Source: Piromyces finnis finn (taxonomy: Eukaryota; Fungi; Neocallimastigomycota). From it: a stretch of 64,000 bases of DNA. Of the stretch, positions 1 through 64,000 are shown piece after piece (the first letter of the stretch is position 1; each line of letters opens with the position of its first letter). Below the pieces are notes generated by a model. It saw only the letters and a program-made list of their open reading frames with translations. It was not told where the DNA came from and did not search any database. The translations under genes were made by a program, and so were the position numbers. Location of the stretch: positions 310,001 to 374,000 of the forward strand of contig MCFH01000044.1 of assembly GCA_002104945.1 (NCBI GenBank), in the 5' to 3' direction.

Positions 1-3000
1 TTCCCCTTTATAAGTAATACAAATGCTTTGACCATCCATATTAGTATTCGGTGTGCATTTATTATTGTTATTATATATACATGTAATGTCTTTCATGAAG
101 GAATAACTATCAGTAGTTACATCATATTTTATTATTTTTTTATTAATATCAGTAATGTACATTGTAGAATCAGGTTTTTTCACAATAGTACAGCCATTTT
201 CATTGCATTTATATAATTTTGTTTTTTCATTGTTATAACTATTAATATCATCAGATGATGCAAGCATTGCTGTATTTGTATTGATAAAGAGATAACCATC
301 ACTAAATACTTGAGAAATACTATGTTCATTGAGTTTATAAATAATATCTCCGTAAATATAATAATAACTATTATATTGTTTTCCTACTTTCAAACAATTT
401 TTTGACGTAACATCTAGTAAGGTTTCACCTGATCTTGTACTTTGTTTAACAGATATTGATCCAGTCGCAAAATAAATTTGGCTATGATCTGTATTAGTAC
501 AGTAATCACCAGCATTTATAGTAGTAATTTGATTATATATAGAAGATGTAGAAGATGGTAAAACAATAGTACACTTATCATCAATATAGTTACAAATAGG
601 AACTTGAGTTAATTCTTCAGAAGAAAGTTCATGACATCCTTCTTGATTGCAAATAATTAAATTGTAAATAGAATTTGCTCTCCGAACAAACCTCGATAAA
701 CTTCTTTTACTGTTAGATGATAATTTTACTGTGTTAGCTGAACGGAAAACCCCATTTTTAGCAATAATAGATTTACATTTATTTTCCACACAATCAATTA
801 AAACATTTGATGTTGTAGAAACATAAAAACCTTTCTCACCTTCAATTAATTCACATACCATATCTATTGAAACTTCATTTTCACATTTAATAAGATATTT
901 TTTTGACTTTTGAGATCCCCCATAATAATAATAACCAGATGTGGCTTTTATCTCATTACACGAATTTCCTTCGCAATGAATAAGACTATTTTTATTTTCA
1001 GATATGAAATATCCTGTTGTTACTGATTGAGTTATGCAAGTATTGATATTACAATGAATAAGAGGTTTTTGATGACTATCTATTCCATTATTGATAAATG
1101 ATGCTACTATTGAAATAGGTCTTGGAGCATTACAAAAATTATTATCATTACAATAAATAAGACGATTAGAATATATATCAACATGGCTTACACCAGCAAT
1201 GTAATATCCAATGCTTGAAGTTATAGTATTACAATTTTTACCATTACAATAAATTAAGTTTTTATTATTTTTTTCTAATGAAGATAAATTTATTTGAGTT
1301 TTTGATAAATAATTGATTCCTGCGTTTAAATAATATTGATTTGTATCATTTACTGAGGTACATTTAAATTCATTATTACAATAAAATAAATAAGGTGTAT
1401 TTTTTCCAACATATCGACTTCCATCAATATAATATCCTTCATTAGTTAAAGGTTTTAATATATTACTATTACAATAGTATCCCACTTCCGATGTAACATC
1501 AAGATAAAATTCATTAGTTATACATGAAGTAATTTTATTACAGGTCATACTTTTTTTAATACAGCTATAAACTTCACTATTTTCATCTAATGTAATCTCG
1601 TTAGTAGCTAAATAATGATCCGAACTAATTGATAATATTCCATCAACAGAATATCTAGTAATTGAATATTTAGAAACTTTAAATATAGTTTTCTTCGACT
1701 CATTAATACTATTTATACTTGGGAAAGTATTTTTATCATTTATTTCAATATTGAAAAACAAATTAGTAGTAGGAGATGTTACATTGGTAGGTGTAATTGT
1801 ATCATTATAATAAAAACCCAATATTGAGTTTGAATATTTATATCCTCCTTTTTTTTGTAAATCCAAAACATTTGTAGTATAGCAACTCTCATCACATATA
1901 ATTATTGGCTTTGAATCATCACCAGCGTTAATATAAAAACCAGGGAAAATATCATCTTTTATTTTTAATGCATTGCATTTTTCTCTATTACATGTAATTA
2001 ATGGATAGAAACTAGCATATTTTCCGGAATTCATATAATAACCTGGATTTATTTTTGATGAAGAAACATATTTACATATAATATTTGAATATTCGTCTCC
2101 ACAGTAAATTAACATATTATTAATAGTAGTCGCAGCTTTATTTAAATAATAAGAATCATTTTCAGCTACTTTATTGTCACATGTTCCACCTACATTACAA
2201 TAAATTAAAGTTTTGAAAATTTCTACATTAGAAGTATTTGGTTTTATTGTATTTGTAATATAATAAGAATCATTGGTTTCATTAATAGTTGTACATCCAT
2301 TATTAATACAAGCAATTAATGCGTCAGTAGAGTTATTACTAGCTGTATTAATATAGTATGAATTATTAATTCCTTTTATTATTGAAGAAGCTGAATTCAA
2401 ATCCCAGTAAATTAAAGCATTACTTAAACCTTCTGCTATTCCACTTAAATAAAATGAGTCAACTTTAGCTGATTTAATGGTACATAAGTCGCTTCTTGAA
2501 CAATAAATTAAACCATTCTCTTTTCCTGTTTTTGCCCCATTTATATAAAATAGATTTTCTTTTCCTTTTTCTATTAAACAAAACGAAGAATAACAATGAA
2601 TTAATGCATCATCTAGAGATGAATAATCCCCATTTATATAATAACTATCAGATGAAGTTGGAGTATAATGAATACATGATATTGGATTACAGGTAATTAA
2701 AGAGTTAACTAATGATCCGGATACGGCTCCATTTAAATAGTAATAATTAATTTTTCCTTTTTCAATTGAACATTTTATTTCAGTTCCATCAAAATTATTG
2801 ACACAATGAATTAATGATGTAGGATCTATATCATAGTTAAAATAGTGTTCTTTCCCTTTTATAGTTCTACATGATGAATTATCATTACTACAAAATATAA
2901 GTTGATTTATAGATTTATCATTCCCACTATTTATATAATATGAATTTGGTGAAACTGAAGTAAAAGGTATACTTATACATTCAGTATTTGAACAATTAAT

Positions 3001-3740
3001 TAAACCACTTTCATTTGTGGAACTTACATATTGAGTATTTTCCTTTGGTGATATACTTTTACATTTTGTTGAGTCTTCACATATAATTAATGCATTTGTT
3101 AATCCTTTACCTAATCCATTTATATATACATTATTTCTTGTTCCAGAACCTTCTGTAACACAGCCGTTAACCAAATCACAAGTAATTAATAATGGATATT
3201 CTAAATTAGTTATAAATGTACTTTTTCTTGATATAGCAATTGAATTGCTGTCACTGTCTTTATTATATGAAACTACATTTTTTTTAGAGAGTTCATTAAT
3301 ATATATTGCGCTTTTTTCTATTTCTGTACATAAACTATTTGAAGAACAATAATATCCGGAATCGGGATTAGAATCTGCATTGGTTATTATTTCATCGCCT
3401 TTAAAGAAGTAATAACCATTATTAGATATTAAAGCCGCTAATTCACAACCACCAGCTTTAGTATTTCCGATATATATTTTTGTTCCCTCAATACAATATT
3501 TACCGAAATTTAATAAACTTTTCCCAACAGTTATAGTACAGATATTTGAAGTATTGGTACATGATGATAATGAATAAATTTCTTTTACAAAATTAAAGAT
3601 TATAGCATAAATAAATATACTATATTATTAAAAATATATACATAGAAAAATATATTAATAATATATTTAACTAGGAATAACCTTTTAAACAAATAATTAA
3701 TTAAAATTTACCTATAATTTTTATAATCATATATTTTCAT
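1..3740 (-). CDS. Large secreted Cys-repeat protein, fungal cellulosome scaffoldin-like (partial; C-terminus beyond position 1)
   Basis: Absent from the ORF track. ATG at 3740, exon 1 is 3740-3712, a GT-AG intron spans 3711-3620, then the frame is stop-free from 3619 to 1 (~1200 codons, read by hand). The N-terminus MKIYDYKNYSIFIYAIIFNFVKEIYS resembles a signal peptide. The motif [GS]YYxN...LIxC..C recurs every ~35-45 aa (e.g. SYYINTASNNSTDALIACINNGC, PGYYMNSGKYASFYPLITCNREKC). Confidence 0.8.
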
Positions 3741-4177
3741 TTTTTTTTCAATTATTTTAATATACTTCGATAACTATTTCTTTTTTTTCAACCTATATTT
3801 ATATTATAATCTTTTCTATTTTTTAATTTGGTCGATGTTTTTATTATATAATATCATATTTATGTAATTTAAATATATGTTTTCTATTGATTATAATTAA
3901 TAAAAGTAAAATAATCATTGTTAATTTTTAAAATATGATTAAATATATATAACCTTAACTTTAAAAAGTTTTTTTTTTTCAATTTTTTTTTTTTTTTTTT
4001 TTTTGTAAATAAAAAATTTTTATTCTCAAGAATATTTTTAAAAATTTACATTAATATTTTATATTTTTGTTTGATGTTTATTTTACAGTATATTAAGTCA
4101 TCATTTTTACATTAAAAATAAATTTAAATCAATGCTTTTTAATTAATTTTTTTTACTTAAAATTATTATTATTTTTT

Positions 4178-6832
4178 TTATTTATTCTTTGATTTTACTT
4201 TTTTTGTGGTTTCTTTTTTAGGTGGAGTTGTAGTTTTTTTAGTATCCTTTTTATTAGAACCTTTCTTATTAGACTGACTATTCTTATCATCTTTCACACA
4301 TCTCATGTTTTCTAACTCAATATTAATGTTATCAATACGTTCCGTAACATATTGAGTATTTTTAGTTATTACTTCTTCAATATGCTTCTGTAACTGAGTA
4401 AAATACTGATCTTTAAGTATTTCGGAGTTTTGAATAATTGTTTCTACTTGTTCAGGATTATATACAATTCTGATATTTTTATCATCATTATCATCCCTTT
4501 CTTTAGTAATCTCTTTAATTTTTTTAATTAGCTCTTGACGACTATTTTCCAATTTTATAAGAGATTGTTCACTAATAGCTAATTCTAATTTTTCATTTTT
4601 TTGTTGTAATTCAAGATTAAGATTATCTAATAATTCTTTTTGCTTTTGTTCTCTTTCAATAACCTGCTTTTTCCATAAGTTTAAGAAACTATTTCTAAAT
4701 TTAGGATTTGATATATTGAATTTTTTGCTTTTAATATTATCTTCAGTATAATTTTCTTTATCATTATCCTCTTTTTCTTTTTCGTCTTTATCTGTGTCTA
4801 CTATATTTTCTTGTTCCATTTTACTTTCATTATTTTCTTCATCTGATTTTATATATGGAATAACAGGTAATTCACTAATTTTTTTATCAGATGGTTTATA
4901 TAATAGTGACAACAATGCTAAAACAATATTTAAAATGATAGTAAACTTAATATAAATAAGGAAATAGTTTATTAATATTTTATAAATAAATTAATATACA
5001 ATTTATTATATTATCTTGTGCTTCTTTTAGTTTTTGTTTAGCCAATTCTTCTTCTATTCTTTCTTTTTCTTTTAGTATTTCTTCTTCTTTCTTTTTTCTT
5101 TCAAGTTCTATAGCCTAAAAATTTATTTATAAATGGTTTTATTTCAATTACTAACGATGAAATAATTATATATTTAATTACTATTACTAACTTCTTCTTC
5201 TTCCTTTTTTTTCTTTATTAATTTATTTTCTTGTTCCTGCACCCAATTTGGCCATTCTTCAGCAATTATTCCATGTTCTAATTCTTCAAACACTACAGGT
5301 GGAACAACTGTTTTATTATAATCAACAAATATATTTTCTTGTGGATGTGAAAATACATATGCTATTATATTAATATGTTGTATATAGCTTTATATAATTT
5401 AAATTTTTTAAATCTGAATTAGCTATATATATTTTGATTTCATATTATATTAAATTATGAATTACGTTTTTAAAAAGAATCTTATAAGGCATTCAATTTG
5501 TAATTCATTAAATGTTCTTGGTATATTATATTCAAATATATAAAAATCTTTATTAATATTGTCCACTTCATCATCATATTCATCACTATTATAACTATTA
5601 TCATTACTACATAATTCATCTTCAAAACTATCACTTATTGTAGTATTTTTACTAAGTTTTATTGAGCATTTAGAATTTATTATATTACTATTATTATCAT
5701 TATTATTTTGAAGACTAGCTGAATAATTACTTGCTTTTGATTGCAGACTTTTTCTTGATAAATTATTATTATCATTATTTTTTATTGAACTTGAATTTAA
5801 ATTTTCATTTTTTGTTGGAAGGATAGAATCAAATACACCTGGTTTTACATATCTATTTGCCATTAGAATCTCCTCTAAATTTTCGTTATCTAAATTCAAA
5901 ATCTCTGGATTATCACTATTATTTTTATTATCCTCACATTCTTTTAAATAAAGTGTAACTGTTCTTGGATTACAGTAATAATAAAGTTCATTTTTAAATA
6001 TTTTTAAACATTGGGATCTATAAGTCGAGTAATTTGTTGATATGTTTAAATAATCTTTTTACATATATAAATATTGTTTAGTAATGCTTATATTTTAATT
6101 TTAATATCATTTATTATTTTATTATATATAATTTCTAAAATAATATTTGAATATATACTAATAAATTTTTCATGAGTTTCTTTAAAAATATTGAACCAAC
6201 TTGAACATTGCCATTTTGTTAAATATATACTATACCCATAAGTAATATTAAATTAATTTTTTTAATAATTATTTTAAGTTAAGAAATAATATGAATAATA
6301 AATAATATATAATTATTTATAATATTTATAATATTTATAATATATATAAAAAAAGATATCATATTATATCTAAGTAATATTGGAGTATTATCATGTTTCT
6401 TTTTCTTTCATCATCTACTTCAATTGATGTTATTTGATCATTAGTGTATGGTATTGTTAGATGTTCTAATTGATATTTTCTTGTTGTAGGTAAATCTATA
6501 TTTAATTTTGATGATAAAAGTGTTCTAATATTAAAATAATAATAAAAAAGAAATATTAACTCAATTTATTTTTAATTACTTTATTATTTTTTATTTATAC
6601 AGCATTACTTTATATTTTCCATGTTATTTCTTTTAATGTTTGCTTTTAGGTCTTTCAACTCTGAATAAATTGTATCCATATCATTTTTTCCTAAGAATAA
6701 TCCGTCATATGCAGCAATAACTGAATATGGTAGTTTATTTGGTTCATTGTTTATTTTTTTTTCATTAGATTCAGTAATTATAAAAGAATTATCTTTATTT
6801 TCTATATTATTATTTCCTTTTTTTTTTAACAT
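4178..6832 (-). CDS. CFAP119: CFAP119/CCDC189 (flagellar central-pair C1a-32, CLAMP domain)-like protein, multi-exon
   Basis: The spliced product contains MIILQYYLDIICYGYSIYLTKWQCSSWFNIFKETHEKFI and FFLKTYIQHINIIAYVFSHPQ. These match the family pattern as I recall it (..LDLF..AL.FC..QGFS.EQTSA...LLQDLH and NTYFRHFKLYKYVFTPQ). The gene joins track ORFs 6605-6832, 5462-5899 and 4178-4915 through GT-AG introns and one AT-AC intron. Confidence 0.7.
6242..6359 (-). other. AT-AC (U12-type, minor spliceosome) intron, 118 nt, phase 2
   Basis: 5' end ATATCTTTTTTT at 6359, branch-like TTTCTTAACT at 6286-6277, 3' end ...AATATTAC at 6242. Removing it joins TG+T into a Cys codon and restores the frame. 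There is no usable GT donor at the end of the upstream exon. Confidence 0.8.
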
Positions 6833-8944
6833 TTTTAATTAATGATTTGACTTGGATCAAATTATACAAATTTAAATGAGATAGTAATTAAAATGGAAAT
6901 AAATAATATTTAAACTTTTATATATATAAATATATTAAAGATTTGTAGCAGTTTTTATGTTTTTATTTGCAAACTATGTAAAATAAATACTTTTGTAAAT
7001 ATTTTATTTTAATTTACTTTGATTATTCATATTTATTATATACTTATTATATTATAATATATTTTATAATATAATTGTGTTTCGGACTTTAAATAGAAAA
7101 GGTTAAAGGAATAAAACATAAATGTATACAAATTATATATAAATTGTCAACAAATTTAATATTCAAACTTTAATTATTAATAAATATCTACTTATTAATT
7201 TGTTGGCAAAAAAAATACTTGTTCTTTAGAAGTTACAATTATTGTATTGTTCTATATGAAAATTTTTATTATTGATAAACAATAAAATGAATTTATGAAA
7301 TGTATTACAATAAATGCTTTCTTTCTTGTTTAAATATAATATATATTCTAATATTTATTCTTTTGAATAAGTTAATATTTTTAACTTTTCAAAATCTTTT
7401 GATTTAAAATATGGTTTTTTTTAAAAATAGTAATTATTATTCATTATATTATTATTATATTTGATATATAGTTATATGAATGTACTTTTGTTTTTTAATT
7501 TATTACATCTAATTGAATTGAAAAAAAAAAAAAAGAAATGAAGAATAATATATTATTATAATATTGAGGATATAGAATATAGAAATAGAAAACAATATTG
7601 TAAAAAGTATTTAATTATTAATAATTATTAAGGTGATGATTTATTTTAATTTATGCTAATTTATTTATATAAATATTTATAATATAAAATTATTTCCGTC
7701 AAAATAAAAAAAAGATATTTTCAAATAAAAAAAGATTTTAAAAAGGTTAAAAATTTATATGTAAATAAAATTTATAAATATTTATTAAAATTTTAATATA
7801 ATTATTTAAATAAATTTATATAATTTATTTTAAATAAAAAAGAAAACACCTTTTTTTTTTTTTTTTTTTTTACAATTTTATTTAAGCTTTTACTTTGTAA
7901 AATTTGATATTATTTATTGAAAAATATTTAATATCTTTAAAGAATAAAAAGTAGAATTAATATTAAAACAGGAAAGGATTTAAATATGAATATTTAAATA
8001 GAAATATTAGATATAACTATACTTAATAATTAAAAAAAAAAGGACCTTTTTTTTTTTTTTAATTATTATTAATAATAATTATTTGATATTTTTATACTTC
8101 AAAGAATATCAATTTATATTCAGTTAAAATTAATATAGTTTAAAATAAAACAATAAAAGTCGTTTCATTCATAATAAATTAAATCAATAGAATATATGAT
8201 AAAAATTAAAGATAAAATCAAATGATATAATTTTTATTTTAATTTAAAATATAAAGAGAAATAAACCAAATATGAATATATAAATAAACATTAGATATTA
8301 AAAAAAAAAAGTCAATATTTAAGAATTAAATTTCATATAATAAAGGTATAAATAATTTAAAAGTAATTACATAAAAATAAAGTAAAGGAAAATTATTATA
8401 ATTATTGTAATTAATAATTAACAATTTTATTTTAATTTATACTGCATTTTGTTTAAATGAAAAAATATTTTCAATCAATATATTATATTATAATATAGGT
8501 CTTCTTTATTTGGTTTATTAATATTGATAATTTAACAAAGAAAAATGTAATAAAAATTATAACATAATATTTTTATTAATAAAATTTGTATATTTACTTT
8601 TTAAAATTGTCATATAAAAATATTTATAACAATACATAATCATAGATAAGATATATATATATATAATATTATAATTTAAGTATAACTTAAGCGAAAAAGT
8701 TTAAAAAATCAGAATTATTAAACACACAAGATATTTATTATTATTATTATTATTATTATTAATTTTCAATATTAAAAATATATATATAAAAAAAAAAAAA
8801 TCTAATTGATTCACATAAATTACATTTAATATTTATTAAAAAAAAATTAAAAAGCAAAAAATTATATTTAAAATAAGAATTAAAAGTAAATCATAAAGAA
8901 AAACATTTTGAAATTATTTTATTCAATATTATAAAGTTTTCAAT

Positions 8945-10484
<1,540 letters not shown>

Positions 10485-11260
10485 TATTAATGAAATATAA
10501 TATAAATAATAATAATAAGATGAAAATTATTTATTCATAAAACAAACAAACAAACAAATAAAAAAAAATAATTATAATTATAAAAATTATAACTACTAAT
10601 AACAATACTAATAATAATTAATAATCAATAACATTTTAATATATATATATATAAAAAAAAAAAAATCTAAAAATTTTTGTAAAACAAAATTTGTATATAT
10701 ATAACAAACATCTAGAAAATGATACAGTGATAAATTAATAAAAGATAATAAAGTAATATATAATTTATTGTAAAATAATATAATCAAATATAAAAATAAT
10801 AATTATAACAAAAATATAATAACTACATAAAAAAATAATTCTTTAACAATATTCTTAAATTTTCTATGTAAAATATATATATATATATATACAATAAAAG
10901 TAAAATAAATAAAAATTATAGATTCTTTTCTTCTTTTTTTTTATTTCAGAGATTTTATCTTTATTCTAGTTATTTTTATTTTTACTTGAATATTATGTAA
11001 TAATAATATCATATTATATTTTTATAATATTTTATGGAAAAAAAAAGGAATTTATAGGTAGTATAAAAAAAATGATATAAAGAATGATGTTTTATTTTAT
11101 TTTTTAATTTTCCAGTTCTAAATTATATTAACTAATTCGAGAATGAATTGAATAATGAAAAATATATTGACTATAAGATTATAAATTATAATATATTTAA
11201 TAAATTTGGTATTGATGATAGAATGAAATGATAAATAATTTATATAAATACAAATATATA

Positions 11261-11303
<43 letters not shown>

Positions 11304-11381
11304 TACTTCGGATTATTTTATGAATGAATTACATATATATATATTAAATGCTGAGGAAAAAAAAAACTAATTGTTTTTAAT

Positions 11382-12129
11382 TTAATTTAATCCTTTAATT
11401 TCCTTTTGCTTTTGAAGAGCTTTTTTTAAAGGAACTGTCTCAGGAACTACATCTATACAATAATTATAATTATGAAAAAAAAAATTAATTGTTTTATTAT
11501 ATTTTTTACAAAATGAAATTTGATTTAATTTCAAATTTTATATACCTGATAAAAATTCTAATTGATCAATATCTTTAACAATTTTGGCTTTATTTTATTT
11601 AAAATACAAAATTATTGAAAATGGATAATTAAAATAAAATTTTAATTTAAAGTTTTATTTAAATAAAAAATATATTATTTTATCTATGCGATATAAGTAT
11701 ACAAACCTATATCTTTATAAGTTACTGTACGTCTCTTTTCACTTTGAGATTGATTAAAAGATTTTTTAGCAAAATAATCTAAAAAGTATTCCTATTCATT
11801 ATATAATTTTTAAAGTATATATTAAAAATATAAGTTTCAATTTTTTTTTTTTTTTTTTTAAAAAAGTATATATTATATATAAAAAGAAAAAGCATTCAAT
11901 TAAAAGTATATAAAAATTTAATAAACAATAGTAATAAAATAATAAAAAAAGAATTTATATGAGAATGAACAACTACAGTTGCGAGTGAAACAAGGAATAC
12001 TGATTCATTACTACATTGAATTACATCTTTGTCTTCTTTCATGATACGTTTTACTCTTGCTAATGGGAAAGAAGTAGTCGTTTGAGGAAGACTTCTCTTT
12101 TTTGGAGAACTACCAGATTTACTTGACAT
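11382..12129 (-). CDS. Histone-fold protein, Dpb3/POLE4/CHRAC1 (CBFD_NFYB_HMF) family, 4 exons
   Basis: Spliced product: ...FPLARVKRIMKEDKDVIQCSNESVFLVSLAT|EYFLDYFAKKSFNQSQSEKRRTVTYKDI|AKIVKDIDQLEFLS|DVVPETVPLKKALQKQKEIKGLN*, with GT-AG introns. Confidence 0.85.
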
Positions 12130-12411
12130 AATTTTTAAATATTAGAATGTTTTAAAATTTGATAGATAGAATTTGTTAATTCAAAATGTTATTTAAAATA
12201 TAAAGAATTCAATCTTTAGTATATACTTTAAACTTTTCAATTCGTCCATTTATTTTGTTCCAATTTAATATATTGATTAATTTAAATTTTACCATAATAA
12301 ATAAAACTTTAAATTTATTATAAAAATATTAAATTTTTTCACAAATATAAAAACAAATTGTTAAATCCTTTTATGGAAAATAAAAAATTTAAATAATATA
12401 GTTTATTTAAA
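12130..12411. promoter_or_regulatory. Probable compact bidirectional promoter
   Basis: Only 282 bp separate the divergent ATGs at 12129 (-) and 12412 (+). Confidence 0.5.
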
Positions 12412-13029
12412 ATGAATAATACAATTCCAGATGGTTATGAGACACCTTTATGGCCATCATTAGCCTTACCCTATGGTCAATTTGAAACAAGAAAAATATT
12501 GTACTATAAAAATGGTTAATATTTAGTAAAAATAAATATTATATTATACATATAAACCAGATAAATTAACTTTAATGGAAAGAAATTTCTATTAAAATAA
12601 TATAAATATTTTTTGTTTAATATCGATAGATGTAATAGGATTTACAATTTTATGGTCAATTTATATAAATATAGCAATATGTGCTGTTAGTTCATTTTTT
12701 ACATTTATATCTATAAGAAAGAAGAGATTTATTCCAATAATTGTTTTTATATATGGAATATATGGTTTATTTACAGGAATTATTAATGGTTACTTAATTG
12801 GTAAAGAATCTAAAAATTAATAAGATACTCTATAAAATATATTTTCCTTTAATAATTATTTTTCTTATATTATTATATGAATAATAATGTATTAGGATTT
12901 TCATACTGGTATATAGTAGAGTCATTAGAGTTTACAGTCTCGACTTTTCATCCTTTATTTTTGGGAATAACTCAAGGTGCATTGTTTAGATTATTAGAAA
13001 TACCAAATGTGAGAATCAGTACAATGTAA
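12412..13029 (+). CDS. TMEM170: TMEM170-family small ER membrane protein, 3 exons
   Basis: Not in the ORF track. Spliced product: MNNTIPDGYETPLWPSLALPYGQFETRKILYYKN|DVIGFTILWSIYINIAICAVSSFFTFISIRKKRFIPIIVFIYGIYGLFTGIINGYLI|GFSYWYIVESLEFTVSTFHPLFLGITQGALFRLLEIPNVRISTM*. It has three hydrophobic segments in a Tmemb_170-like pattern. Confidence 0.7.
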
Positions 13030-14297
13030 AAAAAGTAACAATGATTTAATATGTATAGTTATATTGGAATAATTAATTTATTTATTTAAAGAATCTAATA
13101 AAATAAATTTAAACAAAGCAAACAAATTCCACAATTAATTAATAAAAATTTCGTAGCCATAATTTGAAATTATATATTTCTTTTATAATATAAATAATAA
13201 TAAATTAATACATTTTGTGTAAACATACATATTTTGTCTAATCTCATTAAAATTTTTATTTAAAAATATGAAACATTCTCTTTTTTATTATAAGTATTTT
13301 TTAATGTAAAATTCGTGTAAACATATTATTATATAATTTCTAAAATTTATATATATATATAAATTATATATATATTTATTTCTCACTAAATATTAAATAC
13401 TTATTAGGTAAGAGTTAATTGAAATTAATATTTATAATAATGATTTTACAGTTCTATAACCATTAGTATAATTAACTTTTAAAAATGTTTACTATTAAAA
13501 ATTTTTTAACATGCTTTTTTTTCTTTTAAAAATATTTATTTAGAACACATCTATCTTTGTTTTTGTTTAATTATTTTTTAATCAAAAGTATATAGTAAAT
13601 TTCTTAATTATTATCATATTTATCAATTATCTAGTAGTTATTTCTATATTATAACTGTTTCTGAAAAAGTCTTTATTATCAATAAATTTTTAAAAATGAA
13701 TAAATTAATTGAAATTGTTTTTATTTAATATAAGTAAATTAATTTTATTAAATTAAAAGTATAAACTACAAAATAATTAATAGAAATATGAATATATAAT
13801 CAATATTATCTATTGTAATTATTGTACTTTTTTGCATTAACAATGAATATAAATTTTAATTAAAAATTATAATATTTTCACCTTTTTTTTTAATTACTTT
13901 TTTCTTTATAATTATAAATCATATTATTTTTAAATATAAGATATAAATTAATTCTTGTGTATATCAATTAATATTATTTGTATAAATTTCTTAGTAAATT
14001 AACTTTTTTTATTAAAATATATAAAAATAATTAAAATGTGGAATTTTTTTCTTTTTTCAGTTATTTCAAAGTTATTTCTTTTTATTTTCTTAAAATTTTA
14101 ATTAAGTTCTTTAAATTAAATAATTTTTAATAATGAATATCAATTAAAATTTTAAAAATGCTAACAAATAAAATTTCATATTAATAAATTGTTTTTGTAA
14201 CCTTATTTTACCCAAAAACAAAATATACTTTTTTTTTTTAAAAAAAAAAAAAATAATTAAATGCTTTTTCTCGTTAAGAATTAAAAACAAAACAATT

Positions 14298-16829
14298 ATG
14301 GAAAACAAAATTTCATATGAAGAAAAAAGAAAAGAATTAAAGGATATAATTAAAAATAACAACAAAACTGGATTTGTAAATTATATTATTGAAAATGATA
14401 CTAATTTAAGCGAATTAAATAATAATGAATTTGATATATTAATTTATGCCATTGAAAATGAAGCTTCATTAAAAATCATTGATTTTATTATAAATCAGGA
14501 TTATTATAAATATTTAAATTATTCTATATATATACATCAAATAGAAAAAGTCCCACTTTTTTCAGCAATTCTTAATAATAGATTTGAAGTGAGTGATTTA
14601 CTCTTGAAAAATAAAGCAGATATCAATTATAGCATTAATAATAAAAATGATGGTGATATTATTAGTTATTTATATAAACATAAGAAACTATGTAATAAAA
14701 ATCTAAATTATATTTTATGTCATGGGTATAATACCTATTATTTATTTAATATAAATAGTGATTTAATCCCTAAATTTATTAAATCATATAAAAATACCTT
14801 TTTAAAGATAATATTTAAACATTATATTTTTGATAATAGTTTTATTTTAAATTTATTAAAATTATATAAAAATAGTATTTCTATATCAAAACTTCAATTA
14901 GAAAATTCTATTATAAAAGAAAGAAATAAATTAAGAATTAATGATTATACCTATGAATGTTATTATCGTGATGCTGCAAAAGAAAATAATAACGAAGCTA
15001 TCAAGATTTTCTTTGAAAATGATAATAGTGAACTAAATATTATTTTTCGTAGAATAAATTTATATGATATTTTGGAAAGAGCTATCAAATTAAATGATTA
15101 TCAATTTGTTCAACATGTGTTATGGTATGACTCTTTCAGTTTTAAAAATATTATTTCTGAAAAAAATTTTTTAGAAATTAGTAGAAACAAAAATATGAAT
15201 ATCATGATACTTCTAATTGAAAAAGTTTTATCACTTTCTTCGTTAAAGCCAGAAAGAGAGAAAAAGTATAATTTAGAATTAGATAAAGGGCTGGTTTCGG
15301 AAACAAAAGAATTATCTAATATTAATGATAATAAGATGAAAGTATTGTCTGAAAAAAAACAAGCAAGTCATTATTTGAATTTAATATTAAATATGGCTAT
15401 AGAAAGTAAATATATATCCTTAGTGAAATACTTACTAGAAAGCGAAAAATACAACAAATATATCGATATAAATTCTAATAATGAAAATAATGAATTTCCA
15501 ATAATAACTGCATTTTATTCCAACTCAATTGAAATATTTAAATATTTATTAGAAAAAGGAGCTAATCCTAATACAAAAAATAAAAATGGTTCATCATTAA
15601 TATCCTTAATTATTGATAGATATAATTATAATATCAAATTTATTGAATATTTATTTGATAAATATGTGAATATTAATGTGAAGGATTCTAGTGGAAATTA
15701 TCCATTAATAAAAGCTATTAATAAGAATGATTTTAATAGTATTGTTTTGTTAATAAAATATGGTATTAAAAATAATATTGATATGAATGTTTTTGATGTT
15801 AATGGTAATACTCCATTAACACTTTCCTACAAAATTGAAAATATGGATATCTTCAAATTTCTAATAAAATATTTAAAAATTAATGAAAAAGACAATAACG
15901 GAAATAGTGTATTATATTATGCTATCATAAATAATGATTTAGAAACAGCCAAATTTCTAATAAGTAATGGAGCTGATATTAATATTATAGATAAATATGG
16001 CAATTCAGCATTTGATATTTCTCTTAGTAAATGCCCTGAATTAGTATCAATTCTAATTAATAATAAAAATCTCCTATTAAATAAACCAAACATAAGAGGT
16101 GAGACACCTCTATTATCTATTATTAAAAGTATTAATACTTCTATCGAAAAAGAAAAAGTAAATATATCACAATATTATTTAAATATAAATTTTAAAATTG
16201 CCAGTTTAATCGAAAGAGGATCAGATGTTAATATAACAGACAAAGAAGGAAATTCACCTTTGGTTTATGCTATTCAAAAGAAATCATTGTCTGTGGTAAT
16301 GCAATTAATCAAAAGTGGTGCTAATGTTAACTTTTTTATTCGAAATCGTAATCAATCCATTTTAATGTATGCGATTGAACTTAATCGAATAGATATTGTT
16401 AAGTTTTTAATTAAATATGGTGCCAATACAAATTTCAGAAGTGACAATGATATTAAAGTATTGATCAATTCATCAAAAGCTGGTAGAACTAAAATGTTTG
16501 AATATTTAGTAAAAAATAATATTAATGATTTCACAAGTGAAATTATTAATAAAGTTATATCAGAAAATAGACTTGATTTATTAACTATTTTAATAAATAA
16601 TAATTTCAATATTAATCTAAAAGATAAAAATGGAAATACCCCATTAGTATATGCTTTACAATTTCGAAATATTGAAATTACAGAATATTTAATTAATCAT
16701 GGTGCTGATTGTCATAATATTAATGAAAATGATGAAACCATTGATAATATTAACTATAAGTATTATTATGAATATGGATTAAAAGATTCTTATAAGACTA
16801 TCTATAAACTAATTAATAATTATAGGTAA
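14298..16829 (+). CDS. Intronless ankyrin-repeat protein, 843 aa
   Basis: Single ORF with many G(N/D)TPL..A....N...V..LI..GA(D/N)VN repeats. Confidence 0.9.
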   Translation: MENKISYEEKRKELKDIIKNNNKTGFVNYIIENDTNLSELNNNEFDILIYAIENEASLKIIDFIINQDYYKYLNYSIYIHQIEKVPLFSAILNNRFEVSDLLLKNKADINYSINNKNDGDIISYLYKHKKLCNKNLNYILCHGYNTYYLFNINSDLIPKFIKSYKNTFLKIIFKHYIFDNSFILNLLKLYKNSISISKLQLENSIIKERNKLRINDYTYECYYRDAAKENNNEAIKIFFENDNSELNIIFRRINLYDILERAIKLNDYQFVQHVLWYDSFSFKNIISEKNFLEISRNKNMNIMILLIEKVLSLSSLKPEREKKYNLELDKGLVSETKELSNINDNKMKVLSEKKQASHYLNLILNMAIESKYISLVKYLLESEKYNKYIDINSNNENNEFPIITAFYSNSIEIFKYLLEKGANPNTKNKNGSSLISLIIDRYNYNIKFIEYLFDKYVNINVKDSSGNYPLIKAINKNDFNSIVLLIKYGIKNNIDMNVFDVNGNTPLTLSYKIENMDIFKFLIKYLKINEKDNNGNSVLYYAIINNDLETAKFLISNGADINIIDKYGNSAFDISLSKCPELVSILINNKNLLLNKPNIRGETPLLSIIKSINTSIEKEKVNISQYYLNINFKIASLIERGSDVNITDKEGNSPLVYAIQKKSLSVVMQLIKSGANVNFFIRNRNQSILMYAIELNRIDIVKFLIKYGANTNFRSDNDIKVLINSSKAGRTKMFEYLVKNNINDFTSEIINKVISENRLDLLTILINNNFNINLKDKNGNTPLVYALQFRNIEITEYLINHGADCHNINENDETIDNINYKYYYEYGLKDSYKTIYKLINNYR

Positions 16830-17500
16830 AATTTTTTATTATCTATATTATCAATTTATCCTATATAAATACTGTAAAAAGTCAATATAAATTAAATATT
16901 TTCACAATATATTATTTATTAAATGAACAAATTATTTATATTGATTAAACTCATAATTTTTTTTTTTTTACTATAAAAGGCTTTTATGAAATAAAAAAAC
17001 TTTTTTTTTTTTTAATTTAATTAAAAAGATAAAATATTACTTTATAGTTTATAATATATATAATGTATATATGTATATAATGTAAATAAAACAAACAAAC
17101 AAATAATAAATAAAATCATTATCTTATAAACATCAATATTATAATAATTTAAGGAAAATTTTAGTTATATGAAAATAGATAATACCACCATTAAGATAAT
17201 CCTAATAGATGGTTAATATGTACTACAGTAGAAAAAAAAAAAAAAAAAAAAAAAAAAAGAAAATTTTTTTTAATTAAAATTATTTTATCATTGCAAAGAA
17301 TGAAAAAAAAAAAAAAAAAAAAAAATCCCATTTCAATAAATTAAAATTATATTAAAAAAATTTAAGTAGTATTGATTTTTTATTCAGATTATTGATGTAT
17401 TAAATTTTTTATGTATTTTATTACTGTTACCATTAGGCAATAATAAATAATAATTTATTATATTTATTATATAATAATTTAATAATTATTGATTATTTAA

Positions 17501-20500
17501 TTATAGACCACAAATTGAATGATAATTGTTATTGTTAATTATCATTTTAGCAGTATTTCCTTCAAGGTTTTTAATGTCTTTGTTTGATTTACACTTAATT
17601 AAATACTCTGCCATATATTTATTATTGATTTTGCATGCAAGAATAAGTGATGTATCACCATTTTTATTGACAATATCAATGTCGGCATTATGATCAAGAA
17701 GATATTTCATCATTGAATAATTGCAATTATTAATAGTGATTTGAAGAGCAGAGGATTTGTCTATAAAATTACGAGCATTTATATCTGCACCGAAATCAAT
17801 TAAAAGTTTAACAACATTAACAATATCGTTTTGACATGCTAAAATCAGTGGAGTATTTCCCTCTCGGTTTGCTAAATTTACATTTGCTTTTCCTTGAGTA
17901 ATTAAGTCTTTTATGATGATAGCATTTTGATAATGCTGACATGCCATAGTTAAAGCTGTATCTTTACGAATGTTATCTTGAATATTTAAATCAGCACCCT
18001 TTTTTATTAATAGATTAATTATTTCTCGATTGGGTTCCTGAATTGCTAACATAATTGCAGTTTGATGATTATGATTAACAATATTAATATCAGCATTTTG
18101 ATTAATTAATATTTGAGCAACGTCTTCATTAGCATTTTGACAGGCATACATCAAGGGAGTAAATCCTTTATTATTTTGAATATTTATATCACTATGATAT
18201 TGAAGAAAAATCTTTACAATATATATTATAACATCCTTCTTTTGACTCTTATGACTACATATGTAATGCATAGCCGTATTACCATCATTATCTTGATAAT
18301 TTATATTTAGTTTCAATTTATCTTTATTGTGTTCTTTCAATTCTAAAAATTTACGAATATATTCTGCATTTAGAAATATAGTAGAATAAATAAAAAGATT
18401 ATGAAGAATTTCTAATGGTAAAGAATCAATATTATTATTTATATCAAATGGATATTCTCCAATAACAATTTGTTTATACTGTGATAAACACTCTTTTTGA
18501 TATTCTAAAATAGAGATTTTTTGTTCTAAGGAAGTTACTAAATCTTCACAAGTATTAATACATGAATTTGAAATTAAATTTAATATACTATTATCTTTTC
18601 TGAAAGCAATTTTGTTATTATTTTTTCTGATACCTAAGTTTTCATGATATTTCTTATCCTCTTTCCCTTTTTCCTTTTCAACATTTTCTTCTATCGAAAA
18701 TTTTTTGAATCTATCTTCTAAAGTACATTTATTACTATTATCATTAATAAGCGTTTTTAGATACGTGATTTCATAGTCAATCGCAGTACTTAAAAAAATA
18801 GTATTGCCGTTACGTTTAAGTATCTTGTATGGTGACATGAAAAAGTCATCTTCATCTAATATATCCAATTTTTTTTTATATTCTAAAAATTGAATAATAA
18901 TAGGATTGAGATCTTTATTACAAGCAATATGTAATGCAGTTTGATGATAATTATTTTTTAGATAAATATTTGCATTATATTGAAGTAGCAAACTTACCAC
19001 ACTTCCTAAAGCATTTTCACATGCAATCATTAATGGGGTTTCTCCATGAACTGTTTGATTATTAATATCAATATCTTTAGTATCCAAAAGTAACTTGATG
19101 ATTTGAAGATTACCATACATACATGCAATAGAAAGTGCAGTATAGCCTTCATTATTCCTAATATTAGGATCTGCATGATGATCTAAAAGAAGGGTTACCA
19201 CTTCTGGTAATTCATTTTTACATGCCATCATCAATGGTGTATGTGCATTTTGACATATTTCATTTGGATTAGAGCCGTGTTCTAATAAAGATTGAATTAC
19301 TGATAAATCATTATGACGATTATAATAACAAATTGCAACAAACAACGCTGTATTTCTACATTCGCTAATAATAGTAGTATCTGCGTGATAACGAAGGCAT
19401 ACATCAATGAGATATGAATTACCTAATTGACTAGCAATAATTAATGGAGTGTCACCATTGGTTTCACGTAAGTTTATATCAATATCTGGACATTTTTGTA
19501 GAAACAACTCAGCATAGTAAGAATTACTAAAAATACAGGCTTGTAAAAAAGCATGCTCAAGCTGACTTTTACTAAATTCATCTATATTATCCCCGTTAGG
19601 TTGAATATCAGTCATTACTGTAATATAGTCATCATAAGTTTCAACAAATGATACTATATCATCATCATAATCATAAATCTCATATTGTTTTATTGCATTT
19701 ATTAAGATTTCATACACTTCTTCTTTATCAACCTTATTAGAATTATTAAGAATATAAAGCAAAGAATTACCATAATTATCTTTCACAAATATATCTGCAC
19801 CATAATCAATTAATAATTTAATTATTTTATTATTATTAACTTTATCTGAATTAATTAGATGAACAAGTGCACACATATCATTATTAGATTTTAAGTTTAC
19901 ATTTGCTCCATAACTTAATAATTCTCTAACGATATCAATATTATTCTTTAAACAAGCATCAATAAGTGGGGTTGAATAGTCACATATTAGATTTGGATTA
20001 GCTCCATTTTGAAGAAGAATTTTTACAGTATTAAGTTTATTGGATTTACAAGCTTGAACAAGTGGATATAAACCGATAGAATTAGGACGATTAATGTCTA
20101 TATTGTACTTAATAAATAATTTTAAGCTTTCTTCATTTCCTAAATTACTACATGCCATTATAAAAGGATTAAAGCGATTATAGCCCTTTTCCTCATACAT
20201 ATTAACTTTTTTATCAAGTAAAATTTTAATTAAATTTATATTGCTAAAATAAACTGCATAATAAAGAGGGAAATCCTCATTTAAATTTTTGGCATTATAA
20301 TTTATGTGATCTTCATGCTCCATGACAAAAGCATCAATAATTTTTGTATTATTATCTTTGCAAGCAATTAGAAAAGGTGTATTACCTTCATTATTTACTG
20401 TATCTATATTTATTCCTTTAATAGATAAAAGTTTATTTACAATATCTAAATTTTGTAATTTGCACGCAAGAGAAAGAGCACTATCACCATTATTATTTAT

Positions 20501-22171
20501 ATGATTAAAATCTATTGAACGAGAAAGTAAAAGATCAATGATTTCTAGGTTTCCACTTTTGCAAGCAATAATCAATGCATTTTCATTATCATTATTAACA
20601 TTATTAATATTTGCGCCATGATCAAGAATATAGTTAAGTGTAGATTTAACCTTTTTATTTCTTTTATTTTTTGGGTAACATAGAATATTAATAAGAGAAT
20701 CTCCTTTATTATTTTTTTCATTGATATTAGCTTTATTGAGCAAAAGAATACGAATCATTTCTTGATCCTTAGCATAATGTAACCCTGTACAATATAGTTT
20801 ATTTTTATGGTGTACATCTGAATGATATTCCAAAAGAAGTTCCATTATTTCTTGATTTTGATTTTGACATGCTAGTATAAATGGAGTATTACCATCATCA
20901 TCTTCAGCAGAAACATCAGCCTGATTTTCTAATAAAATTCTAACAGTATCAATTCGATCATTCAATACAGCAATGTGTAATGGGGTATAACTTTTATCGT
21001 TAGTAATATTGATATTAGACTGATACTCTAATAATAGTTTTACTAATTCAGGATTATTATTTTGGCATGCGAGACAAAGCTCTGTATCTCCATTTCTATT
21101 TTTATGATTCATTTTAACTTCATTAGTTTGTAATAAAAGTCTGGCAGTATGAATATAATCATTTTCACAAGCTAATAATAATGGAGTATTTTTATTAGAA
21201 TTACTTCTATTAACATCAGCTTTATAGGTTAAAAGAATGGAAGCTAATTCAAAATTACCATTGCGACAAGCATACATTAATGAAGTATAACCCATATCAT
21301 CTTCAATGTCAATATCAACTCTAGAGTATTCTTGTGTAATAAGGTCTTTCAATTTCTTATTAGAAATTTCTATTTTATTTTTACCAAAGGAAATCAACCC
21401 AATAATAAAGTTATTATTAAATATTAAACTTGAAAGTAATTGGTTCAAAAGTTTAAGTTCATTTGTTTCAATTAAATACATTAAAATAGACTTTCCTTCA
21501 TTATCTTGAAGGTTCACATTTGCATTATGTTCTAAAAAATTTAATAGATAGTATTTTGTCATCAGTTGATTTTTAATAAGATAGAGAAAAGAAGTTTCTT
21601 CCATATTGTTAATGTAATTGACATCAGCCCCACATTTCAATAAAAGTTTAAAAATATTTTTATTATTAGCAAGAACTGCTTCAGTAAGTGGTGTGTTTCC
21701 ATTATATTGATTAAAATTTATATTAATGTAATGGTTAATTAATTCTTCTATTATTTTTTGCGATTTATTATTTTTAATTGCATAAATAAGGGGGTTATCA
21801 TCACTCTTAAATAAATTTAAATCAATATCATCTTCTATCAAAAGTTGTTGTACATTTTGTATTCTATTCTCTCTAATTTCGTAAAGAAGTTTTTTATTAA
21901 GTATAATTTTCTTTTTTAATAATTCTACATCCTCTTCTGTTATTATTTTTTTATTATTAATAGTTGAAAAATTTTTAAGTAAAGCATGTATTTTTTCAAT
22001 GGAATAATTTTGTTCAAGAGCCTTCTTTAATGGATTAACATCTAAATTGATTGTAGCTAAATCAATGCGTTGTTTTCTTAAATAATTTTTAATATGATTT
22101 GGGGGTTTATCTAATATATTATCCAATTTATTTATTATTCTTCTTATACTTCGTATATTTGAATTTTGCAT
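17501..22171 (-). CDS. Intronless ankyrin-repeat protein, 1556 aa
   Basis: Single ORF from a true ATG at 22171, with more than 20 recognisable ankyrin repeats in several arrays. Confidence 0.9.
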   Translation of the reverse strand: MQNSNIRSIRRIINKLDNILDKPPNHIKNYLRKQRIDLATINLDVNPLKKALEQNYSIEKIHALLKNFSTINNKKIITEEDVELLKKKIILNKKLLYEIRENRIQNVQQLLIEDDIDLNLFKSDDNPLIYAIKNNKSQKIIEELINHYININFNQYNGNTPLTEAVLANNKNIFKLLLKCGADVNYINNMEETSFLYLIKNQLMTKYYLLNFLEHNANVNLQDNEGKSILMYLIETNELKLLNQLLSSLIFNNNFIIGLISFGKNKIEISNKKLKDLITQEYSRVDIDIEDDMGYTSLMYACRNGNFELASILLTYKADVNRSNSNKNTPLLLACENDYIHTARLLLQTNEVKMNHKNRNGDTELCLACQNNNPELVKLLLEYQSNINITNDKSYTPLHIAVLNDRIDTVRILLENQADVSAEDDDGNTPFILACQNQNQEIMELLLEYHSDVHHKNKLYCTGLHYAKDQEMIRILLLNKANINEKNNKGDSLINILCYPKNKRNKKVKSTLNYILDHGANINNVNNDNENALIIACKSGNLEIIDLLLSRSIDFNHINNNGDSALSLACKLQNLDIVNKLLSIKGINIDTVNNEGNTPFLIACKDNNTKIIDAFVMEHEDHINYNAKNLNEDFPLYYAVYFSNINLIKILLDKKVNMYEEKGYNRFNPFIMACSNLGNEESLKLFIKYNIDINRPNSIGLYPLVQACKSNKLNTVKILLQNGANPNLICDYSTPLIDACLKNNIDIVRELLSYGANVNLKSNNDMCALVHLINSDKVNNNKIIKLLIDYGADIFVKDNYGNSLLYILNNSNKVDKEEVYEILINAIKQYEIYDYDDDIVSFVETYDDYITVMTDIQPNGDNIDEFSKSQLEHAFLQACIFSNSYYAELFLQKCPDIDINLRETNGDTPLIIASQLGNSYLIDVCLRYHADTTIISECRNTALFVAICYYNRHNDLSVIQSLLEHGSNPNEICQNAHTPLMMACKNELPEVVTLLLDHHADPNIRNNEGYTALSIACMYGNLQIIKLLLDTKDIDINNQTVHGETPLMIACENALGSVVSLLLQYNANIYLKNNYHQTALHIACNKDLNPIIIQFLEYKKKLDILDEDDFFMSPYKILKRNGNTIFLSTAIDYEITYLKTLINDNSNKCTLEDRFKKFSIEENVEKEKGKEDKKYHENLGIRKNNNKIAFRKDNSILNLISNSCINTCEDLVTSLEQKISILEYQKECLSQYKQIVIGEYPFDINNNIDSLPLEILHNLFIYSTIFLNAEYIRKFLELKEHNKDKLKLNINYQDNDGNTAMHYICSHKSQKKDVIIYIVKIFLQYHSDINIQNNKGFTPLMYACQNANEDVAQILINQNADINIVNHNHQTAIMLAIQEPNREIINLLIKKGADLNIQDNIRKDTALTMACQHYQNAIIIKDLITQGKANVNLANREGNTPLILACQNDIVNVVKLLIDFGADINARNFIDKSSALQITINNCNYSMMKYLLDHNADIDIVNKNGDTSLILACKINNKYMAEYLIKCKSNKDIKNLEGNTAKMIINNNNYHSICGL

Positions 22172-22493
22172 TTTTTTTTTTTTTTTTTTTTTTTTTGAAT
22201 AAATAATAAATTATTTTAATAATTTAATAGAAGATAATAGTTAATAAGTATAACAACATAAATTTTATAACATTTATTTTTTAATTAATTATTTTATTTA
22301 TTCTTTTTTAATATAATTAAGGATAGATTATATAATATAGTTGATTCTTAATGTAAAAAAAAAATATTTTAATAGGGTATTAAATAAATATTATAAAATA
22401 AAAAAAAAAAAAGATAATTAAAAATATTTATGTATTTATGTAATATATAAAAATTGAAAATGTCTTTATTAATGTTTTATTAATGTTTCTAAA

Positions 22494-22527
<34 letters not shown>

Positions 22528-22920
22528 TAGAATAAAATAAAATATGATAATTGTTAATATTATTATTACATCATTACAATAGTTTAAACATTCTTTTCTG
22601 GTAAATTAAAATATAATTTATAAAATATACTTTTTTTTTAAACCATTGTAATGAAAATTATATACAATAATAATATTAATTAAAATGTTAATTGCTAAAA
22701 TAATATTACTTTTATTTTATTTTGTTTTATTTCTATTTATTTTATAATGCAAATTTTTTTTTTTTACTTTTATATTTTATCTTCGGTTATTATATTATTA
22801 TTATTATTATTTTTTCTTTTAACTTATTCTTTCGTTAATTTATTTTTTTATTCGTTTAATCTGTTTTAATTTTTATTTCTTTCTCTTTCTCTCTCTCTCT
22901 CTCTCTCTTTTTTTTTTTTT

Positions 22921-25500
22921 TTAATAATGCTTTTTGAATTGTAAAACATAAAAGAGTAACGAGACACCTTCTGTTGGGAAGGAACCGACTAATAAGTCAA
23001 TGGGTATAATTTTTGAATCATCAATTTTGTACCATTGGTAATTATTGGCAATATGAGTATAAGCAATATATCTACCATCTTTTTGAGTAACAAAACCATG
23101 TAACTTATAAAATGTACTAGTACTTTCATTAATATATTCTGGGTGTACATGAGCACCCATATCAAGTTCCATTGGTATTCTAATAGGACGATTAAGAGAA
23201 CGTTTCATGCATCTTTCTCTACGAATAGGATTAAATGACATTTCCATGGTATAATTACCATCTCTAACGATAGAAAATACTAGAATCTCAGGAAGATGAA
23301 CAAATGATGTCAACCTTACAATATGACGATGAATACCATCTTGATCTATACAAGATTTACAATCGCAATTAAAGTCTGTTTTTTGATTACTAAATATAGT
23401 TGGGAATACATAATCACTTAATATTATTTCATCACCATCGTTAGATTGATTTTGAGTTCTAGATAAATTTATATCTTTTTTAATATGAAAAAAAATTAAA
23501 TTATTTTTATTATTTAATAAAATATTATAAAAATTTTTAATAAAGATATAATATACTATTATATATAATTTTTGATTTTAATAATATTTATTTTTATTTA
23601 CCATTGTTATTTAAAGTTATAGAAGGAATTTCACATGTTTTCATTGTATTATTATTTAATCGGCTTTCAACATTTAAAGAATCTGAAGAATCATTTTTAT
23701 TTAAATCAACTTGAAATACTGGTAAATGATTAAGCTCCTCTCTCATGATATCAATAAAAGAAATTTCATACTTATTTTTAGCTTTTATTTCCTTAGAAAG
23801 AAGAAGTGGAAAGAATCTACAATATTTCATAACTGATTTCTGCGATTTCTTATGACAAATAGAACACATATCTCTGCAAATGATAGTTGCTTGACATCGT
23901 GATCGTAATCTAGTGCCAACTAAAATTTTATCTAGGAGAACACGAGTGAATTCTGAAGAATAATTACAACGAGTCATATTTTCTACTATTAATGATCCAG
24001 AAGAAGTTTTCTGTATATCTTGAACAATACCACTAAAATAGTCAATGAATGGATCCTGTATTGAAGAAAATAATGTTTTTATTAATGAAGCTGGATTTAC
24101 TGTATGCTGATTGACACTATTACTATTTAAAAAGGCTAATAATTTTGGATCATTTTCATTAAGTTTTATAATTTCATTCAAAGTATTATCATCACTTTGG
24201 ATAATTTGCAATAATTTATATAATTCGCGTTGAGCGTCATTTAACATACAATTATATCTGTTAAGTTGAAAATTTTTACATTAAATAATATTATTTATTA
24301 TTTATTTTTTTATTATATATATAATATATAATATTAATTATATTATAAGAAATAAAGAAAACATATAATGAATTTATTTATTATATCAGTATATTAGTTT
24401 TAGATTTATTAAATATTATAAATCTTTCTACTATAAGTTAATTTATCTTATTTCTTTTTCTTTTTTTTTTTTTTTATCTTACCTTGGAAAATCAGTTTCT
24501 ACTCCTGGTAAGTTACATACTACTTGAAGTGTAGAGGTAATCCAACAGCAACGTTCATTTTCTATATCAGACTCTGTTTGATAAGAAGGTTCATTCTTTG
24601 ATTGCTTATTTTTTGTAAAATAAACTTTATAGTTTTGGAGTTTATTAGAATTAGAATCCTTATTGGTTGTGATATCATCAGAATGATTGATGGAATTATT
24701 ATTATTACTATTTGTTGAAAGATCATCTAATAATACATCCCTTGATCTAATTTCCGTAATAACACAATCATCTTCATCTGATAATAATAATTCTTCTCTT
24801 TTGATATTTTCATTAATTCTATTCATATATACAGAATCGATCGGTCTAATATAATCATTACGAGTATTAAATACAGATTCAAGAATAAGAACATCAATAT
24901 CATCGTATTCATGTTCACATACAGCTGGTACATTTTCTAAGTCTAATAAAGGCACATTATTAATACCTGTAGCAGGTGAAAAATGCTGTGAGAAACCACA
25001 ACTTCCATTACATTTAAATAAATGATCATGTGATGTTGACACTTGAGGAAAGGGTACAGGACTTGGAGGAGAAACAATAATCTCTGGTATTTTCATAGAA
25101 CTATTATCAGAAGTGAAATGGGGGTGTAAATAAGTATCTATTTGATTAAAATTCGTTGAATTAACAGTTAAATGTTTACTATTTTCATTATTACTGTTAT
25201 TGGTAGTATTATTACTACTATCCTTTCCTATTTTTAAGTCTTTATATATTTTGGAAATCTTTTTTTTCAATTTATATTTCTTATCTTTTTTATCTTTAAT
25301 ATCCTTGCTTTCCTTATTATCTTTACTTTCTTTATTATCCTTATTCACTATAAATAATAAATAAAAATTTTATATAAAAAATATAAATAAGGAAATATAA
25401 ATTATTTTTTCATTATTAATTTTATTATTATTTTAATGACTTATATATATATTTATTATAGATTTATATATCTATACTTACTTTTGTCTTGATTAAGCAG
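22921..25500 (-). CDS. Ubiquitin-specific protease (USP/C19)-fold protein, probably catalytically inactive; 5' end unresolved
   Basis: Track ORFs 24479-25348, 23594-24247 and 22921-23313 join through GT-AG introns. The product has a Cys-box-like ENERCCWITSTLQ, zinc-ribbon cysteines (CSIC, CDCKSC), LPEILVFSIVR, and a His-box-like YKLHGFVTQKDGRYIAY...WYKIDDSKI. The track 'start' at 25348 is a splice acceptor; a 19-nt exon at 25500-25482 is likely. Confidence 0.7.
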
Positions 25501-25844
25501 CTTTAAATTAATCTTATTTATTATTAATTAAAATTAGGATTTCTAGTTATTTATTTTTATTGCTGTTATTTGTAATATGATATTTTGATTTCTAATTTTT
25601 TAATTATTTATTGGATTAATTAAAAAAATAAATAAACCATAAATTATTTTAAATGTATGTTCTTGCTTTTTTTACTTTTTTTGTTTTAGTTTTCCTATAA
25701 TTTAAATTCCAATAATCTTTTACTATTTTACTTTTCTTTTTTTATTTTTTTTTCTTTAATTAAAATTAACAATTATTACTTGATTTTTTCATTTATATTT
25801 GTCTTGTTTTTTGTCTTGTTTTTGTTTATTTTATTTTTATTTTT

Positions 25845-25980
25845 ATTCTTGATAAATCTTAAAATTAATATTATATATTGAGTATTTTATTTCAACCTAT
25901 AATAATAAGAATATTCTTGATAAATCTTAAAATTAATATTATATATTGAGTATTTTATTTCAACCTATAATAATAAGAAT
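25845..25980. repeat. Perfect 68-bp tandem duplication (2 copies)
   Basis: 25845-25912 is identical to 25913-25980 (ATTCTTGATAAATCTTAAAATT...AATAATAAGAAT). Confidence 0.95.
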
Positions 25981-26175
25981 TATTAATAAAATATTAAAAG
26001 TCAGTTTAAAAAAAAGAATTTAAAATTTTCTTAATTTTCTTTATTAATATATATTTAACATATCAATATCTATATGTTATTATAGAATGGTACTTTATAA
26101 ATTAATATTATCTAAATAACTCGAATTATTTTTAAATTTTATCACAACAAATATTTACATTAATATAAATATCCA

Positions 26176-26210
<35 letters not shown>

Positions 26211-26898
26211 CTTTAAATTAATTCTATTACTTTATTTACTTTTTTTTTTTTTTAATTTTTTTCACATTATTGTTTCTATTGTTATTGTTTTAAAAATAAA
26301 CAATGCTAATAATACCAAATTTCAATATTTGAATAAAATAAAATAAAAATAAAATATAATTACATTATTAATATTAACTTCTTACAATATTTAAAATTTT
26401 ATAATATCCTAATCAATTTTTTTTCTCTTTTTTTTTTTGTTGTTGTTGTTGTTGATGTTATTATTTTCTTTTTTATTTATTTTTTTAATTTTTATATATA
26501 TTATTTTTTATTTTCATAAAATGAATAAATGTCTTTTTTATTTATAAAAATTTTATATAAAGTATGGATGATATACTAAATATTCATTTAATAAAATAAA
26601 AACAAAATTAAAATTTTTAAAATTTTATTATTATTTTATTTTATTATAAATAATTAATATTTTTTTTATAAAAAAAAAATTATTATTTTTAAATAAAGTT
26701 AATAACAATATTAAAATGCTGCTACAATATTTAATAATCATTCATTTTACATTACTATAAAATTGTATTTGAAAAAAAATGATATTATTTCAATATATAA
26801 TCTATCTATTTTAATTGATATTTCTAATATTTTAATATCTAACTACTAGTATATTTATATAAAATGTATTGTATCATTAACATAACATTAATATACTC

Positions 26899-26938
<40 letters not shown>

Positions 26939-27320
26939 TAATAATATTTATTGAAAGATATGAATTTAAAATCATTAAATAAATAAGTTATTAAACAACG
27001 CATTTTTTATATATTTCATGTTAATTACTATAAATTTCAAATTTTGTTATCATTTTTTATATTTATATTCTTAATTTAACAACTATATATTAATATTTTT
27101 TACAAATATAGAGTTGTTTATTTCAATACATATAAATAAGTTAAGTATTTAAATATTAAATATTTTTTTTAAAAAAAAAAAGAATATTAAGTATTTAGCA
27201 TTATAATATTAAAAATCAAGTAGATAAATATTTAATTCGTATATTCAAATAAGTCTGTTGTTTTGTCATAGTCTTATATAATAATTATTAATCAAAAAAA
27301 AATAACATTCTAACTATAGA

Positions 27321-29836
27321 TTAATTTCTTGTTTTCTTGGCAGGTATATTACCAAGATAAGTTGGATCTTGTGATGGATATAATATAGGTTGTGCTCCTG
27401 GAGCACCTGGTGGTGGTGGAGGAACCATTTTTGATAAATCTGAATATGAAAGTTGATTATATGATGGTGTTTGTTCCGTTTCTAAAAAAAAAAAAAAATA
27501 AAAAATAACGAGTTAATATATATTTTAAAACTTAATACTATATAAAAAAAAAATATATTCTTACTTGAATTATCTTTTGATTCTGATTTTGGTCCTTGGG
27601 CCTTTGGTTTTCCCCATTGCACGCGAATAACGTGATCATTAATATTACAATTATTATATGCCTTTTCTACAGCTAATTCTGCACCACTACGTGTTGCAAA
27701 GTTTATGAAAGCGCATTTTGATTTGTAAATAATAACAACTGATTTTATTTCACCAAATGCATAGAAGAAATTTCTTATATCTTTTTCGGTAATATCACTT
27801 TCAATACCAGTTAAAAAAAGACTAGTAATTGATTCATCTTCTGGTTTTTTTAATTTATGAGCTTTATTTGTTCTATTTAGCATCTATTTAATTTATTTAA
27901 TTGACAATAATACAATAATATTTAATATCAAGGATTTATTAAAACAATAATAATTAATAAAGAGAATACAGAATTATACCTTTTGTGCAACTGGATCATT
28001 AGTACCAAAGTAACGATCTTTAATATTTTGTTTAATTAACTCATTTTCTTTAGGTAATTCATGACTTTATGATATATAAAATAATAATTATTTAGTAAAT
28101 TACTATATATTTAGAGTTTAAATATTATTGATAAATATTTACCGGTATGGGCATTCTTCACCACGTTTGCATTCTCCTTTAACAAAAAATGAACAAATAT
28201 GTGGACGATTACGTTTGTAATATGGTTCTGTCCTTGCCATACGTTTTAATGACTCACGTGCTAAAGAATCAACGCGACCATAACTTGTAACAGTTGCACC
28301 ATGACTTAACTAATGTAATATATTAAAATATATTGTTTTCAAAAATAATTAACATAATAATATGTAAGTAATAAATATTTTAAAATTTTCATATTTTATA
28401 TATAGTATTTACTTGTTTATCCATGTTTTGTGAATAGTATTGTAAATTTATATCAGAAGTTGGCATTTCACTTGCTGTATTTAAAACAGTATCTCTAACT
28501 TGAAGTGGTAATCCTTTATTGAATTAAATAGATATATAAAATATAATATAAAGTTAATTATTTATTATATTATCGGTTATTTAGAAAAAAAAACATTAAA
28601 TACCATTTTCTAAATCTAAAATACAAGTTTGACAAGCATTTTTTAATTTTGCACAGGTTTGACATATTTCTGTTTTTTTATAACGCATACCAGCACCTGG
28701 ACACCATTTAAATATAGTAAATGGCTTACCACAAATCTTTTTTGTTTAATTAAAAAATAATAAATAAATTAAAACAATGTAATAACACATTAATTTTGAA
28801 AAAAATATAATATATAAATAACTTACTTTGCATTCTTTACCATAACCTTGTCTGGTCTTTTATATTGTGATTAATAAAATAAAAAATTAGATTATTTTTA
28901 TTATAACTATTTATATTATTAATTATGAACATACCATTCTAACATATGGATTATCACCAAGGCATGTTTCACATAAAATTGGAAATTCCTTAATATTAAA
29001 TTTTAATATAATAATAATAATTATAAGTATTACTAAAAATTTTAATAAAAAAAAATAAAGAAAGATAATTCAGTTAAAGGAGACATTAGTATTTCATTTT
29101 TTTTTCACATTGATTTTTTTTTTAATATCAATATAACAATAATTTTAAGATTTTAATAAATAAATAAAAAATAAACTATTAAATTAAATTTGATTTATAA
29201 AAGTGAATTTCTAAAATCTATTTAATAAAATTTCTGTTTCTTTAATAATCATATACTTTTGATAAATATTGAGAATTGATGTTTAATAATCTAATAATTT
29301 ATACAATATAATATTAGAATTATATGTATATAAAAATTTTTATATTTTTAGTTAATATAGATAATTTAATGATTCTTTTAGTAAATTCAAATGAATATTA
29401 ACTGTACTAAAAATATAATATAAATTATTTGCTTCTACTGATTTTTTTTTTTTTTTTTTTTCATCTTATTATTTTATTATTGTTATATATATTATTGATT
29501 AATTCTTTTTATTTTACACAATTCTTATCTTCTTTCTTTTAATCCTAATATTTTAAAATCTATAAAATAATAAAAATTAAAAAATATATTACAGTTAATT
29601 TATTTTCATAAGTAAAATTATATATATTAATATTAAATTAATATAATTTGGTTTCATTATATTGACTTTAAAAACAACATATATTATTTTAAAATATTAG
29701 TTTATATTGTTTTAAATCTAATTTTAAATCTAATGTCTTTTACTTTAACCTTATTTTAAATATTATAAAATATTATAATTTTGAAAATCAAAAATAATAT
29801 ATTTACAGAATCTTCCCACTCTTGTCTAGTCGCCAT
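27321..29836 (-). CDS. RBM22: Pre-mRNA splicing factor RBM22/Slt11/Cwf5, multi-exon
   Basis: [10 protein letters not shown]|[18 protein letters not shown]|[10 protein letters not shown]|[42 protein letters not shown]..., followed by a CCCH finger ([19 protein letters not shown]) and an RRM (track ORF 27482-27883). All introns are GT-AG. Confidence 0.95.
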
Positions 29837-30310
29837 TTTATATTCTGTTTTTTGATAAATATGTACTTGTATTTATACTAATATATTTATATTTTTCTCT
29901 TTTTAAAAATATATATTTAAAAATTATTTTTAAATAAAAAAAAAACTAAAAAGTCTAATGAAATTTTAAATCAATTTTATTATTTCATATTTCATAAAAT
30001 AGATATATGTATATATATCATAATTTCCCGTGATTTGATTTATAAATTTTTATTATTTATACATTAATATTATTAATATTGAATTTTTAACATCAAAAAA
30101 AAAATTTTTTTAATTATATCATATTTCATCATATTTATATTTATAATATATAATTAATTATAACTTAATATTTATACTTGTATTTGTATATTTATATGTT
30201 CAAAATAGTTCAAAATCTTATAATTCACACTTAATAAATTAAATAAATAATTATTTTATATTTTGTGTTACATAATTATTAAATTGATTTTCAAAAAATA
30301 AGATTTTATA

Positions 30311-30597
30311 GCGTATAACATGTGATTAGTTATATGTTAACGCCACATTGTTTAAATATAAAAGCTTTAATGTTTATAACTTATTAACCTTTTTTTTATA
30401 ATATTTTTAACACTTCATATTTAAACTATAGTAGAACTATATTCTACTTTATAAATTATTAAAGGATATTAATAATGATTAATACCATATAATAAGCTAT
30501 ATGTTTAAATATTAAATATAATTAAATATATTATATTCTCATATTTGTGTGTGGCGCAATATATTAAGTAGGAAGTAATAAATTAAGATTTTTACTT
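30311..30597 (+). ncRNA. Candidate structured non-coding RNA of unknown class
   Basis: Five to six nested or adjacent helices, with G-U pairs consistent with the + strand (details in findings). I recognised no family motif. Confidence 0.35.
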
Positions 30598-31074
30598 GTA
30601 AATAATTTTATTTTATTTTATTTTATTTTATTTATTGAATTATAAGAAATTTGTTGAATTTTAATGATTAAGATTTAAAATAAAAATTATTAATTAATAT
30701 ATTGATAACCCATTAATATAATATAAAACAATTTAATAATTAAGCATATTAAATTGTTAAATAAAAATGAATTACATATATTAATTAATTATTTTATTAT
30801 CTATTGTTAATGAAGAATATTATAACTTTATTTAGTATAATAATAAATATTTAAAAACAAAAAATTGAAAATGAAATAAAATTTTTAAAAACCGGGAAAA
30901 GTTAAATTCATAAAATAAATCTTTAAAAAACTTTTAGATTAATTTAATAATAAAAGTTATTAAATAAAGAATTATTATTTTATAATTTTTTATTGAAATA
31001 ATAATAAATTCCATTACACTTTAATAAAATCAAAATTAAAATTGTTATTCTAATTTGTATTAATTTTTTTCAAA

Positions 31075-31878
31075 ATGAGAAGAATATTATATAATATTTT
31101 ATTAATTATTTCAAGTGTAATTGCTAATAATTTGAATTTAAACATTAAACGAGAAATCAATTCTACATTTAAATATAAAAATGAAATAGCAAATGTTTTA
31201 CAAAGTCTTGGTTTTGATTCAAACATTATACTAACAAATGCTTCAGAACAATGTCTAACTAGTATTGAAAACACATATGATTGTTTCCAATCTGTTAATA
31301 CTTTATTCCAAGTAACCAATACAAATCCTCAAAATTTTGAAGAAATTTGTAATATATATAATTCTCAAAGTTGCGATTATTTCAGAAATACCGTTGTTTC
31401 TGGAAATAGTGGTTGTGTTAATCAATACGATCAAATGTATTTTAGCTTAAACTTTGATATGTCAATATTTTATTATGTAAGTACTTGTACTAAAAACTCA
31501 AAAAATGAATACTGCCCAGCAGTAGGATTCTATAGAAATATACTTTCTAATGATATTTCAAATGTGACAGACTTTAATAAGGTAGAAATTACAAATCAAA
31601 GTTGTAATGATAATAATTGCATTGACCAAATGAAAAAAATAATTGCTTTAACATCATCTGTTTCAAAAGTGTTTGAATTAACATTTACTCTTAGTGGAGA
31701 AACACAAGAATCTCTTAACCAAATTAAAAATGCTTTAGATGTTGTTGCAATGGATAATGTGATTAAATCATGTAATAATAATCATAACAATAATGTTATA
31801 TCTAATGCTATGGCAATTAATATATCATTAGTCTTTACTATCATTATTATGATGTTTTCATTTTTATTTTTCTTTTAA
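31075..31878 (+). CDS. Secreted Cys-rich protein with predicted GPI-anchor signal, 267 aa, unknown function
   Basis: Hydrophobic N-terminus, about 10 spaced Cys residues, C-terminus SNA plus a hydrophobic tail ending at the stop; no introns. Confidence 0.8.
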   Translation: MRRILYNILLIISSVIANNLNLNIKREINSTFKYKNEIANVLQSLGFDSNIILTNASEQCLTSIENTYDCFQSVNTLFQVTNTNPQNFEEICNIYNSQSCDYFRNTVVSGNSGCVNQYDQMYFSLNFDMSIFYYVSTCTKNSKNEYCPAVGFYRNILSNDISNVTDFNKVEITNQSCNDNNCIDQMKKIIALTSSVSKVFELTFTLSGETQESLNQIKNALDVVAMDNVIKSCNNNHNNNVISNAMAINISLVFTIIIMMFSFLFFF

Positions 31879-33692
31879 TTATATTAATGTGTTTTAAAAA
31901 TACGAAATGTTCTATCTTTTATAATCTTGTTATTATTATAACATAATACAGTGTATTCTATAGAAATAAAATTACTAAAAATGTTATTACTGTAAATGTT
32001 TTTTAAAAATATTGCTTTTATTATTATAATATTTATTATTTTTATTATTTTATTATGTACTACGTTAATTGTAATGTTAACCAATGGTATTTTAAATCGT
32101 AAAATATAATTATAATTACTAAATTAAATGGAAATGTATACGTTAATGTAACTACAATGTATGGAGGTTCATCCATCCATAATTAAATAAATTTAATGGT
32201 TAATTCTTATTAAAATGAGCATTAAAAGTGCAAATAATTAATAGCCATTACACGTATATAATATTAATTATGATAAATATAATAAATACTTAAATTAGCA
32301 TTTCTTTAATAAGCCTTCACAAATAAACAGTAAAATAATGAATAAATAATAAAATGATATTCAGTTATATTTTAATAAAATTGTATTTTTTCATATTATT
32401 TAATATTAAATTTTTTAAATTAATTATTAAACAAAGTTTTAATAAGAATATTAAAAGTTTTTTAAATTAATATATTTTATTTAAAAAGAATTTTTCTTTT
32501 CTTTTTTTTTATTATATTTATATTTACAGTGAAATTATTATTATAATAATAATTTATTTTTCTTTTTTAATTAAAAATTTCTTTCTTTTTTCTACATATT
32601 AAAATAAAGACATCTAATAATCGTTATAAATAATAGCAAAAGTAGAAAAAGAACAATAATAATAAAATTATAATAATAATAGTAAAAAGATAACAAAATA
32701 AAAAGAAATATACAAAGTGACAATAAGTTCAAATTCAAATAAGCTTTCCTTTGTTTTGTTTTGTTTTTTTTTTCTTTTCAAACCTCAAATATTTATATTC
32801 GCTAAACTGGACATAAAAAATTAAAGGATATTTGACGAAGAATGTAAAGAATTGTTTTTTATTGTTTACAATTTTATAAATGTTCCATAAATATATTCAA
32901 AGAAATGTTTATTTATAATTTAATTTTAAATAAATTATTATAAAATTTATACCTTGCTTAATAATATTTAATATTAAAACTTCCATATTTTATAAATGAT
33001 ATATAATTTATTTGAAATAAATTATTCAAAGTATTGATTTGTTAGTTTGTAATTATTAAAAACTCATAAGCCAAAAATACAATTTGTAGAGATTGATTTA
33101 TGGAAACATTCAATATAATAAAAATAAAAAATAAAAAAAAAAAGGATAACAGAATACAAAACGAAAAATAAAACATATACACAAAATAAAAAAGAATATT
33201 TTTTACTATATTGATAAGTTCAAAAATAAAGAATAATATTAAATATATGAAAGTTTATAATTCGAAAATAACATTTTCCATAAATTTTTTTTTTGATTAA
33301 ATAACTTTTTACAAACATTTATTTTATATAATTATTTTATATTTTTTTTATTTCATATTTGCATCATATTATGAAAGTATATTATAGGAAATATGAAAAA
33401 AGTACTAAAATAAAATGATTTTATTCATAAATTTCAAATAAATCAGATATATTAAATTAAATACGTTTTAATAAAACTTATGATTTGTATATATAGATAT
33501 AAATAATATATATAATGCAAATTATTTATAAAGCATTTCAATACTTTTTTAAATAAAAATTAAAAAAAAAATAGAAAAAAAATAAAAACTAAAGTTTTTT
33601 CATATTCAAATTTTTAAAATTTTAAAACTAATATACTTCTTTTTTTATTATAAAGTTTAAATTTTAAAAACATAGATAGTTTTAATAAAAAA

Positions 33693-36600
33693 ATGAATCA
33701 AAATTATGGACAAGGTAGTTTCAGACCACCAATGACTAATCAACAGCAACAAAACTGTAAGAAAAAAAAAACTAATTTAATAATATATACATTATTTTTA
33801 AATAAATATGTCATTCTATTTTCCTAAAATAAAAATTCTAAATTATTTAATATGAATAATACAAAAACATATTGATATTTGATATACTATATATATTATA
33901 TATAATAGTTATGCCAAATTTTGCTAATCAAAATATGATGGGAGGTCAACAAACAAATGGTAATATTCAACCACCAATGATGACTAATCAAACAAATTCA
34001 CCCCAAGTTGCTAATCCACAAATGATGGGTCAAACTCAACAACAAAATATTCCAAATGCTGCAACCTCAGGTACTCCACAAATGGCAAGACCACAAATGA
34101 TGGCTAGACCACCAATGATGGGCGCAGTTCAATCACCAATGCAAACTGCTGCACAATCACCAATGGGTAGACCACCAATGATGAATGCTGCCAGTATGCA
34201 GTCCCCATTACAAACTAATGCTGCACAATCTCCAATGACTCGACCACCAATGATGGGTGCTGCTGGTATACAGCAAACACCCGTTATGCAACAAGCAAAT
34301 GCTACCCAATCTCCAATGGCTAGACCACCAATGATGGGTGCTGGTATTCAATCACCAGCTCAACAAATGGCTAGACCACCAATGATGGCTGGTATGCAAC
34401 AAGCAGGAGCTTCTCAATCACCAATGGCTAGACCAGCATTCAACATGCCACCACCAAATCAAATGGTTAGACCAGGATATGGTATGAATCAAGCTGGTGC
34501 TCCACCAACTGGCTTAAGTAATCAACAACCCCAACAAAAAATTGCACCACCACCAACTCAATCCCAACAAGTTCAACAACAAGCCCAACAACAAACTCAA
34601 CAACAAATGATTCCAGGTGTTCCTCCAACTGGTAATAATCAAATGATGAGTAATACTAATAGAAGTCCAAGTATTCCACCACCACCAATGGCTGGTCAAC
34701 CATATCAACCACAAATGCAAAGACCACCAATGGCTGGTCAAGCAATGCCTGGTCAACCAGATATGAATAATCTTTCAAATCAAATGAATAATATGTACCT
34801 TAATCAACAACAACAACAACAACAACAATATATGAATCAAAGCCCAAGCAATGTAACTTTTAATATAAATATAAACAATTATTCATAAATTTTTCACTAA
34901 TAAAAGTATATAATTTAACTTTATTATTATAATTTTTAAATTAATATAATTATTTGAATTATTAAATTGATCTGAAACGACAGCAATTTGTTAATAACAA
35001 AAGGGTTTACAATCAACAACCAAATCAAATGCAACAAATGCAACAACAGCAACAACAACCACCACAAGCTAAACCAGCAAGTCGTTCTCGTATCGATCCA
35101 AACCAAGTTCCAAATCCAATTAGTGTTGAAGAAGCTGATCAAGAGTTATATAATCAACAACCATACTTAACTTCACAAATATCTATGCCACAAAAATCAA
35201 TGCCACCACTTGTCACTACCGAAGTTAAAGTTATTGACGATGGTATGAAAAAACAAGAAAAAAAATTTTAATATTAAAATTAAAAGAGTTCTTTAAAAGT
35301 AATAGTATTAGTAATTGTTAAATATTTTATATTGAAAACTTATCAGGAAACTGTAGTCCACGTTTCATGAGATTAACATCATACAATATCCCTTCATCTG
35401 AAGATATTCTCAATTCATCAATGCTTCCATTAGGTTTAATTATTCAACCATTAGCAGAAGTTCCACCATATGAAGTATAATTTTATTTAATTTAAAATAT
35501 TATATATAAATATTATTAAAATATTAAAAATTGTTTTTAATTCTTTATAAAAAGGAACCAATTCCATTAATTGATAATGGTGAAAATGGACCAATTAGAT
35601 GTCGTCGTTGTAAGGGTTACATTAACCCAGGTGTTGCTTTCGTAGATGGAGGTCGTCGTTATATTTGTAATTTATGTGGATGTGACAACGTTGGTAAGTA
35701 TTGTTATATGGTTTTTATAAATTCATGTTTTATTAAATATTCATTAGATTATGTTATTATTGTTGTAATTACTAATTATATATAAGAACAATCTTAATTA
35801 TTAATAAAATATTAATGCTTTTTTTTTATAATAAACTATTTTAGTAACTGATGAATACTTCTGTAACTTAGATATGAATGGTAAACGTTGTGATTTATAT
35901 AGAAGACCAGAATTAACCCATGGTACAGTCGAATACATTGCAAATAAGGTATAAGAAATAATAGTTAAATAATTAAAAACTTAAATAGATAAAAAATTAT
36001 AATAATAATATTTATTTTGGATTTTATTACTAAAGGACTTTATGGAAAGAGATCCTGTTCCAATTACATATATATTTGTTATTGACGTTTCATTCAGTGC
36101 CTCTTTGAATGGTTTAATTAGCAAAACTTGTGAAGCTTTAAAGGGTATGTTCTCTCAAGAAGTTTCGCAATTCCCACCAGGTGCTAAAGTTGGTTTCATT
36201 ACTTACGATAGAAATGTCTATTTCTATAATATTAAGGTAAAATATTTAAGAACATCTATTTTAGAAATAAATATAATAACCATGAAAATATTTTAATTAA
36301 TGCTATATAAATTTTATAAAAAAAAAGGCTGAATTAGACCAACCACAACAACTCATTGTACCAGATGTTGATGATATATTCATTCCAATTAACGATGGTT
36401 TTATAGTTGAAATTGAAAAATCAAAGTAAATTATAATATATTTTGAATATATAAATGATATAGATTCTAATAAATAATTTTGATAATATTAAATGAAATT
36501 TCCTTTAATTTTATTTAATTTTTTTAATAGGAAAAACATTATTCGTTTATTAGATATATTACCAGGTATGTTTGAAAATAACCATATTAACGATCATTCT

Positions 36601-38903
36601 TTAGGTGCTGCTTTCCAAGCTGCTACTATTGCATTAGTATGTCTTTAACTCGTTTTAGTTATAAATCATTATTAAATAATTATTATTATAAAAGTTTAAT
36701 AACATTTCTAAATGTAATTAATTTAAAAGAAACCAACTGGTGGTAAGATTAGTTTATTTGCTTCATCTATTCCATCCTATGGACCAGGTGCATTAAAGGT
36801 CAGACAAGATGCTAAATTATTGGGTACTGATAAGGAAAGATCATTATATGAACCACAAGATAATTGGTATAAGCAAATTGCTCAAAAGTGTGCTACTGGT
36901 GGTATTACTGTAGATACTTTCTTACTTCCAGCAGAATTTATTGATGTAGCAACTGTTGGTATGTTTTGTTTTTCAATTATTTATTGTTGAAAAATATTAA
37001 AATATATAATATTATTCTAATAAAAACTTAAAAAACTTCTTAATAAATTAATTATAAAACCTTTTTATCCACAATCCACACTATATTCTATTTTAATAGG
37101 TATTCTCGCTTCTTTAACTGGTGGTAATATTTACTTCTATCCACAATTCGATCAAACTAAGGATAGTATTCGCTACATTAATGATATTATATTCAGTCTT
37201 AGACGTAGCTTCGGATATGACGCATTACTTAGAGTTCGTGCTTCTGATGGTTTAAGAGTTGAAGAATATCTTGGTAACTTCTATATGACAAACTCCACTG
37301 ATTTAGAATTACCTGGTTTAAGTTCAGACACTGCTTTTGGTGTTACACTCAAATACGATTTCAAGTTAAACGATAATCTTGATTCTGCCTTCCAATGTGC
37401 TTTATTATATACTACTGTTACTGGTCAACGTCGTATTCGTATTCATACTTTAACTGTTTCATCAACATCTCTTCTTGGTGATGTCTTCAAATTCTCTGAA
37501 TTAGACACTACTTTGAACTACTTAGTTAAGTCAGGTAAATATCATTTAAAAAATTAATATATTAAATTGAATATATAAATTGTCCTAATAATTATTCTAT
37601 TAAATACTGAAAATACCAAATTATGGTTGTTATAATTACTTCTTTTTCAATTATATTTTTTTTTCATTATTATATAGCTGTTGCTGAAATGTTTAACCAA
37701 TCAGTAAAGAATGTTAGAGAAAACTTAACTGATGAATGTGTAAAGATTTTAACTTCTTACCGTAAGCATTGTGCTACTTCAACTGCTCCAGGACAAGTAT
37801 GTGACTTTATCTTACATAATAATACATTTAATGCATTCATTATATAAATTAACAGCAAAAACATAATATACTAATAAATAACATTTATTTAATTAAACAT
37901 ATAGTTAATTTTACCAGAATCATTTAAATTATTACCATTATTTATACTTTGTATCTTAAAGCTTGGTGCATTTAGACTCGGTAATTATTATTATAATTAA
38001 TTATATTTAATATATATATAATATTGTTTAATCTATTAATTATGGTAAATTAATGAATTCTATTCATGTACATAAAAAATATAGATCTTGATTCACCAGA
38101 TGTTAGAGTTAATGCATTAAGACTTTTAGGAAATATGAATACTCCAACTTTAATGTCACTTCTTTATCCAAAGATTTATGATTTAAATAATTTAGAAGAA
38201 GTAAGTAAATAAAGTAACAACATTTAGAGTAGAAAGTAAATATTTAAATAAACATTGTATTTCTTATAAATAGATTGGAGATCCAGATGCCAACGGAAAT
38301 ATAAAATTACCATCAAGAGTAAGAGCTTATGAAAAATCAATTAAAACAAATGGAATATATTTATTAGGTAATATTAAATCATTTAAAACATGATAATTTC
38401 TTAAATATTATTTTTATTTATTTATTTATTTATTATTCTATTAATAATTGCTTGGCTTTTTTTTTTTTTTTAATATTTCACAGAAAACGGACTACAAATG
38501 ATTCTTTGGATTGGAAAGTCTGTTCCAGAACAATATATTAAGGATATATTTAACGTCGAATCAATAGATAAGGTTGATTCAAGAATGGTAAGTTGATTTA
38601 ATTATAACAATTTAATAATAATTGAAACATATACTTAGTTTTTTTTTTTCCTTCAATTGAATATAGCACTTATTACCAATATTAGATAATCCAAATTCTA
38701 AGAAGGTTCGTGCCATTTTAGCAAAGGTACAATCACAAAGTAAATGTTTCCTTGAATTAAAGATTATTCGTAACCAAATAGATTCTTTAATGGATATTCG
38801 TTTCAATAATTCCTTAGTAGAAGACAAGACAACATATATGTCATATGTTGAATACTTGTGCTATATTCATAAACATATTCAAAATGAAATAAGTAATAAT
38901 TAA
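33693..38903 (+). CDS. SEC24: COPII coat subunit Sec24 (Sec24C/D/Sfb3-like), ~17 exons
   Basis: P/Q/M-rich N-terminus, RIDPNQVPNP, GNCSPRFMRLTSYNIP, zinc finger PIRCRRCKGYINP..YICNLCG, trunk motif YIFVIDVS, LLYTTVTGQRRIRIHT, APGQLILPESFKLLP and a C-terminal gelsolin-like region. Introns are GT-AG. Confidence 0.95.
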
Positions 38904-39674
38904 ATTTAATTTTTTATTTATTTATTTATTTCAATGCAAAAAAGGAAAGAAAGAAAAAAAGATATTTAAAAAAGAAGTGAAAAAAAAATACTTATTCCCA
39001 CATTCTAAACATTTTGAATTTTTTTATATATTGTTATTAAATTTAAATGAATTTACAAATATACATAAATATAAAAATAAATATGAAAAAGAAATATTCT
39101 TTTGAATAATTATTTTACATTTTAATTAAAAGAAAAAGAAATTTCAAAAATCAAAAAAAAATATATAAATAAATAAAAATAATAAATAATAATTTTAGCA
39201 TTTAAACTTTACATTAAAAAAATAAATTTGATAAAATTAATAAAAATAAAAAAAAAAAAGAAAGAAAAAAACATACACCTATATATAAATATATAAATAT
39301 AAGCAATAAAAAAAAATTTTAAAATTATAATAATAAAAAAAAAAAAAAAAAAAAGCATCATTATTTAAAATAAAATAAAAAATTAATAATAAATAAACAA
39401 TATTAACATAAAAGAATTTCGATCTATTTTGCATAACATTTTAAAATTAAAAAAAAAATATATATATATATATAATTATGTTAAAAATGATGTGTATACT
39501 CTATGTAAAAAATTGTTCATTTATTAAAAATCATATAATAATAATTATAATTTTATCAAAAAGTTTAAATAATAATTCATTGATTTATAAATATTTTTCA
39601 ATAAAGATGGATAAAAAAAAAAAGAAATAATATAGAATCATAAAGTTAAAGAATATTGATCTTTATTATTTCAT

Positions 39675-39810
<136 letters not shown>

Positions 39811-41938
39811 GTTATTTTAAAAAAATATTATTTCCATTTTCTTTTTTTTTTAAATTTTATCCAATATTTTTATTAATTATGATGTTTGATGTATCTTTAA
39901 TTTGATATAGATTAAATATTTCCATTTATGCTATTTAGTTGTAGGATGATTTAATATAAACTTTTTTACTTATTGGATATTAATGTTTAAAGTAAAAAAT
40001 ACAATTAAACTTTACAATTTAATGTAGTTTATTTGATTTATTTTCATTCTAAAGCTATATATATAATTATATAAAATAGAAAAATTAAATAATAACACTT
40101 ATTAGTATATAAAATTACAATTTCAATTGTATGTATATATGTGCTATAAAGTATTTATTTCATAGTTTTTTTTATTTTATTAAGGAACTACCGCTAATTT
40201 TTTAAAGTTCACATTTAGTTTTAACATTAAATCTTCAACTTTAATTAATATATATTTATTTCATATATTAATTATGTAATTTTATAGGTGAAGTAACTAA
40301 AATTTAAATTATATTTTAATATATTTGAATAAATTTCATCAATATAAATATTTTAAATTAGAACATATATTATTTAATTAAGTATTTATACCAACAGGAC
40401 TATTTAATTCATTTGAATTAATTATCATCCATTAATATTACTATTTATTTAATATATTCAAAGAATATTAATATATTTAGTCTTTTTATAGAATTTTATT
40501 TTATATTTATCAATAGAATTTCATATATTAATTAATATAAAAATATTATGTTTTTAGTAAACACATCAACAAGACGAAAAAAGAAACTCTACAATTAATC
40601 TATAATTTATATTTAAAATTAATATATAAATAATAAAATAATAATAGAAGTCAATATAATTATAAAAAAAATGATACTATTATTACCTTTATTATTATTG
40701 ATATTCTTTTTTTATTATTACATTATTTATTATTAGATATTTTCATCACTTCACTTTCATAGCTTTTTTATAAAATTTTTATAGATATTATATATTTAAT
40801 ATATTTTAATTATTAAATATTTATTATGAAATAATATTAAATAAAATTTAATATTAAAATTTAATTTTTTTTTTTTTTAATTTTAAACTTTCCAATAATA
40901 ACAATAATTAAAAAAAATAATATTGAAAAATATTTATTTTTTCTTTTTTATAAAGAAATTTGCATAAAGACAGTATTAAAAAAATAAAAAAGAAAAAGAA
41001 TGAAAAAATAAAAATAGAAAACATAGATATTTGATTTTTTTAAAAAAAAAATAAACTCCTTCGAACATAAAATAGTTAAAACAAAAAAAAAATTGTAGTT
41101 CATTTTTCAATATTATAAAAAGATAATTAAGCTTTTAAAAACCTAAACATAAAATAAAATATTTATCAATTTTAATTTTTCAACAAAATTACAGACAAAA
41201 AAAAAAAAAAAAGATATTGATAAAAACAAAAAGAAGCATATAAAGCATAAACACCTTTCAATTAAGTATATAATAAGCAGAATAAAATAAAAATTTAAAA
41301 AAATTGAAATACTAATAATAAAACTTAAATACTAATCCGGATTTAAAAATTTATATTTAAAAACACACAAAAAAAACAAAAACTGCTTTAAAAACAATAT
41401 ATTTATTAAATATTTATTTTTTCTATTAAAAAATTTAAAAAGTTATTTCGCATTTAGGTTTTCATAAACATTCATAATAAAGAAAAAGAGAATTTAAAAT
41501 AAAAATTTTATATTTTTTTTTTATAAATCTAAATATTTATTGATATTTTAAACTATTTTTAAATTATTAGTAAGAAATAAATTAATTTACATTAATATAA
41601 TTTTTAAAGTAATAAGTAAAAATTAAAATATTCATCTAATAATTATAATATAAATTCCAAAAGTTCCTTATATATTTTAAACAACAATAAATAAGTAAAA
41701 TTTAAAATACTTAATAATTGCAATAATTTAAAAAAGAAATTAATTTTTTTTTTATAGATTTAATACAATTGCAAAAAGAATTTGTGAAAAGAAATTCAGT
41801 ATAGTTTATAAAAGGCAATAACTTAAAAAAAAGATAAAATTTTAAATTATATAACAAATATTATATATTATAGTTTTTAATGAATATATAGTGAATTTTT
41901 TTCGTATAATAAAATTGTAAAAGGAATAATTTAAAACC

Positions 41939-43603
41939 ATGGATACGGCAACAAATTTTACCTTTAATAATGATGCCCGTCTAACTTCTAATTCAGCATT
42001 CCATTTTAATAATATTAATTTAAATGAAAATTCTAATTTAAAAACAAAAATGAATAATGATACTTGTAGTTTTTCCTACGAATTAAATGCAAATCTTTCA
42101 AAAGAAAATTCAATTAGTAATAGTAATAACATTTCGACCATGTATTCCAGTTTTAATAATATGAAAGGTAATTCAAAGCCATCATCAGTGTTTTTACAAT
42201 GGCGAAACAAGCAGAAACAAAAAAAGCCAAGATATTATAGAAATAGTATAAATATAGAATCAGAGGAAGAGGAAGAGGAGGAAGAAGAGGATGACGATGA
42301 TGAAGAAAACTCTTCAATTCCAGAAATATTTAAATTTGAAGATAGTGCATCATTTGGAAAACTGAATTCCAATTCAACAAGAATTCAAGATAATTCTTCA
42401 AAATTAGCTCAAGAAATGAATAAAAACAATTACTTTTTCAATCATTTAGAAGGAAAGAATAAAGATTTACGCTCTTCCTCCACTCCAAATATCAATGCTT
42501 TTTTCAATAAAAATATTCATCGTGATAATGAACAAATGTCTAATAATGCTGAAATAGGAGAACTTAATCGTATCTATTCTCTGAGTAATCTTAACAGCCT
42601 TAATAATGATAATAATAAATCCAGAAAAGGTTTACATCCTCTTTTAAATTGTTTAAATAATTATCGTTCTACATCAATATTAAATACAAATTCTGTAATT
42701 ACTAACCATTCTACTAATAATACTACTAATAATACTATCTCGTCATTTGTAATACCAATGCAAACAGATAATAAATCCTCCCATTCCATTTCGAGTAAAA
42801 TGGTATCATCAAAACCTATCTCAATACCATTTGGTCCAAATGGTAGTCTCTATAATCGGGAAGACGACATTCAAATGGATGATGTTTTCAGTAATAATAA
42901 TCAAAAGTCTTTAGGCTGTAACTCTTTATTAGCCAAAATGCAACTTGATGTTGACAATAATACTTCAAAAAATAAAAATGATACCCAAAAATTCTCTAAA
43001 AAGGTACCTCACTATGCAAAAAAAAATATATTTAAAATATGACATGAGCATTGAATTATATTTAACAACCATTATATTTATTCATACTTTCTATATTAAT
43101 ATTTTAAGAAGTCAAGTAGATTAATTAATAGAATTCGTAGTCTATTACAAGTAAATGAAATTATATATAAATATATTATTATTATTATTATTATTATTAT
43201 TATCAAATACAACAAATAATAGTATATATATTAATAGATATTTATTTAAAAAAAAATAATAATAAACTTTTAAAGGAGGAATCGCAAAACTTTTTAGAAA
43301 AAGAAATTGAACATGAAGCACAAACAACATCATTATTAAAACAATCATCTACTGATCTTGCACAAGATATTGAAGGAAAGGTATTGTGTTATTTGAAAGA
43401 ACAATATAACAATAGAATATATATATTTGTATATAATTATACATTATTTTAATGAAAAATAAAATTAATATATATATATATTTAGGATGACATAAATATA
43501 CCATATCCATTATATACAACTTTAGTTCAAAATCCACAAGTTAAAAGTCCTATTATATATACTTCAAGTTCTAAATTAAATCCTGAAAATACAATGGTAA
43601 ATA

Positions 43604-43682
<79 letters not shown>

Positions 43683-44397
43683 ACCAAAATTAACTTTAAT
43701 AATAACAACAAATATTTGTTTTATATATATATCAATAGCTTTCAGCAAGATCTAGAGAAATATATTCATTATCACCTTCCTCAGCATCCCCATTAACAAA
43801 TGGCAATATACCAAATATTATGGTACTTTCTCCAAGTTTAAATCGTTCACTTAAAAGAAAAAGTAAGTTTTTTTTTTTTTTTTTTTGATACTCAATAAAT
43901 ATACTTTATTCTATTTGAAATTATAAAAAAAATAATAAATTTTTATATATTTAATTTTTTGAATATTTATAGTGTCTTTTGAAAATGAAAGATTTGAACC
44001 ATATTATAAAAGAAGAGTATCAATGTCGGGTATGTCAGGTTCTCCTGTTAGTCCAAGAATTGGATCATATCATGACATGTTTATATCACCAAACCTAAAA
44101 CAAAATCTTTCAGCATCTTTATCATCAAACTCAAGTTTAACAAGCTCTATTCAAACAAATAATTTATTTTTCTATGGATCATCACCACGTTCATCAGCTG
44201 CACCACAACTTTTAAACATTCAAGGCGCCTATGGCGATTTTAGTAAAATGAGTTTAGGAGTTTCAGATAATCATAACTATCATAATAAAAATAGCAAATC
44301 ACCATTTTCAACTTTATCAAATCATCAACATAACGCTAACTCAACGAATAATAATTCCATGAATTTATCAAATTTACGAACTTCATCAAATATATAA
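41939..44397 (+). CDS. Ser/Asn-rich disordered protein, 5 exons, with FAM122/PABIR-like motifs
   Basis: Exon 1 runs from 41939 to ~43003. Later exons give EESQNFLEKEIEHEAQTTSLLKQ, DDINIPYPLY, LSPSLNRSLKRK|MSFENERFEPYYKRRVSMSGMSGSPVSP. GT-AG junctions keep the frame. Confidence 0.65.
43604..43681 (+). repeat. (TTA)n microsatellite in an intron
   Basis: About 26 copies; explains the spurious poly-Asn ORF 43527-43748. Confidence 0.9.
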
Positions 44398-46440
44398 TAT
44401 AAAATAATATAAAACAAAAGCAAGCTTAACAAATTACATCGTATATAAATATAAAATAAAAACAAGCTAGCTATTTATTAAAAAAAAAAAATCTATTTTT
44501 TTATAGTTTTATAACCTTTTAACAAAATATATATATAATTTTTGGTTTATATTTATACAATAAGAAAAAAAATAATTTATTTTTCGATTTATATCCATCT
44601 ATTTAAAATTCATAAATATAAATATATTAATATTTCAATTTTTTTTAAAAAAAAATAATAAATTATATTATCCTAAAAAGTGAATATATAGGAATATATT
44701 CACTTCATCATTATAAAACCTACACATTATTAAATAAAACATTATTCATAATTTCATCAATATTTTATTGAATATATCTTAATCTTTTAAAAAAAAATGT
44801 TTGTTTTTTAATGCATCTTTTACTTTTTTTAATGCAGTTCATATGATTTTTTATTTGGTAATGGAAAAGGATAAACTAATTCAAGATCAAGATTTTGAAA
44901 TTTTTATCTTGATAAATACTTTTTTTTTTAATTTTAATTTACCAATAAATTTCTTGATTATATTTGGAAAAAAAAAATTTTTTTAATTAAGATCGTGTAA
45001 CCTATTATTACTTGTGTTTTTTTTTTTATTTTATTTAAATAACAAAAATTTAAAAAGGAAAATGGAGATTAAAAAATGTTATTCCACTTTACATAAATGT
45101 ACCAATTGTAAAATAAAAAGGTATAATAAACCAGATAATAAAAAATATAATATAATAATAATAATAATAATAAAAACAAAGAATCAAAAAAGTAGTTTAG
45201 TGATGATTTCTTAAATTTCATCTATGGCATATAATAATCAAATAATTATTAAATGTTTTTTCATTAGTAATATAAAAAAAAAAAGCAAATAGATTTTTAG
45301 TACCATTACGTAATGATCTTATAATAATATATTGGAATATTTTATTGGCATCGTTTTACAATTAAATCTCATGTTTTTTTTATTATTATATTAATTGGAA
45401 AGCTTGACGATTATAATATAATAGTATAATATTAAATATTATTAAATATATTATATTCGAAAAAAAAAAAAAAGAGATTTTTCTACAATTACATTTACAA
45501 TCATTACAATAGTAAGGAAAATTCAAATATTAGAGTTATCACATTATTTACTGGGAAATGGGTTTTAGGATGAATAATTTTATGCATTCAATTTTTATGG
45601 AAAAAAAATAATAAAATTTCTAGTAATTTCTAAATTAAATATATTAAAATAATTTTTATATAAAAAAAAAAAAGAATATTAATCAATTTTTATAATTATA
45701 AGCAATAATTAATATTTAGTAGTATTTATAACATTTTAAAGTAATTAGAGAATTCATAAAAAATTAATAAAGTTTTGATATATATGCATATTCATTTCTT
45801 TTTTTTTTTTTTTTTTTTTTTATATACAGCTACATCTATCAATACTATAAATATTTTATTTTCTAACACAATGGAGTGATTTTAAAAATGTTTAAAAAAA
45901 ATTTTTTTTTCCCAGTAAATTAATATTTTTTATTTAATATATTATGTAATTATATTTGATTGTGGCTTGTTGAATAAATTATTTGTTGTGATACAGTTTT
46001 GAATTGGTAAATGAAAGTAATAATTGTTTATCGAAAATAAAGATATTATGCTTTTATTTACAACCTACATTATTTATATATTTTATACTAAATTTTTTGA
46101 AAATTTTCATTTTTTTTTTTTTATTAATAAAAAAAAAATAAGATCAATAGATTTTTTATGATTATGTTATTAAATATAATATAATATATAAAAATAAAAA
46201 TTTAATTTATAAGAGTTTAATTATTTTATTTTATTTTATTTATTATTATTATTACTTTGTAGATAACTACGAAAATAAAAAAAATTAATTACAATTAAAT
46301 ATAATAAATTTAATAGGATATAAACATCATTTTAATTTGAGTGAAAAAAATATATATATATATATAACATAAAAATTCTTTTTTTTTTTTCCCAAATAAA
46401 ATTTAATACTTTAAAAAAAAATTAAAATAAAATAAAGAAA

Positions 46441-47355
46441 ATGAAGTCATCTATTGTTAAAGCTTTAGCTGTTGCTTCTGTTTTTGCTTGTGCTCAAGGT
46501 TATGCCATTGAAAAGCGTGAAGAACATCACCACTTACTCTATGAAGGTAACACCAATGCTCAATATTGGTCAAGTATTGAAGAAAGCTACTCTTTATGTA
46601 ACTCTGGTAAGAATCAATCACCAATTAACTTCAACCTTGAATCAACTACTGTTGACAAGGTTGGTTCTCCAGAACTTAAGTACAACAAAGAAACTTTTGA
46701 AACTGGTGAATACTGGATGAACAATGGTCACAGTGTTCAATACCAATTTAACCAAAAAGATAATGCTAATAAATTAGTTATGAACCGTGATGGTGCTGAA
46801 TGGAATTTAGTTCAATTCCACTTCCATACTCCAAGTGAACACCACGTTAATGGTAAATTCTATGATACTGAAGTCCACTTTGTTCATGCCAATAAGGATG
46901 GTAAGAACCATGTTGTTGGTTTCTTTGGTGAAGTTAATGAAGATGGTAAGGATAATGAATGGTTAGAAGCTTTATTCAAGGTTGAACCAACTGAAGAAAA
47001 GGAAGAATATAAGAACTCTATTACCCTTCCAGATCTCCAATCCTTACTTAATGAAGGTGTTCACAGTTACAATGGTTCCTTAACTACTCCACCATGTACT
47101 GAAGATGTCAAATGGTTAGTTGCTACTAAGCCATTCTCTCTTAGTTTAAACCAACTCCGTAAATTACAAGGTTGGATGGGTTTCAATGCTAGACCAACTC
47201 AAATCAATCTTAACTACAACAAGGATACTGAAATGCCAAAGAACTTCAACAGTGCTGAAAAGTGCAGTAATGAAGAATCTGGTGCTGCCTCTAACTTTGT
47301 CTCAATGATTACTATTAGCATTATTGCTGCCATTGCTTCTATTCTTTTAATGTAA
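46441..47355 (+). CDS. Alpha-carbonic anhydrase, secreted, probable GPI anchor
   Basis: Signal peptide; NQSPIN, NNGHSVQ, zinc ligands QFHFHTPSEH and EVHFVH, YNGSLTTPPCTEDVKW, NARPTQ; C-terminal SGA plus hydrophobic tail; no introns. Confidence 0.95.
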   Translation: MKSSIVKALAVASVFACAQGYAIEKREEHHHLLYEGNTNAQYWSSIEESYSLCNSGKNQSPINFNLESTTVDKVGSPELKYNKETFETGEYWMNNGHSVQYQFNQKDNANKLVMNRDGAEWNLVQFHFHTPSEHHVNGKFYDTEVHFVHANKDGKNHVVGFFGEVNEDGKDNEWLEALFKVEPTEEKEEYKNSITLPDLQSLLNEGVHSYNGSLTTPPCTEDVKWLVATKPFSLSLNQLRKLQGWMGFNARPTQINLNYNKDTEMPKNFNSAEKCSNEESGAASNFVSMITISIIAAIASILLM

Positions 47356-48733
47356 AAATTTTAATACCATACTCTTAGTTTTTAATATATATAGATATTA
47401 TATGTAATCTATAACATATTTGTCAACATACACACCTAATTTAATCAACTTATTTATTCATATAGATTCATATAAAGTAATAATTTATATATATTATAAT
47501 ATATACCTATAATTTATTTAATTTATTTAAATTTAGTACAAGCATAAATATATAAGCATTTTAACATTAATATTTATAAGAAAACAATAATTTAAAAAAG
47601 AAATGATTTTTATATATATGAATAGTTTTTATAATTAATATCCATATTAATATATAATTTAACTTTGAAAAAAATTATAATTACTTCATATATAAAATAA
47701 TCTTTAAAAGATTAAAAATGGAAAATTATGTCCATTAATAAGATCTAATATTTAATAAGAAAAAGAAAAACAAAATCATTTACATAATAATAGATATATA
47801 AATATTGGTGATGTTATTTGGACGTCTTCATTAAAAAGAAAAATAATAATAAGAAAAGAAAAAATTACTTAGATATTAGAACTTAGAAAAAAAAATAGTG
47901 TAACTAATATAAACTTAATAAAATAATAAATTATTTAAAAAATTAAAAATTAATCTATCCCTTTCATTTACCTAACCCTTTATATTTATTGGGTAATGAA
48001 CCTTTAAAAAAGGAAATTTATGTGTTTATTACTTTTTAGAATAAATTTATAGTTTAATAGTAAAAAGCAAGTGACATATAAATTAATTATTGTTTGTAAT
48101 GATATAGTTATTTAAAAAAATAATAATTACTTTACAAAGACAGGTATAATAAAAATAAAGTTTAAATAAATGTAATATTTTATAATTAATAAAAATACTT
48201 CTTTTTTTTTTATTTTTCTTTTACTTGATTTATAGTTATATTTTATGCATTACATGATGTTATACTAAGAATCTCAAAATATAGAGTATAATCAAAATAA
48301 AAAAAAATATATAAGAAAAAGTATCGAGTATTACTTTCTAAACATTAAAAAAATAATTTTAAAAATTATATATTTTTATATATTTTAAATTTTATTATTA
48401 TTATTCTTATAGTTAATTAGTTAATTATTTATAACAAATTTTTACTTTATTATTAAAATAAATATCTAATATTAATAACAAAATATAAGAAATAAATATT
48501 ATTCATCTTTCTTTTGGGATTATTAAATTTATTAAATATAACTTTATAATTCAAGTATTATTAATTAAAAATACTATTTTTTTTTTTTTTTTTAAAAATA
48601 CCTTAATTGTCTCTTTTCAAAATAAATATTATTAATAATGTTTTTGACATTAAAATAAATAAAAAAAAAATTCCTATATTTGTCAATTTAAAATTATAAA
48701 AAATAATCTAATTAAATACCATCAAACCTTTTC

Positions 48734-48739
<6 letters not shown>

Positions 48740-48791
<52 letters not shown>
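48740..48791 (+). repeat. (TTA)n microsatellite
   Basis: Perfect trinucleotide run, intergenic. Confidence 0.85.
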
Positions 48792-48794
<3 letters not shown>

Positions 48795-49414
48795 TAATGT
48801 ATTTTATACTAAAAAAATGTCTATTTTTTTTTTTTTTAAAAAATTTTAAATAGTAACATTAAGGAAAGTTAAAGTTTTCTAATAATATTAATATTTTTTT
48901 TAGAACATATTATAAAACTATAATATAAAACTTTTTTTATATTAATATTAAAATTAAAGAATTTTATATATTAGTTGATTTTATAAATTTTTACAATAGA
49001 CATAAACTTAAAAATAATATTTTATAAAGAATATTATAAACTTTACTTTTTTATTTTACATATTTTACATTCATTATTAAACATATATAAATATAGTTTA
49101 TATGATTGCTATATTAGAAATATTAGAATTCATAACTGTATAATTATTATTATTATAATAATAATAATAATGATAATAATTATAATAATATTATTATATT
49201 TTTAATTTTAATATTATTTTTTTTTTTTTTCAATTTTTATTTTATGTTATTTTATTTTTTTATTTCATTTTATTAAAGTGTTTGAATTATTAATAACATA
49301 TAGTATATTGGAATAATTAGTTTTTTTTTTTTTTATTTATAAAAAATTTTATTCTTTCCCTCATTTATGTTAATTAGTTATCTTGTGTATTGAAAGAAAA
49401 ACATTATCAAAGAT

Positions 49415-51832
49415 ATGGACAAACAAGTAACTAATCAAAACCAAAAAAACCAATCGAATGGTGGTAAAAGTAATAATAACAAAAAATTAAAGGATACTAA
49501 ATTAAATGTAAAAAATAATAGTAATAATAAACTTAGTTTGGGAAATGAAGGAGGAAATAAAAATAGAAAAAATCAGGATAATAAAAAATTAAATAAAAGT
49601 GTAGAAAAAGTTAAAAAACCAAACAGTTCATCTTCACAAAACAATAAAAATAAAAGTAATAATAATAGTAAAATTAATAATGATAGTAGCAATTACAATA
49701 ATAAGAATAAGAGACAAAACCCAACAAAGGAAAATGAGAAAAATAATAAAAAAGTTAATTCTAATAATAATGAAACAATAAATAGTAGTAGTTATGTTCA
49801 AACTCAAAATGATGATGTAAAGATGAAAAATTCTAGCGGAAAAGTAATAAGAACTAGTGGATATAGACATAAAAAAAGAAGAAATAAGCATTTATTTATT
49901 AGTGATAATGATTCTCCATCACAAATAAAATATAATTATAAATATGAAAGAGTTAATAGCGATAAGAAAAGAGAGCAACAACAACAACAACAAATGGAAG
50001 AAATGATGAAGAAAAACCAATCTACAAATATAGAGAGAAATCAAAAACAACAATCAAATAAAAACAACAAAAATAAGTTAAAAGACTCTCAATCAAATCA
50101 ATCCTTCTTCTCTATTAAAACAAATTCTTCTTTTTCCTCTTCTTCTTCTATGAACGCTGGAAAAAATTCTTCGGATAAAAAAAATATGGATAAAAATGTA
50201 AAAATTAATAACAAATATCCATTAAATCATTTATATGATGCTTTTACTTATCTTGGTCAAAATAAGAGTATCAGAAATGCAAAGGCTTGGTATGATAGCA
50301 ACCCATTATTCATGGTTGACTATGATGAAGAAATTAAAAATAAAGATAATCAAGTCTGTGTTACAAAACTTTCCTTTTCTATTGCATCTGCTTATGCCTC
50401 AAATTACTCTCCAAAAACTTGGCATTTAATTAACTATAAAAAACGTAATCCAAATACTACTACCCTTAAAGCTAATACTAAACTTAGTAAGAAAATTAGA
50501 GATCATGCTGCTGAATTAAAAAAATCTAAGAAAAGAACAAATGATAAAGAAATTAAAAATGCTTTCGACGCTTGTCCAATTTCTCTCATTCATTACCCAG
50601 AATACAATCCATTTGACGCTGAAGATGGAATAATGGAAGATTATGAACCATTCTATGATTATCAAATTAAATTAAATAATTATATTAACAATTTATCAAA
50701 GGAAGAAGCTATTACCGAAAGTATTATTAAAACAAAATTAAATGTTAATGCAAAATCATATGTACCACTTTCGGCATCTAAAGTATCAACATCTTTATCG
50801 TCAGCTCAAAGCATAGCCAAAAAGAATAAAACTAATTCAGCAACTACTTCAACTACCACTTCTACTAATTCAACTCAAATACTTTCTAACGTTCAAGTTT
50901 GGAATAATTATGTCAAATCCAGACAAGAAATGAAGGCTAGAAAAGCTGAAATCAGATCAAAAATAGTTAATCAATTAAAAGATGCAACCCAAAGACGAAA
51001 ACTTATGGTTCAGCGTCCATCTCCAAAAGTTAAAAAGAATTCAGTTTCATTTAAGTTAAATTCATTACAAAGTTATTTGAACCAAAATTCCCAAAATAAA
51101 AAGTATTACAACAACACAAATAATAAAAATAAGAATAGTACTTATGCAAAATATGTTGCATCTTATTCAATTGTTAATGACATTAATAAGTTAACAAATC
51201 CAAGCTCTAACGGCTATCCAATAAATTATAATAATGTTATAGAACGCATTAACAATTATTATAAAAAGGATACAGCAAATACTTTTGATTATCAATCTAA
51301 TAAGATAACTAAAAATAATAAAAATCAAGATAATAATTTATTATTTAGACAAAAAACTAATTTAAATAAAAATTTAAATACAAAGAGTAATTCACAACAA
51401 CAACAACATCATCATCAACAACAAACAAAAACACAGCAACAACAATATAGTAAACCTGTAAAACAAATGATGGTTGATGTTTCAAAGATTAATACCAATT
51501 ATAAATCTAAAGCATCACCATTATCATCTAATAAATCAAATTATTCCCCTCGTTCTGCTGTTTCCTCAGCTTCATCATATTCAAATAAATCACCAATTTA
51601 TCAAAATAATAGAAAAGCTAATTATTTAATGTCAAATAATAATAATCAACAACATTATTTCTCTAATAGTTATTCTTATAGTTCAAACCAATCATTTTCA
51701 ACAGGTTTATTTAATCAAAATAAACCAAGATCATTTATTCAATCATTAAAACAAAATGTTAGAAATAATGATGATTCAATGATTAAAAATAAAATTATAA
51801 CAAAAAGGGCTGTAAATATAACTTCATCTTGA
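49415..51832 (+). CDS. Low-complexity N/K/S/Q-rich protein, 805 aa, with a PAM2-like motif
   Basis: Long ORF from ATG; KLNVNAKSYVP at 50735-50767. Confidence 0.75.
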   Translation: MDKQVTNQNQKNQSNGGKSNNNKKLKDTKLNVKNNSNNKLSLGNEGGNKNRKNQDNKKLNKSVEKVKKPNSSSSQNNKNKSNNNSKINNDSSNYNNKNKRQNPTKENEKNNKKVNSNNNETINSSSYVQTQNDDVKMKNSSGKVIRTSGYRHKKRRNKHLFISDNDSPSQIKYNYKYERVNSDKKREQQQQQQMEEMMKKNQSTNIERNQKQQSNKNNKNKLKDSQSNQSFFSIKTNSSFSSSSSMNAGKNSSDKKNMDKNVKINNKYPLNHLYDAFTYLGQNKSIRNAKAWYDSNPLFMVDYDEEIKNKDNQVCVTKLSFSIASAYASNYSPKTWHLINYKKRNPNTTTLKANTKLSKKIRDHAAELKKSKKRTNDKEIKNAFDACPISLIHYPEYNPFDAEDGIMEDYEPFYDYQIKLNNYINNLSKEEAITESIIKTKLNVNAKSYVPLSASKVSTSLSSAQSIAKKNKTNSATTSTTTSTNSTQILSNVQVWNNYVKSRQEMKARKAEIRSKIVNQLKDATQRRKLMVQRPSPKVKKNSVSFKLNSLQSYLNQNSQNKKYYNNTNNKNKNSTYAKYVASYSIVNDINKLTNPSSNGYPINYNNVIERINNYYKKDTANTFDYQSNKITKNNKNQDNNLLFRQKTNLNKNLNTKSNSQQQQHHHQQQTKTQQQQYSKPVKQMMVDVSKINTNYKSKASPLSSNKSNYSPRSAVSSASSYSNKSPIYQNNRKANYLMSNNNNQQHYFSNSYSYSSNQSFSTGLFNQNKPRSFIQSLKQNVRNNDDSMIKNKIITKRAVNITSS

Positions 51833-52243
51833 AAAAACATTCCCTTCCTTCTTATATAGTAAATTTTTTTCTTTTTTTTATTAGCTAATAGTATGAATAA
51901 AGTGTATAAAATTTTTAATGAAATTGAAAAGTAAATAGTTATGATGTAATTCAATTATTATAATATTATAATATGAAAATATATAGATTAAAAAATTTAT
52001 TTTTTTTTTAAAAAAATAAAATAAAAAATATATGTAGTTATCTTATGCAATGTAATTGAAATATGTTTTTTTTTTTGTTATGTATTATAAAATAACTATA
52101 ATTATATAAAATAAAATTAAATATATTATCTAAATAGTAAAATATATATATGCTAAATACTTAAAATATATATAGTATGCATATTACTAATAATATTAAA
52201 TAATTATATCTTAAAATCTATATTTTTTTAATATTATTTTATG

Positions 52244-52274
<31 letters not shown>

Positions 52275-53463
52275 GAATGTATATCGAATGTATATAAAAA
52301 ATCTTTTTTATTCAAATAATAAAAAAATGTTACAAAATACTTTAAAAAACTAAAATGGTAAAATAATATTAGAAGTCATAATAATTTTTATAATACCTAT
52401 AATACTAAATTATATATAACTTTTTTCTTTCTTTTTTTTTTTTTTTCATGTACTTTTAATTTTTTTTTATTCATATATTTTTACTTAAATATATTATAAT
52501 ATTTATTAAAAATAAATATATTTAAAGTTAGTAAAAGTTAAAGTTTTAAAATAATTACAAGAAAAAAAATTAAATTTTTATCCTTTATTATTTTTAAGTT
52601 TCATAGAGAGTTTATAATTTTTAAAAATTTAAATTTTTTAGGAAAATAAAATAAAAATAAAATAAAAAAATAAAAATAAAACAAAAATAAAAATAAAAAT
52701 AATAAAATAATAACAATAATATATTATGTTTTTATTTATATTTTATTCAACAATCATAATTATAATGAATAAGCGATTATAGATAATATTGATTTTATTA
52801 TATTTTTATTTTTTTTTTTATTTTTTTTTTAAAATCTTTTTTCTTTTTTTTTAATAATCATTCCGATATTCATTCACTTTTTTTCAAGAACATCCATTTA
52901 TTTTAATTCTTTCGTTTATTATTTTTTATTTTTCAAAAATAAAAAATATTAATAAATGAATTTTAAAATAAAAGAAAGAAAAGAAGAAAAATAAAAATAT
53001 ATACAAAAAAGAAATAATATGAAAATCTATTTTCTTTAATATTAAAAAATTTATTCACAATATAGAATTCATTGCATCTTTTTTTATTTTTATTTATATT
53101 TCATTTAATATAAATCAAATTAAAAAATTGTGTTTTATATAATTACATGTACTAAAAACATTTCAACTTTCATTTGTAAATATAAGCAATAATATTTTTT
53201 TTAATATCATTTTTGCAAATATACATTTCGTATTTTGACATTAATTATCAAAACTTCCATATTAAAAAAAATTTTTTTTTCTCAATTATCAATTGCAATT
53301 ATTATTATTAAATATTTATTACAATAAAATAAGTATTTTCTATTTGCATATATTTTAATCTTTCTTTTATTTTTTAAAAATATAGTATAAATAAAAGTTG
53401 ACAATAAGATTTTTGAAAAAAATTATTAACTATTTGATAAAAAAATAATAAAAAATTAGAAAG

Positions 53464-56400
53464 ATGGAGGAATTAACATTAAGACAAAAAGAACTTATTA
53501 AGGTTCTTTTAGAATCTAAAAAATGTCATGATGAATATAGAAATACTATTGAAAAATATAAAGATTTTAATTCAGAACAAGTAACAGAAAATCCAAAAGC
53601 TTGTCATGACTTTATGGTACAAAATGTATCATTATTCTATGATAAAATTAACATTTGTTATATGGGTTTGATTGAAACTATTTCAATGCTTTATAGTCCA
53701 TTAAGTGAACATGAAAATTCATTAGCATCTCTAACAACCAAACAAGATGATATGGAAGTTCGTTTAAGTATGATTGAAGAGAGTTTAGATATTGAAAAGA
53801 TATCTGGATTGGAGGAAAGAGTAAGAGCATTAGAAAGTGGTCACCCTGGAGTTATTAATGCCAATAGTGGTACACCAATGGATATTGATGCTCAAAGTAT
53901 TTTAATTCAAAAATATGAAGAAAAATTTGAAGTTATGGAAACAGAACAGGAAAATATGATGAAAAAAATTGAAGAACAACAAGAAATGATTGAAAAATTA
54001 GAAAAATTACTTAAACCTGGTTTTACTCCATTTATAAGTCAACCATGTATTTCAGTAAATGTTGAGGATACTACACCACCCCCAAGTAAAAAGAAGAAGA
54101 GAGATGATTTGAAGATTAAAACAAATGTTGCAAAAGAATCATCTTCAAAATCAGCATCTGTTTCTGGTTCTAAGAATAAAGAACATGCTCAAACCCCAAG
54201 ATCTGCTACTCCAAGTAAGGTAAAGGAAAGATCATCTTCTATATTTGGAGGAAAGAAGAAGGATAAGGAAAAGGAAAAGGAAAAAGAAAAAGAAAAGGAA
54301 AAGGAAAAAGAAACTTCTTCCAATTCTATTACTGAAGATACTCTTAATAGTATTAACGAACTTACTAAACGTATTGTATCTGTTGAAACCACAATTAACA
54401 AAGTAGTACAACCAAATGAACTTATTCTTGAAAATCGTATCAAAAATGTCGAAAATGCTGTCTCATGTCAAAGTATTGATGTAAATAAGCTTAGTTTAAT
54501 TGAACAAGATCTTAAGGCCCAAGTTGACGAAAAGAACCAATTGATCGAAAAGTTTAAACAACATCAACTTCACATTAGTAATAGATTCATTAACCTTGAA
54601 AGTCAATTAGAAGAAGAACAACATAGCATGTCAAATAAATTCGATGACCGTATTCGTTTAATTGAAGATGTTGTTAGAGATCAAAAAGAAGCTATGGATG
54701 AAAACGTTGAAAAATGTTTAAAGCAAGTCGAAGATAAACTTATTGATAAGGCTAAAGAGGCTAATAAAGAAGAAAGTCAAGCAACAAGTAATATTCCTGA
54801 GTTAGAGGAAAGAGTCAAGTCTTTAGAAAGTAGTATAGATAAGAATATTAAAGTTATGGATGAATATATTTCCAATAACGATGTTAACATAAATAATGTT
54901 AATGAAAAATTAAAGTTGATTGAAGATTCAATAGGTAAGGAGAATGAAAATAAAACAAATAGAGAAGTTAATGAAGCTTCAGAAAATGATAATATGAATG
55001 ATATTGAAACACTTAAGAATAAGATTAAAACAATTGAAGAAAAATTAAATGAAACTTCTTCAATTCCTCAAAATAATATAGCCGGTAGTCCATTCAGTAG
55101 TAACAATAGTCTTCATAAAGAATCACCAGAAAACCGTTTGGATAAGGTCGATAAATCACTTGTTGATATCAAATTTAAGATTAGTAAATTAGATGATAGA
55201 GTTGAGCAACAACATCAACAACTTAAAGAATGTATTGATACTTTCAATAATAGAGAAGATGATCAAACTTCAAATGAAGCTTTAGATAAGCGTGTTTCAG
55301 AACTTGAATCTGATTATAATGAAGCTGATACTAAGATTAATAGTATTATTGAAAAATTCGGAATTGTTGCTGATGGTCTTAATGTTAAAGTTAAGCAATT
55401 AGTTGAAAAGGTTGATACCCTTGAAAATAACAAGAAACCTGTATCTAATAGTTTTATTGGAACTTCTAATAATAATAATGATGATAACGAAATTAAATCA
55501 CTTAAAGAAAGAGTTGAATTTATGGAAACATATAAGATCAAATTCGATGAATTTGAATCCAAATTTGAAGAAATACATGATGAAAACAAGAAATCAGCAT
55601 CTGAAATCCAAAATAAATTTGGTCAAGTTGCATCAGATATTAATAAAAGAATAGAAAATATTAATGAAAAATTAGAAAACATTAATGTTGACAATAATGA
55701 AAAATCATCAAGAGGTGTTGGTGATAATAAGGATGATTTATATGATAGATTTGGTGAAATTAATAATAAGATTGATTATCTTAAAGATGAATTTATTTCT
55801 GCTGTAGAGGATACCAATAAGAGAATAGATGAAGTAGAAACAAACTGTACTAATCAAAATAAGAATGATGGAATAAATAGTGATATGATTAAGAAAACTG
55901 TTGATGAGATGAACATGAAGATTGAAAATACTAATAATAAAACAGCTGATGGCTTGAAGTTATTAAGCGAAAAAATTGGAAAGATTGAAAGTGATATTAA
56001 TGATAAGATTAATGATGTAAATACAAATATTGATAATTTATCTAAAGATGTTAATATGAACATTGATAGTATTTCTAAGGATCTTAACATTAAGATAGAT
56101 GAATTAAAGACAAATAACAATGATAAAAAGACTGAAGATACTGAAATCAGAAATAATGATTTAGTTTCAAAGATTAATAAAATTGAAGAAGAAATTTCAA
56201 AACTCTCTGAAGAAATAAATAATAAATTCAATGAAGTGAAGGAAAGTTCAGATAATAATAATGAAAGCAATGATTCAATTAAGGAATTGAATGACAAGGT
56301 TGATAAATTAGAAAACAATGTTTCTGTTCTTTCTGAGGAATTTAGTAATAAACTTATTGAGGTAAAAGATAGTTCTGACGATGTTGATGAAAATAAGCAA

Positions 56401-59400
56401 GCTATTAAAGAATTAAGTGATAAGGTTGATAAATTGGAAGGTAATATATCTACTCTTACTACAGATATTAATAATATGGTTGATGAATTGAAGGAAAGTG
56501 TAAATAAGGTTAGCGAGAATATTGAAAATGTTAATAATGAAGAGTTGACTCAAAAAATAAATAAATTAGAAGAAGAAGTTAAACCTTACAATGATAAACT
56601 TAGTAAACTTAAGAACGAATTAGATATATTAGTTGAAACTTACAAAGAAACCTTAGAAAACAATACAAATGAAAAATTATCTCAATATAGTGCCTCAAAC
56701 TCAGAAAATAGTTCTAATAATGATTCAGTTCTTATTCTTGAGAAGAAGGTTCAAAAAATTGAAGCAGATTTAAATCATTGTGAAGTTAAGAATAGTAATA
56801 TTGATAAAAAGATAATTTCTCTTGAACAAAAGCTTAAGGATAGAAGTGACAATGATAGTATTAAAGAAAGATTTGAAGAAGATCGTCTCAAAATAATTGA
56901 AGAAGATCTTGAAAAGCAAAAACAAAGTCTTGATTCTCAACAAAAATTGATTCAATCAAATAGTGAAGCCATTGATAATTTAATGAAAAACAATGCTCAA
57001 ACTAACAATGATACTTCCGTATCTAGAGAAGCATTAAAGATGAATGACAATACTAAGATAGAAAAACAATTAGACGAGCTTAAAGATTATTTAGATATTC
57101 TTGAAAAGAATACTAGTGAACAAAAAGAAAACTTCGAAGAACGTGTTACAAAGTTAGAAGAATATGCTGTATCTAAATTACATGATAACAATAATAATAT
57201 TAAGAACCAAATTAAGGAAATTGAAAATAACTTTGAAAACTGTCAAGAAGAAATTAAAATAATGAAGGAAAAATTAGATGATATTGATAATTCAAGAAAT
57301 AATGAAAAAGATTCAAACGTGAATGATGAAGAAATAAATAAATTAAAAGAAAATATTACTTCAATTATGAAGGATATTGAAGATAATAAGAATAGTATAA
57401 ATAATGTTAATAAAAAGATAGATACAAATGAAATTTCATTAAATGAAACTAAAGAAAAGGTTGATGATATTTCTAATACTACTAATTCATATTCCTCAAA
57501 GATTCAAACTCTTCAAAGTAATGTTAATGATCTTTCTAATAAGATGGGAACTACTGAGGTTATTGTTACCGAACATGCTAGTAAATTAGATAGTATTAAC
57601 ATAAAGGTTGTTAATGCTGAAATAGCTATTAATGATCACAAATTCAAATTAGATAATATTTTCACTAGATTAAAGAATAATGATTCTAGTGAAGCTTCAT
57701 CTATTAATGAAGCATCTTCACCAACTACAAGATCAGTTGATGAAGAAAAACAACCAAACTTTAAACTTAGTGATATTCAAAATAGAGTTAACGATATTAG
57801 TTCAAGATTAATTAATACTGAAAATTCTGTAACTGATCACAATAATAAACTTGAAAACATTTACTTACGTATATCAAATGCTGAAACTTTTGTAAATGAT
57901 AATGGTATCAAAATTAATGATATTTACACTAGAATTAATGACATTGATAACAACAATAGTAATAAGGTTCAAAATATTCAAAATTGTGTTAATGATATCT
58001 ACTCCAAACTTAACAATAATGATAATATTATAAATAGCCAAAATGGTAAATTTGATAACATTTACATGAGATTAGCAAATTCAGAGAATTATATTAATGA
58101 TAATAATATAAAGATTAGTGATATTTACTCTAGAATATCTGATAATGAAAACATTAGTAATGATATTCAAGATATTCAAACTAACATTAATGAAATATTC
58201 ACAAGAGTAGTTGATAATGAAAATAATATTAATACTCATGAAAAGAAACTTGATAATATTAAAATGAAATTAAAGGAAAATGAAGAATCAAATAATAACA
58301 AACTTCAAGATATTAGAGAAATATATTCAAGACTTTCTGATACAGAAAATTCAACTAATGATAATGTCAATAAGATTGAAGACTTATATTCAAGACTTGA
58401 TGATGGAGAAGAAATTAATAATAATAAGATTGAAGATGTTCAATATAGTATTGTAGAAATAAATAAGAAGATAAATGATATAGAACTTAAGATTAAGGAA
58501 AGTAAGTCTCTTGTTAATGATATTTACAATAAAAATAGTACTATTGAAGACAGCAAGAATAAGTTAAATGAACTTGAAAATAGCGTAGGTGTATTAAACA
58601 ATAGACTTGATAAAAACGAAAAGACTATAAATGAAAGTAATAATAAGATTGCTCAATTGAATACTATGAGAAATGATGATAATGTCAAGAACGAAAATAA
58701 TCTCAAGAGTGTTATTGAGAATGTTAACAAGTTAATTGTAAAAATAGCTGCTGACGAAAACTCTATCAATGAGAACACTAGAAATATTAATGAATTATTA
58801 AATTTGAATAATACTAAATTCGAGAAAGAAAAGAATAAGGTTCAAGGATTACAAAATAATGTAGATGAAATTTATACTAGATTAAATAGTACTGAAAACT
58901 TAGTAAGTGATTATAAAAACAAGATTGATAATATCAACAATAGACTTAAAAACACCGAAGATTCAATTAATGAATACGATGATAAGTTTAATGGTGTTTA
59001 CACAAGATTGAAGAATATTGAAAAGAAGGATGAAAAGGAAGATAAAGAGAATTTAACTGAAGTATTTGACAGTAAACTCAAAAACGTTAATTCTAAATTA
59101 GGAAATATTGATGATGCTATCAATGAACACAATGAAAAATTCAACAATGTATATTCAAGAATGGTAAATACTGAAATTACTGTTAATGATAATAATGATA
59201 AATTTAATAATGTATACCAACGTATGGTCAAGGTTGAAATGAATGTTGATGAGCATGCAAGCAAGTTACAAAGTTTACAAACTTCAATTAATGATATCAA
59301 TATTAAGTTAGAAAATAATAATAATGAAAATTCAAAAACTGTCAATAAATGTGATAATATTAACTCAAGATTAGTAGAAGCAGAAAAGTCACTTAATGAA

Positions 59401-61191
59401 TACAGTGGTAAATTAAGTGCTTTTAATAATCGTATTTCTAACAATGAAAATCAACTTAAAGAACAATCTAATTCTATTGAAAACAGTGAAAAATTAATCA
59501 AAGAACAAAAGAGTAAGAATGATATATTTGAAGGAAAGATAAATTCAATTGAAAATGCTCTTATCAATGTAAAATCCATTGTTACAGAAAATGAACAATC
59601 TAATAATACAAAACATCAAGATACTAAGAAAAAAATTAATGAGGTTTACGCTAAATTCGAAGAATCTGAAAATATTATAAATGATAATAACTCAAAGATT
59701 AAATCATTATCATCTAAATTAGATATATATGAAAAATCAATTGAAAAATGTACTGAAGACTTAAATAATATGACTAATAAAATTTCATCATCAGAAAACA
59801 AAATTAATGATAACAGTAAGATGATTAATGATATTACATCAAGAATTGGTAATACTGAACAAATTAATAATAAGTTCAAGGAATTTGAAACTTCAATGTC
59901 TGAAGTATCATCCAAGATTGATGCTGTTAATCATGAAACAAATGAAACAAAGAATAAAATTGAAAGTGTCAATTCAAGAATTAATAATGTTGAAAATAGT
60001 TTCAAAAATGATCATTCTAAGATTAATGATGCAATAAATGAATTATCTAATCAAGAACAAAATATTAATTCTAATACAAATAAGTTAAAAGAAATTAGTA
60101 ACAAGGTCAAGAATATGGAAAACATATACAAAGATCAATCTCAAAACTTCAATGAAATTGAAACTATTTTAGAAACTATTGAAAAACTTAAGAGCCAAAT
60201 AAGTTCTGTTGAAAATAAACAAAGTAAGGAGAAGTCTAAGATAGCTGAATTTGAAAAGAAATTCACAAATGTTAATGATATTATCAATAAGAACCAAGAA
60301 AAGGTTCATGATATGATTGAACAATTAAATAATAATAAGGAGAAGAATGATGACATAAATGAGGCTACTGAAAAGTTATTGAAACTTGAACAAAGTATGA
60401 ATGATATGAAACAAAAATTGAAACAAAATATGAGTGATAATGATAAAAAGGTATTTGTTATTGAACAAAAATTCAATGATTATCTTAATGATCACGAAGA
60501 AAATAACAATAATAAGAAGTTGAATACATTAGAAAAGATGATAAAGAATGTAAACCAAATGAACATTGAGAGTAAATTTGATGATCTTGAAAAGCAAATA
60601 AATGAGATTAAGAATAAAACTAATGAAATGAATAATAATTCAAAAATTAATAGCTTAGAAAGAAAATTAAACAGTCAAAATGAAAACATAAATGAATTTG
60701 TTAACGTTGTTATTGATAAAAAATTCAAGAAATTAGAAAATATAATTGATCATAAGAATAATGGTTTAAGTCAAAAACTTCAAGAACAAATGAAATCTAT
60801 AAAAGAAACTATTGCAAATGAAAATAATTTAAAGATGTACTCAGGAAATCAAAATGATCCTAACAACTATGAATATGAAAAGAGAATAAAATTACTTGAA
60901 AAAACATTAGAAGGCCAAATATATAAGAAGACTGTAAATGATAGAAAGAAACAACAAATGGAAAACCAATTTGAAAAGAGAATTAAAGAACTTGAAAAAT
61001 CTATTATTGGTTCCTCAAAAAGAAGAAACTTCGTTGACGATAGTGAAAGTGTAAGTAATGCTGATGAGATAAATGAAAATGTTAATTATTCATTCTCAGG
61101 TACTAAAAATGATTCAAAAAGAAGATGGAACAATGAAGAAAATAATTTAAAAGATTATGAAGAAAGAACCAGATATTGGAGTTGTTATTAA
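53464..61191 (+). CDS. Giant intronless coiled-coil protein, 2575 aa, unknown function
   Basis: 7.7-kb stop-free ORF with heptad periodicity almost throughout; basic/KE-rich segment near the N-terminus. Confidence 0.9.
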   Translation: MEELTLRQKELIKVLLESKKCHDEYRNTIEKYKDFNSEQVTENPKACHDFMVQNVSLFYDKINICYMGLIETISMLYSPLSEHENSLASLTTKQDDMEVRLSMIEESLDIEKISGLEERVRALESGHPGVINANSGTPMDIDAQSILIQKYEEKFEVMETEQENMMKKIEEQQEMIEKLEKLLKPGFTPFISQPCISVNVEDTTPPPSKKKKRDDLKIKTNVAKESSSKSASVSGSKNKEHAQTPRSATPSKVKERSSSIFGGKKKDKEKEKEKEKEKEKEKETSSNSITEDTLNSINELTKRIVSVETTINKVVQPNELILENRIKNVENAVSCQSIDVNKLSLIEQDLKAQVDEKNQLIEKFKQHQLHISNRFINLESQLEEEQHSMSNKFDDRIRLIEDVVRDQKEAMDENVEKCLKQVEDKLIDKAKEANKEESQATSNIPELEERVKSLESSIDKNIKVMDEYISNNDVNINNVNEKLKLIEDSIGKENENKTNREVNEASENDNMNDIETLKNKIKTIEEKLNETSSIPQNNIAGSPFSSNNSLHKESPENRLDKVDKSLVDIKFKISKLDDRVEQQHQQLKECIDTFNNREDDQTSNEALDKRVSELESDYNEADTKINSIIEKFGIVADGLNVKVKQLVEKVDTLENNKKPVSNSFIGTSNNNNDDNEIKSLKERVEFMETYKIKFDEFESKFEEIHDENKKSASEIQNKFGQVASDINKRIENINEKLENINVDNNEKSSRGVGDNKDDLYDRFGEINNKIDYLKDEFISAVEDTNKRIDEVETNCTNQNKNDGINSDMIKKTVDEMNMKIENTNNKTADGLKLLSEKIGKIESDINDKINDVNTNIDNLSKDVNMNIDSISKDLNIKIDELKTNNNDKKTEDTEIRNNDLVSKINKIEEEISKLSEEINNKFNEVKESSDNNNESNDSIKELNDKVDKLENNVSVLSEEFSNKLIEVKDSSDDVDENKQAIKELSDKVDKLEGNISTLTTDINNMVDELKESVNKVSENIENVNNEELTQKINKLEEEVKPYNDKLSKLKNELDILVETYKETLENNTNEKLSQYSASNSENSSNNDSVLILEKKVQKIEADLNHCEVKNSNIDKKIISLEQKLKDRSDNDSIKERFEEDRLKIIEEDLEKQKQSLDSQQKLIQSNSEAIDNLMKNNAQTNNDTSVSREALKMNDNTKIEKQLDELKDYLDILEKNTSEQKENFEERVTKLEEYAVSKLHDNNNNIKNQIKEIENNFENCQEEIKIMKEKLDDIDNSRNNEKDSNVNDEEINKLKENITSIMKDIEDNKNSINNVNKKIDTNEISLNETKEKVDDISNTTNSYSSKIQTLQSNVNDLSNKMGTTEVIVTEHASKLDSINIKVVNAEIAINDHKFKLDNIFTRLKNNDSSEASSINEASSPTTRSVDEEKQPNFKLSDIQNRVNDISSRLINTENSVTDHNNKLENIYLRISNAETFVNDNGIKINDIYTRINDIDNNNSNKVQNIQNCVNDIYSKLNNNDNIINSQNGKFDNIYMRLANSENYINDNNIKISDIYSRISDNENISNDIQDIQTNINEIFTRVVDNENNINTHEKKLDNIKMKLKENEESNNNKLQDIREIYSRLSDTENSTNDNVNKIEDLYSRLDDGEEINNNKIEDVQYSIVEINKKINDIELKIKESKSLVNDIYNKNSTIEDSKNKLNELENSVGVLNNRLDKNEKTINESNNKIAQLNTMRNDDNVKNENNLKSVIENVNKLIVKIAADENSINENTRNINELLNLNNTKFEKEKNKVQGLQNNVDEIYTRLNSTENLVSDYKNKIDNINNRLKNTEDSINEYDDKFNGVYTRLKNIEKKDEKEDKENLTEVFDSKLKNVNSKLGNIDDAINEHNEKFNNVYSRMVNTEITVNDNNDKFNNVYQRMVKVEMNVDEHASKLQSLQTSINDINIKLENNNNENSKTVNKCDNINSRLVEAEKSLNEYSGKLSAFNNRISNNENQLKEQSNSIENSEKLIKEQKSKNDIFEGKINSIENALINVKSIVTENEQSNNTKHQDTKKKINEVYAKFEESENIINDNNSKIKSLSSKLDIYEKSIEKCTEDLNNMTNKISSSENKINDNSKMINDITSRIGNTEQINNKFKEFETSMSEVSSKIDAVNHETNETKNKIESVNSRINNVENSFKNDHSKINDAINELSNQEQNINSNTNKLKEISNKVKNMENIYKDQSQNFNEIETILETIEKLKSQISSVENKQSKEKSKIAEFEKKFTNVNDIINKNQEKVHDMIEQLNNNKEKNDDINEATEKLLKLEQSMNDMKQKLKQNMSDNDKKVFVIEQKFNDYLNDHEENNNNKKLNTLEKMIKNVNQMNIESKFDDLEKQINEIKNKTNEMNNNSKINSLERKLNSQNENINEFVNVVIDKKFKKLENIIDHKNNGLSQKLQEQMKSIKETIANENNLKMYSGNQNDPNNYEYEKRIKLLEKTLEGQIYKKTVNDRKKQQMENQFEKRIKELEKSIIGSSKRRNFVDDSESVSNADEINENVNYSFSGTKNDSKRRWNNEENNLKDYEERTRYWSCY

Positions 61192-61812
61192 TTTTAAATA
61201 ATTAAAAATTATTTTTTATATATATTAAGTGTAAAAGCATATAAAATAAATAAATTGTATAAAGTTATAAAATAAATAATAAATATAGGGGTTAAATTAC
61301 AAAATTATAACCTTAAATTTAATACTAAATATTTTATGAATTAATTTTTTCTTTTTCATTTTTAAAATCTTATTAGAATAAAATACTATTGATTGAAAAC
61401 ATAATTCTTTGCCATTTGAAATAAATAAAAATTGAATAAAACAATTTAATATAAATATTTTTAATAAACTTGTTTATTGTGCTTTGTCTAATTGAAATAA
61501 TTTATTGTTCTATTAATAAGTTTTATAAAATTGTTAATTTAATAGTTTCAAAAAGAAATATAGAAATAAAAAAAAATTGATATATACTTTATGTAATTTA
61601 TAATGAAAAAAAAATATTTGAATGAATGTAAATAAAATAAAAAAATTAAATAATGAAATTATAATAATTATTATATATATTAAATAAAATAAAATATGAA
61701 ATTTAATATAAAAAATATATTATGTAAAGATGTTAATTTTAAACTAAATTTCAATTCCTTATTATTGAGATTGTAATTATATAGTTTCAATATCTTCATT
61801 TGAGTTTCTAAT

Positions 61813-64000
61813 TTATTCAATTTCTTCATTAGATTCTTTATTATTTAATTCTTCATTTGAGTCTTCTTTATTTAATTCTTCATTAGATTCTTCATTAGAT
61901 TCCTCATTATTTAATTCTTCATTTGAATCTTCAACTTGTTTAGATTCTTCATTAGATTCCTCATTATTTAATTCTTCATTTGAATCTTCAACTTGTTTAG
62001 ATTCTTCATTAGATTCCTCATTATTTAATTCTTCATTTGAATCTTCAACTTGTTTAGATTCTTCATTAGATTCCTCATTATTTAATTCTTCATTTGAATC
62101 TTCAACTTGTTTAGATTCTTCATTAGATTCCTCATTATTTAATTCTTCATTTGAATCTTCAACTTGTTTAGATTCTTCATTAGATTCCTCATTATTTAAT
62201 TCTTCATTTGAATCTTCAACTTGTTTAGATTCTTCATTAGATTCCTCATTATTTAATTCTTCATTTGAATCTTCAACTTGTTTAGATTCTTCATTAGGTT
62301 CTTCATTATTTAATTCTTCCTTTGAATCTTCTTTATTTAATTCTTCATTAGATTCTTCATTATTTAATTCTTCCTTTGAATCTTCTTTATTTAATTCTTC
62401 ATTAGATTCTTCACTATTTAATTCTTCATTTAAATCTTCTTTATTTAATTCTTCATTAGATTCTTCAACTTGTTCAAATTCTTCATTTAAATCTTCTTTA
62501 TTTAATTCTTCATTAGATTCTTCAACTTGTTCAAATTCTTCATTTAAATCTTCTTTATTTAATTCTTCATTAGATTCTTCAACTTGTTCAAATTCTTCAT
62601 TTGAATTTTCAACTTGTTTAGATTCTTCAACTTGTTCAAATTCTTCATTTGAATTTTCAACTTGTTTAGATTCTTCACTATTTAATTCTTCATTAGATTC
62701 TTCATTATTTAATTCTTCATTTGAATTTTCTTTATTTAATTCTTCATTATATTCTTCATTATTTAGTTCTTCATTTGAATCCTCTTTATTTAATTCTTCA
62801 TTAGATTCTTCACTATTTAATTCTTCATTTGAATCTTCTTTATTTAATTTTTCATTAGATTCTTCATTATTTAGTTCTTCATTTGAATCTTCAACTTGTT
62901 CAGTTTTTTTATTAGATTCAACTTGTTCAAATTCCTCATTTGAGTCTTCTTTATTTAATTCTTCATTAGATTCTTCACTATTTAATTCTTCATTTGAATC
63001 TTCAACTTGTTTAGATTCTTCACTATTTAATTCTTCATTAGATTCTTCATTATTTAATTCTTCGTTTGAGTCTTCAACTTGTTTAGATTCTTCACTATTT
63101 AATTCTTCATTTGAATCTTCAGCTTGTTCAGTTCCTTCATCTGTTAAATTACCATTTTGATCATTTGCATTATTATTTTCTTTTATATATTCTTTAGTGT
63201 TTTGTTTTTTATCATTGATTTCTTCACTTTTATCATTTTTTTGATTTTTATCTTTTTTTAAAATTTCATTATCTGTAATCTGGTCATTTTCATTTTTCAT
63301 TTCTTCATTAGTATTTTCCGTTTTGTCTAATGAACTACTTTTTAATATCGGTACAGTACTATTAATATTTTGATTATCCTCTTCATCATTATTTATATTA
63401 GAAGAACTTCTATTTAATGGTGGTAGTTTATTAACTAATGGATTTTTAACAACCTTATTTAGATCAATGCTATCTTTTTCAACTATACTCATATTTTTTA
63501 TTATTTGCTTTTTTTCAATTTCTTTTGAAATGCTTAATTTATCCTTTTTTTTAGTACTCTTAATATGAATTGATGGAAGAGTAGTTTGATTTTGACTACC
63601 ATTACCACTATTATCATTATATAACTGTTTATATTGATTTATAGTATTGGCAATTGATTTAATATGCTTTATTGCGTCATCCTTACATTTTGTTTTCTTA
63701 TCTAAGGAATGAATATGAATATATTGAGGTATTTTCAAGGATGACTGACTTGTACTTGTTAACATCCGTTTAATTTCTAATGGAGACTTCATCATTTTAT
63801 TATGATAAATTGGGAAAGAATTTGGTTCTATTTTGTTTTTCGAATCTTTTCCAATATGTAAAACATTTGAACTTTGCGATTTAGTTTTTCTACTTAAATT
63901 GTATTTTTCTTCATTTTGTATTTGCTTTAAAGATGGTTCTTCCATAAATTTATGCTTGTTAAAACTCTTCAAATTTGAATCAAATATTTTCTTTTTTAAA
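61813..64000 (-). CDS. Acidic E/N/S-repeat protein (partial; starts beyond the window end)
   Basis: The track start at 63972 is TTG and the frame stays open to 64000. The C-terminal half is built of SNEELNxE-type repeats. Confidence 0.75.
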   Translation of the reverse strand, partial: LKKKIFDSNLKSFNKHKFMEEPSLKQIQNEEKYNLSRKTKSQSSNVLHIGKDSKNKIEPNSFPIYHNKMMKSPLEIKRMLTSTSQSSLKIPQYIHIHSLDKKTKCKDDAIKHIKSIANTINQYKQLYNDNSGNGSQNQTTLPSIHIKSTKKKDKLSISKEIEKKQIIKNMSIVEKDSIDLNKVVKNPLVNKLPPLNRSSSNINNDEEDNQNINSTVPILKSSSLDKTENTNEEMKNENDQITDNEILKKDKNQKNDKSEEINDKKQNTKEYIKENNNANDQNGNLTDEGTEQAEDSNEELNSEESKQVEDSNEELNNEESNEELNSEESKQVEDSNEELNSEESNEELNKEDSNEEFEQVESNKKTEQVEDSNEELNNEESNEKLNKEDSNEELNSEESNEELNKEDSNEELNNEEYNEELNKENSNEELNNEESNEELNSEESKQVENSNEEFEQVEESKQVENSNEEFEQVEESNEELNKEDLNEEFEQVEESNEELNKEDLNEEFEQVEESNEELNKEDLNEELNSEESNEELNKEDSKEELNNEESNEELNKEDSKEELNNEEPNEESKQVEDSNEELNNEESNEESKQVEDSNEELNNEESNEESKQVEDSNEELNNEESNEESKQVEDSNEELNNEESNEESKQVEDSNEELNNEESNEESKQVEDSNEELNNEESNEESKQVEDSNEELNNEESNEESNEELNKEDSNEELNNKESNEEIE
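61900..62300 (-). repeat. 57-bp coding tandem repeat, 7 copies (EESNEESKQVEDSNEELNN)
   Basis: The DNA shifts by 3 nt per 60-nt line, giving period 57; copies are near-identical. Confidence 0.95.

Follow-up and report, generated by a model that had tools for sequence, protein, structure and literature searches.

A minus-strand gene of Piromyces finnis, in a 64,000-nucleotide stretch of DNA (the window; 13–33% GC, extremely AT-rich), raises the question of which spliceosome, if any, carries its transcript across an in-frame stop codon. The open reading frame begins with the ATG at 6832–6830, passes through exon 1, crosses a GT-AG intron (6608–6525) in frame and continues into exon 2, the end of which (...gat ata ata tg|a) creates a TGA at 6361–6359. 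The only GT within the last 60 nt of exon 2 lies at 6418–6417, and splicing at this site would remove 19 residues that are conserved among the orthologues. The preliminary description of the locus was thus right that the TGA is reached without a usable GT donor. It had placed an AT-AC intron with minor (U12) spliceosome signals at 6242–6359, and re-reading of the minus strand returned exactly these coordinates and the same junction peptide. We consider 6359–6242 to be very probably a U12-type AT-AC intron, the second intron of a seven-exon, 703-codon gene for a coiled-coil protein of the CLAMP/C1a-32 family, presumably one of the zoospore flagellum.

Read on the minus strand, intron 2 starts with ATATCTTT, carries TTTCTTAAC at 6286–6278 and ends in ...TATTAC. 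Exon 3 opens with t tat ggg tat agt, and removal of the intron from AT to AC yields TGT (Cys) and the peptide ...LDIICYGYSIYLTKWQCSSWF.... An AG at 6231–6230, 12 nt past the AC, would likewise preserve the frame. U12-type introns are marked by AT-AC or GT-AG ends, a 5′ splice site /RTATCCTT, a branch box resembling TCCTTAAC and the absence of a polypyrimidine tract. ATATCTTT matches the 5′ consensus at seven of its eight positions, and the spacer before the 3′ splice site is a mixture of A and T with no consistent T/C run, so that a polypyrimidine tract is absent. The GT-AG introns of the gene carry TACTAAC-like boxes, unlike intron 2. Each motif taken alone is not above chance, since ATATCTTT occurs 15 times in the window (20.5 expected) and the branch-box word TTCTTAAC three times (5.1 expected). 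What does exceed chance is the pairing of the two motifs at the sole frame-preserving site, together with their conservation in five lineages. A second pair, of ATATCCTT and TTCTTAAC, at 14347–14273 of the minus strand lies antisense to a plus-strand ORF and was rejected as an intron.

The complete gene model is given in Table 1. The joined exons make up 703 codons with a single, terminal stop, and the product shares 56–66% identity with the orthologues along their whole length. Four internal exons (165, 83, 196 and 115 nt) have the same lengths in P. finnis and in Neocallimastix.

Table 1. Features of the seven-exon gene and of its second intron (positions in the window).
Feature	Position	Strand	Basis
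Exon 1, coding sequence from ATG 6832	6609..6832	-	ORF and frame; identical to the N-terminus of annotated P. finnis protein P0007
Intron 1, GT-AG (GTAATG...ATTAG), 84 nt, phase 2	6525..6608	-	position matches Neocallimastix intron 1
Exon 2, 165 nt, ending ...LQYYLDII + TG	6360..6524	-	length equals exon 2 of the Neocallimastix cDNA
Intron 2, probable U12-type AT-AC, 118 nt, phase 2	6242..6359	-	frame, signals, orthologue comparison
5′ splice site ATATCTTT, canonical ATATCCTT with C-to-T at +6	6352..6359	-	orthologues carry ATATCCTT
Branch-site motif TTCTTAACTT, putative branch A 37 nt from the 3′ splice site	6276..6285	-	sole word of at least 8 nt common to five orthologous introns
3′ terminal AC, context TTAC|T	6242..6243	-	first YAC/YAG after the branch motif
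Exon 3, 83 nt (C-YGYSIYLTKWQCSSWFNIFKETHEKFI)	6159..6241	-	equal 83-nt exon in the Neocallimastix cDNA
Intron 3, GT-AG (GTATAT...AAAAG), 104 nt, phase 1	6055..6158	-	position as in A. robustus and Neocallimastix
Exon 4, N/S-rich insertion and start of the Pfam CLAMP match	5466..6054	-	gene model, Pfam
Intron 4, GT-AG, 78 nt	5388..5465	-	gene model
Exon 5, 196 nt	5192..5387	-	length as in Neocallimastix
Intron 5, GT-AG (GTTAGT...TTTAG), 77 nt	5115..5191	-	placed to agree with orthologues
Exon 6, 115 nt	5000..5114	-	length as in Neocallimastix
Intron 6, GT-AG, 82 nt	4918..4999	-	gene model
Exon 7 and stop codon, coiled-coil C-terminal half	4178..4917	-	ORF and gene model

Orthologues were collected from proteins, genomes and RNA contigs. 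The exon 2 peptide, run with HMMER against all 1.84 billion representatives, returned one protein, the 657-aa model of Anaeromyces robustus, which reads ...LQYYLDMI-C-YGYSIYLTKWQCSSWF..., the peptide predicted across the junction. Word-based searches gave orthologues of 494–724 aa. The genomic orthologues compared were those of A. robustus, N. lanati, GCA_002104975.1, Piromyces sp. E2 and a metagenome species (L008–L014). In five anaerobic-fungus genomes, P. finnis included, the locus has the form TG|ATATC(C/T)TT...TTCTTAACTT...YAC|TTA at the same codon and in the same phase; A. robustus, Piromyces sp. E2 and the metagenome species read TG|ATATCCTT...TTCTTAACTT...AC|TTA there. For Neocallimastix, two intron-free Logan contigs (SRR13090312 and SRR13090305) encode the whole protein, and exact comparison of this cDNA with two genomes defines six introns. 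Its intron 2 is uniquely placed, ATATCCTTTCAT...GCTATATTAC, 340 nt long, AT-AC and ending in TATTAC, and the other five are all GT-AG. Intron-free JGI contigs of three further species (L002, L007 and L015/L016), which share about 80% DNA identity with every genome compared, read TG-T TAT GGG at the junction. In each of the six cDNAs from other species, the AC is the acceptor and YG(Y/F)S is encoded. The agreement of the five genomes and the cDNA-genome junction in Neocallimastix bear out the preliminary description of an AT-AC intron with U12-type 5′ and branch signals, and the orthologous mRNAs encode the junction peptide exactly as it had been predicted. Retention of intron 2 creates a TGA at the junction in every lineage, which extends to all of them what had been said of P. 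finnis.

The letters shared by these introns are few. TTCTTAACTT is the only word of at least 8 nt common to the five, which are otherwise unalignable, and its letters are those of the U12 branch box, altered at a single position from C to T. At the 5′ splice site, ATATCCTT is present in four of the five genomes and T at +6 in P. finnis alone. The preliminary description had taken this T as part of a consensus shifted towards A and T in this fungus. That part of it does not stand, because the other four genomes, that of Piromyces sp. E2 included, have the canonical ATATCCTT; ATATCTTT is a single C-to-T change specific to P. finnis. The occurrence of an intron at one codon and in one phase in at least five genomes of Neocallimastigomycota, with AT-AC ends and an unchanging branch motif throughout, identifies intron 2, on comparative grounds, as inherited.

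The RNA of P. finnis was addressed through shares of sampled words. The stretch 6159–6293 comprises exon 3 and the last 52 nt of intron 2, and 11 words were sampled from it; RNA holding exon 3 without the intron should give a share of 0.50, and RNA that retains the intron about 1.0. The DNA run gave 1.00, and RNA runs X2 and X4 gave 0.46 and 0.27, respectively. Over 4100–6900, the share in X2 was 0.73, and a seven-exon transcript spliced throughout would give 0.74. The 11 sampled words suggest that P. finnis RNA lacks the 3′ part of intron 2, and the shares are consistent with removal of the intron, although they do not fix the junction. Reading frame, homology and word shares, taken together, lead us to infer the same AT-AC junction in P. 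finnis. No transcript-derived P. finnis protein for the gene was present in the protein collection searched. Neither the exact predicted P. finnis junction nor, as a confirmed match, the corresponding protein pattern turned up among metagenome contigs, a result of no weight, as this collection evidently lacks the JGI samples with L007, whose cDNA has that very pattern.

Removal of intron 2 would, judging from its signals, depend on the minor spliceosome. U11 and U6atac would pair with ATATCTTT, where, owing to the C-to-T change at +6, one G-C pair would become G-U. U12 would pair with the conserved TTTCTTAAC, where G-U would again replace G-C, and TTCTTAAC would serve as the actual branch site. 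A G-U pair is expected at both deviating positions because both changes are transitions, when read by the established pairing schemes. In the second step, TG would be ligated to the T that follows the nearest downstream YAC, at a distance of 37 nt from the branch A; the product would read Cys-Tyr-Gly, and the spacer between branch and acceptor would have drifted to 37–106 nt among the lineages. As a separate observation, T at +6 weakens the 5′ splice site of P. finnis. The preliminary description had added that slow U12 splicing could gate expression of a zoospore flagellar protein, an idea that the present results do not support. Reports on Neocallimastigomycetes describe the minor snRNAs U11, U12 and U6atac (Larue & Roy 2023, PMC10639083; Olthof et al. 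2024, PMC11347168). For P. finnis and N. californiae, both introns of this class and minor snRNAs are in print (PMC10639083; PMC11347168), with 129 minor introns given for N. californiae (Olthof et al. 2024, PMC11347168). The working minor spliceosome that had been deduced from this locus is thus already known, and minor splicing in P. finnis is not new here. The search for snRNAs proposed with it was run on the window, and no snRNA gene was found there with Rfam (1–6293 and 6350–64000).

One property of intron 2 departs from the class. The branch site of a canonical minor intron lies about 10–20 nt from the 3′ splice site. Here the distance from the putative branch A is 37 nt in P. finnis, 72 nt in Piromyces sp. 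E2, 86 nt in the metagenome species, 95 nt in Neocallimastix and 106 nt in A. robustus, beyond the short range in all five lineages. The preliminary description had given about 35 nt for P. finnis; the count is 36–37 nt, which is long for a U12-type intron. Normally, a well-defined constraint keeps the branch of a minor intron near the 3′ splice site (PMC1557818; PMC11347168). No conserved box nearer the 3′ end than TTCTTAACTT was found in the five orthologous introns. This lineage has either loosened the distance rule or places the true branch at another site.

These distances bear directly on whether the intron could be removed as an AT-AC intron by the major (U2-type) spliceosome, or by one of mixed character, a reading that we regard as very unlikely. 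A branch 37–106 nt from the acceptor is outside the U12 norm and typical of the flexibility of U2-type introns, and U2-type AT-AC introns do exist (PMC1557818). However, the 5′ site is ATATCCTT in four of the five lineages, unlike the ATAAGT-like U2 form, and the conserved motif is the U12 box T(T/C)CTTAAC and not one of the TACTAAC-like boxes seen in the GT-AG introns of the same gene. The lack of a consistent polypyrimidine tract also speaks against the major machinery.

With a U12-type intron as the preferred reading, the choice of the acceptor can be considered. The spacers between the branch motif and the 3′ splice site are mutually unalignable; that of A. robustus contains a poly(A) run and that of Neocallimastix a tandem duplication of about 28 nt. 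In P. finnis, the acceptor AC contains the first C or G of any kind after the branch motif. YAC or YAG is absent from the spacers of all five lineages, where composition-preserving shuffles predict 5.5 (product of P values about 0.002), and AC or AG was seen twice as against 11.3 expected. This depletion suggests, with the modest weight of five related lineages, that the acceptor may be the first YAC after the branch box. A strict rule of the first AC or AG had to be given up, as the spacer of Piromyces sp. E2 holds two AAC sites, and only the YAC/YAG form survives. Shortening of the distance by a conserved hairpin in the spacer was likewise rejected: folding was significant in one of the five lineages, the metagenome species (L008; −16.3 kcal/mol, z = −3.55), and absent in the other four.

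The same comparison weighs on the exact 3′ end in P. finnis, where the AT donor might instead be joined to the AG at 6231–6230, giving an AT-AG intron and a protein reading ...LDIIC-IYLTKW... without YGYS. Such a junction would keep the frame, and AT-AG termini are known as rare U12 variants (PMC10639083). Since the AC is the acceptor in all cDNAs of the other species, the four codons that separate it from the AG are intact in P. finnis and encode the identical protein, and the AC comes first downstream of the branch motif, the AC is favoured over the AG, and we rate the AT-AG junction as even less probable than removal by the major spliceosome.

Taking the AT-AC junction as the preferred one, a more general model can be put forward tentatively; we see it as a real possibility, somewhat short of probable. 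The minor spliceosome of Neocallimastigomycota may operate without the canonical short branch-to-acceptor rule, with U12 bound to TTCTTAAC 40 to more than 100 nt upstream. The second step would take the first downstream YAC or YAG, with its uniqueness secured by the exclusion of other such sites from a spacer that consists of A and T only and can lengthen freely by simple repeats. If this is true, the choice of the minor 3′ splice site has changed lineage-wide, and classifiers limited to a window would under-score such introns. intronIC scores the branch region from −55 to −5 only (PMC7367187), and three of the five orthologous branch boxes lie beyond this range. Intron 2 provides a five-lineage, cDNA-anchored case of a U12-type intron with a far branch box; were such boxes general, a textbook limit on minor splicing would be called into question, and so would the fixed windows in which classifiers search.

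In the public annotation, the gene is split at intron 2 into two models. BCR36DRAFT_373173 (P0007, 129 aa) stops at the TGA, and BCR36DRAFT_373172 (P0010, 539 aa) has a false, out-of-frame MAMFK start inside exon 3 and a forced GT-AG splice. Least probable of all the readings is that this annotation is right, with two P. finnis genes of 129 and 539 aa, or a gene broken after the C-to-T change at +6 so that translation ends at the TGA: the two annotated models and the weakened 5′ site are in its favour, but the 539-aa model requires its out-of-frame start within a conserved exon, the codons of exon 3 are fully conserved, exon 3 words are present in the RNA runs from which intron-containing words are apparently absent, and the orthologues are a single protein of 657–724 aa. 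The corrected model turns the two 'hypothetical proteins' into one 703-aa protein of a flagellar family. Gene models of other species suffered at the same junction, as QYYLDILCYGYS is missing from the Orpinomyces model and exons 2–3 from that of Piromyces sp. E2. It had been anticipated that GT-AG gene predictors would mis-model this gene, and in these three fungi they did. As intron 2 derailed the models in P. finnis, Orpinomyces and Piromyces sp. E2, counts of minor introns that are based on annotation are underestimates in these fungi.

The protein family was examined with profiles and ESM features. Of the seven proteins that cover the region, six match Pfam CLAMP (PF14769, 'Flagellar C1a complex subunit C1a-32'), at the same place each time and over positions 62–97 of the 99-position profile only. 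Scores were 24.9 bits for the orthologue P0005, 22.0 for P0002 and 16.4 for P. finnis P0010, with a gathering cut-off of 22.7. By ESM features, the whole protein adjoins CLAMP clusters at 0.86–0.87 with 196–198 shared features, and residues 70–235 alone, which include the junction, reach CLAMP clusters at 0.82. Membership of the CLAMP/C1a-32 family is therefore likely, as far as profile and feature similarity can tell. The preliminary description had named the gene CFAP119. Pfam and ESM agree with this name at the level of the family and do not sustain it specifically, the nearest ESM clusters being C10orf107- and C8orf74-like; the assignment would accordingly extend to the family only, within which CFAP119 and its paralogues CABCOCO1 and C8orf74 are not separated. 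Other searches added little. No useful match came from Pfam with individual exons, exon 4 by itself was uninformative as a query of the ESM atlas, the family profiles matched PDB sequences only by chance, and the AF2 model of residues 70–400 (pLDDT 35) was unusable. No relatives outside Neocallimastigomycota were found by HMMER with exon 2 against the 1.84 billion representatives or by the profile searches.

Compared with CFAP119/CCDC189, which is C1a-32 of the C1a projection of the central pair in Chlamydomonas, the P. finnis protein shows a PF14769 match followed by a coiled coil, and it likewise comes from a flagellated organism. The bovine CCDC189/CFAP119 has the same order of a CLAMP domain and then a coiled coil (PMC6460654). 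Unlike this protein, the P. finnis product is twice as long at 703 aa, has an N/S-rich insertion of 100–150 aa inside the domain and matches only the last third of the Pfam profile. Intron 2 itself resembles the canonical U12-type AT-AC introns of animals and plants in its AT-AC ends, in the rigid 5′ site /ATATCCTT, in the absence of a polypyrimidine tract and in being the lone such intron among GT-AG neighbours. The branch box also corresponds, with TTCTTAAC in place of TCCTTAAC and G-U replacing G-C. It differs in that the box of the canonical introns is some 10–20 nt from the 3′ splice site, whereas here the distance runs from 37 nt (P. finnis) to 106 nt (A. robustus), and in the T at +6 of P. 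finnis. U2-type AT-AC (type II) introns have the same ends and possibly a branch far from the 3′ splice site, but their 5′ site is near the U2 consensus (ATAAGT), and that of intron 2 is the U12 consensus. The closest parallel is with the published minor introns of Neocallimastigomycetes (PMC10639083; PMC11347168), which are of the same lineage and the same class. Those surveys classify annotated introns, whereas intron 2 of P. finnis is unannotated. New here, in relation to them, are the split annotation, the distant conserved branch motif (37–106 nt) and the P. finnis-specific C-to-T change in ATATCTTT.

In the public models of two more species, Orpinomyces sp. and Piromyces sp. E2, the gene is likewise wrongly predicted at the AT-AC intron 2. 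The 28-nt junction pattern of this intron is an exact substring of L007, an intron-free JGI contig of a further species (sample 3300030915). The same pattern was scanned for in the metagenome_contigs collection and was not matched. As the pattern is present in L007 yet unmatched there, the collection does not contain the metatranscriptome samples in question, and blank results from it are therefore uninformative.

A further discrepancy was seen at intron 5. Around this intron, the annotated P. finnis model BCR36DRAFT_373172, which represents the downstream part of the split gene, reads ...EEEEVSNKLERKK, whereas the corresponding stretch in all the orthologues reads ...EEEAAIELERKK. With the revised donor and acceptor sites, the orthologue-like AIELERKK is regained and the flanking exons are 196 and 115 nt long, identical to the exon lengths in Neocallimastix. 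From this comparison of sequences, intron 5 is probably misplaced in the public model, by 9-10 nt at either end.

The spacer that separates the branch box of intron 2 from its 3′ splice site was compared in five lineages. In A. robustus and Neocallimastix it has expanded through simple sequence, and no AC or AG was introduced by the growth of these two spacers. The spacer of the metagenome-derived species, 85 nt in length, folds into a single long hairpin of -16.3 kcal/mol (z = -3.55; 0 of 200 shuffles), and a similar structure is absent from the spacers of the other four lineages. In this predicted fold, about 14 unpaired nt would be left from the branch box to the AC.

Features of the CLAMP-family gene, its orthologues and the window
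Feature	Location	Strand	Description
Revised intron 5, P. finnis	5115-5191	minus	donor GTTAGT at 5191, acceptor TTTAG at 5115
U12-intron look-alike	14273-14347	minus	ATATCCTT, then TTCTTAAC 60 nt on, same strand
A. robustus spacer	L001:3390-3440		run of ~31 A plus (TAA)n
Neocallimastix spacer	L003:2840-2900		direct duplication, ~28 nt
Spacer hairpin, metagenome-derived species	L008:4597-4689
Orpinomyces sp. public model	P0009		12 residues deleted across intron 2 junction
Piromyces sp. E2 public model	P0013 / L017		exons 2-3 skipped; split into 240-aa and 230-aa genes

Elsewhere in the window, the look-alike pair was rejected as a U12 intron, as it is antisense to the beginning of an ORF on the plus strand (MENKISYEEKRKELKD...). 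Scans based on motifs only would take it as such, a false positive.

Downstream of the CLAMP-family gene, a same-strand gene of ~1400-1590 aa is found in A. robustus, Neocallimastix, the metagenome-derived species and Piromyces sp. E2. Thus, local synteny is conserved in these genomes.
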